Of a DNA stretch of 64,000 bases, positions 1 through 64,000 are shown in pieces (the first letter of the stretch is position 1; each line of letters starts with the position of its first letter). The position numbers and the translations under genes were made by a program. Under the pieces are notes generated by a model. It saw only the letters and a program-made list of their open reading frames with translations. It was not told the DNA's origin and made no database searches. The stretch comes from Yuukianura sp. NJ FZ-2021 (lineage: Eukaryota), in the NCBI GenBank assembly GCA_046563655.1, contig CM102285.1, forward strand, positions 1,550,001 through 1,614,000, read 5' to 3'.

Positions 1-31
1 GTTTTAAAACGTTTTTTTTTACTTTTGATAG

Positions 32-243
32 TGCCAAAGGCTTTTGTAAATATTTATCAACTGATTCAAGAGGGAGCTTCAGAAACAGCAAAAGAACGGC
101 ACTTCGTCTATGGATTCAACAAGGCAGAATGGCAACCAGAACTTCTGAAACGTATTGCACCAGACCAACTTACAACGCAATACGGTGGTACTAAAAGTAT
201 TTACACAAAACCTCATAAACAACAATCCATTTTAAAAAATTAG
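32..243 (+). CDS. SEC14-like CRAL-TRIO lipid-binding protein, terminal exon (gene starts upstream of the window)
   Basis: Acceptor ttttgatag at 23-31. Encodes VPKAFVNIYQL...YGFNKAEWQPELLKRIAPDQLTTQYGGTK, a typical CRAL-TRIO C-terminus, clearly paralogous to the last exons at 46858, 49982 and 52405. Confidence 0.85.
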
Positions 244-2329
244 TTTCAAAATTGAGATTTTTTTGAAACATGAATTTTATGGTCATACTACAAACGGATG
301 GTGTATTGGAAAGAAAACTTTTTTTTTGAATTTCTACTGTGAAATTTTTGTCTGCCGTATAAATCATGCTCCATTTTATTATTAAATCCCAATTCTTTCT
401 CTCTTTCTCTGCCGCTCATAAATCTCCATCACCCTCCTAAAATATGAACTCAAATTCCTCTCCTCCAACCTCCTAAATTAATGTCACTTTTCCTTTTCTC
501 CAAAATTTCGAAAAAATTTCAAAAAAACGAGATTTCCCTCCACCACAAAAATCTCTCATTTTTGAAATTCAGTCCAAGAAGCTAAGCTTTATTGGCTCCC
601 TCAAATTAAAAAAAACGATTTGTCACATTTTTTGAATTTCAAAAACACTTTTTGAGGACTACGAAAAGCTTCTTATTGTTGTAGAGTTGTGTAGAATTAT
701 TTTGATCCTTCATATTTCAACAATGGAGAAGTTGAATTGCTCTTTTGGCGCGTTTCTTTTCAAATTTTGAAAGTTAGGGGATTTGAACAATTTTTTTTTG
801 CGGCGCGTATTTAGTACAAAATTTTAATACACGACAGAAGTGTTTCTCAGCTGCTTTTGAAAAATAGAGCTTCGTCATTGGTCTAATATGACTTTGAAGG
901 TGACAGATTTCGAGAGGGGATCAAAATTTTCCTTTCAAAATTTCAATTGACAAATGTAAAATGAAAAAGAGAAGCAGAAAGCCTGTGTTCCATTTCGACT
1001 GCTACTGAATTCAAACAGGTAAAATTTCAAATCCTATTTGAACAAAAAAAGTTACTTCATCCCATGGGGTCGTTTTTGAATTTTGAAAAGCATTGAGTTC
1101 AAATGGGAAAAAAATTTAAAAAAAGAAGAAGTTTCAATTGAATTGGAACAATTGTAGATTGAATTATAGAGCCTATTTATAGCGATTTCAATTGAATTTA
1201 CGAACTCATGTTCTGATTTGTATAGCTTTTCAAAAATAGTTGTAAATTTCAGTCGTAGAGTTCAATTCAAAATTTCCAAAGTTCAAAATTTGAAAATTTT
1301 CAAAATACTCAGTTTCAGTTTAACGGTGCTATTAAAGTGGTCACCTTGGTTGGTGTCATGACTTGTGCAGCTTAGTTTTTTTTTTTCGAAAAAGCAAAGT
1401 TTTTGTAAAATTGTGATTGTAAATTTGTAATGTTTCTTTTGAAAGTGTGGGAAAATGAATAATGTTCAAAATTTGTTTGTTTTGGGATTAGATTTTAGTG
1501 GGAAGTTGAGGTATATGTACAAAACACAACTAAAATTTTCACACGGACATATGTAGTTCACTTCAGGCGTTGGATGGAACTGCGCAGACTCCTCTGCTTA
1601 GATGACTAAAATGTTACAAATGTCCAAAATTGTCATTATGAAGGAAAAAAGGAAAGTAAGACTTTGTGTAAACACTTGATGGGCTTAAGCACAGTACTTA
1701 CTCTTCCTTTTCACGTTCATTTTTACTCCTGATTGTCTCATCTGCGCATACACTCATGTTTTAGAAATTGAATTCTCCCGCGAACATAATTCCTTATTCT
1801 CCCTCTGCTGAACTTAATTGAAAAGAACTCAAATCCCTTGACGGACATTAATCACACGATTCCACTCAAAGGCAAAATGCTATAAGCTCTCACCCACTTC
1901 ACTTACTAGCGCACCACTTTTCAAAAAAAGATTCAAAAACGAATCAGTCAAATTTTTGCTGACTAATCAAAATCCTTGACTTTGGCAAACCTCTTATGTA
2001 CTACAAAAAGTAAGACAAACATGTACAAATTCTAAGTTTTTAAAATAAGTTTAAAAAAACCGTTTAGAATAATTGTTAGCAAGAAAAACAAAAACTCAAA
2101 GAAACTGACAACGTTCGCGCCATCTAGCGAAGCAACGCTTTTGTACATTACACTGAAATCAAATTTTGCCATACATGAGGCGCTATCTACCGACACAAAA
2201 GTTTTTAAGTTTTCAACATTTGAAAGAGAAAGTTTCTCGAAGAAATGGAAAGTAGAACGAAAGTTTTTCAAAATCAGTGTTTTGTGACGGTTTCAATAAT
2301 AATTTCAAATTTATTACGACAGTAAATTC

Positions 2330-5300
2330 CTACACCTTTACAACCTGAAACAACATTACAAACACCCAACACATGAAAAACATCAAGGCCATTCGGAGTA
2401 AACTTTGAATCCAGAGCAACCTAGAGAACAAAAATTGCAAATTGCAAAATCATCTACAAAAAAAGTCAAAAATTTCAAAGGAAGTTACCGTTTCATTCGT
2501 TTTCTTGCGGTGGGAAGTGTGCTAATATCCTGTTTGAACAGATAAGTGCGCACACCTAAACAAAAATTCTGACAACATACTGTCTTATCAACGTCTCGAA
2601 TATTGAAATTGAACAGTTTCTGATCAACAGGAGACATGGAGTGAAAAAGAGCTTCAGTGTTGTTCGTATCGAACTTCCATTCATTTGTTGTAAAAAATGC
2701 AAACTGTTGGAGTTTACAAAGGGTTCGGTACAAACGCTTTGATCTTTGTAAACAAAACACAAAATAATTTTAACAAGCGCAAATTAAAAAAAAAAAGTTT
2801 CAAATTTAAGCACAAATTAAAAAAAAGTTTCAAATTTACCCATTTGGTTTTCTGATGACTTGCCCAACAAAGTGACCGAATTGCGTTGGCAAGTAATGCC
2901 AAAAAAAATCCTTCACTTTGAATAATGGATTTGAATTAAAAACAAGTCCTGGACACCAAACTGCGTCGTCCAACGGATTTTCTGTCAAGCATTTTGTAGA
3001 GATGCGGGCTATTTCACCCCACGTTATTGGATTTCCGTTGCTTGAGCAATAATTGTACACTTGGAGTTGATTTGGCCTAGAAGGGTCAAAGGTCAAACTT
3101 TAAAATCTGTATTAGTATTATAATACATTAACTCTTAAGCTATTTACTTACTCCGGAGTAGCTGTTTTCCAAGCTGCCGCGACTATCATGTTCACTGTGA
3201 GGTCAAGCGGTACTAAGTCGGCAATTTTTTGGGAATGGCCGATTATTGTGCGCAGAACTCCCATTCCATTTGCAGCAGCTGGAGCTGCTGCTGTATTGAA
3301 ATTGTCAATAAATCCAGCTACAGGTTCCTTCCAAGTACCCGTAACTACAACATCAATAGTTTAATAAATCTAGCTAGTATATATACTATATATAGTATTA
3401 CATTAATATTGTATTTATAAGTATATATAATACATTTAAATGATACAGTACAACATTTTAAACAAACCTATCGATGGTCGTACAATGCAAATCGGTAGAC
3501 TGTAGCTCTCCTTGTACAGCAAATACTCGGCCAACGCTTTAGTAAAAGTATAGGTATTTGGTTTTTGTCGAATAATTCTGCAAGTCAAAAAAAAAATGAA
3601 AGTTTGAGGTTTTGAAAGATGAATAGGGTAGGTGGGGGTAACTGTGGTACGGGGTAACTTGTGATAGTCGGCTATAACTTTGTTATTGTAACGATTTAAG
3701 AAAATCTAAAAATTAGCTGAGATAGCTGGGGCTAAGTGCTTCATGGTGGGTTAAAGAGGGAGATAATTAAGTCACATTTTCTTACTGAAATCAGTGACAC
3801 AGCTGTTAGACCAACTTACAACTCTTCATCCAAATTCTGCTTGCAGATTTTACAATTCAGTTTGCAAGGTCTAAGATACGATTTAAACAGTGACTGTTAT
3901 CTCAACCGACATCATCATTGTGGTAAGTGTTGCAATATGATTAGTTTTTAATTTTAGGTAGTTTCGTTAATTAGTTAAACTGATTACCACAATTTACCCA
4001 CAAATTCACAAAAGTGGGGGCAACTGTGGTTTTAACTAAAGAATAGGAGACTGACGCATAATATATTTTAGATGGTGCGAAAATACGTTCGCAAAACGGA
4101 CAAACGTCAATGGGACAGTGTACTCGTACATAAAGCGGAAGTGCGGAAATGCTAAAAACGATGACTCGGTTTTCAGAAAAAAGAATTCCAGAAATGCGGG
4201 GTTTATAATTCCAACCTGGAATTTCCAGTCAATCGGGCTACAATAATTATTGATGAATCAAACTTTGATCCTACAAAACTGAGCGTTACAAATGAACTGA
4301 ACTTAACGGCACTGAAATTCCCGAGTTGGTCACAACACCGATTGTAGCTGTCGCTACAAATTCTGTTATTCCTCCTGCTGAAAACATTTCTTCGGATTTT
4401 GCAAAGATTCTTCTGAATACTGTTCCTCCTCAAATCGCTAACGTCACCACTGTGAAGAAAAAACTAATTGATAATGCAGAGATCATTAGAAAGGAGTCAT
4501 ACCTCACGAAAGTAGAGGAAGAAAAACTGATCACAAAATCTAAGACGATTTCTACTCCAAAAGTGACAAAAGCTAGAGCTTCAAAAGAAAACAAACCACC
4601 ATGTGAAAACAATCGGTCAAAAAATGGGATAAGCGATATCTTTTCTAAATTTAACTGATTTGTGTGTAGCTCACACGCCCCTGTCACTTAATCGTCGACT
4701 TTGGATCAATTAAACTTCTTATCCGTAACAAAAATACGACCTACCACAGTTTCCCGCAGACCTACCACAATTACCCCATTTTTGCGGGTAACTGTGATAG
4801 GTTGTTTTGAAAATTTGAAAATTATTTAAAAATACTTAAGCAGTGAAATTTTTAAAACGTATGTGGTGGAATTAACTTAGAACAGTATGTGCTTGGCAAG
4901 CGTGGTCTTTAGTTAATTTGTAGTGCTACAAGTTGGGACATTTAAGACGCAAAAGTCGAAACCGTGAAAAAAACTACCACAGTTACCCCCACCTACCCTA
5001 CTCAAAATTCAAAATTTGAGTTTATTATTTTTAAGAGCGACATACACTGGAGTAATTTCTTCCAAGAGGTCATCAGGCATACATTCCAAAACTGTTTCCA
5101 AATTTGCTGGAAGAATCTTAGGAAGATACACTTTTTCTTCAATGTGATTCTTTTCGCAATTTGAGTACGCCGTAGACACATGCACCAACGCCTGCATTTG
5201 AAAATGGAATATTTTTTAAAATTATCATTCGAAGAAATTGAATTGTACTTGCCTGCAGATTGCTCAATTGATGGCAAAGGGCAATGATGCGTTTGATCCC

Positions 5301-5783
5301 CAAAGTGTTTGTGTTAAAGGCCACTTTCAACTTTTCATCAAATTTGACCGTCGCTGCGCAGTTAATTACAATCGACACTTTACTAATTAATGACTCAAGT
5401 GAATCTGTGCTAAGTCCAAGACCAGGCAAACTTAAATCTCCCGGAATCGGAACCACTTTTTTCAAAAGTTCAGGGTTTTCAAAAATCACGGTTTCAAACA
5501 TCTATAGTGAACAGAAGAGTTTGTTAATACGAAGTTAAGTAAATAATGAATTAAATTTTCAGATTAAAATCTCAAAACTCAGTACCTGACTGCTCAAAAG
5601 TTTTTCTAATCGTTCCTGAATGTTTGCAAATTTTGAATTTGGACGCAGAAGAATAAAAATGGTTCCAATTTCTGGACAACTTCGAAGCAGTTTTTCCAAA
5701 ATCCCTTTTCCAACAAATCCCGTTGCCCCTGTCAGAAAAATGGAGCGATGTTTATAAAAGTTGACGATGTATGAGTCTCCCAT
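2330..5783 (-). CDS. Fatty acyl-CoA reductase (NAD_binding_4 + Sterile domain), 8 exons: 5783-5586, 5501-5253, 5191-5046, 3577-3468, 3344-3152, 3076-2840, 2743-2489, 2420-2330
   Basis: Motifs TGATGFVGK, INCAATVKFDE, HVSTAY, PNTYTFTKALAE (YxxxK), IVRPSIV, FFTTNEWKFD, and a C-terminal TM helix. Splice phases are continuous; intron 2 is GC-AG. Confidence 0.93.
3626..4998 (+). mobile_element. Internally deleted pogo/Tigger-like (Tc1/mariner superfamily) DNA transposon in FAR intron 3
   Basis: Perfect 24-bp TIRs GGGTAGGTGGGGGTAACTGTGGTA (3626-3649 / 4975-4998) flanked by TA (3624-25, 4999-5000). Subterminal TIR-like copies are present. A remnant N-terminus MVRKYVRKTDKRQWD starts at 4072, and a C-terminal fragment ORF lies at 4326-4658. 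No DDE core. Confidence 0.88.
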
Positions 5784-6089
5784 TTTTGTTGCAATGTCAA
5801 ATATAACCAAAAAGTTGAAACTTTGTTCAAGCTTTCAATGAATTTCTCAAGACTTTTTACAAAGTTAGCTTTCTTAAGTTCGGACTAGATTAGGTTCCCT
5901 CTTTGTTCTAACTCAAAATTTATATACCACTGCTGACTGGAATTTGGGGGAAAAAGTCATTCGCATGCGTCTAACCTTTTGAAAAAATTATTTCGTCGAC
6001 TCTAGTTTTTTCTAATTCAAAATTTAAACCTATAAAATTGCGGCATTTTCCATGCGTTTAAAAAGGCAATTGACGTAATGCCTTTGGGA

Positions 6090-6820
6090 AAGTAGGATTC
6101 TCTCAAATTCATGATTATGATCAAGCCTTTCGAACTTGTTTTAAATGAAACGCAGTCTCTGTATTAAGTAAGGTTATATATTCCAATCTGTTAATTTCAA
6201 AAGAATTTTCTCAGCAAAGTACGTCAGTTGCAGTTTCGTAAGATTGGCGTGCCATGTGAAACCGATTACGTATGAAGAATCTCTTATTTCTTAAGTCGTC
6301 TCCACGCTACCACACTGGCAACAATGTTTGTGCCAGATTTATTGTCCGATGCTGGTGGCATCGACATTGGAAACGCGTTCACATTACTAATTTTAGGTAT
6401 TGGCGATCTACGAATAAATTAAAGGCAGGGAATTTCCTATTTTCAAACTTTTGTCAGTTCACGTTGTGATTCTGACACAAGTTGTGTCACACAACTCACT
6501 TTTCAACTACTGGCAGTTGTTTCCTAAAATTGTTCTCTATTGCTTTAACAAGGCTTTTGAAGTAATTGGTTTGGGAAAATGGGGTTTTCTCAAATTCATA
6601 ATTATGATAAAAGTATTTTGCATATTTTTTTAAGGAAATGTAATCTTTGCCAAGTAAGTGAAGTATTTTTATTGTAAATATATGTTCAAGGCTGATTAGA
6701 ATTTGATAGCTCTGCAAATTTAGCTAGTTGCAGAAAAATTATCTCCGCGAAGTTACGCAAGGACCAGTTCCAATTTCGCGCGAAATACGCGCCATGTGAG
6801 AGCGATGAGGTATGAAGCGT
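6090..6820 (-). pseudogene. Two tandem degenerate paralogous coding-like remnants of unknown family
   Basis: The 6095-6280 segment resembles 6580-6820 (translations SYVIGFTWHA vs SYLIALTWRV; HNHEFER vs HNYEFEK), with stops and frameshifts. Confidence 0.35.
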
Positions 6821-6929
6821 GAATTTGTGTTATCCCTTCGAATTTTCTGGCTAAACGAATTTGACAGAATTAACTTTGATCAATGATTGAATTTTTAAAA
6901 ATCATGAACTTTTAATGCATACAACGCCA

Positions 6930-9839
6930 CTAAAATCTAAATTTTATAACGGCAGTGCCAGAGTACAACTTCTGTGCCATTTTGCGGATTCTTTTAAATT
7001 GTTCAATCAGTAGTGCAGTAGCAGCAACAGTAACACCAGCTCCATAGAAATAAAATGCCGTAAGCGCGTTGGTATTGAAATGAAGTGCTTTTGGCTGCTC
7101 TTGACTTTTTCGCATGTACCTCCTATTTTCCTCAAAGACTTTGCGATCTTCCGTTGGGTAATGTACTTTTATCCATTTGTCCCAAATTTGAAATATTCCA
7201 GAAGATAGAATCAGTTGCATTCTGGCGTATAACTCCGCATGGTACTTGTGACCATAAAACACAAAACCGGTTCGGTAACCTTGGATTTTATCGCCATGTC
7301 GAAACGTCTTGCCTTGACTAACTTCAACACCACGCCGCTTCCAAATTTCGTTTTTAGCGTATATTGCGTCGAGCGCTTCCGGCGTTTCCATGACAACGGA
7401 ATCTTCGATAGCAAGGGTTGCATTGATGTAGTAGTCCATTCTCAGGTAAAGTTTAGGCGCGTAACGGCTAGGCTGAATCCGTGCTATCACGAGGTCATCT
7501 GGAAATGGAAACTGGACGCCACAACCCTTTTCCAAATGAAACCACTGGAAATCGTTTCTCAACTGCGCATGTTTGGATTCAATTTGGCTGATATATCCCT
7601 GGATACGTCGTTTCGTAGGACTATCTGCATTATGTGCTGAGACATAACCGTATGCAATAGAGGGTATGTCTTTGCCTAAAAGGAATGTTCCGTTTGGCGA
7701 CTCAGTTGGCCCGTACGCACATATAGTAATACCAGCACACGAAGGAAACCGAAGTTTGACGTCGTCGTTTATTTGATATATGAGTTCATACAACATTATG
7801 TAAGTATTTTCATCAACTATTGTGACAAATTTGTTAATGTCGGTAAGTGTTTTGTACCGTGCTGAAACCGGTTTCGGAGCTACAAGATCCATGACTACCA
7901 GTCCCTTGTAACCGTTAATGAAAACAATTGACATGAGACACCACAGTCCGACCATGATCCGGAACCAGAACTTCGGTACGAAGAAATTGACCTTTGATGT
8001 GATCCAGTGACCTGCCTCAAGTACTGTTCTATACATCAATATTTCCATGTCCGCCAACATTAAAAAGGGGTTTGTTCGAGGACTACCACTGGTATCCACT
8101 TGGGCGAAAATGGTAGTACAAATAGGTATGGCAACAAATGTAAAAAGTAAAATGTGTAACCATGACAACCAATCATAGCAGCGATAATACAGAGTAAAAT
8201 CGAGATGTGATTCAACTCCTTTGGTCGTTGTATAAGAAAACTCATATACTCCAGTCGGTACAGCAGTCAATACGTCACAAATTATTGAATACATCCGACA
8301 GCCCATACTTTCGATATGCGTCCATTTGTGCAGCGACATTGTTTGTAACGCAAATGTATCGATACTCGCTTGGAATGCTTCGTCCTGTACTATCGGTTCG
8401 TAAACCAGAAATGAAATAATTTCAAGTGTCAACTGTTGCATAGCAACTTCAATGTTGGTAACATTAGGATTTTTTAAGAAGGGAATAAATTTCCCGCCAT
8501 GTTGGGATTCCCATGTAGAAATAACATTGTAGTGCGCTTGGGTAAGAAATTTTGTTTGTTTTCCCGCTTCTGGCACAGATAGAAAATAGTAGTTTCGCCC
8601 TAGTCCTGCTCTGTTATGGAAATTTTTAATTTCCTGGATCAAATTTTGGTGCGACATGTTAGCATGCTCCATATACAGTAATTGAAGGAACGGCGAAAAT
8701 CCAGCGTATGAAAAAACGAGTAGTTTCGAAAAATGAATTTCGGCAACTACAGGAAATTGGGTTGACGTTTCATTGAATGTAAGTCGTTTAGTGTAGTGAA
8801 TCAATTGAAACGTGTTTTGGAACGGACTATCTGCTGTGAGTCGAGTTTCCATTAGAGTTGGTGCCAAAGTGGTTACAATGTTGTAGTAGAATGTCAACAT
8901 TGAGGCCTTCATGTGCCCATCTTTAGCAAGTATATTAGTACTATATAGCCAAAAAGCTGTAAAGGAACTTATGGATTCGTCATCTGTTGTCTCCGGAAAC
9001 ATGTCGAATATGGCATAGCAGGAATACTTTGTTCTTGGACGAAAAAGGTGAGTATGCTTCTGAGTAGGATATTCCGTCTTTCTAAAATTTAGCACATAAT
9101 TTTACACCTTTGAAAAAAATGATTTTGCGGTAAGTCAGAACTCCAACAAAAATTTCTCAAATTTAAAATCAGTTTAGTTATGATTAGTTCGAACCTAAAT
9201 TTTAGTAAATTTTAAACAAAGAAATATTATAGTAATATTATGTTCAAGGTTTGTTGACTTGGATTTTCTTTAACAGGTTGGCTAATACCTCACGTTTTTT
9301 TTTGATTTTACAAAAAGAAAAGTGTCTTTGCATTGTAGGGGATTGGAATCATAGCAATACAGCAGAATTTAAATTTTGCATACAAACTGGTACCAAGTTT
9401 TTGGATCGGTACTAAAATTGGTACCAAATTCTTGTTTTTTGTTCTTTTTCAACAAGCGAGGTAGTATCCAACTTGGTAAAGGAAATTAATTTTTCGTTGT
9501 CAAGGAAACTTGATCATGTTACAGTGTTATATTAAGGAGAAATTTAAAAAAGATGCAAATGTATTACCCTTTTGAATGAGTGGGGCGTACTTCCATGTAG
9601 TCAGCCATGTAAAAGATTGGTGTTGTGAGTGGATGCATCAACTTATACTTCCTCGAATCTTGAACGTAAATGGTAACATGGCAACGGGAATACTCTGCCA
9701 CAACACTGTTCAAGTTTTGAACGTAGTCTACGGGGAAACTTATACCAGGATTGGAGTCAGTTGTAACAGCGGACAGAGACAAAAAAATCTGGCAAAACCA
9801 GATAACGCTGCAAAAATTTACAAAATTTACAGACAGCAT
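6930..9839 (-). CDS. Divergent ionotropic receptor (IR)-like protein A; exons 9839-9568 and 9081-6930
   Basis: Signal-peptide exon and a phase-2 GT-AG intron. iGluR/IR topology: pre-M1 YDWLSW, pore-like LEAGH, M3 WCLMSIVFINGYKGLVVMDLVAP (SYTANL-equivalent), S2 end LILSSGIFQIW, and a terminal M4. Confidence 0.8.
9245..9512. mobile_element. MITE with CAAG(G) termini and 8-bp TSD (P-element-like ends) in IR-A intron
   Basis: Termini caaggtttgttgac...gtcaaggaaacttg. Flanks attatgtt / atcatgtt (7/8 match). An inverted related copy lies at 44797-45057. Confidence 0.7.
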
Positions 9840-10965
9840 ATTACAACTTGCAGGTGCAGGATTGATGAAAACTCGTTCGTTTGATGAAAACTGTTTAAAA
9901 GAATTCTCTTTCTTAAAATTGTAAATTCAAAAATTTAAATTGAAATGAAATGTCGAAATGTGTCGGAGAGGAACGCCCTTAAGTCGTGTCACGCAGCATT
10001 GCTTTGTAAGACATCGTGCTAAAATTTAAGGAATCAAAAAATTGGCAAAAACCTTTTAGAGGAAATTTCTATATTCATTATATATATTTATATGTCAAAA
10101 GTTTTGGAGCTTTCACATAACCCCCTAAGTCGTAATGCCAGATTAATATGTCAAGGAAATGACACGGTCCCCATAACCATTTGCAAAAAAAAAAATGCCA
10201 CCAATCGGAAAATTTTTTTCTTTGGAGCCTATGCCTATTTCACAAAAAAAAAGTGTTTAAAAGTTTAAAAATTTTTTATATTGCGTTAAATAAACTACGC
10301 TTATTATCTAAGCAAGGTTAAGTCAGAATCATTTGGAGCTTCGCAAGATTGTGAATCTGATCACGTATATAGAGTGAACATTTTATTTCTTGTAGACTTT
10401 TCTTGCTATACGTGTTTGTTTTCCTAAGAACAGTTGAGGTAGTATGAGATACTATGACTATATGTTATATGAGATATAGCAATATGAGATTAACTAACTA
10501 TTTATTATTCGGACGAGTAGAGATGGTATTGAATTGAGACAAAGTTTCAAGTTTTGGGATGAAATTTTAAAGTTCTTACGAAGTCGGCAAAGTCAATTTC
10601 AATTGATGACTGAATTCTTAAAAAAAAAGACGAAAGGATGGTTTCGGGTTTCTGTAGAAAAAACCGGCCCAGTGCCATTTGTTTGTTTGTATTTTCTCCG
10701 GCCCACTTAATAACGATATAAAACGTTTTAAACCCGGTGTTTTTTTCACAAATGTGCAACTTGTGCAACTTGTGTGAAAATATACAAATGGTTTGTATGC
10801 GCTGCACAATTTCCTTTCGGAATTGTGCATTGTATACAAACCGTTTGGGCGACGTCGAAACTGAAAGAAAAGATTACAAATGGCTAATTTTTAGAAAGTT
10901 CAATTTTTTATTTTCTCTTTAACTGGAATATATTAGAACTTAACGCTAACTAAAACTAAACTAAC

Positions 10966-12518
10966 CTAGCTATCCTTTCCTTCTATATCAAAATCACTTG
11001 GTTTTTGATGATACAAGTAAGTGCAGTCGAAGATTAGTTTAAGTACATCATCGCCAGCTAGAAAAAAACGGAAACGATTGTAAATATAAATCCAAGGATA
11101 GTTATATATTGACAAACTTACTGTAAGCATCATTATCATCCTCCTCTTCGTCATTGGTAGTGCGGAGTAGCTTGTTGAATGATTTGACAGAATGACGTGC
11201 AATAAGCTCTTTTCTCGTGATATGCTCAAACCCAAGATATTTTGGCAGAAACGTCTTCTCTAACGCCTCCAGGACGGAATCCAGTGTGTCGCTAACTGTT
11301 GAAATGTTAGGCACTCGGAACAAAAACGCTAGTTGCCTTTGAGTAAGGTTCATTCTAAGTTGCATCAAAAGCATCCCAACAGCATTACGTCTCGATCGAT
11401 TAGAACTGTTCTTGATAGTGCCACAATGATTGAGGATGTCTTCGAACACGTGCTTCGGGAATCCTGTTAGCATCTAAAACAAAGGACATAATAAATAGAA
11501 AACACTCAAACTTCAAACGGTAAATCATTTAATATTTAACATCATTGTAGAAGAATCAACATTTACCTTGTAATCTGCATCGCTCAGGTCAGAGTTTTCA
11601 GCGAAATCGATGCGTGGACCGATTGCTAGGTTAGTTAGGGTAGAAATCCAGTTAGAAACTTCAACTTCATCCAATTGGGAGTCGTCACTATGAGCTTGTA
11701 GGCCATCGAGAGCCTCCTGATTAAGTAATCCATTTTGTAGGTGTGTTGTGCAGCAACGGTTTCCTGTAGGAATTCTAATTTGTTTTCTAGCAAAGGCGTT
11801 CTTGATGGCAGCATCCCCAATGACGGTCCTTCCCGAACTCCTTTTGCAGACAAAACACCGACGCTGGCTTTTAATTGCAGATTTCATGCCTCGAACGTTA
11901 ACCATTTTTATGTCACGAGAACTGCCTTGGCTTGATGGTTGGGACAACTCAATTGAAGCTTCAGTGTTGATCAGGGTAGAAGAATTCGAAAGTTGAGTGG
12001 AGTCATAACTGTCTTCTCCCGAAAATGGCGACATTAGTGGTGTTGAGTCCGGTAGTGAGACATCTGAAACGAAAATTGTATCGTTCAATACTTTGTCATG
12101 AGCTATTAATCATAATTAACAACACAAAGAACAGATATGTCATTTATACCTTGAGAAGACGCGCAGGACTGTTCGCTGGAATCAATGTCCATGGATTCTA
12201 TTTCTTCCAAGTCCCCATTTTCCCGATTATTGTGAAAATTGGCGTAGTTTCTTGTGATTGGCCGAACAGGTTCAATAGCTTTGCTGGAAGCGATGGCTAC
12301 AACAAGAAAAAGTAATTAACAAATACCGGAATTTCATTTTCATGTTTAAGTTTTCGGATACTTTCGAACTTACCCATTCTTAACTTTCGACCAATAGAGC
12401 CTGAAGTTTCACGGCGTGTTACATGACACTTGGAGCAAATCGTGTTCCCATCCCAAACATGCTTCCTTTGATTGGATTGTAACTTTCGCATGCATTGTTC
12501 ACACTCCCAGCGTCCCAT
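10966..12518 (-). mobile_element. Truncated, intron-containing ISL2EU/PIF-Harbinger-type transposase gene
   Basis: Spliceable segments give a Cys-rich region (CFVC...IPTGNRCCTTHL), HTH_Tnp_4-like LRMNLTQRQLAFLF, LGFEHITR, and the first catalytic motif LIFDCTYLYHQK. A stop follows at 10966 and the rest of the DDE domain is missing. Element ends were not resolved. Confidence 0.78.
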
Positions 12519-12916
12519 TCTTGGATAAGTTTGTTCAGGTTAGTTCTTAGACGAACTTTTCACTTAACTTTCAGAGACAAGCTTTTTCACTTCCGTACAG
12601 TTCGGAAACTGAAAACCAACTGACAGATTTTTTTTAAATTCATATAAGTGGACATAGTTGAAACAAACATTTCAGGAAACTCATCATTTCCTTGGAAACA
12701 TCAAAATTTTAAAATTGCACAAAAGAAGATTTTTATTTAAAAAATTGTGCAAAAAGTAAAACCTGATTTTTAGTTGTGCAACATTTGCAATCGAAACTGT
12801 CAAAATGTGCACGTGATTAAAACCTAAGTGTTAAAAACTATTTTATACAAGAAATAAATGGAAGTTGTGATTTTTTCCATCGAAATATGGTCAACTTTGG
12901 TGACATTTTTAGGATA

Positions 12917-13013
12917 GAAGGCGGTGTCCCACCATTTCAATTTTTTTTACACTGATTCTACAACTCATAGTAGTGAATATCCTAAAATTTCAGGATGGTG
13001 GGACACCGCCTTC
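12917..13013. repeat. Perfect 19-bp inverted repeat upstream of the transposase (probable subterminal structure)
   Basis: gaaggcggtgtcccaccat (12917-12935) / atggtgggacaccgccttc (12995-13013). Confidence 0.8.
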
Positions 13014-13359
13014 ATTTTCATTTCCGTGCTCCAAGTTGGGCCCAAAATCCGAAACCAACCTTTAAAAGAAGAAAACTTCATCAAAATCTGAGTTTGGCAA
13101 CATCAGACTGCAACATTGCTTTGAACTTGTGTATCTTATCAAGTTGCAGATTAAATACAAGTAGCTATCCAATGTATACATATGTGCATTGATAAGACTA
13201 TACTTAACATACTGTAACAACCCAAATTCTTCCATTTTAAAACCTATATCGACGGAATTTCCGGAACTTATTTCCACAATTTTTTGCGGATTCGCTTTAA
13301 TTGTTCCATCAGCAATGTAGTAGCAGCGAAACCCAAAGAAAGTCCATTGTTAACATAAC

Positions 13360-16180
13360 TTAAGATTGCCACTTCTCAGCTATATAGTACATCCATAACA
13401 GAAACCTTAACCAAAGATAAGGGATCTTCCCCAACAGTACGATAAGTGACTTTCTCATTTCAAGCACAAATGAAGCTACAGCAATAACCAAGCCAGTACC
13501 AATGAAATAAAATCCCGTGAGTACATTGCTGTTTAAATCCAGAGGATTTGGCATCCCTTCAGTTTGGTGCCGTTTTCTATTGTACTCGTTAAGGATTTTC
13601 GTTTCTTCTGTTGGGTGATGAATTTTCACCCATTTCTTCCAAATTTCATATATTCCAGAACACATAAAAATTTGCAGTCTGGCGTACAATGAAGTATGAT
13701 ACTGATGACCAGAAAACACAAAACCGGTCCACAAGGTTCGGATTTTGTCGCTGTGGCGGAACGTGAGGCCGACTTTTGGCTGATTTGCATGAAGCTTGTG
13801 AAGTTCGTATGCTGCGTGAATGGCCTGTGATGTTTCTGTTGCAGCCAAGACTACCGATTCGTCTAGGATTAGTGACGCATTGATATAGTACTCCCTGATA
13901 ATTTTTTTTAAACTTGCCGCCGTAAATCCAACCCCACGTCCTTCCTCTCTTCTTAACTTTGCTAAAACAAGTTGGTTCGGAAATGGATACTCAACTCCAC
14001 ATCCTTTTGTCAATATTTCCCAATCAAAAGAGATCGCTAAATATTTGTAGTTGGCATTCAGTTGATGAATGTAGGCTTTCAATCGCATTCCATCGGTAGA
14101 ATTCGTAATGCCCTTAGATGAGTTAGCGTATACGTCACGAGCATTTACGCCAATCATGATCTGTGCTCCTAGCGTTCCGTTTTTTGTTCGTCTGGACACG
14201 TAGGTGCTAATATTGAAGCCGGTACATGAGGGAAACCTTTTCTTTACGCCATTGTTTGTTCGTGTTATGAGCTCTAGCAGAATCTTCTGAGTCTCGCCAT
14301 GAACAATTACAACAAAATTGTCAATGTCAACGAGTGTTTTATACCGAGAAGTAATTGGCATCGGTGCAACCAGATCTGTGACAACCACGCCTTTGTAACC
14401 ATTGATGATAACAATGAAGGTTAAACACCAAACCCCAATTATAATTCGAAACCAGTGTTTCAATATGAACGAGTTGACTTTACCGGGAACCTCATGACCT
14501 GCCTCTAGCAGCGTCCTGTACATCAGTAGCTCCATATCTGCTAGCAACAAATATGTCCTAGTGTGACCGATGGGATTAATTTCTAACTTGGCCATTAGAC
14601 ATGCACAGCCAGGTACAACAACGAACACAAACAAAAAAATGTGTATCCATGACAACCAGTCGTAACAACGGTAGTACAAAGCAAAATCTAGTTTGGAGTG
14701 TACCCCTTTGGTCGTTGTGTAAGTAAGGTCATACGTTCCAGTTGGTATGACCGTTAAAACATTGTCTAGACTATGATACCTTAACTCTTCTGACGATGGT
14801 TGATGACGCATTGTTTGGGCAGCAAATTGTCTAACCTTTCGCCAAAACGATGTACCCTGGTCTACCCGTTCGTAAGCAAGGAATGATATAGTTTCAAGCG
14901 TTAGCTGTTGCATGGCAACCTCAATGTTGGTAACCCTCGGATTTTCTACGAACGGGTTCAGTTTGACGTTGCGTTGAGATTCCCATACTGGAACTGTATA
15001 GTACTCTGTGTGTTGTAGAAAATTTGTTTGTATTCTGTATCTTGGGTCTATGCCGTCTAAAAAGTAGTAACTCCGTCCTTGTCCAATCCTACGGTGAAAA
15101 TTTTCAATTTCCTGGATCAAATTTCGGCTTGAAATGTTTGCGTACTCTACGAAGCGGCGTGGAGTAAATGATGATGTTGAGTAGGGAAGGACCACTAACT
15201 GTGTAGTAAATATTGTCGCAACGTTGATCTTTTTCTGTACTAGTTCTAGATGAGTCTGAGCCAAGTAATGAATTAGCTGGGATGAGTTTTGATATGCCGT
15301 GCGACCAGACTCAAGCAAAGTTTTCATTTCTGCCGTGTTTCTTGTAGTAACAATGTTGTGGTAGAACGCGACCGTTGATTTGTCAATTGATGCACGTTGA
15401 TGATTAGGATGAGGATCACCATGTTTAAATGTGTATAACCTGCGGCTCTCAGCTTGAGGAAACATCACAAAGACGGCATAGCAAGCGTATTTATTTCTGG
15501 GTCGTACCAAGTGAGACTGCTTCTCAGTAAGGTTTTCCATATTCCTAGAAAAATCGGCATAAACATTAAGTGCAAAGTAGTGAACATTTCCGTGCGACAT
15601 CAAAGTTCTTTTGGGAAATTTCAAATGTAGCTGTGTATGCACGCAGGTTGCTGCAAAACTTAATGCGGTTGTACAATGAGTGGCATTTCAAACTGAACTG
15701 CCAAAATTCGTTGTTGTTAGTAACATACGACATCATAAAGTAAGGTATATGTAATATATATAATTTATATATAGATATACTTTACCTCAACGTATATACC
15801 TTAATAAGGTGTGTATATATATAACCTATTTATTTGATATGTTTATAATATATGCAGCAATTATGATACCACTACATCAAAATATGCACTTGGCTAAAGT
15901 TGTCTCACCATATCGTCAATACTTCATCGTCAAATGCCCACAGAAAGATTGGCACCGCAATTGGTTGCGTTAAGTTGTAGTCTAGCTTATTAGGTATGTG
16001 GATGATTAGGTAGCAAGAGGAAAACTCTGCAACGACGGCATCCAGATTTGTAATGTGGTCTACCGGGAATCTAATACCACGATTATTCTTTCTGCGACGT
16101 ATCCTCCCTTTACACATGCCGATCAGCAACTGAAAGCAGCATGCGATGGCGCCAAAAATTAAAAAGTTCACAGCGAGCAT
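13360..16180 (-). CDS. Divergent IR-like protein B; exons 16180-15909 and 15544-13360
   Basis: Same motifs as IR-A (RPRNKY, YYRCYDWLSW, LLEAGH, INGYKGVVVTDLVAP, SGIYEIW) and the same phase-2 intron (tg|gtgag...ttctag|g). Confidence 0.8.
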
Positions 16181-16879
16181 ATTGCCACAACCTGAGATGG
16201 AAATGATCTAAGTTTGTAATTTGAAGTAGTAGTCGGTACAAATTGTTAAATGACAGCGTTGTGAGCGATCCGATATACTTTAAGTATCTAAGACATTTGA
16301 AGGGTAAAGTAACTGGAATTGCGACGTTAGGACATGCGAAGTACAAAAAATAGACAGTATGCTATAGCATAAAAAGTATTAATATTTGAAGAACTAAAAG
16401 TTGCCTAACCTAACCCAGAGCGAAAATCAATGTTGAAAATTTTATAAAGTTTGACTTTGTACAGTAAAATGTCATGCCATGGAAATATTTCATTATATTT
16501 CATATTTCATGGGAAAGAGGCGGTCCCGCTACAAAAAAACGAAAATACATTTGGCCCAAAGGCACGCTCAAAATTTGACCTTTTTCGAGTTTTACTCGTG
16601 CAATTTTTGTTTTTGTTTGATATAAAAGATTTTGGACTTCTGAAGGCAAACGCCACATGCACAGCTAATGAAATACATGTAGGAAAATCTATTCTGCCTG
16701 TAGGTAACTTTTATAAAAAAAAATCAAAGTACTTGGACTAAAGAAAAGCGAGGTAAAGTTATTCCCGCTAGCAAACTACGACACGGTAGTTAGGGAAATT
16801 GATAATTAATTCCGCACCCATTTGCTGCCAGAATCCACGTAAACCCTCATTTCAGATTCAATATGTTAGTTCAATACGT

Positions 16880-17650
16880 TCAAATGCATGCAAGGTGACT
16901 GTACTCGTTTGCTTCAGGAAACGTAACGAAGATGGCATAACACAAAAATTTTGTTCTTGGTCGCATGAGGTGAGACTGCTGCAGAGTTCTGTAATCCTTT
17001 GTCCAAAAGAATACAGACACAATAACAATTGTTGGGTTTAGAGGAAGAACGGCCTATGTCATTGCTACGCAAAATTTTTAGGAAATAATGTTGTAAACAA
17101 ACATTTTTTGCATTCGAAAAATCGAAGTAAATTATTTTACGCAGCAACGATACAGGCCCCTCTTCTTCTAAACCACAGAATTAAAAACAATTCATGAAAG
17201 TAAAGTTTAAACAATTTTTTTTTTGCAAAATTTACAGCAGCGGAGTGCAAAGTGGAACGCTAAAATGAGAAAGTGAATTAAAATTACGTTTCTCGATGCT
17301 GATCTTTTTTGTACTTTGTTGTGGCATTAAACGCCAAAAGAAAAATGGGTGTGGCAATTGGTTGTTTTAAATTGTGGTCATGTGAATCTGGAATGTCAAT
17401 GGAACGTAGCAACTGGTATATTCTGATTCAACGTCATCCAAATTTTCAATCGTGTCGACATGGTAATTCATGCTGAACTTTTGTGTAACGCATTCGATCT
17501 TCCTCGTAGCTGTTCTCTTCAAAACTACTGTCGCAGTAGCTCATGTTCTCGTAGTTGCTGTCTTCTATAATTGGTCTGTCTGGCTTCATGCATCCACAGT
17601 ACAACACCAAATGAAGTCAACGTAGGTATTACAGCCGCTAGTATTTTCAC
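16880..17650 (-). pseudogene. 5' remnant of an IR-like paralog of IR-C
   Basis: Nucleotide similarity to IR-C exon 1 and the start of exon 2 (gtcgcatgaggtgagactg). ATG is changed to GTG at 17650, there are several frameshifts, and it is truncated. Confidence 0.8.
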
Positions 17651-18126
17651 GTTTGTATATTTGCTTTTAATGTTTTTGCACTTAAAGAATGCGAAGGCTG
17701 CCTAATATTTTAGGTATTAGGTAAAATTTATATAGTCGGTACAAGGTACTTGCTGTAATGCTAATTGCTTTGTTTGGCCTTATTCGCCCCTTTTACGTTC
17801 AACTAGCTTGTAATTTTGCAAGCCTGATTTTACTAAAATTTCATAAAACCTTGAAAAATGAATTTTAAAGAAGTAAGCATAGTTCTACATATTTTATTAG
17901 CACTCAATTAAAACCTTGACGCCACTAAAATCTTTCAATTCAAATTAAAATTTTATGCTATCAACATGAGCAAGTTTTTTTTAAACTAGAACACGAACGA
18001 ATTTGCCTGTACTTTTATTACTAAGAACTAAGACATGAGTCACTCAAAACCAGAATTTTGCAAAAATTCATCCAAACCATGTGATGTATTCAAATAATTT
18101 GAAAAAGATCACATTAGAAAGATCTC

Positions 18127-18292
18127 TGTTGTATGCTTTCTCACCACAAAATTTGGGTTATTTTCAAGTTTGAATGTAAAATTTAAATGAACCTCCCAGT
18201 TTTCGAGTCCAAAAATTAAAAACAACATAGCTGCATGCTTCACACGCAGAATCAGTCATTTTGATGGTAATTTGAAATTCAATCTGACTTTT
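18127..18292. repeat. Dispersed repeat fragment; second copy at about 35857-36020
   Basis: Shared blocks such as atgtaaaatttaa..gacctcccagtttt and tgcatgcttcac..gcaga.tcagtc.ttttga. Confidence 0.6.
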
Positions 18293-18452
18293 CCAATGGT
18301 TTTTGTTTTGAATTTTACTCGTATTTTTTTTATAACAAACCTAGATTCAACAATGATTTATACTTTCTTCTGATTTGTCACTGCATCCCCTCATAGTCGC
18401 TCAAATAAACAAACTTGAATTTTCAGTTAGTCGTTATGCGAAATGACAGCGG

Positions 18453-21212
18453 TTAAATGCATGCATTCATAGAACTATATATTACATAAAATGGAGCTAT
18501 AGCCCTTAGTAATATTTTGCAAAACAGCATAAACCCTTCTATGAGTAGTGCAACAGCAGCTATAACTAAACCGATAAAAAACAAATAAAAACACGTTTGT
18601 GCATTGCTGCTGAAATCCAACGATTTCGGGATTCCCTCAATTTTGGCCCACTTTTTTTGATACTCTAAGATCATTGTAGCCTCTGCCGTTGGATAATGAA
18701 CTTTCAGCCACTTTTCCCAAATTTGAAATATTCCAGAAGATAAAATCAGCTGCAATCTGGCATAGAACTGCGCATGGTACTTATAATGCGAAAAGACGAA
18801 ACCGGTTCTGTAAGCTTCGAATTTTTCTTCACTCTGCCGAAATTGTACGCCATAGTAAGTTACGTCTCCGTCAAGCTTGCGAAGCTCAATAGAGGCATGC
18901 AAGGCATCTAGCTGCTCTTGTGTTGCCATGACAACGGCATTGTCAAGTACCAACGATGCATTGACGTAGTACTCCAACTTAAAATTATTGGGATCCGGAA
19001 GATGCCAGTAGTATATGCCATATTTTTTTGTAAGTTCAGCAAACACTAGCTCTTCCGGAAAAGGATACTTAATTCCACAATTCTTTTCTACAAGAATCCA
19101 GTTAAAACCCCACTTTAACTTTTCGTTTTTAAGTCCAAGCTGGTTCATGTACCGTTGAAACCGGACTGCAGTTGGAGTAGTTGAGAGTCCGGTTTTTGCG
19201 CGGTAAAAAGAGCCCGTCGCATTTCTGGCAAAATACATCGAAACTCCAGTTGTTGCGTTTTTGGGAGCGGTATATGTAGAGTAACCGGTCAATGTAAAAC
19301 CGGTACAAGACGGCAGAAAACGTTGCTTGACCTCAATGTTTAAGTTATCGATGAATTTCTCCATAAGCTTATACGTTTCTGTATCCACAATTGCAACAAA
19401 TTTGGTAATGTCGGTAAATGTTTTATACCGAGCTGAAATCGGTGTTGGAGCAACAAGGTCCGTGACTACAAGGCCCTTATAAGCGTTAATGAAAACTATT
19501 GACATCAGACACCAAAGACCGATCATAATCCGAAACCAAAAACTTGTTAAAAGGTCATTGACCTTTGCCGTGACCTCGTGACCTGCCTCAAGCACTGTTC
19601 TATACATAAGCAATTCCATGTCGACAAGTACCAAGATTGGATTTTCACCATTACGACGCCTTGTGTCTACTTTAGTCATCACATAAGTGCAAACAGGTAA
19701 GGCGGCAAATGTAAAAATTAAAAGGTGTAACCATGACAACCAGTCGTAACAACGGTAGTACAAAGAAAAGTCAAGCGTAGTTCTAACTCCTTTGGCCGTT
19801 GTATAAGAAATTGTATGTACTCCTGTTGGTATAGCAGTGAAAATTTCAAATAAATTCCAATGTTTTCGAAAAGGTGTTGGCATTCCCCATTTTTCGTACG
19901 ACATTGTTTGATGAATGAAATTTCGTAAGTTGTTTTCAAAAAGTTGATTTTGGTTGATTCTGTCGTAAGCCAAAAATTGAATAATTTCAAGCGTTAGTTG
20001 TTGCATAGCTGCTACAATGTTCGTAACATTCCGATTTTTCACGAACGGATGGAAAGATGAGCAGCGTTGAGACTCCCAAGTCGGAACAACGTAGTAGTCC
20101 CTTCGTTCTAGAAAATTTGTTTCTCTCTTCCTTTTGGACAAAAAGTAATAGTTTTTTCCTTGTCCAATCTCGCGATGAAAATGTTCAACTTCTTGAATCC
20201 AATTTTGGCTGGAAATGTTTGCAAACTCCATACACTCTTGTAACATGGATTTACTAAACTCGCTTAACGTATATGAGAAAACCACTAATTTCGATAACAA
20301 AATTTCTGTGATGTATGAATTTGTTGGCGCGCGATTCAACTTCATTTGGTTCACATAGTGAATCAATTGAAACGTGTTTTGGTTGTGTAACTGGCTTTGT
20401 TGTAGCAAAGTTTCGAATACTGATGGCTTTAGCGTAGTTACAACATTGTAGTAAAACGGATGTGTTGAACTTACAATACTTCCGTCAACAGCTCCGTAAC
20501 CAGTGGTGTAAATTTCAATATATTCAAATGTAGCCATGTTACTGCGCTCGTTTGCTTCTGGAAACATAACAAAGATGGCGTAACAGAAAAATTTGGTTCT
20601 TGGTCGCATGAGGTGAGACTGTTGCTGAGTTCTGTAATCATTTCTCCTGAAAATTGCATAAATATTAACAATTAAAATTTGGATCAGTAAAGTTTTTTGT
20701 TAAAGTGAAATTTTTGCAAAATGGACAGGACAACCAGAGTTGTCTCAAGCTGAAACAAAAAAAAATTCAAGTTACGTTGCAGGATATCGATCTTGATTAA
20801 ACTTTGCTGTTGCATTGAACGCCAAAAGAAAAATGGGCGTGGCAATTGGTTGGCTTAAATTGTAGTCATGCGTATCTGGAATGTAAATGGTAACGTAGCA
20901 ACTGGCATATTCTGATACAATGGCATCCAAATTTTCAATAGTGTCTACGTAGTAATTCATGCTGAATCTTTTTCTTTCCCTAGGCAAGGCGTAACTGAGG
21001 TCTTCTTCGCTACTCTTCTCCTCATAACTGCTGTCGTTGTAGCTTTTATTCGCGTAGCTGTTACCGTTGTAACTTTTGTCCTCGTAGCTGTTACCGTTGT
21101 AACTTATGTTCATGTAGGTGCTGTCGTTGTCTATAATTGGCCTGTTTAGCCTCGTGCATGTACAGTACAACACCAAAACACTCAAACTAGCGACCTCTAC
21201 AGCTAGTTTCAT
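18453..21212 (-). CDS. Divergent IR-like protein C; exons 21212-20777 and 20646-18453
   Basis: Same motif set and phase-2 intron (ac|gtaact...tttcag|g). Exon 1 carries a 10-aa tandem repeat. Confidence 0.8.
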
Positions 21213-21934
21213 ATTTGTACAATGTGTTTACAACTTTCGGACCAAGCTTGTTTAACTCGAAATTTTGTTTATTTCTTCTTATAAGGTTATGTCAAAACTC
21301 ATGTTTTCTGGATTTTTAATTTTTTGAATCACACGTCTTACCCTTACACGCTTCCGTAGCGTTAGCAATTCGAAATCAACACTAAAGATTCCTATAGCAA
21401 AGCGTATGAAAAGAACCAATATTTGGTGAGACAACAAAATTCGTACAAAATTCATACAAAAGTTTTTTCTTGCTTCTTTGAAAAGTCGGAGTTATGACAA
21501 AACCTCTTACGCCATTTGTATAAATGGTTGCTATAGCAACCTTGTTTCGGACTTACTTAGAAAATTTGTACCAATCGACTAAGTATAAGTACTACTTGCT
21601 TCATTGACTAGTTTTCTCCATCTGTAAGCTTGTTCTATTACTGTGACTTTCCTGACCATTGATCGTCGTGACGATTACTGTGAAAATGATCGTGTGTTGC
21701 ACGCCTCGTGTTGCCAAACTGAATTATACTCAAAATTTTATTAAAGTGTAAGATATAATTTCGAAAAGGAGAGAAAATTCCACTTTTATTTATTAGAGGC
21801 GACATGAATATTTAAGTCCTTAGACAACGCTATTACAAAACATTTGCTGATACCAACATGCACTACAAGCAAAGAAGAAAAACTAAAAAAAGAGAAATGA
21901 TGCTATTTAATAGTAATTAAAAATTTTGGTAAAA

Positions 21935-22600
21935 GAAATGGTATGTTTCCACCAACTGAGCAACTATGGTTACTAATAAGCCAATACCATACAAATAAAA
22001 AGACGAACGAACGTTGCTATCTAAATCAAGCGGTTTGTAAGTTTTTGACATTCCTTTCCTACGTATTTTGATAAAGTTCAACCACTTGCACCCTTTCCGA
22101 TGGAAAATAAATTTTGATATATTTGTTCCATATGTTAAATATGCCTGATGATAGAATCAGTTGCATTCTGGCATACAATTGGGCATGATACTTGTGTTTA
22201 GAGAACACAAAGCCAGTCCAAAACATATGAAAATTTTTCCTTACCATGCACGTCGGATGTTTTCTCTGGGGTTTGTTGGTCACCGTTGAGTTTGTGCAGC
22301 TCATTTGAAGCCCCCACCATACCGCTAAAAATTTAAATAAAAACACGTTTGTGCATTGCTGCTAAAATCAAGCGAGTTTGGGATTCCCTCAATTTTCCTC
22401 CACTTTTTTTTGATACTCTAACACCACGGTAGCATCTGCCCTTCGATGATGAACTTTCAATCACTTTTCCCAAACTTCAAATATTCTGGCAGGAAAAATC
22501 TATTGCATTCTAGAATACAACTGCGCATGATACTTGAACCGCCAAAACACGATTCCGAATCGGAAAGCTTCGATTTTTTCTTCACTCTGTCAAAATTTTC
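21935..22600 (-). pseudogene. Two abutting 3'-end remnants of IR-like genes (IR-D-like at 21935-22310, IR-C-like at 22310-22600)
   Basis: Contains FWTGFVFSKHKYHAQLYARMQLILSSGIFNIW and matches the nucleotide sequence at 25440-25830 and 18570-18850, with stops and frameshifts. Confidence 0.8.
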
Positions 22601-22815
22601 ACGTTGCCGAGAAAATACAAACAAGCAAATTGCGCTGAGCCGAGTTAGCAACACAAATCCGAAACGGTTTCGGTGAAACCAAACTTTCAAATTAGAGTAA
22701 GTTTAAGTTAAGAATGTCAATTGTCCGATTTTTGGCAAAGTGTTTTATTTTTTCCCCTGATGAAAAAATCTACTTTTTGACTATCGACGTTCGCTGCTAA
22801 ATTGAACTAGCATAA

Positions 22816-24628
22816 TTATTGCCCTGGATTCAAGTAATGCTGGTTTTTGTGTTTTCTTGGTCTCTTCTTATGTTTGCGTTTCTTTGCATTAGTGGATTTT
22901 CCCGGTAAAACGATGTTCACGGAATTGGCTACCGCCATTGGTGTTGGCCCAGTTTCACAAATAAATTTGCCTTCGGTATAATTCAGATTAAGTTCTTTGT
23001 CATAGAAGTTATCGTCACATGCTCCGCTACCACTTAGATCACCTTCATTAGAACAACAATCGGAATCTTTTGCACAACTTTGTCCTTTTTTGCGGCATCC
23101 CGCTTCTGATATACAAGGATCCCCTGCGGTGTTACATTTTTTCAATTTATCGCTACAGTCTTTTTCAATAGAGATACAATTCCCGCTTTGACATTCAGAA
23201 TTTGCTGTGCATATGGCTCCATTTAGTTTTTTTGTGGTGCCTTTCCTAAGAATTCAAATAGAATTAGTGCATGTTATTCAATGCGTTACTGCTGTTGGGA
23301 CAACAAGACTTGAACATTTGACTGCCCTTTATGTTTTGTTTAATAAAGTATTAATAATTCTTACGAGGGAACATTCCCAACCGGTCGTCACGTTTTTGAA
23401 TTTAAGAAATACAGACATATTCTGTCCGTCAAAAGAAAATTTCCTATGGCAGTTTAGGTTGCCAATGCCCAAAAAGTTCCCTGGCCTGGGCTCGAACCTG
23501 TGGCCCCACTCCAGAAGAAAGAGAAAGAATATTTTTATATCGAATTATTTAATACAAAACGTCTGGATTGTATGATATAGCATCCTAAACAGGTTTTGTG
23601 TTGAAGAATTCGACATAAAACGTTTTTTCTCATTCTTGTGGAGTTCGATCCCAGGTCGTGGTAACTTTTTCTTTGGCCTTACCAACCAAAACCAGTGCGG
23701 AAAATTTTCCTTTAACATACAGAATCTGACTGTAATTTTTAAATTGGAAAACTTAAAGAACGGTTGGGAATGTTCCCTCGTTAGCTTAACTGACGGTTTG
23801 CATGATCCCGCACCACCACCTACTGCTGAAGTGCCTAATGAATCACATCTGTAAGCCACACAGCATCCACCATTTTCTCTTCCACTTTGATTAATATTGC
23901 ACTCGCCGCCGTCTTTATGACATCCGGGGATATCGTCCGTGGAGGCACTGTGTAAATAAACTTAATATTTTATAAAATTTAAAACTAAAAAAAATTTAAA
24001 TTAATTTAATTAAATTGAATTAATTAAAACTACTAATAAAAAATTACCGCTTTTGTCTCGAAAATGTTTTCATGTGACTGCTTTCTGAAGTATCAAACAG
24101 AGGGACCATACCTAGAAATTTATCAGTCATGTGAACTAATCGCAAAATAAAAAGGTGATTTTCAAAATTATTAACTCTAAGGATAACACTTGATTTGATT
24201 TCAAATGATACTGAAAGGTTTCTATTATCGAGCGTCGATAAATTATCGAGAATTTATGAGCTTCAGCAAGAATAATTTGAAAGAGATAATTTCGAATATA
24301 AAACGTATGGGCAAAAAAAAAGAACGAAAAGGTACTTAAGGTTCAGCATTGACATTCTCGAAAATTGTCGATAATAATCGTTCTACAATTCTCGATTTAG
24401 ACAATAGTAAACTAATTACAATAAACAAGGAAAGTTTTTTTTTTGAAAACTTGAATTATTGCGTAACCTGTTAAGGAATGTTCAATTCGTTGTCAAAAAA
24501 CCTTGTTTACAATAACGCGGGAAGAAATATATTTTATAGAAAAAGTAATTTAACTTACCTGCTCGGCTGTTTTCTGCATTCTGCAAGCCAACACCGATGA
24601 CAACAATAAGCGAGTACAAGCAAATCAT
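22816..24628 (-). CDS. Secreted Cys-rich precursor with knottin (ICK)-like domains; exons 24628-24559, 24111-24048, 23947-23795, 23245-22816
   Basis: Signal-like MICLYSLIVVIGVGLQNA, a pro-region ending RQKR, C-X6-C-X11-CC-X4-C-X14-C, a second module CRKKGQSCAKDSDCC...C...C, and a basic tail. Splice phases are consistent. Confidence 0.7.
23364..23780. mobile_element. Fold-back MITE (long imperfect inverted arms) in an intron of the knottin-like gene
   Basis: Terminal cgagggaacattcccaaccg / cggttgggaatgttccctcg, with arms similar over about 130 bp. Flanked by TTA on both sides (a Tourist/PIF-like TSD, or a decayed TA). Confidence 0.8.
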
Positions 24629-25418
24629 TTTCCCCCCCAATTTTAGTTTCGATTCTAACAAAATTCTGAAAAGTTTGTGTATTTAATAAAATTTTCAACC
24701 TCGATAAATTTAGGACAATGAACAAAACGAGGTAAATTTATTCCGAAAACTATTGTTTATGTGGAGCACATCAAAGAATACTGTCAAAAACACGGCAATA
24801 AAACTTACTATTCGTAATTTAAAATATTTGCTGAGCGTATTTTCCTTCTCCGACCTCAAGATGACATGATTGTGTCAGTTGTGAAGCCTTTTCAATAGCA
24901 CGGCGCAAGAATCCTCCGTTACAAATAATTTTTCGCAAATGCTTGATACTCGAATTAACCTTAGGTTAACATCTAAGGTGTAAATTTTAATGTGTAAATT
25001 TAAGTAACTTATGCTGTTGCAGTCGACCCAATTTCCTTAAGGTTAATCACAGAACTTTAGCTCCGTGGCGAGATAGGATTATACAAATGTATTTTTGGTT
25101 GGATTCAAGATAGGTTTACAGGATGGACAAATAGAAAAAAATACTGAATATAGATATAGATATGTATACATGTACGTATATAGATAGAGATATATATACA
25201 TGTACGTATATAGATAGAGATATAACGTACAAATATTCATATAGCAGAAAGAACTAACCGCAATATCAAAGCAATGATTTGTACGTATATTGGACAACAG
25301 CATAAGAAATGTCGGGGAACCAGGATTCAATTCCATTGCACACATTTGTATGACCGATTTACATTTGCTGATATTGACATGCATGGCAAGCCAATATTTT
25401 AACAAAAAATGAATATGT

Positions 25419-28400
25419 TTACCAGGAATACGAAGAAAAAAAATTGTAAAACAAATGGTACATTTCCACCAACTGAGCAACTATGGCTACGAATAATCCA
25501 ATCCCATACAAATAAAAACAGGATCGAGCATTGCTGTCTAAATCAAGCGGTTTACAAATTTTTGACATTTTGTCCCGCGTATTTTGATACATTTGTACCA
25601 GTTGCACGCTTTCCGAAGGAGAATGAATTTTGACCCATTTGTCCCATATGTTAAATATGCCTGATGATAGAATTAGTTGCATTCTGGCGTACAATTGAGC
25701 ATGATACTTGTGTTCCGAGAACACAAAGCCAGTCCAAAACGCTGAAAATTTTTCCTCACTACGTCGGAAATTTTCTCTGCTGGTTGTCGGATCATCGTTG
25801 AGTTTGCGTAGCTCATTTGAAGCCTCAACGGCGTCAATGACTTCTGGCGTGTCCATGACAACCGAATTGTCAAGAGCTATTGACGCATTGACATACGAAG
25901 CGATTCTGTACTTATAATTGCTTGGATTATTATCGTCTCGCGTTCTACCGACGGTTCCGAGTTCGGCAAAAACAAGTTCCTCCGGAAACGGATTTTTGAC
26001 TCCACAAGGATCATTTTCCATCAAATCCCACTTGAATGCCCACTTTATCAGTTCATGTTTATTGCCCAATTGGTTTACATAAGACTGCAACCGAGTTCCA
26101 AGAGGAGTCATCGGGTCAACATCGAAAGACAGTTTCGGAAAAGTGTAATTTTGTGCATTTTTTGTATACCACTTTTTCAAAAATGTTCCATTTCGCGTAT
26201 TGGATGTCAAGTACCTTGTTTGTGTGATACCGGGACATGATGAATTACTTTGTTTGGTCTTTTGGTTATAAAAGTTGAATAGTTGATTCAAAGTTTTGTA
26301 TGTATCAGGATGAACAATAGCAATAAATTTGTTTATGTCCAAAAGTGTTTTATACTTGGACAAAAGAGGAATGGGTAAAACAAGGTCTGTGACTACAACG
26401 CCTTTGTAGCCATTGATGATAACAATGGTCATGAGACACCAAAGACCGATCATAAAACGAAACCAAAATTTGAATAAAAGCGGCTTAACTTTTGCAGGAA
26501 CCTCGTGACCCGCTTCTAAAAGTGTCCTGAATGCTAGTAAATGCAGTTCTACAATCAAAATTTGTCGTCTTGGTTCCGGTTTTTTGCGAATATAATTGTT
26601 GTCTATCTCGTTCAGTATATATGGACACCAAGAAATGGCGGCAAATCCAAAAAATATTATGTGTAACCATGACAACCAGTCGTAACAACGGTAGTACAAT
26701 GTAAAATCCAATGTTTCGTGAATCCCTTTACTAGTTGTGTACATAATATCAACTGTTCCTGTTGGTATAGCACTTAAAACACGAAATATTGAGGTAGAAC
26801 TTACGACTAACGCCTCCGTCCATACGTCATGGATCATTGTATTATCCATAAAACGTTGTATACTTTTGTTGAAATGAGCTGTGTGCTCAATAGGGTCATG
26901 TGCAATGAACTTCACAATTTCAAATGCTAATAGTTGTATAGCATGGCTAGCAGTGGTAACCTTTGAATTTTTAATGAACGGATTCAAATGGTGCTTAATT
27001 TCCGAAATCCAAGTTGGAACGATGTAGGTATCGTTTTGTTTTTGCAGAAACTGAGACGGTTCCTTGTTTTGTTTCAGAAGATAATAGTTACTACCGCGGC
27101 CAATCGCGTGATGAAAGGAGTTTATGTTTTGGATCAAATTTTGGCGCGAAATATCTCCAAACTCCATATGTCCTTGTACAGTAAACACGGCGGAATAGTA
27201 AGGGTAGATAATCAGGCATGAGCGATAGATGTCGACTACAGTTCCTTTAAGTTGTTGTTGTTGTTGCCCTTGCTGTTGTTGTGGCCTTTGGGTTGAAGTA
27301 AAGTTGGGCTCCCTTATGTACCCACCCGGTCAAGTTTTCGCGGTGCTCTAATTGTACCCTACACGGCAACATAGCGCCCAATGAACCTTTAAACTCAAGC
27401 TGGCAACCTTTACTGCTTGATCCAATTAATCCACTTATGTCTTCCCGAGACTTTTAAATAACGCAACACTAAAAATGCAAGGTTCATAAACAAAGAAGGT
27501 GTTTTTCTACACAGATTGTCTAATAACTCGGGTTTTTAGATTTTGGGTAAAAATTTTCAAAAACGCAACCGATTTAGCTTCTCCTCCATTTCTATGGCAA
27601 TTTTTAACTTTTTTTTATTCCTATGGAATTTAATGTTTAAAGTTTGAAAGAAAAATTGGCGAAAAAGAACGAATAAAATTGGTGCAGAAATTTGTTTGAG
27701 GTAAAATTTTTGGAAACCCTGAGTTATAGGACAACCTGTTGTAGGAAATACAATTCGGTTGTCAAGGAACCTTCCATTTAATGAATCAAACAGTAAAAAA
27801 GGTTGCCAACTTGAATTCAGAGGTAACTTGACTACTGCTAGATGGACGTATAGTTTTAGATTTTGATGGGTACAAATGTACCAATCGAATGGGTACTTCA
27901 ATGGATTGGGACAATTAGAGTAGCGCGAAAATTTGAACGGGGGGTACATAAGGAGAGCACAAGTTGACTTCAACCGGCCTTTGCATTAGTTCTGGTTGTC
28001 GATGTTGCTCTAGTTGTCGTTGTTGTTCTTCCTGGCGTTGCTGTTGGTGTTGTTTGCGTTTTTGTAGTTGCGCATTTTGTAAACTTTGGCGTACATAGTG
28101 TATAAGCGGGAAAGTATTTTGATGACCGACTGAGGCTATAGATAGTGTATTTTCCATGACTTCTGGGCTTAGAGTAGTAATAATGTTGATGTAAAAATTC
28201 AAAGTTGATGCTCCCATGTTTCCATTTGTTGTGTCAGTGTACGAGCGGTAAATTTGTGTGAATTCTAATGTGTCCATTCTGGCGTATCCATTAGATTCTG
28301 GAAACAATACGAAGGCAGCATAACAGAGATACTTGTTCCTCGGACGAATGAGGTGTGATTGTCGGTATGCGTTACCTTTGTAACTAAACAAAATTTCACA

Positions 28401-31400
28401 AATCGCATATTAATTTTATTCATTATTCATATTATTTTATTCATATTAATTTCAATATTAGATTATTTAAATTATTGAGTTATTGATTATTAAGTAGCGA
28501 AAGTATGAGCTACTTTATGTTTTTCCCCGAGTCTGTCTGTCTTTCCGTCCGCTGGTCAGTTGGTCAAGCTAGCTTTGGAACCGCTGGACCGATTTTCAAT
28601 CTGTCTTTACAGATGAACTTGGCATGGTTTGGGGGTGAACAATCAGTGTCCGGTTTGACCGGAAGTAGACCCCTTAAGGGTCAAAGGTCAAGGTCAAATA
28701 CATTTTTGACGGAAATCGGGAAAATGACCCTTACAAAAGTTATCCATCTCATCGAGACGAACAACTTTTGTATAGGTGACCTTGACCTTTGACCTGGGGT
28801 TCTGGAGATATAGACCTTAGAAGTTGCATAATGGGGTCACTTATGATATTCGCGTCTATAACTCCAGAACCACTGGAGCGATTTTCAATCTGTCTTCACA
28901 TTTGCGCTTCACATCCTCCAGGGGTGTCTAATTAGTGTCAGGTTTGACCGGAAGTAGACCCCTTAAGGGTCAAAGGTCAAGGTCAAATACATTTTTGACG
29001 GAAATCGGGGAAATGACCCTTACAAAAGTTGTTTATCTCATTGTGGTGAACAACTTTTGTATAGGTGACCTTGACCTTTGACCTGGGGTTCTGGAGATAT
29101 AGACCTTAGAAGTCGCATAATGGGGTCACTCATGATATTCGCGTCTATAACTCCAGAACCACTGGAGCGATTTTCAATCTGTCTTCACATTTGCGCTTCA
29201 CATCCTCCAGGGGTGTCTAATTAGTGTCAGGTTTGACCGGAAGTAGACCCCTTAAGGGTCAAAGGTCAAGGTCAAATACATTTTTGACGGAAATCGGGGA
29301 AATGACCCTTACAAAAGTTGTTTATCTCATTGTGGTGAACAATTTTTGTGAAGGTGACATTGACCTTTGACTTACGGTTCCAGAGATACTGACAATTGAA
29401 GTTGCAAAATGGCGTCCCTCGTCCAAATCGGGAAAGTATGACCTACTTTGTGTTTTCCCCCGAGTCTGTCTGTATGCCCGTCTGTCTGTCTGCCCGTCTG
29501 TCTGTCTGCACTGAAACTAACTATACCCCCGACACCACTGGACCGATTTGCAATCTGTCTTGCAAATCAGTTTATCATAGCCTTCGGGTGATGAAAAGCT
29601 TAAAGTTTTTTCAGAAATGTGAACTTTTCTGAAAGTTTTGAGTGGGACGACTGCAGATAGGCTCCCTAATTAATCATTTTTAATTACCAATTAACTAACC
29701 TTGGTCACTGGAATCAACTGGAATTCAACAGAGGAACTCTTCCCGAACACGCTGATACTACTTTTGGCAGTACCAGGGAGTTAATTGTGGGATTTTTTAG
29801 TACTTTCCGATCAGCTGACCGAATTTCGTTCTTGTGGACAACTACAAACACTAATCAAGGTAACGCAATACACTAGTGTCTCGGGACAAACGAATCATCA
29901 GTGGCTAACAGACCTGGTTAGGGTAACCCACAGGATAACTTGGTTAAAGTAATCCACAGGATAACTTGATTAAAATAATCCATCAAAACAGGATAACCAA
30001 CTCTGACGGTCAAACATATCTACAAATCGTTTTCACATTTCAAATATACGGAAGCGTAAAAGGGACATCGAGATACCCAGTTTTGAAGAAATCATCTGTA
30101 TAACCAATCTCCTGGAAATCTATCTTAACCTAACCCACAGGATAACTTGGTTAAAGTAATCCAAAGGATAACTTGGTTAAAGTAATCCACAGGATAACTT
30201 GGTTAAAGTAATCCAAAGGATAACCTGGTTAAAGTAATCCACAGGATAACTTGGTTAAAGTAATCCATCAAAACAGGATAACCTGGTGAAGGTAATCCAC
30301 AGGATAACTTGGTTAAAGTAATCCACAGGATAACTTGGTTAAAGTAATCCACAGGATAACTTGGTTAAAGTAATCCATCAGGATAACCTGGTGAAGGTAA
30401 TCCACAGGATAACTTGGTTAAAGTAATCCACAGGATAACTTGGTTAAAGTAATCCATCAGGATAACCTGGTGAAGGTAATCCACAGGATAACTTGGTTAA
30501 AGTAATCCCCAGGATAACTTGGTTAAAGTAATCCATCAGGATAACCTGGTGAAGGTAATCCACAGGATAACTTGGTTAAAGTAATCCCCAGGATAACTTG
30601 GTTAAAGTAATCCACAGGACAGTCGATGCCAATCTCACGTTCTCCCGTATCACAGAACATGTCGCAAACAACTCTTCCGTTCCTTCCACAAAGTAAGGGT
30701 AGTAAACGAGCTGCCGATTCGGAACCAAACGCTGGAATCGAACCAAGTTCAAAACGATCAAATCATTCGAACGACGACTTAATGGAGGCAATGACAAAAA
30801 TGTTTGCAAACTTGGAAACAAGAATTGAAACAAAAATTGACGTTAGATGCGATTCCATTGAACTCAAACTTGAGAAATACCAGGAACAAATTGAAGAGTT
30901 ACAATCCAAAACGGAACGACAACAAAACGAAATTGATCAACTGAAAAAATGAACTCCCGCCTTACAGACGAATTAAGACGAAACAACATTCTGATCCACG
31001 GACTCTCGGAAACTACCAATGAAAACACGTTGAACATCACCAACGACTTTTTTAATCACTATAAAGTTCGGATCAACGTGGAAGACGCATTCAGAATTGG
31101 AAAATTCAACCCATCGTCTGATAAGCCCCGTCCAATCAAAGTGCGCATTTCGACATTCGCTCAACGCATGCAAGCCCTTCAGCTTCGGAAGACCTTCATT
31201 CAAAATAAAGACATCTACTCCATTACCGAAGACCTTACTCTGGAAACCAGAATGGAACGGCAAAAAAATCGCGAGTTAAGACAACGGGCCGCTGAATCCC
31301 GAACTCTAGCGCCAGGAACATCCAATCCTACTATCCCCAGAACTTTTGCTTCGGCCACCCGAAGCTCATTCCCTGCCCCAAAATGAGGACTCGGCCGCCC

Positions 31401-34400
31401 TATCAATAGCCTACCAAACAAAACAAGTACAGGATCCTGCAGTGAAGCATTTTTAACCAACATGACAATCTTCTATTTGAATGCAAAAAGTGTAAATAAC
31501 TTAGGACAGACTTTCTGGAACGAATTCTTGACACTCCAACCTTCTCTTTTCTGCCTATCAGAATCAATGAAATGGGAAAATTATAAAAATCACATACTAC
31601 AGCAACAATATACAGTTCACCAAATCCTAGCCAAAAAACAAGACAGGGGACGTCCTTATGGAGGTTTCATTTTTGGCTGGCACAACTCATTAGACTCAGA
31701 AATCACTTTACTAGAAACGACGGAGTACTCAATATTACTAGCCGTCCGCAATCATCAATCACAATTTCTGCTGCTATTCGCCTACATTCCTCCGGACAAA
31801 TCCAACCAAACACTAGTGACTGATACACTTGAAACTCTGAAATTCACAAACAAACCGATACTGCTAATGGGAGACTTAAATTCAAGAACCGGGGACAGAA
31901 ACACCACTCCATTGTACAAAAGAAAAAGCAAGGACAAGTTCATAAATGGAAACGGGAGAAACCTGCTATCAGTTGCGGCCGAGTGTAACCTTACAATTTG
32001 TAATGGAGCAATAACAGGAGATGAACAAGGAGAAATAACCATGGTAAACCCAGCAAACGCAGGGTGCAGTGTGGTTGATCTTGTGCTCACATCCCAGAAC
32101 TGGCAAGGCAACGTTAGGGAATTGAAAATACTAGACTGGCATCACTCCGATCACTTCCCTTTGCTCGTCTCCCTTCAAAAAATGGTGAACCAACCGCAGA
32201 ATCACAGTGGCCTGACCCAAGAGAAAATAATAATTCCTACAGAAAAAATGGCAAAATACGACTTCTATAAACTTCTTGAGACCTCTCTGAATTACGACAT
32301 CAAGGATGCAAACGAAGCTAGCCTTCAACTACAACAAACAGTCGTAGAAACAGCGAAGGTAACAGGCAACCACACGAAGTCGAAGCCAAAACCAATAAGA
32401 CCAAAGCCAAAGTGGTTTGACTCGGAGCTGAACTCCTTGAAATGGAGGAAAAATAACGCCCTCCGCAAGTTGAGAAGGTGTAATGAAGAGAATAGAGCGG
32501 CATGTGCACAACGCTACATAGAAGCCCAGAAACTATTCAAGCAACAACTAGTCAACAAGAAATCTCTGTTCCTGTCAAATTTTGTCTCGCATCTCCACTC
32601 ATCAAAAGACCCGGCAAACTTCTGGAAGGCGGTAAAATACTTCACAGCCCAACCAACCTCACAAGACAAAATCCCGAAGGATACATGGTTCACACACTTC
32701 GAGGATCTGTTCAAAGTCCGTGACATTCCGAACCATCTACTCCCACTTACACCATTCTTAGAAAATGAAATACTAGATCGTGACATAACAGCAGTTGAGA
32801 TAAGAATGGCGACGAAGTCGTTGAAGACACGCAAGGCAACAGGTCCTGACAGAATCCCGAATGAATTATGGAAAGCAGCCACCCCAAAGCTTCTAATATT
32901 CCTGGTTACTCTTTTCCAAAATATCCTACAGAACGGGATACTGCCAACTCATTGGTGTAATACTCGAATACTCCCATTACACAAAAAAGGACCAAAAGAC
33001 CAGCCGCAGAATTACCGTCCAATATCGTTGATGAATACGATACTAAAACTGTTTACTAAAGTGCTGAACACTAGACTCAACAACTGGATAAATGTCAACA
33101 ACAAAATTTCAGACTTTCAAGCGGGCTTCAGAAAATCTAGATCCTGCACTGACCACATATTTACATTAATGGCTATGATTCAATGTCAGATGTTGAAGCA
33201 AAAAGAGTTATATGTCGCATTCGTCGATTTGTCACAGGCTTTTGATACTCCAAACCACTTTCTCCTCTGGGAGGTTCTGGGAAACATGGGCGTCTCAACT
33301 AAATTTCTAAACGTATTCAAGTGCCTCTACGACAACGCCACTACACAAATTAACACCAGCGAAGGACTCACGGACCCTATTAAAATAATGAAAGGGGTGC
33401 TCCAAGGTGAATCTGCCAGTCCCACCCTTTTCAATCTGTTCATTGAAGACCTCGTAAACAGGTTTACCAATTCATTACTCAAAGGCTACACTCTGGGCTC
33501 CCGCATTATTCATGTTCTTTTATACGCTGATGACCTTGTCATCACAGCACAGTCCAAGGAGCTGCTTCAAGAGAAAATCAAAATCGCCTCCAACTTCTTC
33601 AAAGCCAGAGGTCTCCAGGTCAACCTCACAAAAACAAAGGTTGTACCATTCCGTCGATCGGGGAGACTACGGAAAGACGACCTGTTCTTTTGGAATGGAA
33701 CTCGAATAGAAACAGTGGCAGAATATAAGTACCTTGGTGTGACCTTTCAATCTAACGGCACATTCCAAAAAACTGCAAGGAACGCAGTAGAGAAAGGAAC
33801 TTCAGCACAAGGAGCAGTTTTTGGCTTACTCAAGAAATCTGCGTACATCGACCTATGGACGGCCAAAATGCTACTAAATTCACTAGTAAAATCCACAGCC
33901 TTATACAACTGTGAAACATGGGGTTTACCCCACTCTAACTTAGTAGAAACGGTTCAACAAAACTACTACAAAAGAGTTTTCCACTTACCGTTCACTACTC
34001 CCAGGTACTTCATACGGCTGGAAACTGAGTCTCTTCCTTTAGAATTCGAAATTGTCAAAAGAGCCTGGCACTTGTTCGCAAAATTACATTCCAAATCCTG
34101 TTCTGACCTCACCAAAAACGCATATCAACAACTAAGGAAAGTTACGTCACTCCAACCTGACCAAAAATACAGCTGGTGCCTACAGCTTAGAGCTGCCCTT
34201 ACTCAAATCGGGGAAGAGGGCGCCTATGATGGTGGAAACATCCAAGACATCAGAGCAAAAACAAAAACAGTAATCAAGAACCTTGCGAACTTCTACCGGG
34301 AATCAGATAAGAGAAGGGCTTCGTTGTCCCGTTCCATACCACACTACTCTATCCTCGAGGAAGATTTTCCAGCGAAGGAATTACTGTCTAAACGGTTCCC

Positions 34401-35323
34401 GGCCTACCTCACCAGAACAGTCATTCAGATCCGACTGAACATGAACCAGATCTACCACAACCGAAAATGGCTTGACTTTGGCCAGTTCAAAGAAAAGTAC
34501 TGCAGTTTCTGTGGGGACCAATTGTCTTACTACCACGCTCTATGGGCCTGTCCACAGACTAATACACACCGAAACCATCTGCACATCCCACCGCACCAAT
34601 GTCCAATTGTATGGGTCAGTTCACATTCCAAAGACTTCACATTTATCAAGAACCTCCACATATTAAATCAAAGAGTGCTGTCAATGTTCGAGCCAACGCT
34701 GAACCGATGAACCCGGGCACCCCGGAAATTCTCCCCCATGGTACACATCATCAAATCCTCCAAATTTCATAATGGACTCTGTACACTTACATCATCTTAC
34801 ATCGACTTACTTACATCATCTTACTTATTTTACCTTATTTTACGTGTTTGACTCATGCTAATTTGATTTATTACTTTAACTTAAACGAGCTGCAGGATTT
34901 GTATTGATAGGGCAAAAGGCCAAATCAAATAAATAATTGATAGCCTTCGGGTGATTAATACGGTTCCGGTTTGACCGGAAGTCGACAATTTCCGGGTTGT
35001 GTACTAGCTACCTTTCGCTACTTACGTACGGCGTTTACAACGGTTTATTACAAGTTGAGGTAGCCTTGTGCGGTTGTGGTAATAGCAATGAGGAATATTG
35101 GAGTGTGAATGTTCTGCGACAAGTTGTAAGCGCTTGAATTGGCAAAGACTATGGTTACATAGCAATAAGAAAATTCAAAAACTAGTTCATCCAAATTTAG
35201 AATTTCATCTACACCGTAACTCATTCCGTAAGAATGTTCGACAAAGTGAAATTCTCTTTTGCTGCGTACAATATCACATACGCTAAAAACATATAAGATG
35301 CACAAATAGCTACATGGCGTCAT
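25419..35323 (-). CDS. Divergent IR-like protein D; exon 1 35323-35052, exon 2 28383-25419 interrupted by a MITE at 27291-27975
   Basis: Exon 1 is homologous to the other IR first exons (NLDELVFEFSYCYVTI...PIFL), with a phase-2 intron of 6.7 kb. Removing the MITE plus one TSD joins ORF 27915-28391 in frame to ORF 25419-27188. May be a recent pseudogene. Confidence 0.72.
27291..27975. mobile_element. Non-autonomous DNA transposon with GG..CC termini and 8-bp TSD (Merlin-like by end structure)
   Basis: TSD ggcctttg at 27283-27290 and 27976-27983. Imperfect TIRs of about 65 bp: ggttgaagt.aa.ttg.gctc.c.ttatgtaccc. Confidence 0.85.
28575..29420 (+). repeat. About 3 x 289-bp tandem repeat (central repeat of the HINE-like element)
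   Basis: ggtttgaccggaagtagacc at 28652, 28941 and 29230 (period 289). A fourth, split unit resumes after the LINE at about 34960. Confidence 0.92.
30140..30613 (+). repeat. 18-unit 26-bp minisatellite in the LINE 5' UTR (further copies at about 29930-29998)
   Basis: Unit ggataacttggttaaagtaatcc-aca with variant ggataacctggtgaaggtaatcc. A variant-A-A higher-order period of 79 bp is visible (30381, 30460, 30539). Confidence 0.95.
30626..31386 (+). CDS. LINE ORF1 (coiled coil + RRM-like domain), split by a 1-nt frameshift at about 30949
   Basis: Heptad-rich N half, then RRNNILIHGL...AFRIGK...PRPIKVR...SITEDLT, typical of L1/CR1-type ORF1p. The two ORFs overlap at ATGA after an A6 run. Confidence 0.82.
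31462..34710 (+). CDS. LINE ORF2: AP endonuclease + reverse transcriptase + C-terminal CCHC-like motif, 1082 aa, uninterrupted
   Basis: EN motifs MGDLNSR, SVVDLV, SDHFP. RT motifs NYRPISL, QAGFR, FVDLSQAFD, GVLQG, YADD, YKYLG. C-terminal CSFC...HALWAC. Confidence 0.96.
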   Translation: MTIFYLNAKSVNNLGQTFWNEFLTLQPSLFCLSESMKWENYKNHILQQQYTVHQILAKKQDRGRPYGGFIFGWHNSLDSEITLLETTEYSILLAVRNHQSQFLLLFAYIPPDKSNQTLVTDTLETLKFTNKPILLMGDLNSRTGDRNTTPLYKRKSKDKFINGNGRNLLSVAAECNLTICNGAITGDEQGEITMVNPANAGCSVVDLVLTSQNWQGNVRELKILDWHHSDHFPLLVSLQKMVNQPQNHSGLTQEKIIIPTEKMAKYDFYKLLETSLNYDIKDANEASLQLQQTVVETAKVTGNHTKSKPKPIRPKPKWFDSELNSLKWRKNNALRKLRRCNEENRAACAQRYIEAQKLFKQQLVNKKSLFLSNFVSHLHSSKDPANFWKAVKYFTAQPTSQDKIPKDTWFTHFEDLFKVRDIPNHLLPLTPFLENEILDRDITAVEIRMATKSLKTRKATGPDRIPNELWKAATPKLLIFLVTLFQNILQNGILPTHWCNTRILPLHKKGPKDQPQNYRPISLMNTILKLFTKVLNTRLNNWINVNNKISDFQAGFRKSRSCTDHIFTLMAMIQCQMLKQKELYVAFVDLSQAFDTPNHFLLWEVLGNMGVSTKFLNVFKCLYDNATTQINTSEGLTDPIKIMKGVLQGESASPTLFNLFIEDLVNRFTNSLLKGYTLGSRIIHVLLYADDLVITAQSKELLQEKIKIASNFFKARGLQVNLTKTKVVPFRRSGRLRKDDLFFWNGTRIETVAEYKYLGVTFQSNGTFQKTARNAVEKGTSAQGAVFGLLKKSAYIDLWTAKMLLNSLVKSTALYNCETWGLPHSNLVETVQQNYYKRVFHLPFTTPRYFIRLETESLPLEFEIVKRAWHLFAKLHSKSCSDLTKNAYQQLRKVTSLQPDQKYSWCLQLRAALTQIGEEGAYDGGNIQDIRAKTKTVIKNLANFYRESDKRRASLSRSIPHYSILEEDFPAKELLSKRFPAYLTRTVIQIRLNMNQIYHNRKWLDFGQFKEKYCSFCGDQLSYYHALWACPQTNTHRNHLHIPPHQCPIVWVSSHSKDFTFIKNLHILNQRVLSMFEPTLNR

Positions 35324-36323
35324 CTCTACTTTATCGCACCAAATCAAAATGTGGAAAACTTAATCGGTAAAACCTGACATACTCTCTGACGCTCCACTGT
35401 GCTATATTCTGTGCAGTGGAGTCTCTGCCAGGCTATCGATGCAAGACAACGTTCCATTAATTAGTGGAAAGCTTTTACAAGGTTTTTTTTTGTCAAAACA
35501 AATTAATAATAGCATGCACGACAACTTTTTCACCAGAATTAAATTTTCATTCTAAGTAAGAATGTTCGTTCAGAATGTCAAGCTAGGCCAAACTACCCTA
35601 ACCCTCTGGACTAACATTCTTAATAAATCGGTTGCAAATCGGAGTGTAGAAAAATCACAAAAGAGGGCGCCGCATTAGTAGATGCATAATAAAGTAGCTT
35701 TTAATTTTGTACTTACAGTAATAACGACGACGCAAAAGTCATTAGGAAACCTCTTTTTTTTCAAATTCATCGAAACTACAATAAGTTTTAAAGAAAAAAA
35801 AAAGTTGGAAACAATTGTTTTCAAACTTAAAGCATAAGTTTTAAGAATATTTCTGTATGTTGTGTCAGCACAAAAAATTGGGTAGCTTTCAAGTGCGCAT
35901 GTAAAATTTAATTGGACCTCCCAGTTTTCCAATCCTATTTACAAAAATTAAAAAAAACATTGCATGCTTCACGAGCAGAGTCAGTCGTTTTGAAGGTCAG
36001 TTGAAATTCAATATGTCTTTCTCAATGTTGAATTGGACGAAGTGTTTAAGTTTAAAGAGAGCAAGTTTAAAAAACTAACAAAAATGCAATTCAACTAACC
36101 TTGAATGCCTATGGCTAGCACAATGTTAATAGGCACTCTAATTGAATCCTGTTCAATTTAATTTTCATTTTAACCAATTCAATTTTTTTTTCTGAAATTC
36201 AATGCAATCAAATCGGAAATTGGCAATTTGCTCTGAAATTACGCCCCCTGAATAGCCATGCGCCATGTAAGGCCAATCTTTATAAACGACGTGACTTACT
36301 TTAAAAATTTTATTCGTCCAATA

Positions 36324-37682
36324 ATGTTGTCGTTCAAACAGCTCATTATTGTTGTTGTGTTATCTGCCAACCTTTGCAGAAGTTTTGCTACTGAAACAAA
36401 AGTAGTAGAGTACGGCGAGAAATGCAAAACATTACAGGATTGCAACAGAACCTTGGGACTGTATTGCAACAACGGTGCTTGCGCATGTCTAGGTAACATG
36501 CACTTCAACAAAGAAACTAAAAAATGTACTGCGAGGGTTGGCGATATCTGTAAGTATCCACCAGGATTTGAATCCAACAATGTTGATTATGCATGTCCGC
36601 CTCACGCAGAGTGTGAACCTAGTCAAGATGTGTACCGAACCGTAGTTATCCCGAAATCAATTCAAAGAATCGTCAATTTGCTACGATCAACGCATGGAAG
36701 TTCTACTTGCACTTGCAAAACAGGATACGCGCCAGATTTAAAACGAGAGTCATGTGTGGCTTCTGTTCAATACGGAAAGGAATGTTCTGCAAAGTCAGCC
36801 GCTAAGTGCGACGTTAGCATGGGCCTGATTTGTAGCCCGGAAAAAACTTGTACCTGCCGTGAAGGATTTCACTTTGACATGAAGTTGCAACGATGCGCCA
36901 AAAAACTTGGAGCAAACTGTACCATGGAAGAGCAATGCGAAGAAGGCACCGTTTGTTCTCTCTACCTTGTACAATACAGAGCATTTCTTTACCGATACCA
37001 GTCCAGAATTGCATATACGGCTCTCAAACAATGGGAAAATGTGGGTCATTGCGTTTGCGCTCCAGGGACGACGCCAAATGCCGATGGCGCATGCGTCGGA
37101 AACTTCCGGGCAGCTTGTTCAGACGAAGAACCGTGTCACACTGCAGGATTCCTTAGCTGCGTCGACTCCATTTGCCAATGTGATAACGGAATGTCGTCTG
37201 TTTTTGAAGATGATGAGCATGGCGGAAGTTGCCGAGTTGTGGTTGGAGGAGCATGCTCAGAAAAAGGACCGAAATGTACTGGCAATGCGACATGCGTAGA
37301 CGGCCACTGTAAAGTTCAGTGTGAAATTGGATTGGCTCCGACACCACTGGGAACTTGCTTGGCAACGCACGATAAATCCTGCGACGTTGCAACCGGGAAA
37401 CTTTGCAACTACTTTGAAGGACTTGCGTGTGTGAACAAAAAATGTTCCTGCTTTGACTCTTCGCTGACTTGGAACAAAAAGGCAAACTTGTGTGTGGCAA
37501 AAGTAGACGAACATTGTGGGAGATTCAAAATTTCAGATGCGGATATTGGCGCTATTAGTACATCCGACCCGCTCTATGCTCTTGGAACGTCAGGAGCTGA
37601 ACTATACATAGCAGGATGTGAGGACGGTACAACTTGTTTTAACGATGTTCTAACGGATTTAAATATTTGTAGAAAACACTGA
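36324..37682 (+). CDS. Intronless secreted Cys-rich protein with repeated EB/EGF-like modules
   Basis: Signal peptide MLSFKQLIIVVVLSANLCRSFA and repeated YGE.C....C....GL.C..G.C.C modules. No TM helix. Confidence 0.85.
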   Translation: MLSFKQLIIVVVLSANLCRSFATETKVVEYGEKCKTLQDCNRTLGLYCNNGACACLGNMHFNKETKKCTARVGDICKYPPGFESNNVDYACPPHAECEPSQDVYRTVVIPKSIQRIVNLLRSTHGSSTCTCKTGYAPDLKRESCVASVQYGKECSAKSAAKCDVSMGLICSPEKTCTCREGFHFDMKLQRCAKKLGANCTMEEQCEEGTVCSLYLVQYRAFLYRYQSRIAYTALKQWENVGHCVCAPGTTPNADGACVGNFRAACSDEEPCHTAGFLSCVDSICQCDNGMSSVFEDDEHGGSCRVVVGGACSEKGPKCTGNATCVDGHCKVQCEIGLAPTPLGTCLATHDKSCDVATGKLCNYFEGLACVNKKCSCFDSSLTWNKKANLCVAKVDEHCGRFKISDADIGAISTSDPLYALGTSGAELYIAGCEDGTTCFNDVLTDLNICRKH

Positions 37683-38530
37683 ATTGATCTGTCCTATTAA
37701 AATGTGGCTTAAAAATTAACTCGACAATTTATTTGCAAATAAAAAAAGTGAAAATACAACCGAACTGAATTTGAACAATTTGATTGTCTAATTTTCATTA
37801 AAATACTAAAAGAATGTAAACCACGTAATGCCATCTCGCATCAACCCGCAAAATTTTTACTTTTACATTTAATTTAAGTTAATACATTTACTGCAAGATA
37901 GCTTTTAAATACTTATATAAGTAAATTATATACAATAAATATTCATGGTAGTACATAAACTAAACTGATATAACTTTAATTTGTACGTTGTATAATATTA
38001 ACTGTTGGCCGCAGAAGAGAATTTTTCGTATACTTTCATTGCGTGGGTACAAATGTTGAGTCAAGTCTGTACTTCAACCAGAACATGCGAAATTTTTATT
38101 TTTGAAAATTGCTCACGCCCACGCCACGAGTGTTAGTCAAAAAAATAAAGACAAAGGAATGGAAACTGTCCTAAAACGCTAACCAACTTTATTTCGGGTG
38201 GTGCGACTTGAAGGAAAGTGAGTTACGTGCATATTAATTCGTAGTTAATTAATGTGTACGTTGCATAAATTCATATAGGAACTTTATTTTTTAGGACTTT
38301 CCAAGATACCCAGCTGATGAAGGGAAGGGACTTATTCAGTTGATTTGACTTGGTTGTAACTGCAACACTGATGTTCCTGTTGAGGTAGAACGCAGATAAT
38401 CGGATCTGTGCTGAACTGACCTCTTGGCCTTGTTTTACGCTTGGTACGGATTGGAACTGCATTGCTCAGGACCGACGACCGAGTCGACGGATTGTGTAGC
38501 GTGGTCGGATTCAGCAACCAAGGTGCAAGA

Positions 38531-40032
38531 ATGGCTGACGAAGTACAGTGTGTGATATGCATAGATTTTTACTCAGGTCAGTAGTTTCATTGCGAAGGAG
38601 TTGAGTGTTAAACACGATGTATTTATGATATAGATTTATTTATCAACTGTCCTGTGATGTAAAATCGTTTCTGATTTATTGCAGATCGAGAGAATGACTC
38701 CTTCATTGTCGCATCATGTGGACACTTGTACCATAAATTTTGCATCGACGAAGAACTTCGAAGACGTCCCAGGTATGATTTGCTTTTCCTTCTCTTTTGC
38801 GAGCTTAGTATAGTTGCGAAGTTTGTCGAATTTAAGTTTACTTTTAAAGGTGTCCAGTGTGTTCAGCCAGTTTAGATAAAAGTAACTTCCGGACGATCTT
38901 TGGAGTTGTTCCCAAGAAAAGGTATACACTCTCCTTTTTTTACTAATTCTTAATTGTTCTCGGTAGATATTACATTTCCGTTCTTATTATCACAGCATCA
39001 AAACTTTCAAAATTACTACGGTGGGTGATGCTGGAGTTGGGAAAACATGTCTTCTCAAAAGATATTGCGTAAGGAAATATTCCAAGAAGGCGATTTTAAT
39101 ATAAATCTAAATCTAAAACTGCTAATGAATCATGTTTTTTTTCAAATTACTATTTTGTAAATAATTTGTGTTTTTCTAATTGACTTTTAGAGAGACGCGT
39201 TTCACGAGCACGAGCGTCCCACTATCGGAACAGACGTGGTAAGGATCAACGTTAACTTCAGGATTTTTGAACTTCTAGGAAGACTATGACACTATGAAAT
39301 GTTGATTAATTTGACAGCTTAGCAAAACTGTGACTATCGGAGATGAGGACGTCAAATTGTCCATTGTAATCAATCACATCCCAACTTATTATTACCACGG
39401 TTTGAATTTTTAGTTTTATAAATAATGGAATACTTGTGTTAATAGTGGGATACCGCAGGACAGGAAGCTCACAGATCCATCACTCCACAATATGTACGTG
39501 ATTCTCAAGGGATTGTTCTTGTATACGACACTCTACATTCAGAGACACTTGAGAACTGCTGGGAATGGTTTCAAGTTGCGAACGAACATGCACCAAACGC
39601 AATCAAAATTCTTCTGGGATCAAGGAAAGATTTGACGTCGTGCTCATTCTTTGTTGAGCGAGGTGTTTGCCCATACTGTAATCGAAGTCCCTGTCCACCC
39701 AACAAATGCCATCCACCGACAGTTAAACAAATTGAGGTAGGACTTGACCTTCTACGCCTTTTGTGCCAATTTCAATACAAAAGTTTATTTTTGAACCTCC
39801 ATACGTCTTACAGGACATGGCAGCCCGGATGGGAGTGAAATTTTTTGAAACTTCTGCCAAAACTGATATGAATTTGGACATTGCCTTCCGGACACTCGTT
39901 GGGCAAATTCTATCAAATCGACACTTGGTCCGTGAAGCAATCAAGAACGATTCTACCCGTCGTCGAATTATTTTAGAATCTGCCAACGATGACAACCACG
40001 GCAAAGACAAATGTTGCAACTGCAACACTTGA
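38531..40032 (+). CDS. RING-H2 finger / Rab-family small GTPase fusion protein (about 294 aa); exons 38531-38576, 38685-38772, 38850-38921, 38996-39068, 39191-39238, 39318-39365, 39446-39736, 39814-40032
   Basis: All seven introns are GT-AG with matching phases. CVIC-X16-CGHLYHKFC-X10-CPVC is followed by GDAGVGKT, PTIGTD, KLSIWDTAGQE, RSIT, LVYD, GSRKD, FFETSAK and a C-terminal CCNCNT. Confidence 0.85.
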
Positions 40033-40493
40033 GTATTTAGGATTTAGTGCGAGTGACTTTATTTACCTGTGACAGAGACACAGTGTGACACGACTTAACT
40101 TGGGAGCAATGACTTTACCAGAAGCCTTTACTTGTATTTCATAAAGTAACTTGCCTTTAAACTTTTTATATTTGCAGAAATTGACACAACTAATTGTCCA
40201 ATAGCGCTGGCCATCCAATAACGAAACGAGGGTCTGAAGTTGAGCTCAATTTTTAATGTAAGATAAGTCTTTCAACTTTTTAGAAAACACAGGCACCTAC
40301 TACTGTATCCTTCCACTCTTGGCTGCTTGTTTAGCGTTAACTTAGATTTAAGTAGTATACTGTCCTCTAAGACACTATTTGGTACTACAGATTATGACAA
40401 CTAAAGTTATTTTATTTAGACATTAAAGTTTTAACCAAAGACTTTTGTTAATTTGACATAATGTTTTTTTTAATCTAACGAATTGACTTAATT

Positions 40494-40956
40494 TTTTTTT
40501 TTTTTTTTTTTGGAGAGTTAATTGACATTAGCATTTAGCTTTATCAACAGGGGTAGGGAATTTCTGGGTTGGGTTGAGGTCCTATGAGGTGGGGCGGTGG
40601 TACAGTCAGATAGTTGGCGAGAAGTTCTGAGGGAAGGACGAAAGGCTTTCTGCTAGAGCTGAACGGGCTAGGGCCCTACCACATATCACAGCTCCAGGCA
40701 AGTGACAGGAACAGCATCGTACGCATACCGGCCCACGACCCCCTCCACAACAGCAACTACTGACCTTTTCACACGCACCCATAACCCCCAAACTGACCTA
40801 TCATCCGAACACCCCATCTGGGCTAGGAAAGTGGAAAAACCATTTCTGGAAAACGACTTTCGTGTCGGCGACGCCGGGACTCGAACCCGCGCCCGTCCAA
40901 GGTGTTAGTAGGATAGAGCCGGAGCTCTAGTCCCCCCGGCCTACGGGCCTTGGACT
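40494..40956 (-). mobile_element. tRNA-derived SINE with poly(A) tail
   Basis: TSD gaattgacttaatt at 40480-40493 and 40957-40970. The poly-T run on the + strand is the tail. The GC-rich head has the B-box GGGTTCGAGTCCC on the minus strand. Confidence 0.88.
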
Positions 40957-41099
40957 GAATTGACTTAATTAAGACGTCTTTTTTGAATGTATTTTTTAGT
41001 TGTCAATTCCGGCCAAAACACGATTGAGGGCCGGAATTGCAATTTTTACTGTGCATTTTACATTTGTTTTAAATAAGTTTATTCATAGTTGACTTTTGT

Positions 41100-42806
41100 T
41101 TATTTTGAAAGCGAAAGTACAATTGCTTTCGTTTCTTCAACAATGTCGTCAAGAACTGCGGCAACGGCGTCTTCCGATGGACAAAGACTTTCCGAAATTG
41201 AGAGTCGAATCCCAACTTCATTCTCGAAAATGGACAGGTACACAAAGATTCCTGTGAAGAAACAACCAAATTTCGGTTTTAAACATTTTCAAAATTTCAA
41301 AATCAAAATTCATCTATCCTACGAACATTTCTCGAATCCTGACTTTTCACACCGCTTCAGATCACGGGAAAACTGGGCGTGAAAGTTAAGTATTCAGAAT
41401 TTATGAAAAGTCAATCTGTCTTTGTGAACATTTGAAAGCTTCACGAACTCTCTTTGCACTCGTTACAAGTTTCGAAATTTTGAAATTCTCAAAAGTTTTC
41501 GCAACTTTGTCTTACCCGCTGTTCCTGGCATTGGTCCAGCGAAGTTGTAAAATTCCAGAACTTGAGCCCTGGATGCGCATACGGTGTAGTGTTTATTTGG
41601 CAAATGATCTTCAGTGTACACTCCCGTTGCTTGCCATGACCTCACAATGATTCGCTGAAGTGACCTTGGAAGGACACCGATTGCTTTGTAACTCATGTGA
41701 TACGTCCACGGTAAAACAGAATTTTTACTTTCCTTTAAAAAATTCATCGTTTTGTCCAATCGTTCTGCTTTATTTGGAATTCCAGTAAAAAGGCGGTTGA
41801 AAGCCAACGAGCTTCGATTTTTCTGGCTGTACCCCATGCGCGGCAGAAAAATCGGTTGGAACAAGTGCAGAAAAGGCGGGATTTCCATCTTTTTTGAAAT
41901 CATGAACCTCCGAATTCCGCCGGCAACTCCGGTCAAAATGACGCCCGTCCTAAACATTTCAAGTTCCATTCCCGCGGGAATTTTCAAAGGCGAAATCCCT
42001 CCAAGTGGAATGCGGTTGCTCAGAAACACGGTTTTGCGTTTGCGTGATAATTTTTTAGCGGGAAGATGCAAATCGTTTGAATCATAAGCGGAGATGTAAT
42101 TGTCCATCATTGTGTACGGTAGTTTTAGGACTTGCGCAATCGAAACTTTCGGGAATGGCTCGGCCATATTTGCATGTTCATTGAACAGTTTCAGCGCAAT
42201 TCCAATTCCTTCAGCGTCGCCTAAGCAGTGATGCATGCTCAAAATTATGACAGTCACTGTACCCCTTCCAGAAAAAGTAACGTTTGGATACAAAATGATT
42301 TTCCACGGACTCGTAGCTGGAGGCCAAGGATCGTCTGATAACACATAAGTAGTGATTTTCGGCAAATCCTGTTCGGTCAAGGGCGTTTTGTCCTCGGTAA
42401 TGTGCCGACGAAGGTCAAAGTTCGTTTCGTCCTTCCAGAAACTAAAACCGAGCCAAGGAACCGGGTATTTCGTTAATTCCGGATACGGTACTACCGGTTT
42501 GGCCAAAGTTTTGTCCAATACCAAACTTCTGCCGACGGCTTCTAAAATGTCGTCCACCGAAACTTCTCCGTCGAGTGAAATGCATCCACCAATATTTGCT
42601 TTCGGGATATCTCGGTCCAAGTCGGGTGTCCACATTGAACTTTCGTGGTGAACTAAGCCTTTCAAGTCTGGTCGAAATATTTTTGCTAATTGAGCAACAA
42701 TTTGACGCCAAAGTGCGAAAAGTAAAACTAGGATTACCAGAAGAGGAAAAATGGCGGAAACACAAATTGTACTGAAAATTATTAACATACGTCTACTTTC
42801 TGCCAT
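41100..42806 (-). CDS. Wax ester synthase/DGAT (WS/DGAT)-like acyltransferase; exons 42806-41516 and 41251-41100
   Basis: HHxxxD motif (MHHCLGDAEG), FWKDETNFDLRRHI, PWKIILY, and an N-terminal hydrophobic anchor. The phase-1 intron gives a C-terminal GIFVYLSIFENEVGIRLSI. Confidence 0.78.
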
Positions 42807-43755
42807 TTTTTCTACAAAGTGTAACAAAAATTTTTTGTTAAGTATGTTGATAATTTCAACAAAATTGATTTCGGAATCAGAAACAATCGCTTCGGTCACA
42901 TTAAAACGCACAAATCGACTGTAGCTCCAGAGCAGGAAAACTGAAATGTTTTTATATCGATGAAATTTTCAAAATCACAACAACAATAAATACAACGACA
43001 ACAAATTTTTTACTAAGAAGTTTGTACGTTTGGAGAATTCCATGAAGGAAATACATTAGTATGTAAATGTAAGTATTACATAAGGTTGGGATATCAAGAG
43101 GAAACAAGTTTTTATTATTCAAAAGAAACGACGCAACAATTGCCAAACAAAGGCAAAAAACTTTATTTTCCAAAGAATCGAAGGAAAACGGAATTAAAAT
43201 TTGAGTTATTCTGTGAATTACAAGTTATAGTACTTTAATTAACGATTTGTAAAGCAGAATGACAGTTTCTGGAATCGGATTTTGCATGAAGACGTTTAAC
43301 TGCGGTTTGTTACATAACTAGACCGCAATTTTTTTTAGTTTTTCAACTAGAAAAGAACAAATGAACGTTGAAATTTTTCAAACTTTAAACACATTTAAGG
43401 CAAAGTTGATTGCTGTTTCAGTTATAGCGAAGCAGTTCCTAGATGATTGAAAAAAGTCTTTTGATTTAACAAAATATGAAATTCAGGTTGATGTTTCAAC
43501 CGTGCAAAACCAGGTTAAGTTACAATAAAACCTTGAAACCACCAAACTCGTTTTTAGTTATCTCTGTGGTAATTGTTTACTCTGACCAAGATTAGAGGCT
43601 ATACAGACACACTATGCTGCGAATTTAACAGGGAAGTCTCGTCACCGCAATTTTGAAATGGCAGTGCTGGTGTAACAAGTGTCAGTTACATTTTTTGTTC
43701 TTTCCAATTAGTATTTTCTGAATTTGAGAAATTGAAATTAAAAGAAATTTAAAAC

Positions 43756-46629
43756 ATGGAGACAAGGCTACTGCATAATGCAAACTCGTCAAGTGTCCAC
43801 AAGTTCACAAAGGATCAAAAAACATTTTTAGTTCTATTTGGAGTGATTAGCTTTATGTACAACATAATTTACTCAATTACAGCTCCTCTTTATCCTCCTG
43901 AGGTTTGTACCTTTATGCAACTTTAACTTTGTATAATATTAATATTCGCCTTTTTTTGAAAATTGCTTGTACATATGATGCATGTATAGTATATTAATTT
44001 ACTAAACACATAATTACATAGTATATTTATATACATACATAATTATGTCATATTTGACTAATTTTATTAATTAATTCGTTTTTGATGTAATTTGATGGTT
44101 TTGGAATTAGGCAACGCTCAAAGGCTTAAGCGCATCAGAATTTGGATCGTTGATGGCCCTCACCTGCGGTTCCATTGCAGTGTCAACGTTTTTTCTACCA
44201 AAGGTATGATTGAAAAATTTGTAGACGTTTTCTAAAATTTTACTTTTTTATATTTTAAGATGGAAAAATTTGGACTCAAGTTTTGTCTTGTACTTGGTAT
44301 TTTCGTGAGTGGTACAGGCGCAATGTTAATGGGGTATGTCCTGAACAAAATTTGAAACCAATACTAAAATAATAACTTAATGGTTTCAAAAATCATAAAT
44401 TAAATAATTGTTAAACTTGGTCAATTACCTTTAGAGTACTTCACTTCTTACACTCCTGGATGTTTATAACGGTGTCTGCAATTGCGTTCATCGTTGGTGG
44501 ATTTGCAGGGGCACTCTACTTGTCTTCTACTTACATTCTCTGTATGACAGTATTTCCTACAAGAACTGCTGTTGCTGTAGTAAGTGCTCAATTAAAATTT
44601 GTAGTATAGGTCAGTAAGTTACTAAATGCTTCAGAGAAAAGTTTATAGGAGGAATTGTTTTGAAATTTTGACAATTTAGCGTTTTAGAGTCGAGTTTTTA
44701 TTAATGTTCAGAATGTTGCGCGTAATACGTGAGCCGTGGTGTATCATGAACTTAGAATGTGACTAATACAAAGCCTGTATCTAACCAGATTCAAACCAAG
44801 GGTTTATGACAACAAAAAGTTAATTTCTTTAACAAGTTGGGTACTATCTGGCTTGTTGACAAAAAAAAATAAAAACAAAAATTGTTATAGTTTTAGTCTC
44901 CAAAAATTTGGTACCAATTTGTATGCAAAATTTTAAAAAATTGGCTGTATTGTTATGGCTACGATGCCCCGAACTAAAAAGATAATTTTATTTACAAATC
45001 AAAAATGCATGAACAATTACCCAACCTGTTATAGACAATCAAAGTCAAAAAACCTTGTATCAACCTATTAATTTGAAATATTTTTTTTTTGTTACAACAG
45101 GGTGTTATTGAGGGTGGTGTATTGGCGGGAGCTTCAATTGGACCACTCATGAGCGAGATTATTTATACCTATATTGGATACACACCAACTTTTGCATTCT
45201 ACGGTTTAGTTCAAATAGCTAATGGATTTATAGTGGCTTTAGTATTGCCAGAAATCCCGCCGTTTTCTGGTACGTTTCCAACTTTTCTGGAAATTGTACG
45301 CGGGTACGTCGACATTTCAAAATTTCCAAGCGTTATTCTCTTTGCCACAAGCCTTATGGCGCTACAACTCAGTATGGATTTCCTCTCTCCAATATTGGAA
45401 CCAGCGTTACGACCAGTAAGTCGAGCTATAATTTTAATTTTTGAAGAAATATTCAAAAATTGTAATTTCCTGTGTTTTTTTTTGTTTTAGTACAATTTGA
45501 CCCGAATTGGTGTGGGTCTAACATTTTTTAGCCTTGGAGCACCGCAGCTACTCGGAATGTTTTGGGGAATTCTTCTGGACAAACTCAAGCGTCCAGAAAT
45601 ATGTTTAATGGGAAGCAGTTTTATGATTGCCATCGCTGCGCTGATTTTGAGCTTAACAATCAATACGTTAGTTTTCTACTTCTAACGTAGTGACTTTTGA
45701 CATATAACATCAAGGATGCTATAGCAACGAAATAGTTTTCTCTTAACAGGTTAGGCAATAAGTCCTGTTTTCGAAAAATCTTGAGTCAAACAATGTTTTC
45801 TGCCTTTTTAGTTTTTTTCTACTTTTATTCCTTTTCTACTCTAAATTTGCCAATTCAAAAGCCATATCTCTCCGAACTTCTTCATTCCGTATACCAACCG
45901 CGATTGAAAGTACGTAAATTCAGTTTTGAAAATTTTTCGCAAAAAACTTAAAACTCGAGTTATTGCCTAACCTGTTAAAGAAAAGTATTTCTTTGTTTAT
46001 CCACCTTGCATACCATGTATCACCGAATTGTGATATTTCGATACTACGCATAATTTTTTCTGGTTTAGGAGTTACGCTGGACTGGTATTAGGCCTGTTGC
46101 TTTACGGACTTGGTCTGGGAATGATGGATGTGTCATCCATGTTTAACTTCCAGTTGGAGGTCAAGTGAGGTCAAGATCATCTATGAGCAGCCTAACCTAG
46201 TGAAATTTTACAATAGTAACTTTAACAATTGACTTTTGCAGGGAAAAAAGGCGTGACCATTCAGCAACAATCAACTTTAGTTTTATTGGAGTCGTTTATG
46301 CATTCATGACTGGAGCTGGAGGTTTACTGGCGCCTGTAATTTCAGGCTCTTTGTATGACCTTTGTGGATTCTCAAATACATTGTTGTTTATTGTTGCCAC
46401 ACATTCAACACTGGTATGTTTCAAAAACTTGTTCTTTTAAAAAAACTAATTTTAAAAAGTTCAATTTTTACATTACTTTATGTTACACTGGATGGCTTGA
46501 ATTGCAAAATAGTAAACTCTTTGTGTTTATTTGCAGGGTGTGCTGATCATTCTGTACTCCGTACACAACAAATGTCGAGTTCGGTCAATACTGCAATTTG
46601 GTAGTGCAGATTATGAAGAAATTGAGTGA
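43756..46629 (+). CDS. SLC18B1-like MFS transporter, about 9 exons
   Basis: YSITAPLYPPE|ATLKG, GASIGPL...GYTPTF, DFLSPILEPALR, GGLLAPVISGSLYDLCGF, with multiple TM segments across GT-AG exons. Confidence 0.82.
44797..45057. mobile_element. CAAGG-terminal MITE (same family as 9245-9512, inverted)
   Basis: Termini caagggtttatgac...gtcaaaaaaccttg. The internal ttggtaccaatttgtatgcaaaa matches the reverse complement of the 9375-9400 region. Confidence 0.7.
45711..46008. mobile_element. Related CAAGG-terminal MITE
   Basis: caagg...ttaacaggttaggcaataa / ttattgcctaacctgttaa...ccttg. Flanks tataacat / cataccat (6/8 match). Confidence 0.68.
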
Positions 46630-46857
46630 AATCAAGTTAGTTGTTTTACACATTTTCTAGTCAATTTTACTTTCTTAAAGTTATTTGTTTTTTTACTTTC
46701 AAACCCTATGTTTTATTGCCACTAGAAGAAATATGATGTGAAACTTTCCTGGAAGTTCTTTTATAGTAACATTAAATTCACAAATGATGTGAAAAAGTGT
46801 ATGATTTCGAAAAACAAAGAATTAAAGCTTTAAACAATAAAATTTTAAACTGAAAAA

Positions 46858-48914
46858 TCATAGTTTTTTGCTTTCGTAGACGCTTTTAGTTCCACCGAAC
46901 TGCGTCGTAAGTTGGTCTGGTGCAATGAGTTTCAAAATTTCTGGTTGCCACTCTTCCTTGTTATACCCGTACACGAAATGGCGTTGTTTTGCTACTTCAG
47001 AAATTGTTTCACGCATCAGTTGGTACATATTTTCAAAAGCCTTTGGAACTGTCAGAATGATGAAAACATAAATTCGATTTTGAAAAAACGCTTTGTAGAA
47101 AGATTTTTTTTGTACAAAGTGAAATAATACAAACAACTCAGTTAACATGGAAACCCTTCTTTGTTCTAGTGCGAAGAACACCGAAGCTGATTTGAAATTT
47201 CAAAAAAAAAATTCACTTTGACAAAACAGAAGTTCTAACGTGATTTTGGTTACCGTTGATCATGAAGAATCGATGGTAAATGAGAGGATAGTGAATGTCT
47301 TGTACGTTGTGATACAACAGTTGTAGTGGAATGCCTACAAACAAAGAAACAAACATTACTAAACAATAATTTACACCTTTCAAAATTTCAAAATTTTGAA
47401 GAAAAAGCTAGAAATTTTTGTTTCTCACAGGCAAGACAAGCATGTTCTCTTATTGAAAATCCACTTATATCGGAAATCCCAATTGCATCTGTCAGGGAAC
47501 CCGTGAGCGTGAAGATTAATGAAGATCTCAAATGGCTAATTCCGTCTCAACTCAACAAATTAGAACATCTTCTTACTTTCTCTAAAATTTTCGGATACAA
47601 CATTCCGTACTTTCAACCCCTTATTTCAGAAGTACTTGAGTGCCTAAGCAACACCATGACCACAAGGAATGGCACTTACATCGCTGCCAGTAAATCCTTT
47701 CACCCACTCTCCTTCGCTGCAAAAGTGTCAAATATTATTTTGTCCCTACCAAGTGAACTCAGTACCATCGATTTTAAAAATCCTCTTTCTTGTAAAACTA
47801 AATCTGATCTTTTTAAGTTCTTTCTACATAGACAAACTGAATTAACAAATTCACAAATTGCTAATGAATTTGATGAATCCTTCTCTTGACTAAACTCACA
47901 ATTTTACCTTTTGTTTCCTCTTTTTAACAACATTATTGTCATTAATTTTAACCTTAAATTTAATTTTAATTTTAAACTCGCCTGATGAAGTGACTGAGGT
48001 GTAATTGCCTGTTTATACAGGGTACTTTCAGAATAAACAAACAAACAAACAAACAAACAAACACGTTCTCCGGTGCATCAGAGACCAATTTGTTCAATTT
48101 TTCAAAAACTTGGAAAGCGCGTTGCTCATATTTGGCTCCACCCAAACCACGCAGAATCAACTCTCGAGTTTTGCAAGTAGAAAAATCACTTGTAAATACT
48201 AAAATTTAAGAGAAAATTACTTTTTTTTTTTTTGGTGGATAATTGAAAGAGGAAATTTTTTCGAACAAAAATCCTACGTAAATTATAGTATGAATAACTC
48301 ATAGAGATCTTTTTTATATTTCACATTTTTTTTAAAGAAGCTTACCTGGTCGTCCTTGCTTATCCCGTCCATCCATTGCAGCCTTGCAAAATCTTTTGAA
48401 TTCTGGATTGCCCTCAGGCGGAATTGCATCAACGTTGTGCTCTTTACGGAGTTTGAGAGCCTTCAAATTTTTCACAACAATCAAAAAACTCGCAAAATTT
48501 GATATTTTTTGAACATTTGAGCTGCGAACTACTAGTTTAGATTCAAAAAAAATTACCGAGCTTAACTTTCTCTTAGCTTCTTGTAAATTCATATTGTCAT
48601 TTCTCAGCCATCGTATCAAGTATTTGTCTTTCGTCATGAAATCACGGTACAGTAGCGGCTGCATCAAATTTCGAAACTGCATAAAATAAAACGTAACAAA
48701 AACGTAAAACTACATAATATACGTACTACAAAAATATAAAATTTTATAAAAACATTGACGGAACGCTACTAGTTTCATTTTGTTAAAAAATCATTTTTAA
48801 ACTTACTATTTTCAAACTCTGTTTTTCAGAAGCCGTATAGCCGCACACTGCACTTTTGGCGAAGAGCTCCAAAATCCAAAATGTTGCAAAAACTTGGAAA
48901 ATTTTGAGCTCCAT
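46858..48914 (-). CDS. SEC14-like CRAL-TRIO protein copy 1 (6 exons; exon 4 interrupted by a retro-insertion, possibly a pseudogene)
   Basis: DKYLIRWLR, DGRDKQGRP, DISGFSIREHAC, HYPLIYHRFFMIN, APDQLTTQFGGT. Confidence 0.8.
47495..48063 (+). mobile_element. 5'-truncated non-LTR retroelement fragment (CR1/L2-like 3' end) inside a SEC14 exon
   Basis: Absent from the paralogs (gcatctgtc-acgttctcc is contiguous at 50572-50589). It has an open frame to a stop at 47889, an AT-rich 3' UTR, AATAAA and a (CAAA)6 tail, with only a 2-bp CA duplication. Confidence 0.78.
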
Positions 48915-49981
48915 TTTAATGCCTTGATCTTCCCTCAAACATAAGAGTTAACTAGCCAAAATTTGTTTCCTCTTGTTTCTTCTTCAAAGAAATAAAATTC
49001 AGAAAAAAATTCCTTCCAATTTTCTCACGTTGGAAACCGTAGTTGAAATGAAAATTAGGAATGTTAATCTTTCCCCCTACTTTTGCTTGTTTTTGTGACG
49101 CCTTGTGCTTGCATTAACTTCTTCGCTCTTGCAAAATCCTTTCAGCCAAAAAGCAGTTTTAAAAACAAGTTTAAGCTAGATTAGTTGCACCTACCAATTA
49201 GGTTAGGTTTTAATTGATATAACTATAATACAAATATATGTTTTTAGATGTTCAGGACAAGTATTGTTTTCCCACTGTAGTATTCCACGTTTCCTTAATC
49301 AGTATAAATAATGCGCAGGTTAACTTCGCTAAAATTTGAACCTGACGTAGGTTCGGGCAGCAATTAAGTTTCACAGGTTTGGTTGATTGTGTTTTTGTTT
49401 TAGTTTACTTAAGTCTGGTTTATTCAATCCCTGAAACTTTTCATATTTTCTGTACAGGAGCAGAATAATTTTTAGTCGTCTAAGCAATTCTTGAACCCCA
49501 CATAATGACATATTAAAAGCATTTAATAACAAAAAATGTTACGCTCTTAGTTAAGCAAAGTAAACAGATTTTTTGGTATAAAACAAAAGCACAGTTTTTT
49601 ATTTGTTGGGAAACAACTTGCGTTTTACAGTTGCAAGCAAACAGACAGAGTGAGCCAAAGCATAAAGTGTTTTCGAGTCAACTAAAAAAATAATAAACCG
49701 GTCGTAAACCGGAGTGTACAAAAGTATCGAAAGATTAAACTGCATTCGTAAACGGATGCTCACACCGGCTCATAATTCTGAACCATAGTGCACAATTAAT
49801 AAACAAAACGGTCAAAACAGAGTTGACCTTTGACATTTTCCTGATTTTGAAGTTGTTTTTTATGTGTTTAACATCAGCAATTTTATTCAAAACCACACAA
49901 CAAACATGCCACTAGAGAAGTTCGATGTGAAAACTTCTTTTTTTTTAACTTTCTTGTAAACTAAAACTTTGAACTGAAAAA

Positions 49982-51336
49982 TCATGGTTTTTTATTTGTG
50001 TAAACACTTTTGGTTCCACCAAACTGCGTAGTAAGTTGGTCTGGTGCAATGAGTTTCAAAATTTCTGGTTGCCATTCTTCCTTGTTATATCCGTACACGA
50101 AAAGCCGTTGCTTTGATACTTCAGAAACTTTTTCACGGATCAGTTGGTACATGTTTTCAAAAGCTTTTGGAACTGCAAAAACAAAAATTACAAATTCAAA
50201 AGCATCCTTTTTCAAAAAAAAAAATTAGACCAAAGTAAGCTCAGCTAACATCAAAACGCTTCGTTGAACTAGAGCTATCTAGGCTGCTTTTAATTTGAAA
50301 TTCCTAAAAACTTTGACTTTGCCACAAACAATTTTTTTTTAACGTGAACTGTTACCGTTGATCATGAAGAATCGATGGTAAATGAGAGGATAATGAATGT
50401 CTTGCAAGCTGTAATACAACATTTGTAGTGGAATGCCTAGAAACAAACATTACTAAGCAAATTAACAGTTTCAAAATTTCGAAACCTTGAAAAAGAAAAT
50501 TGAAATTTTTCTCACATGCAAGACAAGCGTGTTCTCTGATTGAAAATCCACTCAAATCGGAAATCGCAATTGCATCTGTCACGTTCTCCGGTGCATCAGA
50601 GACCAATTTGTTCAATTGTTCAAAAACTTGAAAAGCGCGTTGCTCAAATTTGACCCCTCCCAAACCACGTATAATCAACTCGCGTGTTCGACAAGTAGAT
50701 AAATCACTTGTAAATACTAAAAATATAAGAAATAAAAGTGACATTTTTATAATGCAAAAAATGTTTTAAAAATCAAACTCACTTGGCCGTCCTTGTTTAT
50801 CTAGTCCATCCATTGCTTTGCTACAAAATCTTTTGAATTCTGGATAGTCCTCAAGCGGAATTGAGTCAATTTTGTGCTTTTTGCGGAAGTTGAGAGACTT
50901 AAAATTTTCAAAACAATCAAATGATACAAAGTTTAATATTTTTTTTAACATTTGAGCTGAATACTACCAGTTTGGATGCAAAAATTACCGAGTTTAACTT
51001 TCTTTGAGCTTCTTGTAAGTTCATTTTGTCATTTCGCAGCCATCGGATCAAGTATTTGTCTTTCGTCATGAACTCACGGTACAATTGTGGCTGCATCAAA
51101 TTTCGAAACTACATAAAAAAAACGTAACAAATGTAAAGTACATAAAATACTGTAAAAAATAAAATGTTATCAAATATTGACGAAAAAAAAATATCTTCAC
51201 TTTATTAAAAAATCAATTTTCGACTCACTTTTTTCAAACTCTGTTTTTCAGAAGCCGTGTAGCCAAACACTGCACTTTTAGCAAAAAACTCCAAAGCCCA
51301 AATTGTTGCAAGAAGTTGGAAAATTTTGAGCTCCAT
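49982..51336 (-). CDS. SEC14-like CRAL-TRIO protein copy 2 (6 exons)
   Basis: Same exon set and motifs as copy 1. Part of a tandem duplication of about 2.42 kb that includes intergenic DNA (49070-49980 resembles 51480-52400). Confidence 0.87.
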
Positions 51337-52404
51337 TTTATTGCCTTTGGTCTTCCCTCAAACAGGAAAAGTAACTACACCAAACTTTTTTATTCTTCAA
51401 ATGCCAGTTAAGAAATAAAATTCAAAAAAAATCCTGCCAATTTACTTACGTTTAAAAATAATTAGCAATGATTTTAATTTTTACCTCTACTTTTGCTTGT
51501 TTTTGTGACGCCTTGTGCTTGCATCAACTTCTTCGCTCTTGCAAAATTCTATCAGCCAAAAAGCAGTATTAAAAACAAGTTTAAGTTTAGCTTAGATGTA
51601 CCTTCCAATTAGGTTAGGTTTAGTAGTCATTAATTGATATAACCATAATACAAATATATGTTTTTAGATGGTCAGGACAAGTCCTGTTTTCCTACCGTCG
51701 TATTCCACCTTTCCATAATCAGTATAAATAGTGTGCAGGTTTAGTATTTCGCTAAAATTTAAATCTGACGTAGGTTCGGGCAGTAATTAAGTTTCACAGG
51801 TTTGGATTATTGTGTTTTTTGTTTTAGTTTACTTAAGTCTGGTTTATTCAATCCCTGAAACTTTTCAGATTTTCTATACAGGAGCAGAATAATTTTTATT
51901 CGTCTAAGCAATTCTTGAACCCCAAATAATGAAATATTAAAAGCATTTAATAACAAAAAATGTTACGCTCGTAGTTATGCAACGTAAACAGATTTTTTGC
52001 TATAAAAGTACACTTTTTTATTTGTTGGGAAACAACTTGCGTTGCACAGTTGCAAACAGACAGACAGAGTGAGCCAAAGCATAAAGTATTTTCTAGTCAA
52101 CTAAAACAAGATACAGCGGTGGTAAACTGGGGTGTACAAAAGTAGCGAAAGATTTGGCTGCACTTTCGGACGGATGCTCATACCGGCTCATCTCATCATC
52201 GTGAACCATACTGCACAATTAGTAAATAAAACGATCAACAAAAAGTTGGCCTTTGACATTTTCCTGATCTTCAAGTTAATTGTTTTTTTATTATATTTAA
52301 AATCAATAATTTTATTCAAAAAAAAAACATACCAGTTAGAGAAAATTCGAAGTGAATTTTTTTTAACTTTCTTGTAAACTAAAATTTCGAACTGGTAATC
52401 GAAA

Positions 52405-53765
52405 TCATGGTTTTTTATTTGTGTAAACACTTTTGGTTCCACCAAACTGCGTTGTAAGTTGGTCTGGTGCAATGAGTTTCAAAATTTCTGGTTGCCACTC
52501 TTCCTTGTTGAATCCGTATACGACATGACGTTGTTTTGCTGCTTCAGAAACTGTTTCACGGATTAGTTGATGTATGTTTTCAAAAGCTTTTGGAACTGTC
52601 AAAGTTTCGAAAACAAAAATTAGACTTTCAAAAAAAAACTTACAAAATTTTTTAGAACAAAGTCAAATCAAAAGCCAGGTTGACTAACACCAAAACCCCT
52701 CATTTTACTAGATCGAAGAAAGCAGACCGAAATTTGAAATTTTCAAAAACTTTCACTTTCACAAAAAAAAATGACATTATTTTGTTACCATTAACCATGA
52801 AGAAACGATGGTAAATGAGAGGATAGTGAGTGTCTTGTACGGTGTGATACAACATTTGTAGTGGAATGCCTATACAAACAAACAATACTCAACAAAGTAA
52901 CAATTTCCAAATTTCAAAATTTTGAAAAAAAATGAAATTTTTGTTTCGCACATGCAAGACAAGCGTTTTCTCTTAGTGAAAATCCACTCATATCGGCTAT
53001 CCCAATGGCATCTGTGACGTTCTCCGGTGCATCAGAAACCAATTTGTTCAATTGTTCGAAAACTTGAAAAGCGCGTTGCTCAAATTTAACACCTCCCAAA
53101 CCACGCATAATCAACTCTCGTGTTTTGCAAGTAGCAGAATTAATTGTAATTACTAAAAATACATAAAATAACAGTAAAGTTTCCATTATGCGAAAAATGT
53201 TTTAAGAAAATCAAACTAACTTGGCCGTCCTTGTTTATCCCGTCCATCCATTGCATTTTTACAAAATCTTTTGAATTCTGGATAGTCTTCAAGCGGAATT
53301 GAATCAATTTTGTGCTCTTTGCGGAAGTTGAGAGACTTCAAATTTTTCAAAACAATCAAAAGACTCACAAGATTTGATATTTTTTAACATTTGAGCTAAA
53401 TACTATTACCAGTTTGGATGCAAAAAAAAATTACCGAGCTTAACTTTTTCTGAGCTTCTTGTAAATTCATATTGTCATTCCTCAGCCACCGGATCAAATA
53501 TTTGTCCTTCGTCATGAAGTCGCGGTACAGTTGCGGCTGCATCAAATTTCGGAACTACACAAAATGATATACACAATGTATATATTATTATGTAAAAATT
53601 ATGTTTTAAAAACATTTATACAAAATTGTAAATGTAAACCTAAAAAAAATCACATACCTTTTTCAAATTCTGTTTTTCAGAAGCCGTGTAGCCGAGTCCT
53701 ACGTTTTTTGTAAAAAGTTCCAAAATCCAAATTGTTGCAAAAATTGTGCAAATTTTGAACTCCAT
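52405..53765 (-). CDS. SEC14-like CRAL-TRIO protein copy 3 (6 exons)
   Basis: Same exon set and motifs (DKYLIRWLR, DGRDKQGRP, HYPLIYHRFFMVN, QFGGTK). Confidence 0.87.
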
Positions 53766-54062
53766 TTCTGTTTCTTTGATTTCCCACAAATACGAAAAGC
53801 AACTAAACAAAATTCGGTTCTTCAACAACTATTACTTAAACAATTAAATTAAAAAAAAGTGGAAGCTTCGAACTTTCCCACGTGAAAAAATAATTAAAAT
53901 GATTTTAATCTTTCTGCCTACCAAAACCAAAAATTGAAAACATGGAGGGGAAGAAGTACCAAAAAAAACTTCTTCTTTTGACAAATTTTATAACAAACCA
54001 ATAAGTTACTTTTGCTGTATAATATAACGTGTTTGGAAAGCATTATAAAATGCATGACTATT

Positions 54063-55982
54063 TCAAAGAAGAAGAGGATCGGTTTCCTCAATATTTACAT
54101 TGCGCAGCTTCTTCTTAACAATACAGACAAGCAACATCGAAATCTGAAATAACAGGTTTTGATTTTTAGTAGTTTTAATTGCTTTGAAAATATAACTATT
54201 CAACTTCTAAATTTTCAAAATTCTTACCAAACATAAGTGAACACCAAGTGGAAAAAGAGATGCAATCGAAAACCCAAAATTTTCAAATAAAAAACCCGCC
54301 GTTCCAGCACTGATTCCTTCGCCCAACGAAGTTCCGCATAGCAAAACAGTAGAAATGAAACTGATTTGGACAAGGTTGACAGGATAGTTGTACTTTCTAG
54401 CATAAAATATTATAATTACTTTTTAAAATATACTTAAAATAAAGACTGAGCTTACGTGACTTCGTTCCTCAAACTTGCCAAGCTACCAACTGCCACTGCG
54501 CCTTGCGCTAACCCGAAGAGTATTAGCCCAACGACAGTTAGGCTATAGGTTCTAAAAGAAAAAGTTAGGTTTTGAGGACTTACTCACTTAACTTAACGAG
54601 GTTATGTCTCAAAAGTTGAGGTCAAAGGTCACTTACGGCTGGATTTCTGAGAGGGGTCCAATCATGCCCAATGCTAAAACCATCAGAATGCTGCTGCATC
54701 CTAGAAATAGATCTGGACGCTTCATTTTGTCTAACAGAGCTCCCCATACTGGAGCGCATAGTTGCAGAATTGCAGTGTAAAAGAAGGTCAAACCAACTTG
54801 AATTTGGGTTAGTCGAAACTAAAATGGAAAAATTTCATTTTTGAAAACATTCAATTTCAAAAATTTTCTACACTTTAGCAAAAAACTTGAGTTTAGTTGT
54901 ACATGTCGAATGCCAGGTTCGAGAACGGCTGATAAGAAATCAGGTCCAACGCCAGCAGCAAAACAAGCAAAAATGAAAACAAGAATTGTGGGATTTTGCC
55001 GCAAAATTTTGAAGTATGGTTTGATCAAATGGAGAGATTTCGAGGGTGTTGGGGCTAGTGTGGATTTTGAAAATTCCAGAGAATTTTCACACGAAATTTT
55101 TAACCCAACAGCAAGTTGGATTAAGCCAAACAGGAAAAATGGAGCTGGAAATCCAAGTTGAGAGGCAAGTAATGTTCCGAATAGAGGCCCGAGTGAAAGT
55201 CCGAGCAAGTCCGAAGTAACAGCGAGTCCCTTAAAACAAAACAAAAATCAAGTTTAGTAAAAGTTAACCATACATTAGGTTTATATCAGCTTCTGCTTCA
55301 ATATACTTCAGGTTACATTTGCCATGGCAACCGTTGGTCTAACTACTGGAATGATGCTGTAGATTGAAAATTGAATTGCAACTGAAGAAATTCCTTCGAG
55401 GCCTCGCAGTACAAATGAAAGAGTTGTAAATAGACCGTAATCCAGAACATAACCTAAACTCCTGAACAAAGAAATTTGAAATATTTATAAATAAATTTTT
55501 CAATTTTAGTTTCATTTTAATATTTTCAAAATTTGATTCTGCTTGCCCAAAAAGTATAGCTGTAATTCCGTCTAGTATTAATCCAAATGCAAGTAGTCTC
55601 TGCATGTTGAATCTCTCTGCCTAAATTCAGAAATTTCCTTCATAAATTGGAAAACAGTTTTACCGCTATGTTTTTTAGACTTACGTTTATGCCAACAAGA
55701 ACACTTGAAATTGCAAGCACGACGCGATAAAAGCTCATGACCAAACCGTACATTGTGGGGCGCATGCCTTTTTCCTCTGCCTAACAAAATTAAAAACCTT
55801 AAAAAAATAATCTCAAAAGAACTAAAAACGTTTTTTTTTAAACTTTTTTTCAAAATTATGACAGAAAAAAAGCAAAATAGAATTACCTCGGGCGGGTACA
55901 GCGGCCCTTGTAGAGAAGTTAACAAATTTTGAAGGAAGTTTCCGAGTAGAAGAGACACAAATAGCCACCGTCTCTGCTCCAT
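54063..55982 (-). CDS. SLC18B1-like MFS transporter, paralog of 43756-46629
   Basis: LQGPLYPPE|AEEKG, GLSLGPLFG...GFPAPFFLFG, DFLSAVLEPGIR, with exon boundaries similar to the paralog. Ends EETDPLLL*. Confidence 0.82.
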
Positions 55983-56948
55983 CTTTACCCGCCAATATTT
56001 CAAATATTTTTACACTATTAAGATTTATGTCTATTTTGCATTATAATCCAAAACAGAACTGAATTTGAAATTTTATGAAATTGAACCACAAAAAGTCCAA
56101 AACTTCATTTCTGACTTGTCATCGCAGGCTGTACTGATTGAAACACAGACGAAGTGTGACAAAATGAATCAAGCAGTCATTCATGCAGCAACATTACCAA
56201 ATGCCTTAAAGCCATCCACGATGCAAACTGAAACCGGTTGCTTCCTTCTTTCTTCATAAAAATCATTTTGGTTGAACATGGAATCCCATAAGCTGAGTTT
56301 GGTATGCAACAACTCTGTTTGCCAGAAAATTCCTAAACAACCAAACCTATACAGACTTCCATAAAGATTTAAATTGAAACACGTCAGACGAACATATTCT
56401 TACTTTTATGAAGCTGCACTTGAACAGTCTGATTTGTAACTTTCATAACTTTAAGTTTCCCACCTTTTTTTCAGCTTGGACTAAACATGATGATGTTTGT
56501 TAAGCTTACGGACTTGCTGACGTTTACGGTTATCATCAAAATAAATAACTTGCTTGGCCAGTTCCGTCTTCATTCTGTGCAGGTTCAAATCTTGAATGCA
56601 GCGGTTCTCTAGAAAACGTTTTGCGTAACAAAAAAAATGACAGTGGAAAAGAACACAATTCGCAGAAAAGTGCATGGACGTTGCCAAAATGTATTTATTA
56701 CCATGTTCAAACTTTGATGCAAAAAATGCCCAATGAACTTTTGGTTAAAGACAAGAACTTAAAATTGAGTCCTTGAAGCTCAAAGAATTATAAGACAATT
56801 CAAAAAACCTGTTCTGCGACAATTCTCACCACAAGAATGAATTTTAATTTCACTCGCGTAGGATTGGCTCGGTTCTTCTGCTTTTAGTTTTACTAATATC
56901 ACGGTCAAGTTTAGAAATAAAATTTCGTTCAAAAGACATTTTTGAACC

Positions 56949-59653
56949 ATGAAGAGACACAAATATTTCATAATTTTGGTTGCTGCAATTGTGATTGGGT
57001 AAGATAAAAAGGAAACTGTTGTTGCAAAACCGATTTCTTCAAGTTCGGTTTTTTTCTCAATTATGTGAAACTGATAGCGTTAATTTTTTTTATTTAGCAT
57101 TATAAATTTGTGCATATTTTTATTGAAACATTTCTGTTTTTGTAATTTGTGATTTCATTAAACAATTTTGTTCTACAGTAGAGTACTAAAGGGTGCCAAA
57201 TCACAAGATATTGTTCCAGAAGTCGAAATTGAGGCAAATACCGAATCCATTACGGACAAAACCACGAGTTTTGCAAAACTCGGAAATTTTAAAATCAGCA
57301 AAGATGTCGAAGCAAATTGTGCAACAAGAAATAAATTTGTTGAAGTTTTTCAGCTTCCTCCAAATTATCACAAGCACGAGTTTCCTACTGCCCGTAAGTT
57401 GCATCTTTTGAATTTACATTTTAAAAAAATTAAACAAAAATTATTTTTTTTGTCGAATTCAAAAGTTAAGTTAAACCTGAATTGGTTTGCAGGCAATACG
57501 AAAAAAAACTGCAGTTTTGAAAAAATACCAATTTGGGTTAGCCTAAGGATCAGAAATATTCGCGGTATTGATGATTTGAACGAGGTAGTAACTTTGAATA
57601 GATTTAATGTGAAATTGAATATTTGAATTATATATTGAAAATTGAATTTTTTAAATTTTTATGTAAATCCTTAACTGATTAGGAACTTAAAATGGAGTTG
57701 GATTTAATTACGATTTGGAAAGACTTTGTTTTGGAGGATATGCTGGGAAATTTAAATGAAAGTGACATTGATGCTGCGCGTGGAACAAATTTCATTTCTT
57801 TGGAATCCAGTTTTATTGACCAACTTTGGTTGCCGGACATAATTTTCAGTACACAAACTTTTGTTTTAGTTTAATTCTATTTTATCAAATAATTTTTTGA
57901 AGTGAATTTAATTTTGTACTTTTCCTTAAGACAAGGCCATTTCTATCACAAAACCAGCAGTACATTCGTCCCGAATCAATCACAAACCATCGCGACTCAG
58001 AATTTGGCCTGGCGGTGAGGTTCAACTGTATTCGCGGTAAATCGTTTTGTATTTTTAAAATTCATTATTCATATTGTATTTTTAAAATTCATTATTCATA
58101 TTGTATTTTCAAAATTCATTATTCAAAATCCATAAATTTTTTTTAATAAAAGAGTTTAAAAGTTTTAAAAACATAGATAATTTAAAAAGAAAAAAAATTT
58201 TTACTTCATAGTTTACTGGTAACTCTGTATTGCCCAATGGACTTTACCTATTTCCCAGCAGATACTCAAACCTGCAACATCAATCTCAGGAGTTGTATGA
58301 GCACATAAAAGCTAAATTTTTGAAATTTTTGTAATGTTCATATTAATAATATAATTTATTTGAACTGTTTATGATTTAGACTCGTTCTCCAACGATGATA
58401 TTCATCTTTTGTGGCAAACAGTTCCAAAACAAAATGGTACACTCTACAGTGAAGACACTTATAATGAAGGGAAAGCTGCAGGAAAATATGAAGTAAGGAT
58501 TTACTTTCACCGTTAACTAATTTAAGAATAAGTTTAAGTATAGGATACAATGGTTCGCATGTTCCTTGCTTCAACTTAGGTTCCAAACAGAGATGATGAA
58601 AGAAGGCCGCTTGTATTTTTGTATGGCCGAAGCCATCCCAACTACCGGATTTACTTACACAGTATTGACACTGAAAATAGAACTGAAAAAGATGCCGACG
58701 ACAACGGTAAAACTACAAAAAAGATGTCATCCACTCACAAAATTAACAAATCATTACCATTTTTATATTTCTATGTAATATGTTGTGCGTTTGATATATA
58801 TTCAAATTGTATTATTATTGTAGATGAATACTTCACTTTGTTAAGATTCAAGATCTCCGTTAAAAGAAAGTTGACATTCCACATGACCCAGACGTTCACT
58901 CCCATTCTCTTTCTGGTACTCATCACGTGGCTCACGTTCCTCATTCCCCTTAGCAACCTGGAAGCTCGCATAGGTGTTGTCATGACAACACTTCTAACCA
59001 TGACAAACAAATTTTCAGAAGTCAGGTAAAACAATTTTTCTTGTCGCAAACCTTCCTATCAACAAAATTTAAGATTGCGAGAACTCATTTTTGTTTTTGC
59101 CTACTAGAACGTACACTCCAAACGTGAGCTACAGTAAGTTTCAACTAGTATAAGCAATCTAACTAGCAACCTAACTTAATTTAGCGTAATGTTTTGTAGT
59201 TGTAGTTGACCTTTGACCTTCTAAAAATTTTCAGTAAGTGCAATGGACATCTATATGCTGGTTAGCATCTCGATGGTGTTCATAACATTGCTTGAGTTTA
59301 CATTCTTGTACTGGGTGAGACTCGGGCGATCCGAATACTACCAGAGCAGAATGTCTCTAAAACCGAAATTGCCGCGCAAATCACGGGTACGTTCAAAGTA
59401 CAACTATGAATTTCGGCCAACTTGAACTTTTGTGACTAAAAACCTATTTGAACAGGGGAATCCAGAGTTGGACAGAGAAACATCTATGATTGAAGATCGG
59501 TTCTACTGGGAAGTACGCAACTATGTTGAAGTTTATGGATTTTTGTTTACTGTGATTGGCTACACGCTGTTCAACGTCTTTTTCTGGCCCTGGATTTTCC
59601 TAAGCTCAAACTATTTTTACGAAAATGTGGATCCTCACCACAATTCAGTCTAA
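56949..59653 (+). CDS. Divergent Cys-loop ligand-gated channel subunit (GluCl/GlyR/pHCl-like branch)
   Basis: Signal peptide, LPPNYHKHEFP, LWLPDIIF, Cys-loop CPMDFTYFPADTQTC, M1 TFTPILFLVLITWLTF, M2 EARIGVVMTTLLTM, M3 AMDIYMLVS...LLEF, and M4 YTLFNVFFW. Confidence 0.88.
58047..58125 (+). repeat. 3 x 27-bp intronic tandem repeat
   Basis: ttgtatttttaaaattcattattcata at 58047, 58074 and 58101 (third copy degenerate). Confidence 0.8.
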
Positions 59654-60257
59654 CGACATCAAGAAAAAATTTTTGGCGTAGACTAAAATATGGAATGCAA
59701 TTTTATGCAAGTTTGAGCTACATATCATACAAGGCCAATTGTAGCGTAAACAGAGAAATCTAGTTCGAAACTTAACAATTCTTACAGTTAATATAATTTT
59801 GCTTCAATATATTTTAAAAATTGTCCTTGAGTTGAAATAAATGCCTCTGCTAAATTTTCTGGAGTCACTTTATCTTATACACAACAAACGTTGGCCTTGG
59901 TCATACTTGAAATTTAAAACAAACAAATTTTCCTTGGAAAATTGAATGAGGTTAGGCAATTTTTGTTTTGTTTTTTTTGCGACATAGATGTTGTTTAGTT
60001 TCAAAAAGCTTTTGATTAGCATAAATTTTTCCTGCCGCTTCTACTTAAGTTAAGAGTTGAGGTCAAATCTGATTCTGCTAAGGTCAAACTGTTTGACTTG
60101 TTGACGTGCAGAATTAGATTTTTATTTATCCCAAGTTCACAGATTATTATATAATAAGCATTCGGATACAAATTTAACTCAGTTGCTGCTTGATTCACTT
60201 AGTCCAAAGTTAGAGAAAAAAAAATTGTTAAACGTGCTTGCTTTGTTTTGTTTTAAA

Positions 60258-62313
60258 ATGAAGTCTTCAGGCGACTCTTCGAGCTTTGTTAACAAATTAG
60301 TTTATTTGTTTCTTATCGCTTTCACCTCCGATCCACTTGGTAATGATTACGTTTAATCTAATAATTCCTTTTGAAACGAAAATTAGCTTCATATAATTAT
60401 TTTCATAAATGAAGTTTTTAAAATACATTTCTGCCATATTCTTTTTATTGTGAAGGATGTATGGCCAAATCCTCAAAAACGTCGGAAAAGTACATTACTG
60501 ATCTAATTCAAAAGAGCAATCCGTTGGTTCCGCCTGAAGTCAATGTCACACTTGACATTTCACTTTACTTGCATCAACTTCTAAAAGTGGTAAAAGATTT
60601 ATTATAAAAATTGATGGAGTTGAGAATTACCTCCAAAGTTAGAAAAAATACGAATGTACATTTCGTGCTGTTAAAAGTTTTTCTAACTTTTGTTTAAAAA
60701 CTTTTATTTTGGCTTATTTTATTTTATTTTTATTGTTTAAAATGTTTTTAGAATGAAAAGGAACAAGTGATGACGTCACAAGTTACGTTGGAAGTGGTTA
60801 GTTGTTTCACCCAAAATTGTGGAAACTTCAAATTTTGAAAAAACTAAACGTTTTCTTTTGTGATTACTAGGATTGGAATGACCATAGGTTGACATGGGAC
60901 AACGCCACAAGCCCTCAGGGCATGACCGTTGCCTATCTCCCGCCCTCTAAAATTTGGACACCAAAATTATACCTTGCTAATTCGTAAGTTCTCCAAAATT
61001 TTATATGTTTTAGATTTTTGTAATTTAAATCTTTGAATTTGGATTCTAAAAATGAAGTTTTCTACTTTTCGGTGTAAAGTTAAATTCAAAGCAGTTACTT
61101 AATTTCAGCGCCGTCGGATCTGGATCGTTCAGTGGTGGAAATGACGTGATGATTTATCCAGACGGCCATGTCAAGTGGTTTATTCGAGCAATGTTGACGG
61201 TATTAACGTCATGAATTTGGCTCAACTTTTAATTTCCGAAAAATTTAATTTAACATTTGGATTTAGAGCTCCTGCACAATAGACGTTACATACTACCCGT
61301 TTGATCAACAAACTTGCATTTTAAAAATTGTCCCCGAGGATCCTACAATTCGATTACAATTACACAGAGATATAAATTTCATGCGGTTGGAAGAATTTTA
61401 CTTGTCAGGTAATATACGTCATACTTCATATGAAATTTGTAATTTGCACATTATGTTTTGTGTGTAACTGCTTTTTTTTTTAAAAAAATGAAAAAATTTC
61501 AAAATTTGTAAGAACTTTTTTGAAATTTTGTAGTTGAATGGAATGTGATAGAAGTACCGGCTTATTTGAACGTGTATCCTGTATCACCCAACGTACTCCA
61601 GTACGACATTACCTACTATGTAACCATTCGAAGACGAACCAACTGGGTGTACCAAGTCTACCCGTCACTTGCTCTTGCTCTGTTGACCTTGACCCCATGC
61701 TTCATTCCAAGGTCAAAACTTTTAGCAAAGTTGGTACTACACTTCCTAACATTAGCAGGAATTTCTCTTATTTGGAGTGATACAGCAGCAACACTTGCTG
61801 CCACCGCGCTTGTGATACCACACATTTTCAAATTTTTGATCCCCCTGGCAGTTATAAATTTACTCCATCTTGTACTCACTTGCATCTTCAGTCGCTGGAA
61901 CGACACAGTGGATAAGACATTCAAAAATGCTGGAAACAAAATTTGTGTAAAAATTAATAGTTCTTGTTACAAAATTTTTGAGCCTATTTTGAACAAAATT
62001 ATTTCGAATTCTCCAATTATTGAAAAATTTTGTCTCAAATTTCCAGAAACTGTTTTTTCGACGAGGAGAGGAAACAGCAAAGACTCTGCAGGTTGATGAA
62101 AATTTGATCGAGACTGCGGATTCCAAACCCAAAGAATTGGCGGGAAATTCAAATTCAACGTGGACTTTCCTAAACATCATGGAATGCATGATTTCTGTTT
62201 CGGTTCTTGTCGGAGTCATCATTTTAGTTATCCATTTTCTGACTAACCCTCCGCACATTGGTGAAAAAGTGGAAGGCCATCGGATTGTGGACATGTATTC
62301 TGTAAGAGATTAG
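60258..62313 (+). CDS. Divergent nicotinic acetylcholine receptor-like subunit (no vicinal CC)
   Basis: NEKEQVMTS, WNDHRLTWD, IWTPKL, Cys-loop CTIDVTYYPFDQQTC, ITYYVTIRRR and M1-M3. A phase-0 intron at 61947-62046 links to the M4 exon ending at 62313. Confidence 0.83.
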
Positions 62314-62679
62314 TGCAAAACAGAAGCGAATTGTAAAACACAATCATGTCAAGTTAAATTAACTCACTATACAGTAATAACAACAGAAACATAAAGTGAC
62401 AATTTAGTGGAGCTTTATCGATATATTTCATGCTAAAAATTATTACTCGAATGATGAATTTTGTGTATACAAATTCTACATAGCGCTACTCAGCTCTAAA
62501 TTACGTTAATTACGACAAGATTTTAACTACGCAAAGCATTCTTGCAGAATGTTGCAGAAATACTATGCTGCAAATTTTGAGTCAGCCTGCAGAAAAAGAA
62601 AATTGTCAAAAAAAGAAAATTTTTTTTTTAATTTTGGTAATTGAGTTTTGATGTGAATTTCCTCAGAAGTACCAAACAT

Positions 62680-63638
62680 CTAGAATGTTAACAGACAAAA
62701 TGCAATTCCACGCGCCACGTTGTCCAGCAGTGTTAATTTCGCTTCCTAAAAAGTTGAAATAAAAGATTTAGAAAGAATCAGCAGAACAAAAACTTTGATT
62801 TTTAAGATGAAATGTATGATTTACTCCTTCCATGTGATAAAAGGCTCCAACTGTACTTTTGAGTACTGGAATTGACCGCAGTGTTTTCATTACAAAAAGA
62901 CGTTGATGTGTTTTACCTATGGTCTTCTGATGATTTCGAAGGTTCTGATGGAATTTAGATGAAATCTGGTACACGCGCGACATGAGTAATGCAGCAGGAC
63001 CAAACGCAAGCGCAATAGTGAACCCATAAAACGCTAATGCAGCATTGAATCCCGGATGTACAGCGTTGCGCAGGCGTGCAAGACTGAAAACTACCATGAA
63101 AATGCCAACAAACCCTCCCAGCTTTACAACAGGCAAAAAGAGTGATCCGAATAGAATATTATGAAGCTGGTTCCACAATTGCATTGAGCGGTAAACGCGA
63201 ATGCAAAGTGACTCTTTACCAGAAACATTCGGCCACTCCAAACTATATGAAATTGCATTCAACAACATTCGAGTTTCAAATTTTAAAAAAGCAAAAAGTA
63301 GGTTTGGACGCGGTACATACCATGCTTTACTCAGCCACAGTGATAGAGAGAGTATGGATGGACTGAAAATTGCAAAAAGCATGGTCGCATCGCTTCCGAA
63401 TTGAATTGCAGCAACAATTGCTACGGTAGCAACAATCAAACGCATCCACCAACCTGAAAACATGGAGCAATTGATCAGCAATGCAAGAATTCCAGCTGAT
63501 GTTGTGCTCACAGCAATAGAATAGGTCAAAACAGCATAAATTTTTCCACGAAAAGATGATTTCGATGACGGTTGAGTCCAGTCATCTTCAGATTTGTCCT
63601 TATTTGGTTGTTCCGCTGCAAATGAAGTAATTTCAACT
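62680..63638 (-). CDS. GR/OR-like 7TM chemoreceptor, 3' part (5' exons outside the window)
   Basis: Multiple TM helices; the C-terminus KTLRSIPVLKSTVGAFYHMEG|EAKLTLLDNVARGIAFCLLTF* resembles the insect chemoreceptor superfamily TM7 region. Last exon 62745-62680. Confidence 0.6.
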
Positions 63639-64000
63639 CTTCAAAAAAGAAGTTGCAAAAAGTTTACTAACGTGGATTAGTACTTTTGTCCAAAAAAAAA
63701 TATTTTTTTTATAATTTAATGGTTTTCAGTGTGCTGAGTAAGAATTTAGCCGCGAGCGAGTGGTTCCCCGGTTTTCAATTTTTTTTTTTCAAAATTTTGA
63801 AAAAAAAATTTCGAATAAACCTTTTTCGCTCCGATTTAAACAAAATGCATTTTCTAGACTAATTCGAGGGTGCTGAAACCGATTTCGAAATTAGATTGAG
63901 CAAAAATATGCAATTAATCTCAAATAAAATAAGTTGTTGTTTTTTTTTTTTTTGAAATTTTTAAAAAATAAATTTTCTGAAAAAAAACATTCCAAAAAAA

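Follow-up and report, generated by a model that had tools for sequence, protein, structure and literature searches.

A predicted springtail gene that joins a RING-H2 domain to a Rab-like GTPase in one polypeptide

Does a short locus in the genome of the springtail Yuukianura sp. NJ FZ-2021 encode a Rab GTPase that carries its own RING ubiquitin-ligase domain, or do neighbouring exons only give the appearance of such a fusion? Only a handful of couplings between small GTPases and ubiquitination are known: TRIM23 (an ARF), Rab40 (through its SOCS box and Cullin-5), RhoBTB, and those RING proteins that bind a Rab as an independent partner. The locus lies on the forward strand of contig CM102285.1, within a 64-kb stretch (positions 1,550,001 to 1,614,000) that was analyzed as a whole and is referred to below as the window; all coordinates are those of the window. 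A sequence-only reading had proposed that three small exons absent from the open reading frame track encode a C3H2C3 RING-H2 domain, fused in frame to a complete Rab domain with RabF motifs and a prenylatable end.

The gene model comprises eight exons on the plus strand (38531-40032), which splice into a frame of 885 nt, corresponding to 294 codons and a TGA stop. The predicted protein contains, in this order, an N-terminal C3H2C3 RING-H2 domain, a 25-residue linker, a Rab-like GTPase domain and a Cys-rich C-terminal end. The RING is distributed over the first three exons: exon 1 (38531..38576) provides the start codon and zinc ligands 1-2 (CVIC) and ends in phase 1, exon 2 (38685..38772) provides ligands 3-6 (C-x-H-x2-H-x2-C) and ends in phase 2, and exon 3 (38850..38921), which also ends in phase 2, provides ligands 7-8 (CPVC) together with the post-RING motif FGVVP. 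The GTPase begins in exon 4 (38996..39068), which encodes strand beta-1 and the P-loop G1 (GDAGVGKT), lacks a start codon of its own and matches the Pfam families Roc (5e-5) and Ras (8e-4). Exon 5 (39191..39238) contributes switch I with the G2 Thr (PTIGTD) and exon 6 (39318..39365) strands beta-2 and beta-3. The longest of the exons, exon 7 (39446..39736), encodes G3 (WDTAGQE), switch II, a variant G4 (SRKD) and a Cys-rich insert, and exon 8 (39814..40032) encodes G5 (ETSAK), the last helix, the hypervariable tail, the terminal CCNCNT and the TGA stop.

All seven introns (108, 77, 74, 122, 79, 80 and 77 nt) are of the GT..AG type, and the exon phases agree with the 1, 2, 2 that had been proposed for the RING exons. 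The GC content is 44.2% in exons and 30.0% in introns, and it does not differ between the RING exons (42.7%) and the GTPase exons (44.6%). The ATG at 38531 is the first in-frame ATG downstream of a stop at 38417, and the homologous proteins of other springtails likewise begin 5-6 residues ahead of the first RING Cys. No stop-free match to the RING pattern occurs in any of the six frames of the unspliced window; it is seen only once the exons are spliced, hence its absence from the open reading frame track. A profile of the homologue N-termini detects one copy of the gene in the 64-kb window.

The same exons could be read as two genes, a small RING-only gene (exons 1-3) and a Rab gene with its first exon elsewhere. 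Retention of intron 3 would provide a product for the former, as the frame meets a stop 8 codons into the intron and yields a 76-residue RING-only protein. The latter is harder to reconcile with the DNA between the two parts, which holds no ATG usable for the GTPase: the exon-4 frame has a stop at 38964 with no ATG between this stop and the exon, and no ATG occurs in any frame between 38775 and 39028. Thus the GTPase needs an upstream coding exon in order to be made, and the sequence-only reading was correct in stating that the GTPase exons have no separate start before G1. The remaining evidence that bears on the two-gene model comes from related proteins.

An exhaustive search with exon 7 against 1.84 billion representatives gave 8458 matches at E <=1e-3, of which the best 150 were examined. 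Most of the top ranks among these 150 of 8458 are occupied by multi-domain or merged Ras proteins scored by summing several stretches; two of the three RING-bearing matches stand at ranks 121 and 128, and further RING-Rab members may be present below the best 150 of the 8458 matches. Pfam analysis of 40 of the 150 identified one protein with a RING ahead of a Ras domain (P0033, from Folsomia; RING 6-49, Ras 77-245). The eight-ligand RING pattern was found in 2 of 153 proteins (P0033 and P0130), and a third RING-bearing protein (P0123, from Orchesella) was added by alignment with the spliced model. The annotated homologues are XP_021962280 of Folsomia candida, CAG7838646 of Allacma fusca and CAL8075497 of Orchesella dallaii, and they represent three springtail genera from two orders, Entomobryomorpha and Symphypleona. 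Word-index searching for longer proteins related to exon 7 gave 14 candidates, none of which scored; with the Folsomia protein as query, it gave the query and a single plain GTPase (E 8e-15).

In all three homologues the RING-H2 domain, the post-RING motif (L..L.GV.P), the Rab-like GTPase and the tail follow one another in the same order as in the window protein, and the alignments extend from the first residue to the tail with identities of 40% (Folsomia), 36% (Allacma) and 33% (Orchesella). The alignment with the Folsomia protein (260 columns, 40% identity, 204 bits) is colinear and runs without a gap over the exon 3/exon 4 junction (38921/38996), which falls in the linker; the linker of the Orchesella protein is ~30 residues longer. 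The N-terminal profile built from the three homologues matches the spliced N-terminus of the window protein with 74.8 bits (E 2e-25, for one target). When applied to a large protein collection, this profile matched 98 proteins at E <=1 among 573 candidates. A Ras domain is present in only four of the 98, with scores of 111-129 bits as compared with 45 for the next match. The fourth of them (P0154), which shares 90% identity with the Orchesella protein, is encoded on a 1402-base contig (L001), where a single uninterrupted frame occupies bases 264-1181, flanked by untranslated sequence and followed by an AATAAA; a relative thus possesses the fused frame independently of any splicing model. Among the other metagenome loci, L002 and L003 encode plain Rabs without a RING, and L004-L012 match the RING part only.

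The gap-free junction, the uninterrupted frame of L001 and the shared layout in annotated proteins of three other species all speak against the two-gene model, which we regard as very improbable and as the least likely of the rivals. As predicted from its sequence, the locus is a single gene that codes for a RING-H2 domain and a Rab-like GTPase in one polypeptide, and not a prediction artefact; the claim of an in-frame fusion is upheld.

By the same predictions, the window protein belongs to a small RING-Rab family that has so far been seen only in Collembola. A tree of the GTPase domains alone was constructed from 78 rows, namely the window protein and the 77 of 152 matches with a coverage of 150 residues or more (the remaining 75 were not included). 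The Rab phylogeny that had been suggested as a check places the five RING-bearing GTPase domains in one group with an N-terminally cut unnamed protein (P0084) at an SH-aLRT support of 94. Within this group, the window protein is predicted to pair with the F. candida "Rab-13" (support 97). The tree that holds the five RING-bearing rows together stands 46.8 log-likelihood units above the free quick tree (p-AU 0.94). This grouping favours one origin of the putative fusion within springtails, to be read with the fact that it comes from a quick tree with many long branches.

Is the RING of this family built as a ubiquitin ligase? The RING cross-brace requires eight zinc ligands at a characteristic spacing. 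Residues 7-49 of the window protein match the pattern C-x2-C-x16-C-x-H-x2-H-x2-C-x10-C-x2-C, with C7, C10, C27, H29, H32, C35, C46 and C49 as the ligands, and this bears out the C3H2C3 assignment. The eight ligands are kept in all five family sequences; the last pair of the Orchesella protein is spaced as C-x3-C instead of C-x2-C. The Pfam evidence from exon 2 alone (28 whole codons) stays below the cut-offs, the best matches being zf_RING_Vps8 at 3.7e-6 (27.1 bits against a cut-off of 27.3) and zf-RING_Vps41 at 5.3e-6. The N-termini of the three homologues all reach the zf-RING_2 cut-off of 27.3 bits (40.1, 27.4 and 36.2 bits), and in these RINGs the general zf-RING_2 and C3HC4 models outscore the Vps models.

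Characterised RINGs contact the E2 through a hydrophobic residue (Ile) after ligand 1, a Trp or other hydrophobic residue after ligand 6 and a Pro after ligand 7, and a basic "linchpin" residue after ligand 8 activates the E2~ubiquitin conjugate; the Trp after ligand 6 and the residue after ligand 8 are the positions tied to E2 binding and activation. The window RING retains Ile9 after ligand 1 and Pro47 after ligand 7. At the other two positions it has Glu in place of the Trp after ligand 6, as the sequence-only reading had cautioned, and, in addition, Ser where a basic residue follows ligand 8. Throughout the family, a hydrophobic residue follows ligand 1 (Ile, or Leu in the Orchesella-type pair) and a Pro follows ligand 7, whereas the combination of Trp after ligand 6 and Arg after ligand 8 is present only in the Allacma member among the five. 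The absence of the E2-activating residues suggests that the window copy would have weak intrinsic ligase activity.

It can be argued from the same residues that the RING of a genuine fusion is not catalytic, so that the domain would act as a zinc-stabilised interaction or dimerisation module (a pseudo-E3) and the protein would be an unusual Rab. Four of the five family members have lost the two positions tied to E2 binding and activation, which points in this direction, as do the C-x3-C spacing in Orchesella and the fact that precomputed Pfam annotation assigns no RING family to the two Orchesella-type proteins. On the other hand, the eight ligands are found in every member, as are a hydrophobic residue behind ligand 1 and a Pro behind ligand 7; in the Allacma protein the set is complete, with both Trp and Arg, and the Trp is absent from many active RINGs. 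We consider a non-catalytic RING to be a possible but rather unlikely explanation.

Behind the last ligand pair, all members share the motif L..[LI].GV.P, and the N-termini of the three homologues agree without exception at its L, G, V and P. A role of this motif as a Rab-docking element was considered and set aside, since two unrelated RING proteins (P0162 and P0213) have a similar motif, L..[LI].[FY]G, at the same place. The post-RING motif is thus more likely part of a predicted extended RING than a Rab contact.

The GTPase domain of the window protein is most similar to Rabs. Exon 7 matches the Pfam Ras family with 1.5e-15 (57.6 bits against a cut-off of 21.6) and Arf with 18 bits. Among solved structures, the best 60 chains for exon 7 are Rab/Ypt/Sec4 proteins, 59 by name and one labelled GH01619p, and the best 60 for the Orchesella homologue are all Rab/Ypt/Sec4; the closest solved proteins are Sec4, Rab1, Rab8 (Rab8a) and Rab10. 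The AlphaFold model of the Folsomia protein (mean pLDDT 80.8; 76-88 in the RING and mostly >90 in the GTPase core) has Rab8a as its best Foldseek match, with a TM score of 0.91 on the target. By both solved-chain and Foldseek matches, the domain is closer to Rabs than to Ras, Rho, Arf or Ran.

The consensus of the five Rab family motifs, RabF1-F5, is IGVDF, KLQIW, RFRSIT, YYRGA and LVYDIT. The corresponding segments of the window protein, compared by eye, are IGTDV (~3/5 positions kept), KLSIW (~4/5), AHRSIT (~4/6), YVRDS (~2/5) and LVYDTL (~4/6). The RabF motifs that had been reported are accordingly present in part, and not as the full consensus. A similar correction applies to the completeness of the domain: G1 (GDAGVGKT), the G2 Thr, G3 with its Gln (DTAGQ) and G5 (SAK) are canonical and the closest relatives are Rabs, as claimed, but G4 reads SRKD instead of NKxD, with Asn replaced by Ser and Asp kept, and it is followed by the Cys-rich insert. 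In Ras and Rab proteins, nucleotides are bound less tightly when the G4 Asn is substituted, and the Asn-to-Ser change suggests weak nucleotide affinity of the window copy as well.

The Folsomia GTPase is more divergent, with a degenerate G3 (DTGGNY, lacking the catalytic Gln), CRSD at G4 and no C-terminal Cys, and it follows from these changes that the GTPase cycle and the lipid anchor may be under relaxed constraint in the branch leading to the window and Folsomia proteins. Carried further, this evidence would make the GTPase a pseudo-switch, either nucleotide-free or permanently loaded, that merely anchors an active RING to a membrane or binds its substrates. The variant G4 motifs in both members of the branch, the Folsomia G3 and the position of a large insert next to the base-binding loop are compatible with a pseudo-switch. 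However, the window copy keeps G1, the G2 Thr, G3 with Gln, the G4 Asp and G5, and the motifs of the Allacma and Orchesella proteins are fully canonical. Loss of switching in a real fusion with an active RING therefore appears improbable to us.

The Cys-rich insert (39632..39715, plus strand) follows G4 inside exon 7 and has the spacing C-x8-C-x2-C-x4-C-x4-C-H. It consists of 22-28 residues with five Cys and one His in the window protein. The Folsomia protein has a shorter insert at the same position, with three Cys and one His, which forms the low-confidence part of its AlphaFold model. The Allacma and Orchesella proteins differ from both in having no insert, along with canonical G3 and G4 motifs. 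A missed intron was considered as the source of the insert and rejected, since its GC content (49%) is exon-like and the possible in-frame GT..AG stretches are just 45-60 nt long and not AT-rich. The spacing of the insert recalls a zinc knuckle; Pfam detects no zinc-knuckle domain in it. Its position matches the insert site of Rho GTPases. The Cys-rich loop may bind a third zinc.

The tail behind the last helix is ~40 residues long and ends with CCNCNT, so that two or three Cys lie within 6 residues of the end. A double C-terminal Cys is the geranylgeranylation site of Rabs, and the usual motifs are CC, CXC, CCX, CCXX and CCXXX. The sequence-only reading had called this end prenylatable; CCNCNT itself is not a textbook Rab motif. 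Relatives end in CSC, CCN and CC, such that four of the five family members have C-terminal Cys motifs, the Folsomia protein being unlike the window protein in this respect.

The best explanation of these observations, to which we give about an even chance, is that a real gene encodes a 294-residue protein with a RING-H2 domain and a divergent GTPase of the Rab1/Rab8/Sec4 kind, acting as a membrane-targeted ligase. Most likely, geranylgeranylation of the tail cysteines would let the protein cycle on and off a membrane in the manner of Rabs and would carry the RING to that membrane. There, the RING could recruit a ubiquitin-charged E2 or pair with another RING protein, and ubiquitin would be put on proteins near the GTPase, for example effectors or cargo. 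The nucleotide state would therefore chiefly set the place and time at which the RING is available and would not change the RING itself; regulation through localization is preferred here to an allosteric effect on the RING.

Among the known couplings of GTPases to ubiquitin ligases, TRIM23/ARD1, which consists of a RING, B-boxes, a coiled coil and an ARF GTPase, resembles the window protein in having its RING at the N-terminus and its Ras-superfamily GTPase at the C-terminus of a single chain. It differs in both domains, as the GTPase of the window protein is Rab-like (Ras 57.6 bits against Arf 18) and its RING is of the H2 type. Moreover, the ~25 residues between RING and GTPase in the window protein are too few to accommodate B-boxes or a coiled coil. 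The Rab protein Rab40 recruits Cullin-5 through a C-terminal SOCS box and serves as an adaptor for a separate cullin-RING ligase. The window protein shares with it the direct tie between a Rab and a ubiquitin ligase, whereas its RING is built in and N-terminal, and its tail has no SOCS box, as Pfam assigns exon 8 to Ras (1.9e-4) and to no other family. RNF112 (PMC12012479) is reported to combine a RING with a dynamin-superfamily GTPase in one polypeptide and to act on endomembranes, but its GTPase is of the large dynamin/GBP kind and not a small Rab. Finally, the RING-H2 protein Rabring7/BCA2 (PMC3738576) and the Vps8/Vps41 RINGs of CORVET/HOPS (PMC9592082) are reported to work with Rabs in trans. 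In these systems, a RING-H2 is also brought to a Rab-marked membrane, although by a separate protein that binds the Rab, whereas in the window protein the RING and the Rab are covalently joined.

Literature searches found no paper describing a RING-Rab protein, and the words RING, zinc finger, fused and SOCS have 0 occurrences in the main text of the Rab survey of Diekmann 2011 (PMC3192815). The architecture was not encountered as a named family either: the database names of the homologues are automatic ("Rab-13", "RING-type domain-containing protein", "unnamed protein product"). The earlier reading, which knew of no described RING-H2-Rab, agrees with the literature searched; it needs amendment in that such proteins are already in public databases. 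In addition, a protein atlas lists two further clusters that combine Ras and RING families. One of these clusters (~389 residues; no taxa recorded) carries zf-RING_UBOX on 93% of its 56 members, and the other (~291 residues; mostly nematodes) carries zf-C3HC4 on 48% of 63 members. These clusters make the RING-Rab architecture less singular and probably not confined to springtails; they are leads known by family listing, without alignments. The RING-Rab protein is a real variant of known GTPase-ubiquitin-ligase couplings, undescribed in the literature searched.

A more specific scenario can be put forward tentatively. The family would represent springtail-specific, lipid-anchored Rabs with a built-in RING-H2 ligase, a natural ligase in a single chain whose presence at membranes is gated by the Rab nucleotide cycle; in the branch of the window and Folsomia proteins, a second loop, rich in Cys and possibly zinc-binding, would have arisen at the Rho-insert site beside the nucleotide pocket; and the nematode Ras plus RING proteins would be either distant kin or an independent invention.

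The reach of the finding is limited to springtails so far, which are not genetic model organisms, and the function is predicted from sequence. If the prediction is true, no other link between a GTPase and ubiquitin in the Rab family would be as direct as a Rab that has its own RING, and the protein would provide a small natural system in which to ask whether a GTPase cycle can exert spatial control over ubiquitin transfer. For this question the family itself would offer a built-in contrast between the canonical Allacma and Orchesella members and the degenerate, insert-bearing members of Folsomia and the window.

The RING-Rab gene, in which a RING-H2 finger and a Rab-like GTPase share one reading frame, is preceded on the same strand by a cysteine-rich, single-exon frame of 476 codons (36252-37682, + strand), whose start resembles a signal peptide and which matches the EB module (2.8e-7). 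This frame represents a gene separate from RING-Rab, since its own stop lies ~850 bases ahead of the RING-Rab start. Further upstream, an intact open frame of 1107 codons (31387-34710, + strand) encodes an endonuclease domain (Pfam Exo_endo_phos_2, 2.5e-9) and a reverse transcriptase (RVT_1, 1e-37), and looks like a LINE-type retrotransposon, possibly a recent one. It is preceded by an open frame of 149 codons (30937-31386, + strand) with no Pfam match.

On the 3' side, the sole polyadenylation-like hexamer within 670 bases of the RING-Rab stop is ATTAAA at 40422, and a run of ~25 T occupies 40486-40512, ~450 bases downstream of the stop. Beyond it, the opposite strand carries an open frame of 501 codons (41463-42968, - strand) that matches no Pfam family at E values up to 1e-4. 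This frame contains an HHxxxD-like motif, HHCLGD, which we take to be reminiscent of acyltransferases of the wax-synthase/DGAT kind.

In the tree of GTPase domains, the RING-Rab family is joined by the GTPase of P0084, an unnamed protein of 274 aa from a 1319-base contig, whose frame is cut at the N-terminus. Within RING-Rab, sequence comparison identified a cysteine-rich loop inserted after the G4 motif (39632-39715, + strand). The loop is common to the window protein and the Folsomia candida protein XP_021962280 only, being shorter in the latter. Its cysteine spacing, C-x2-C-x4-C-x4-C, is zinc-knuckle-like, and the loop may form a third metal site adjoining the nucleotide pocket.
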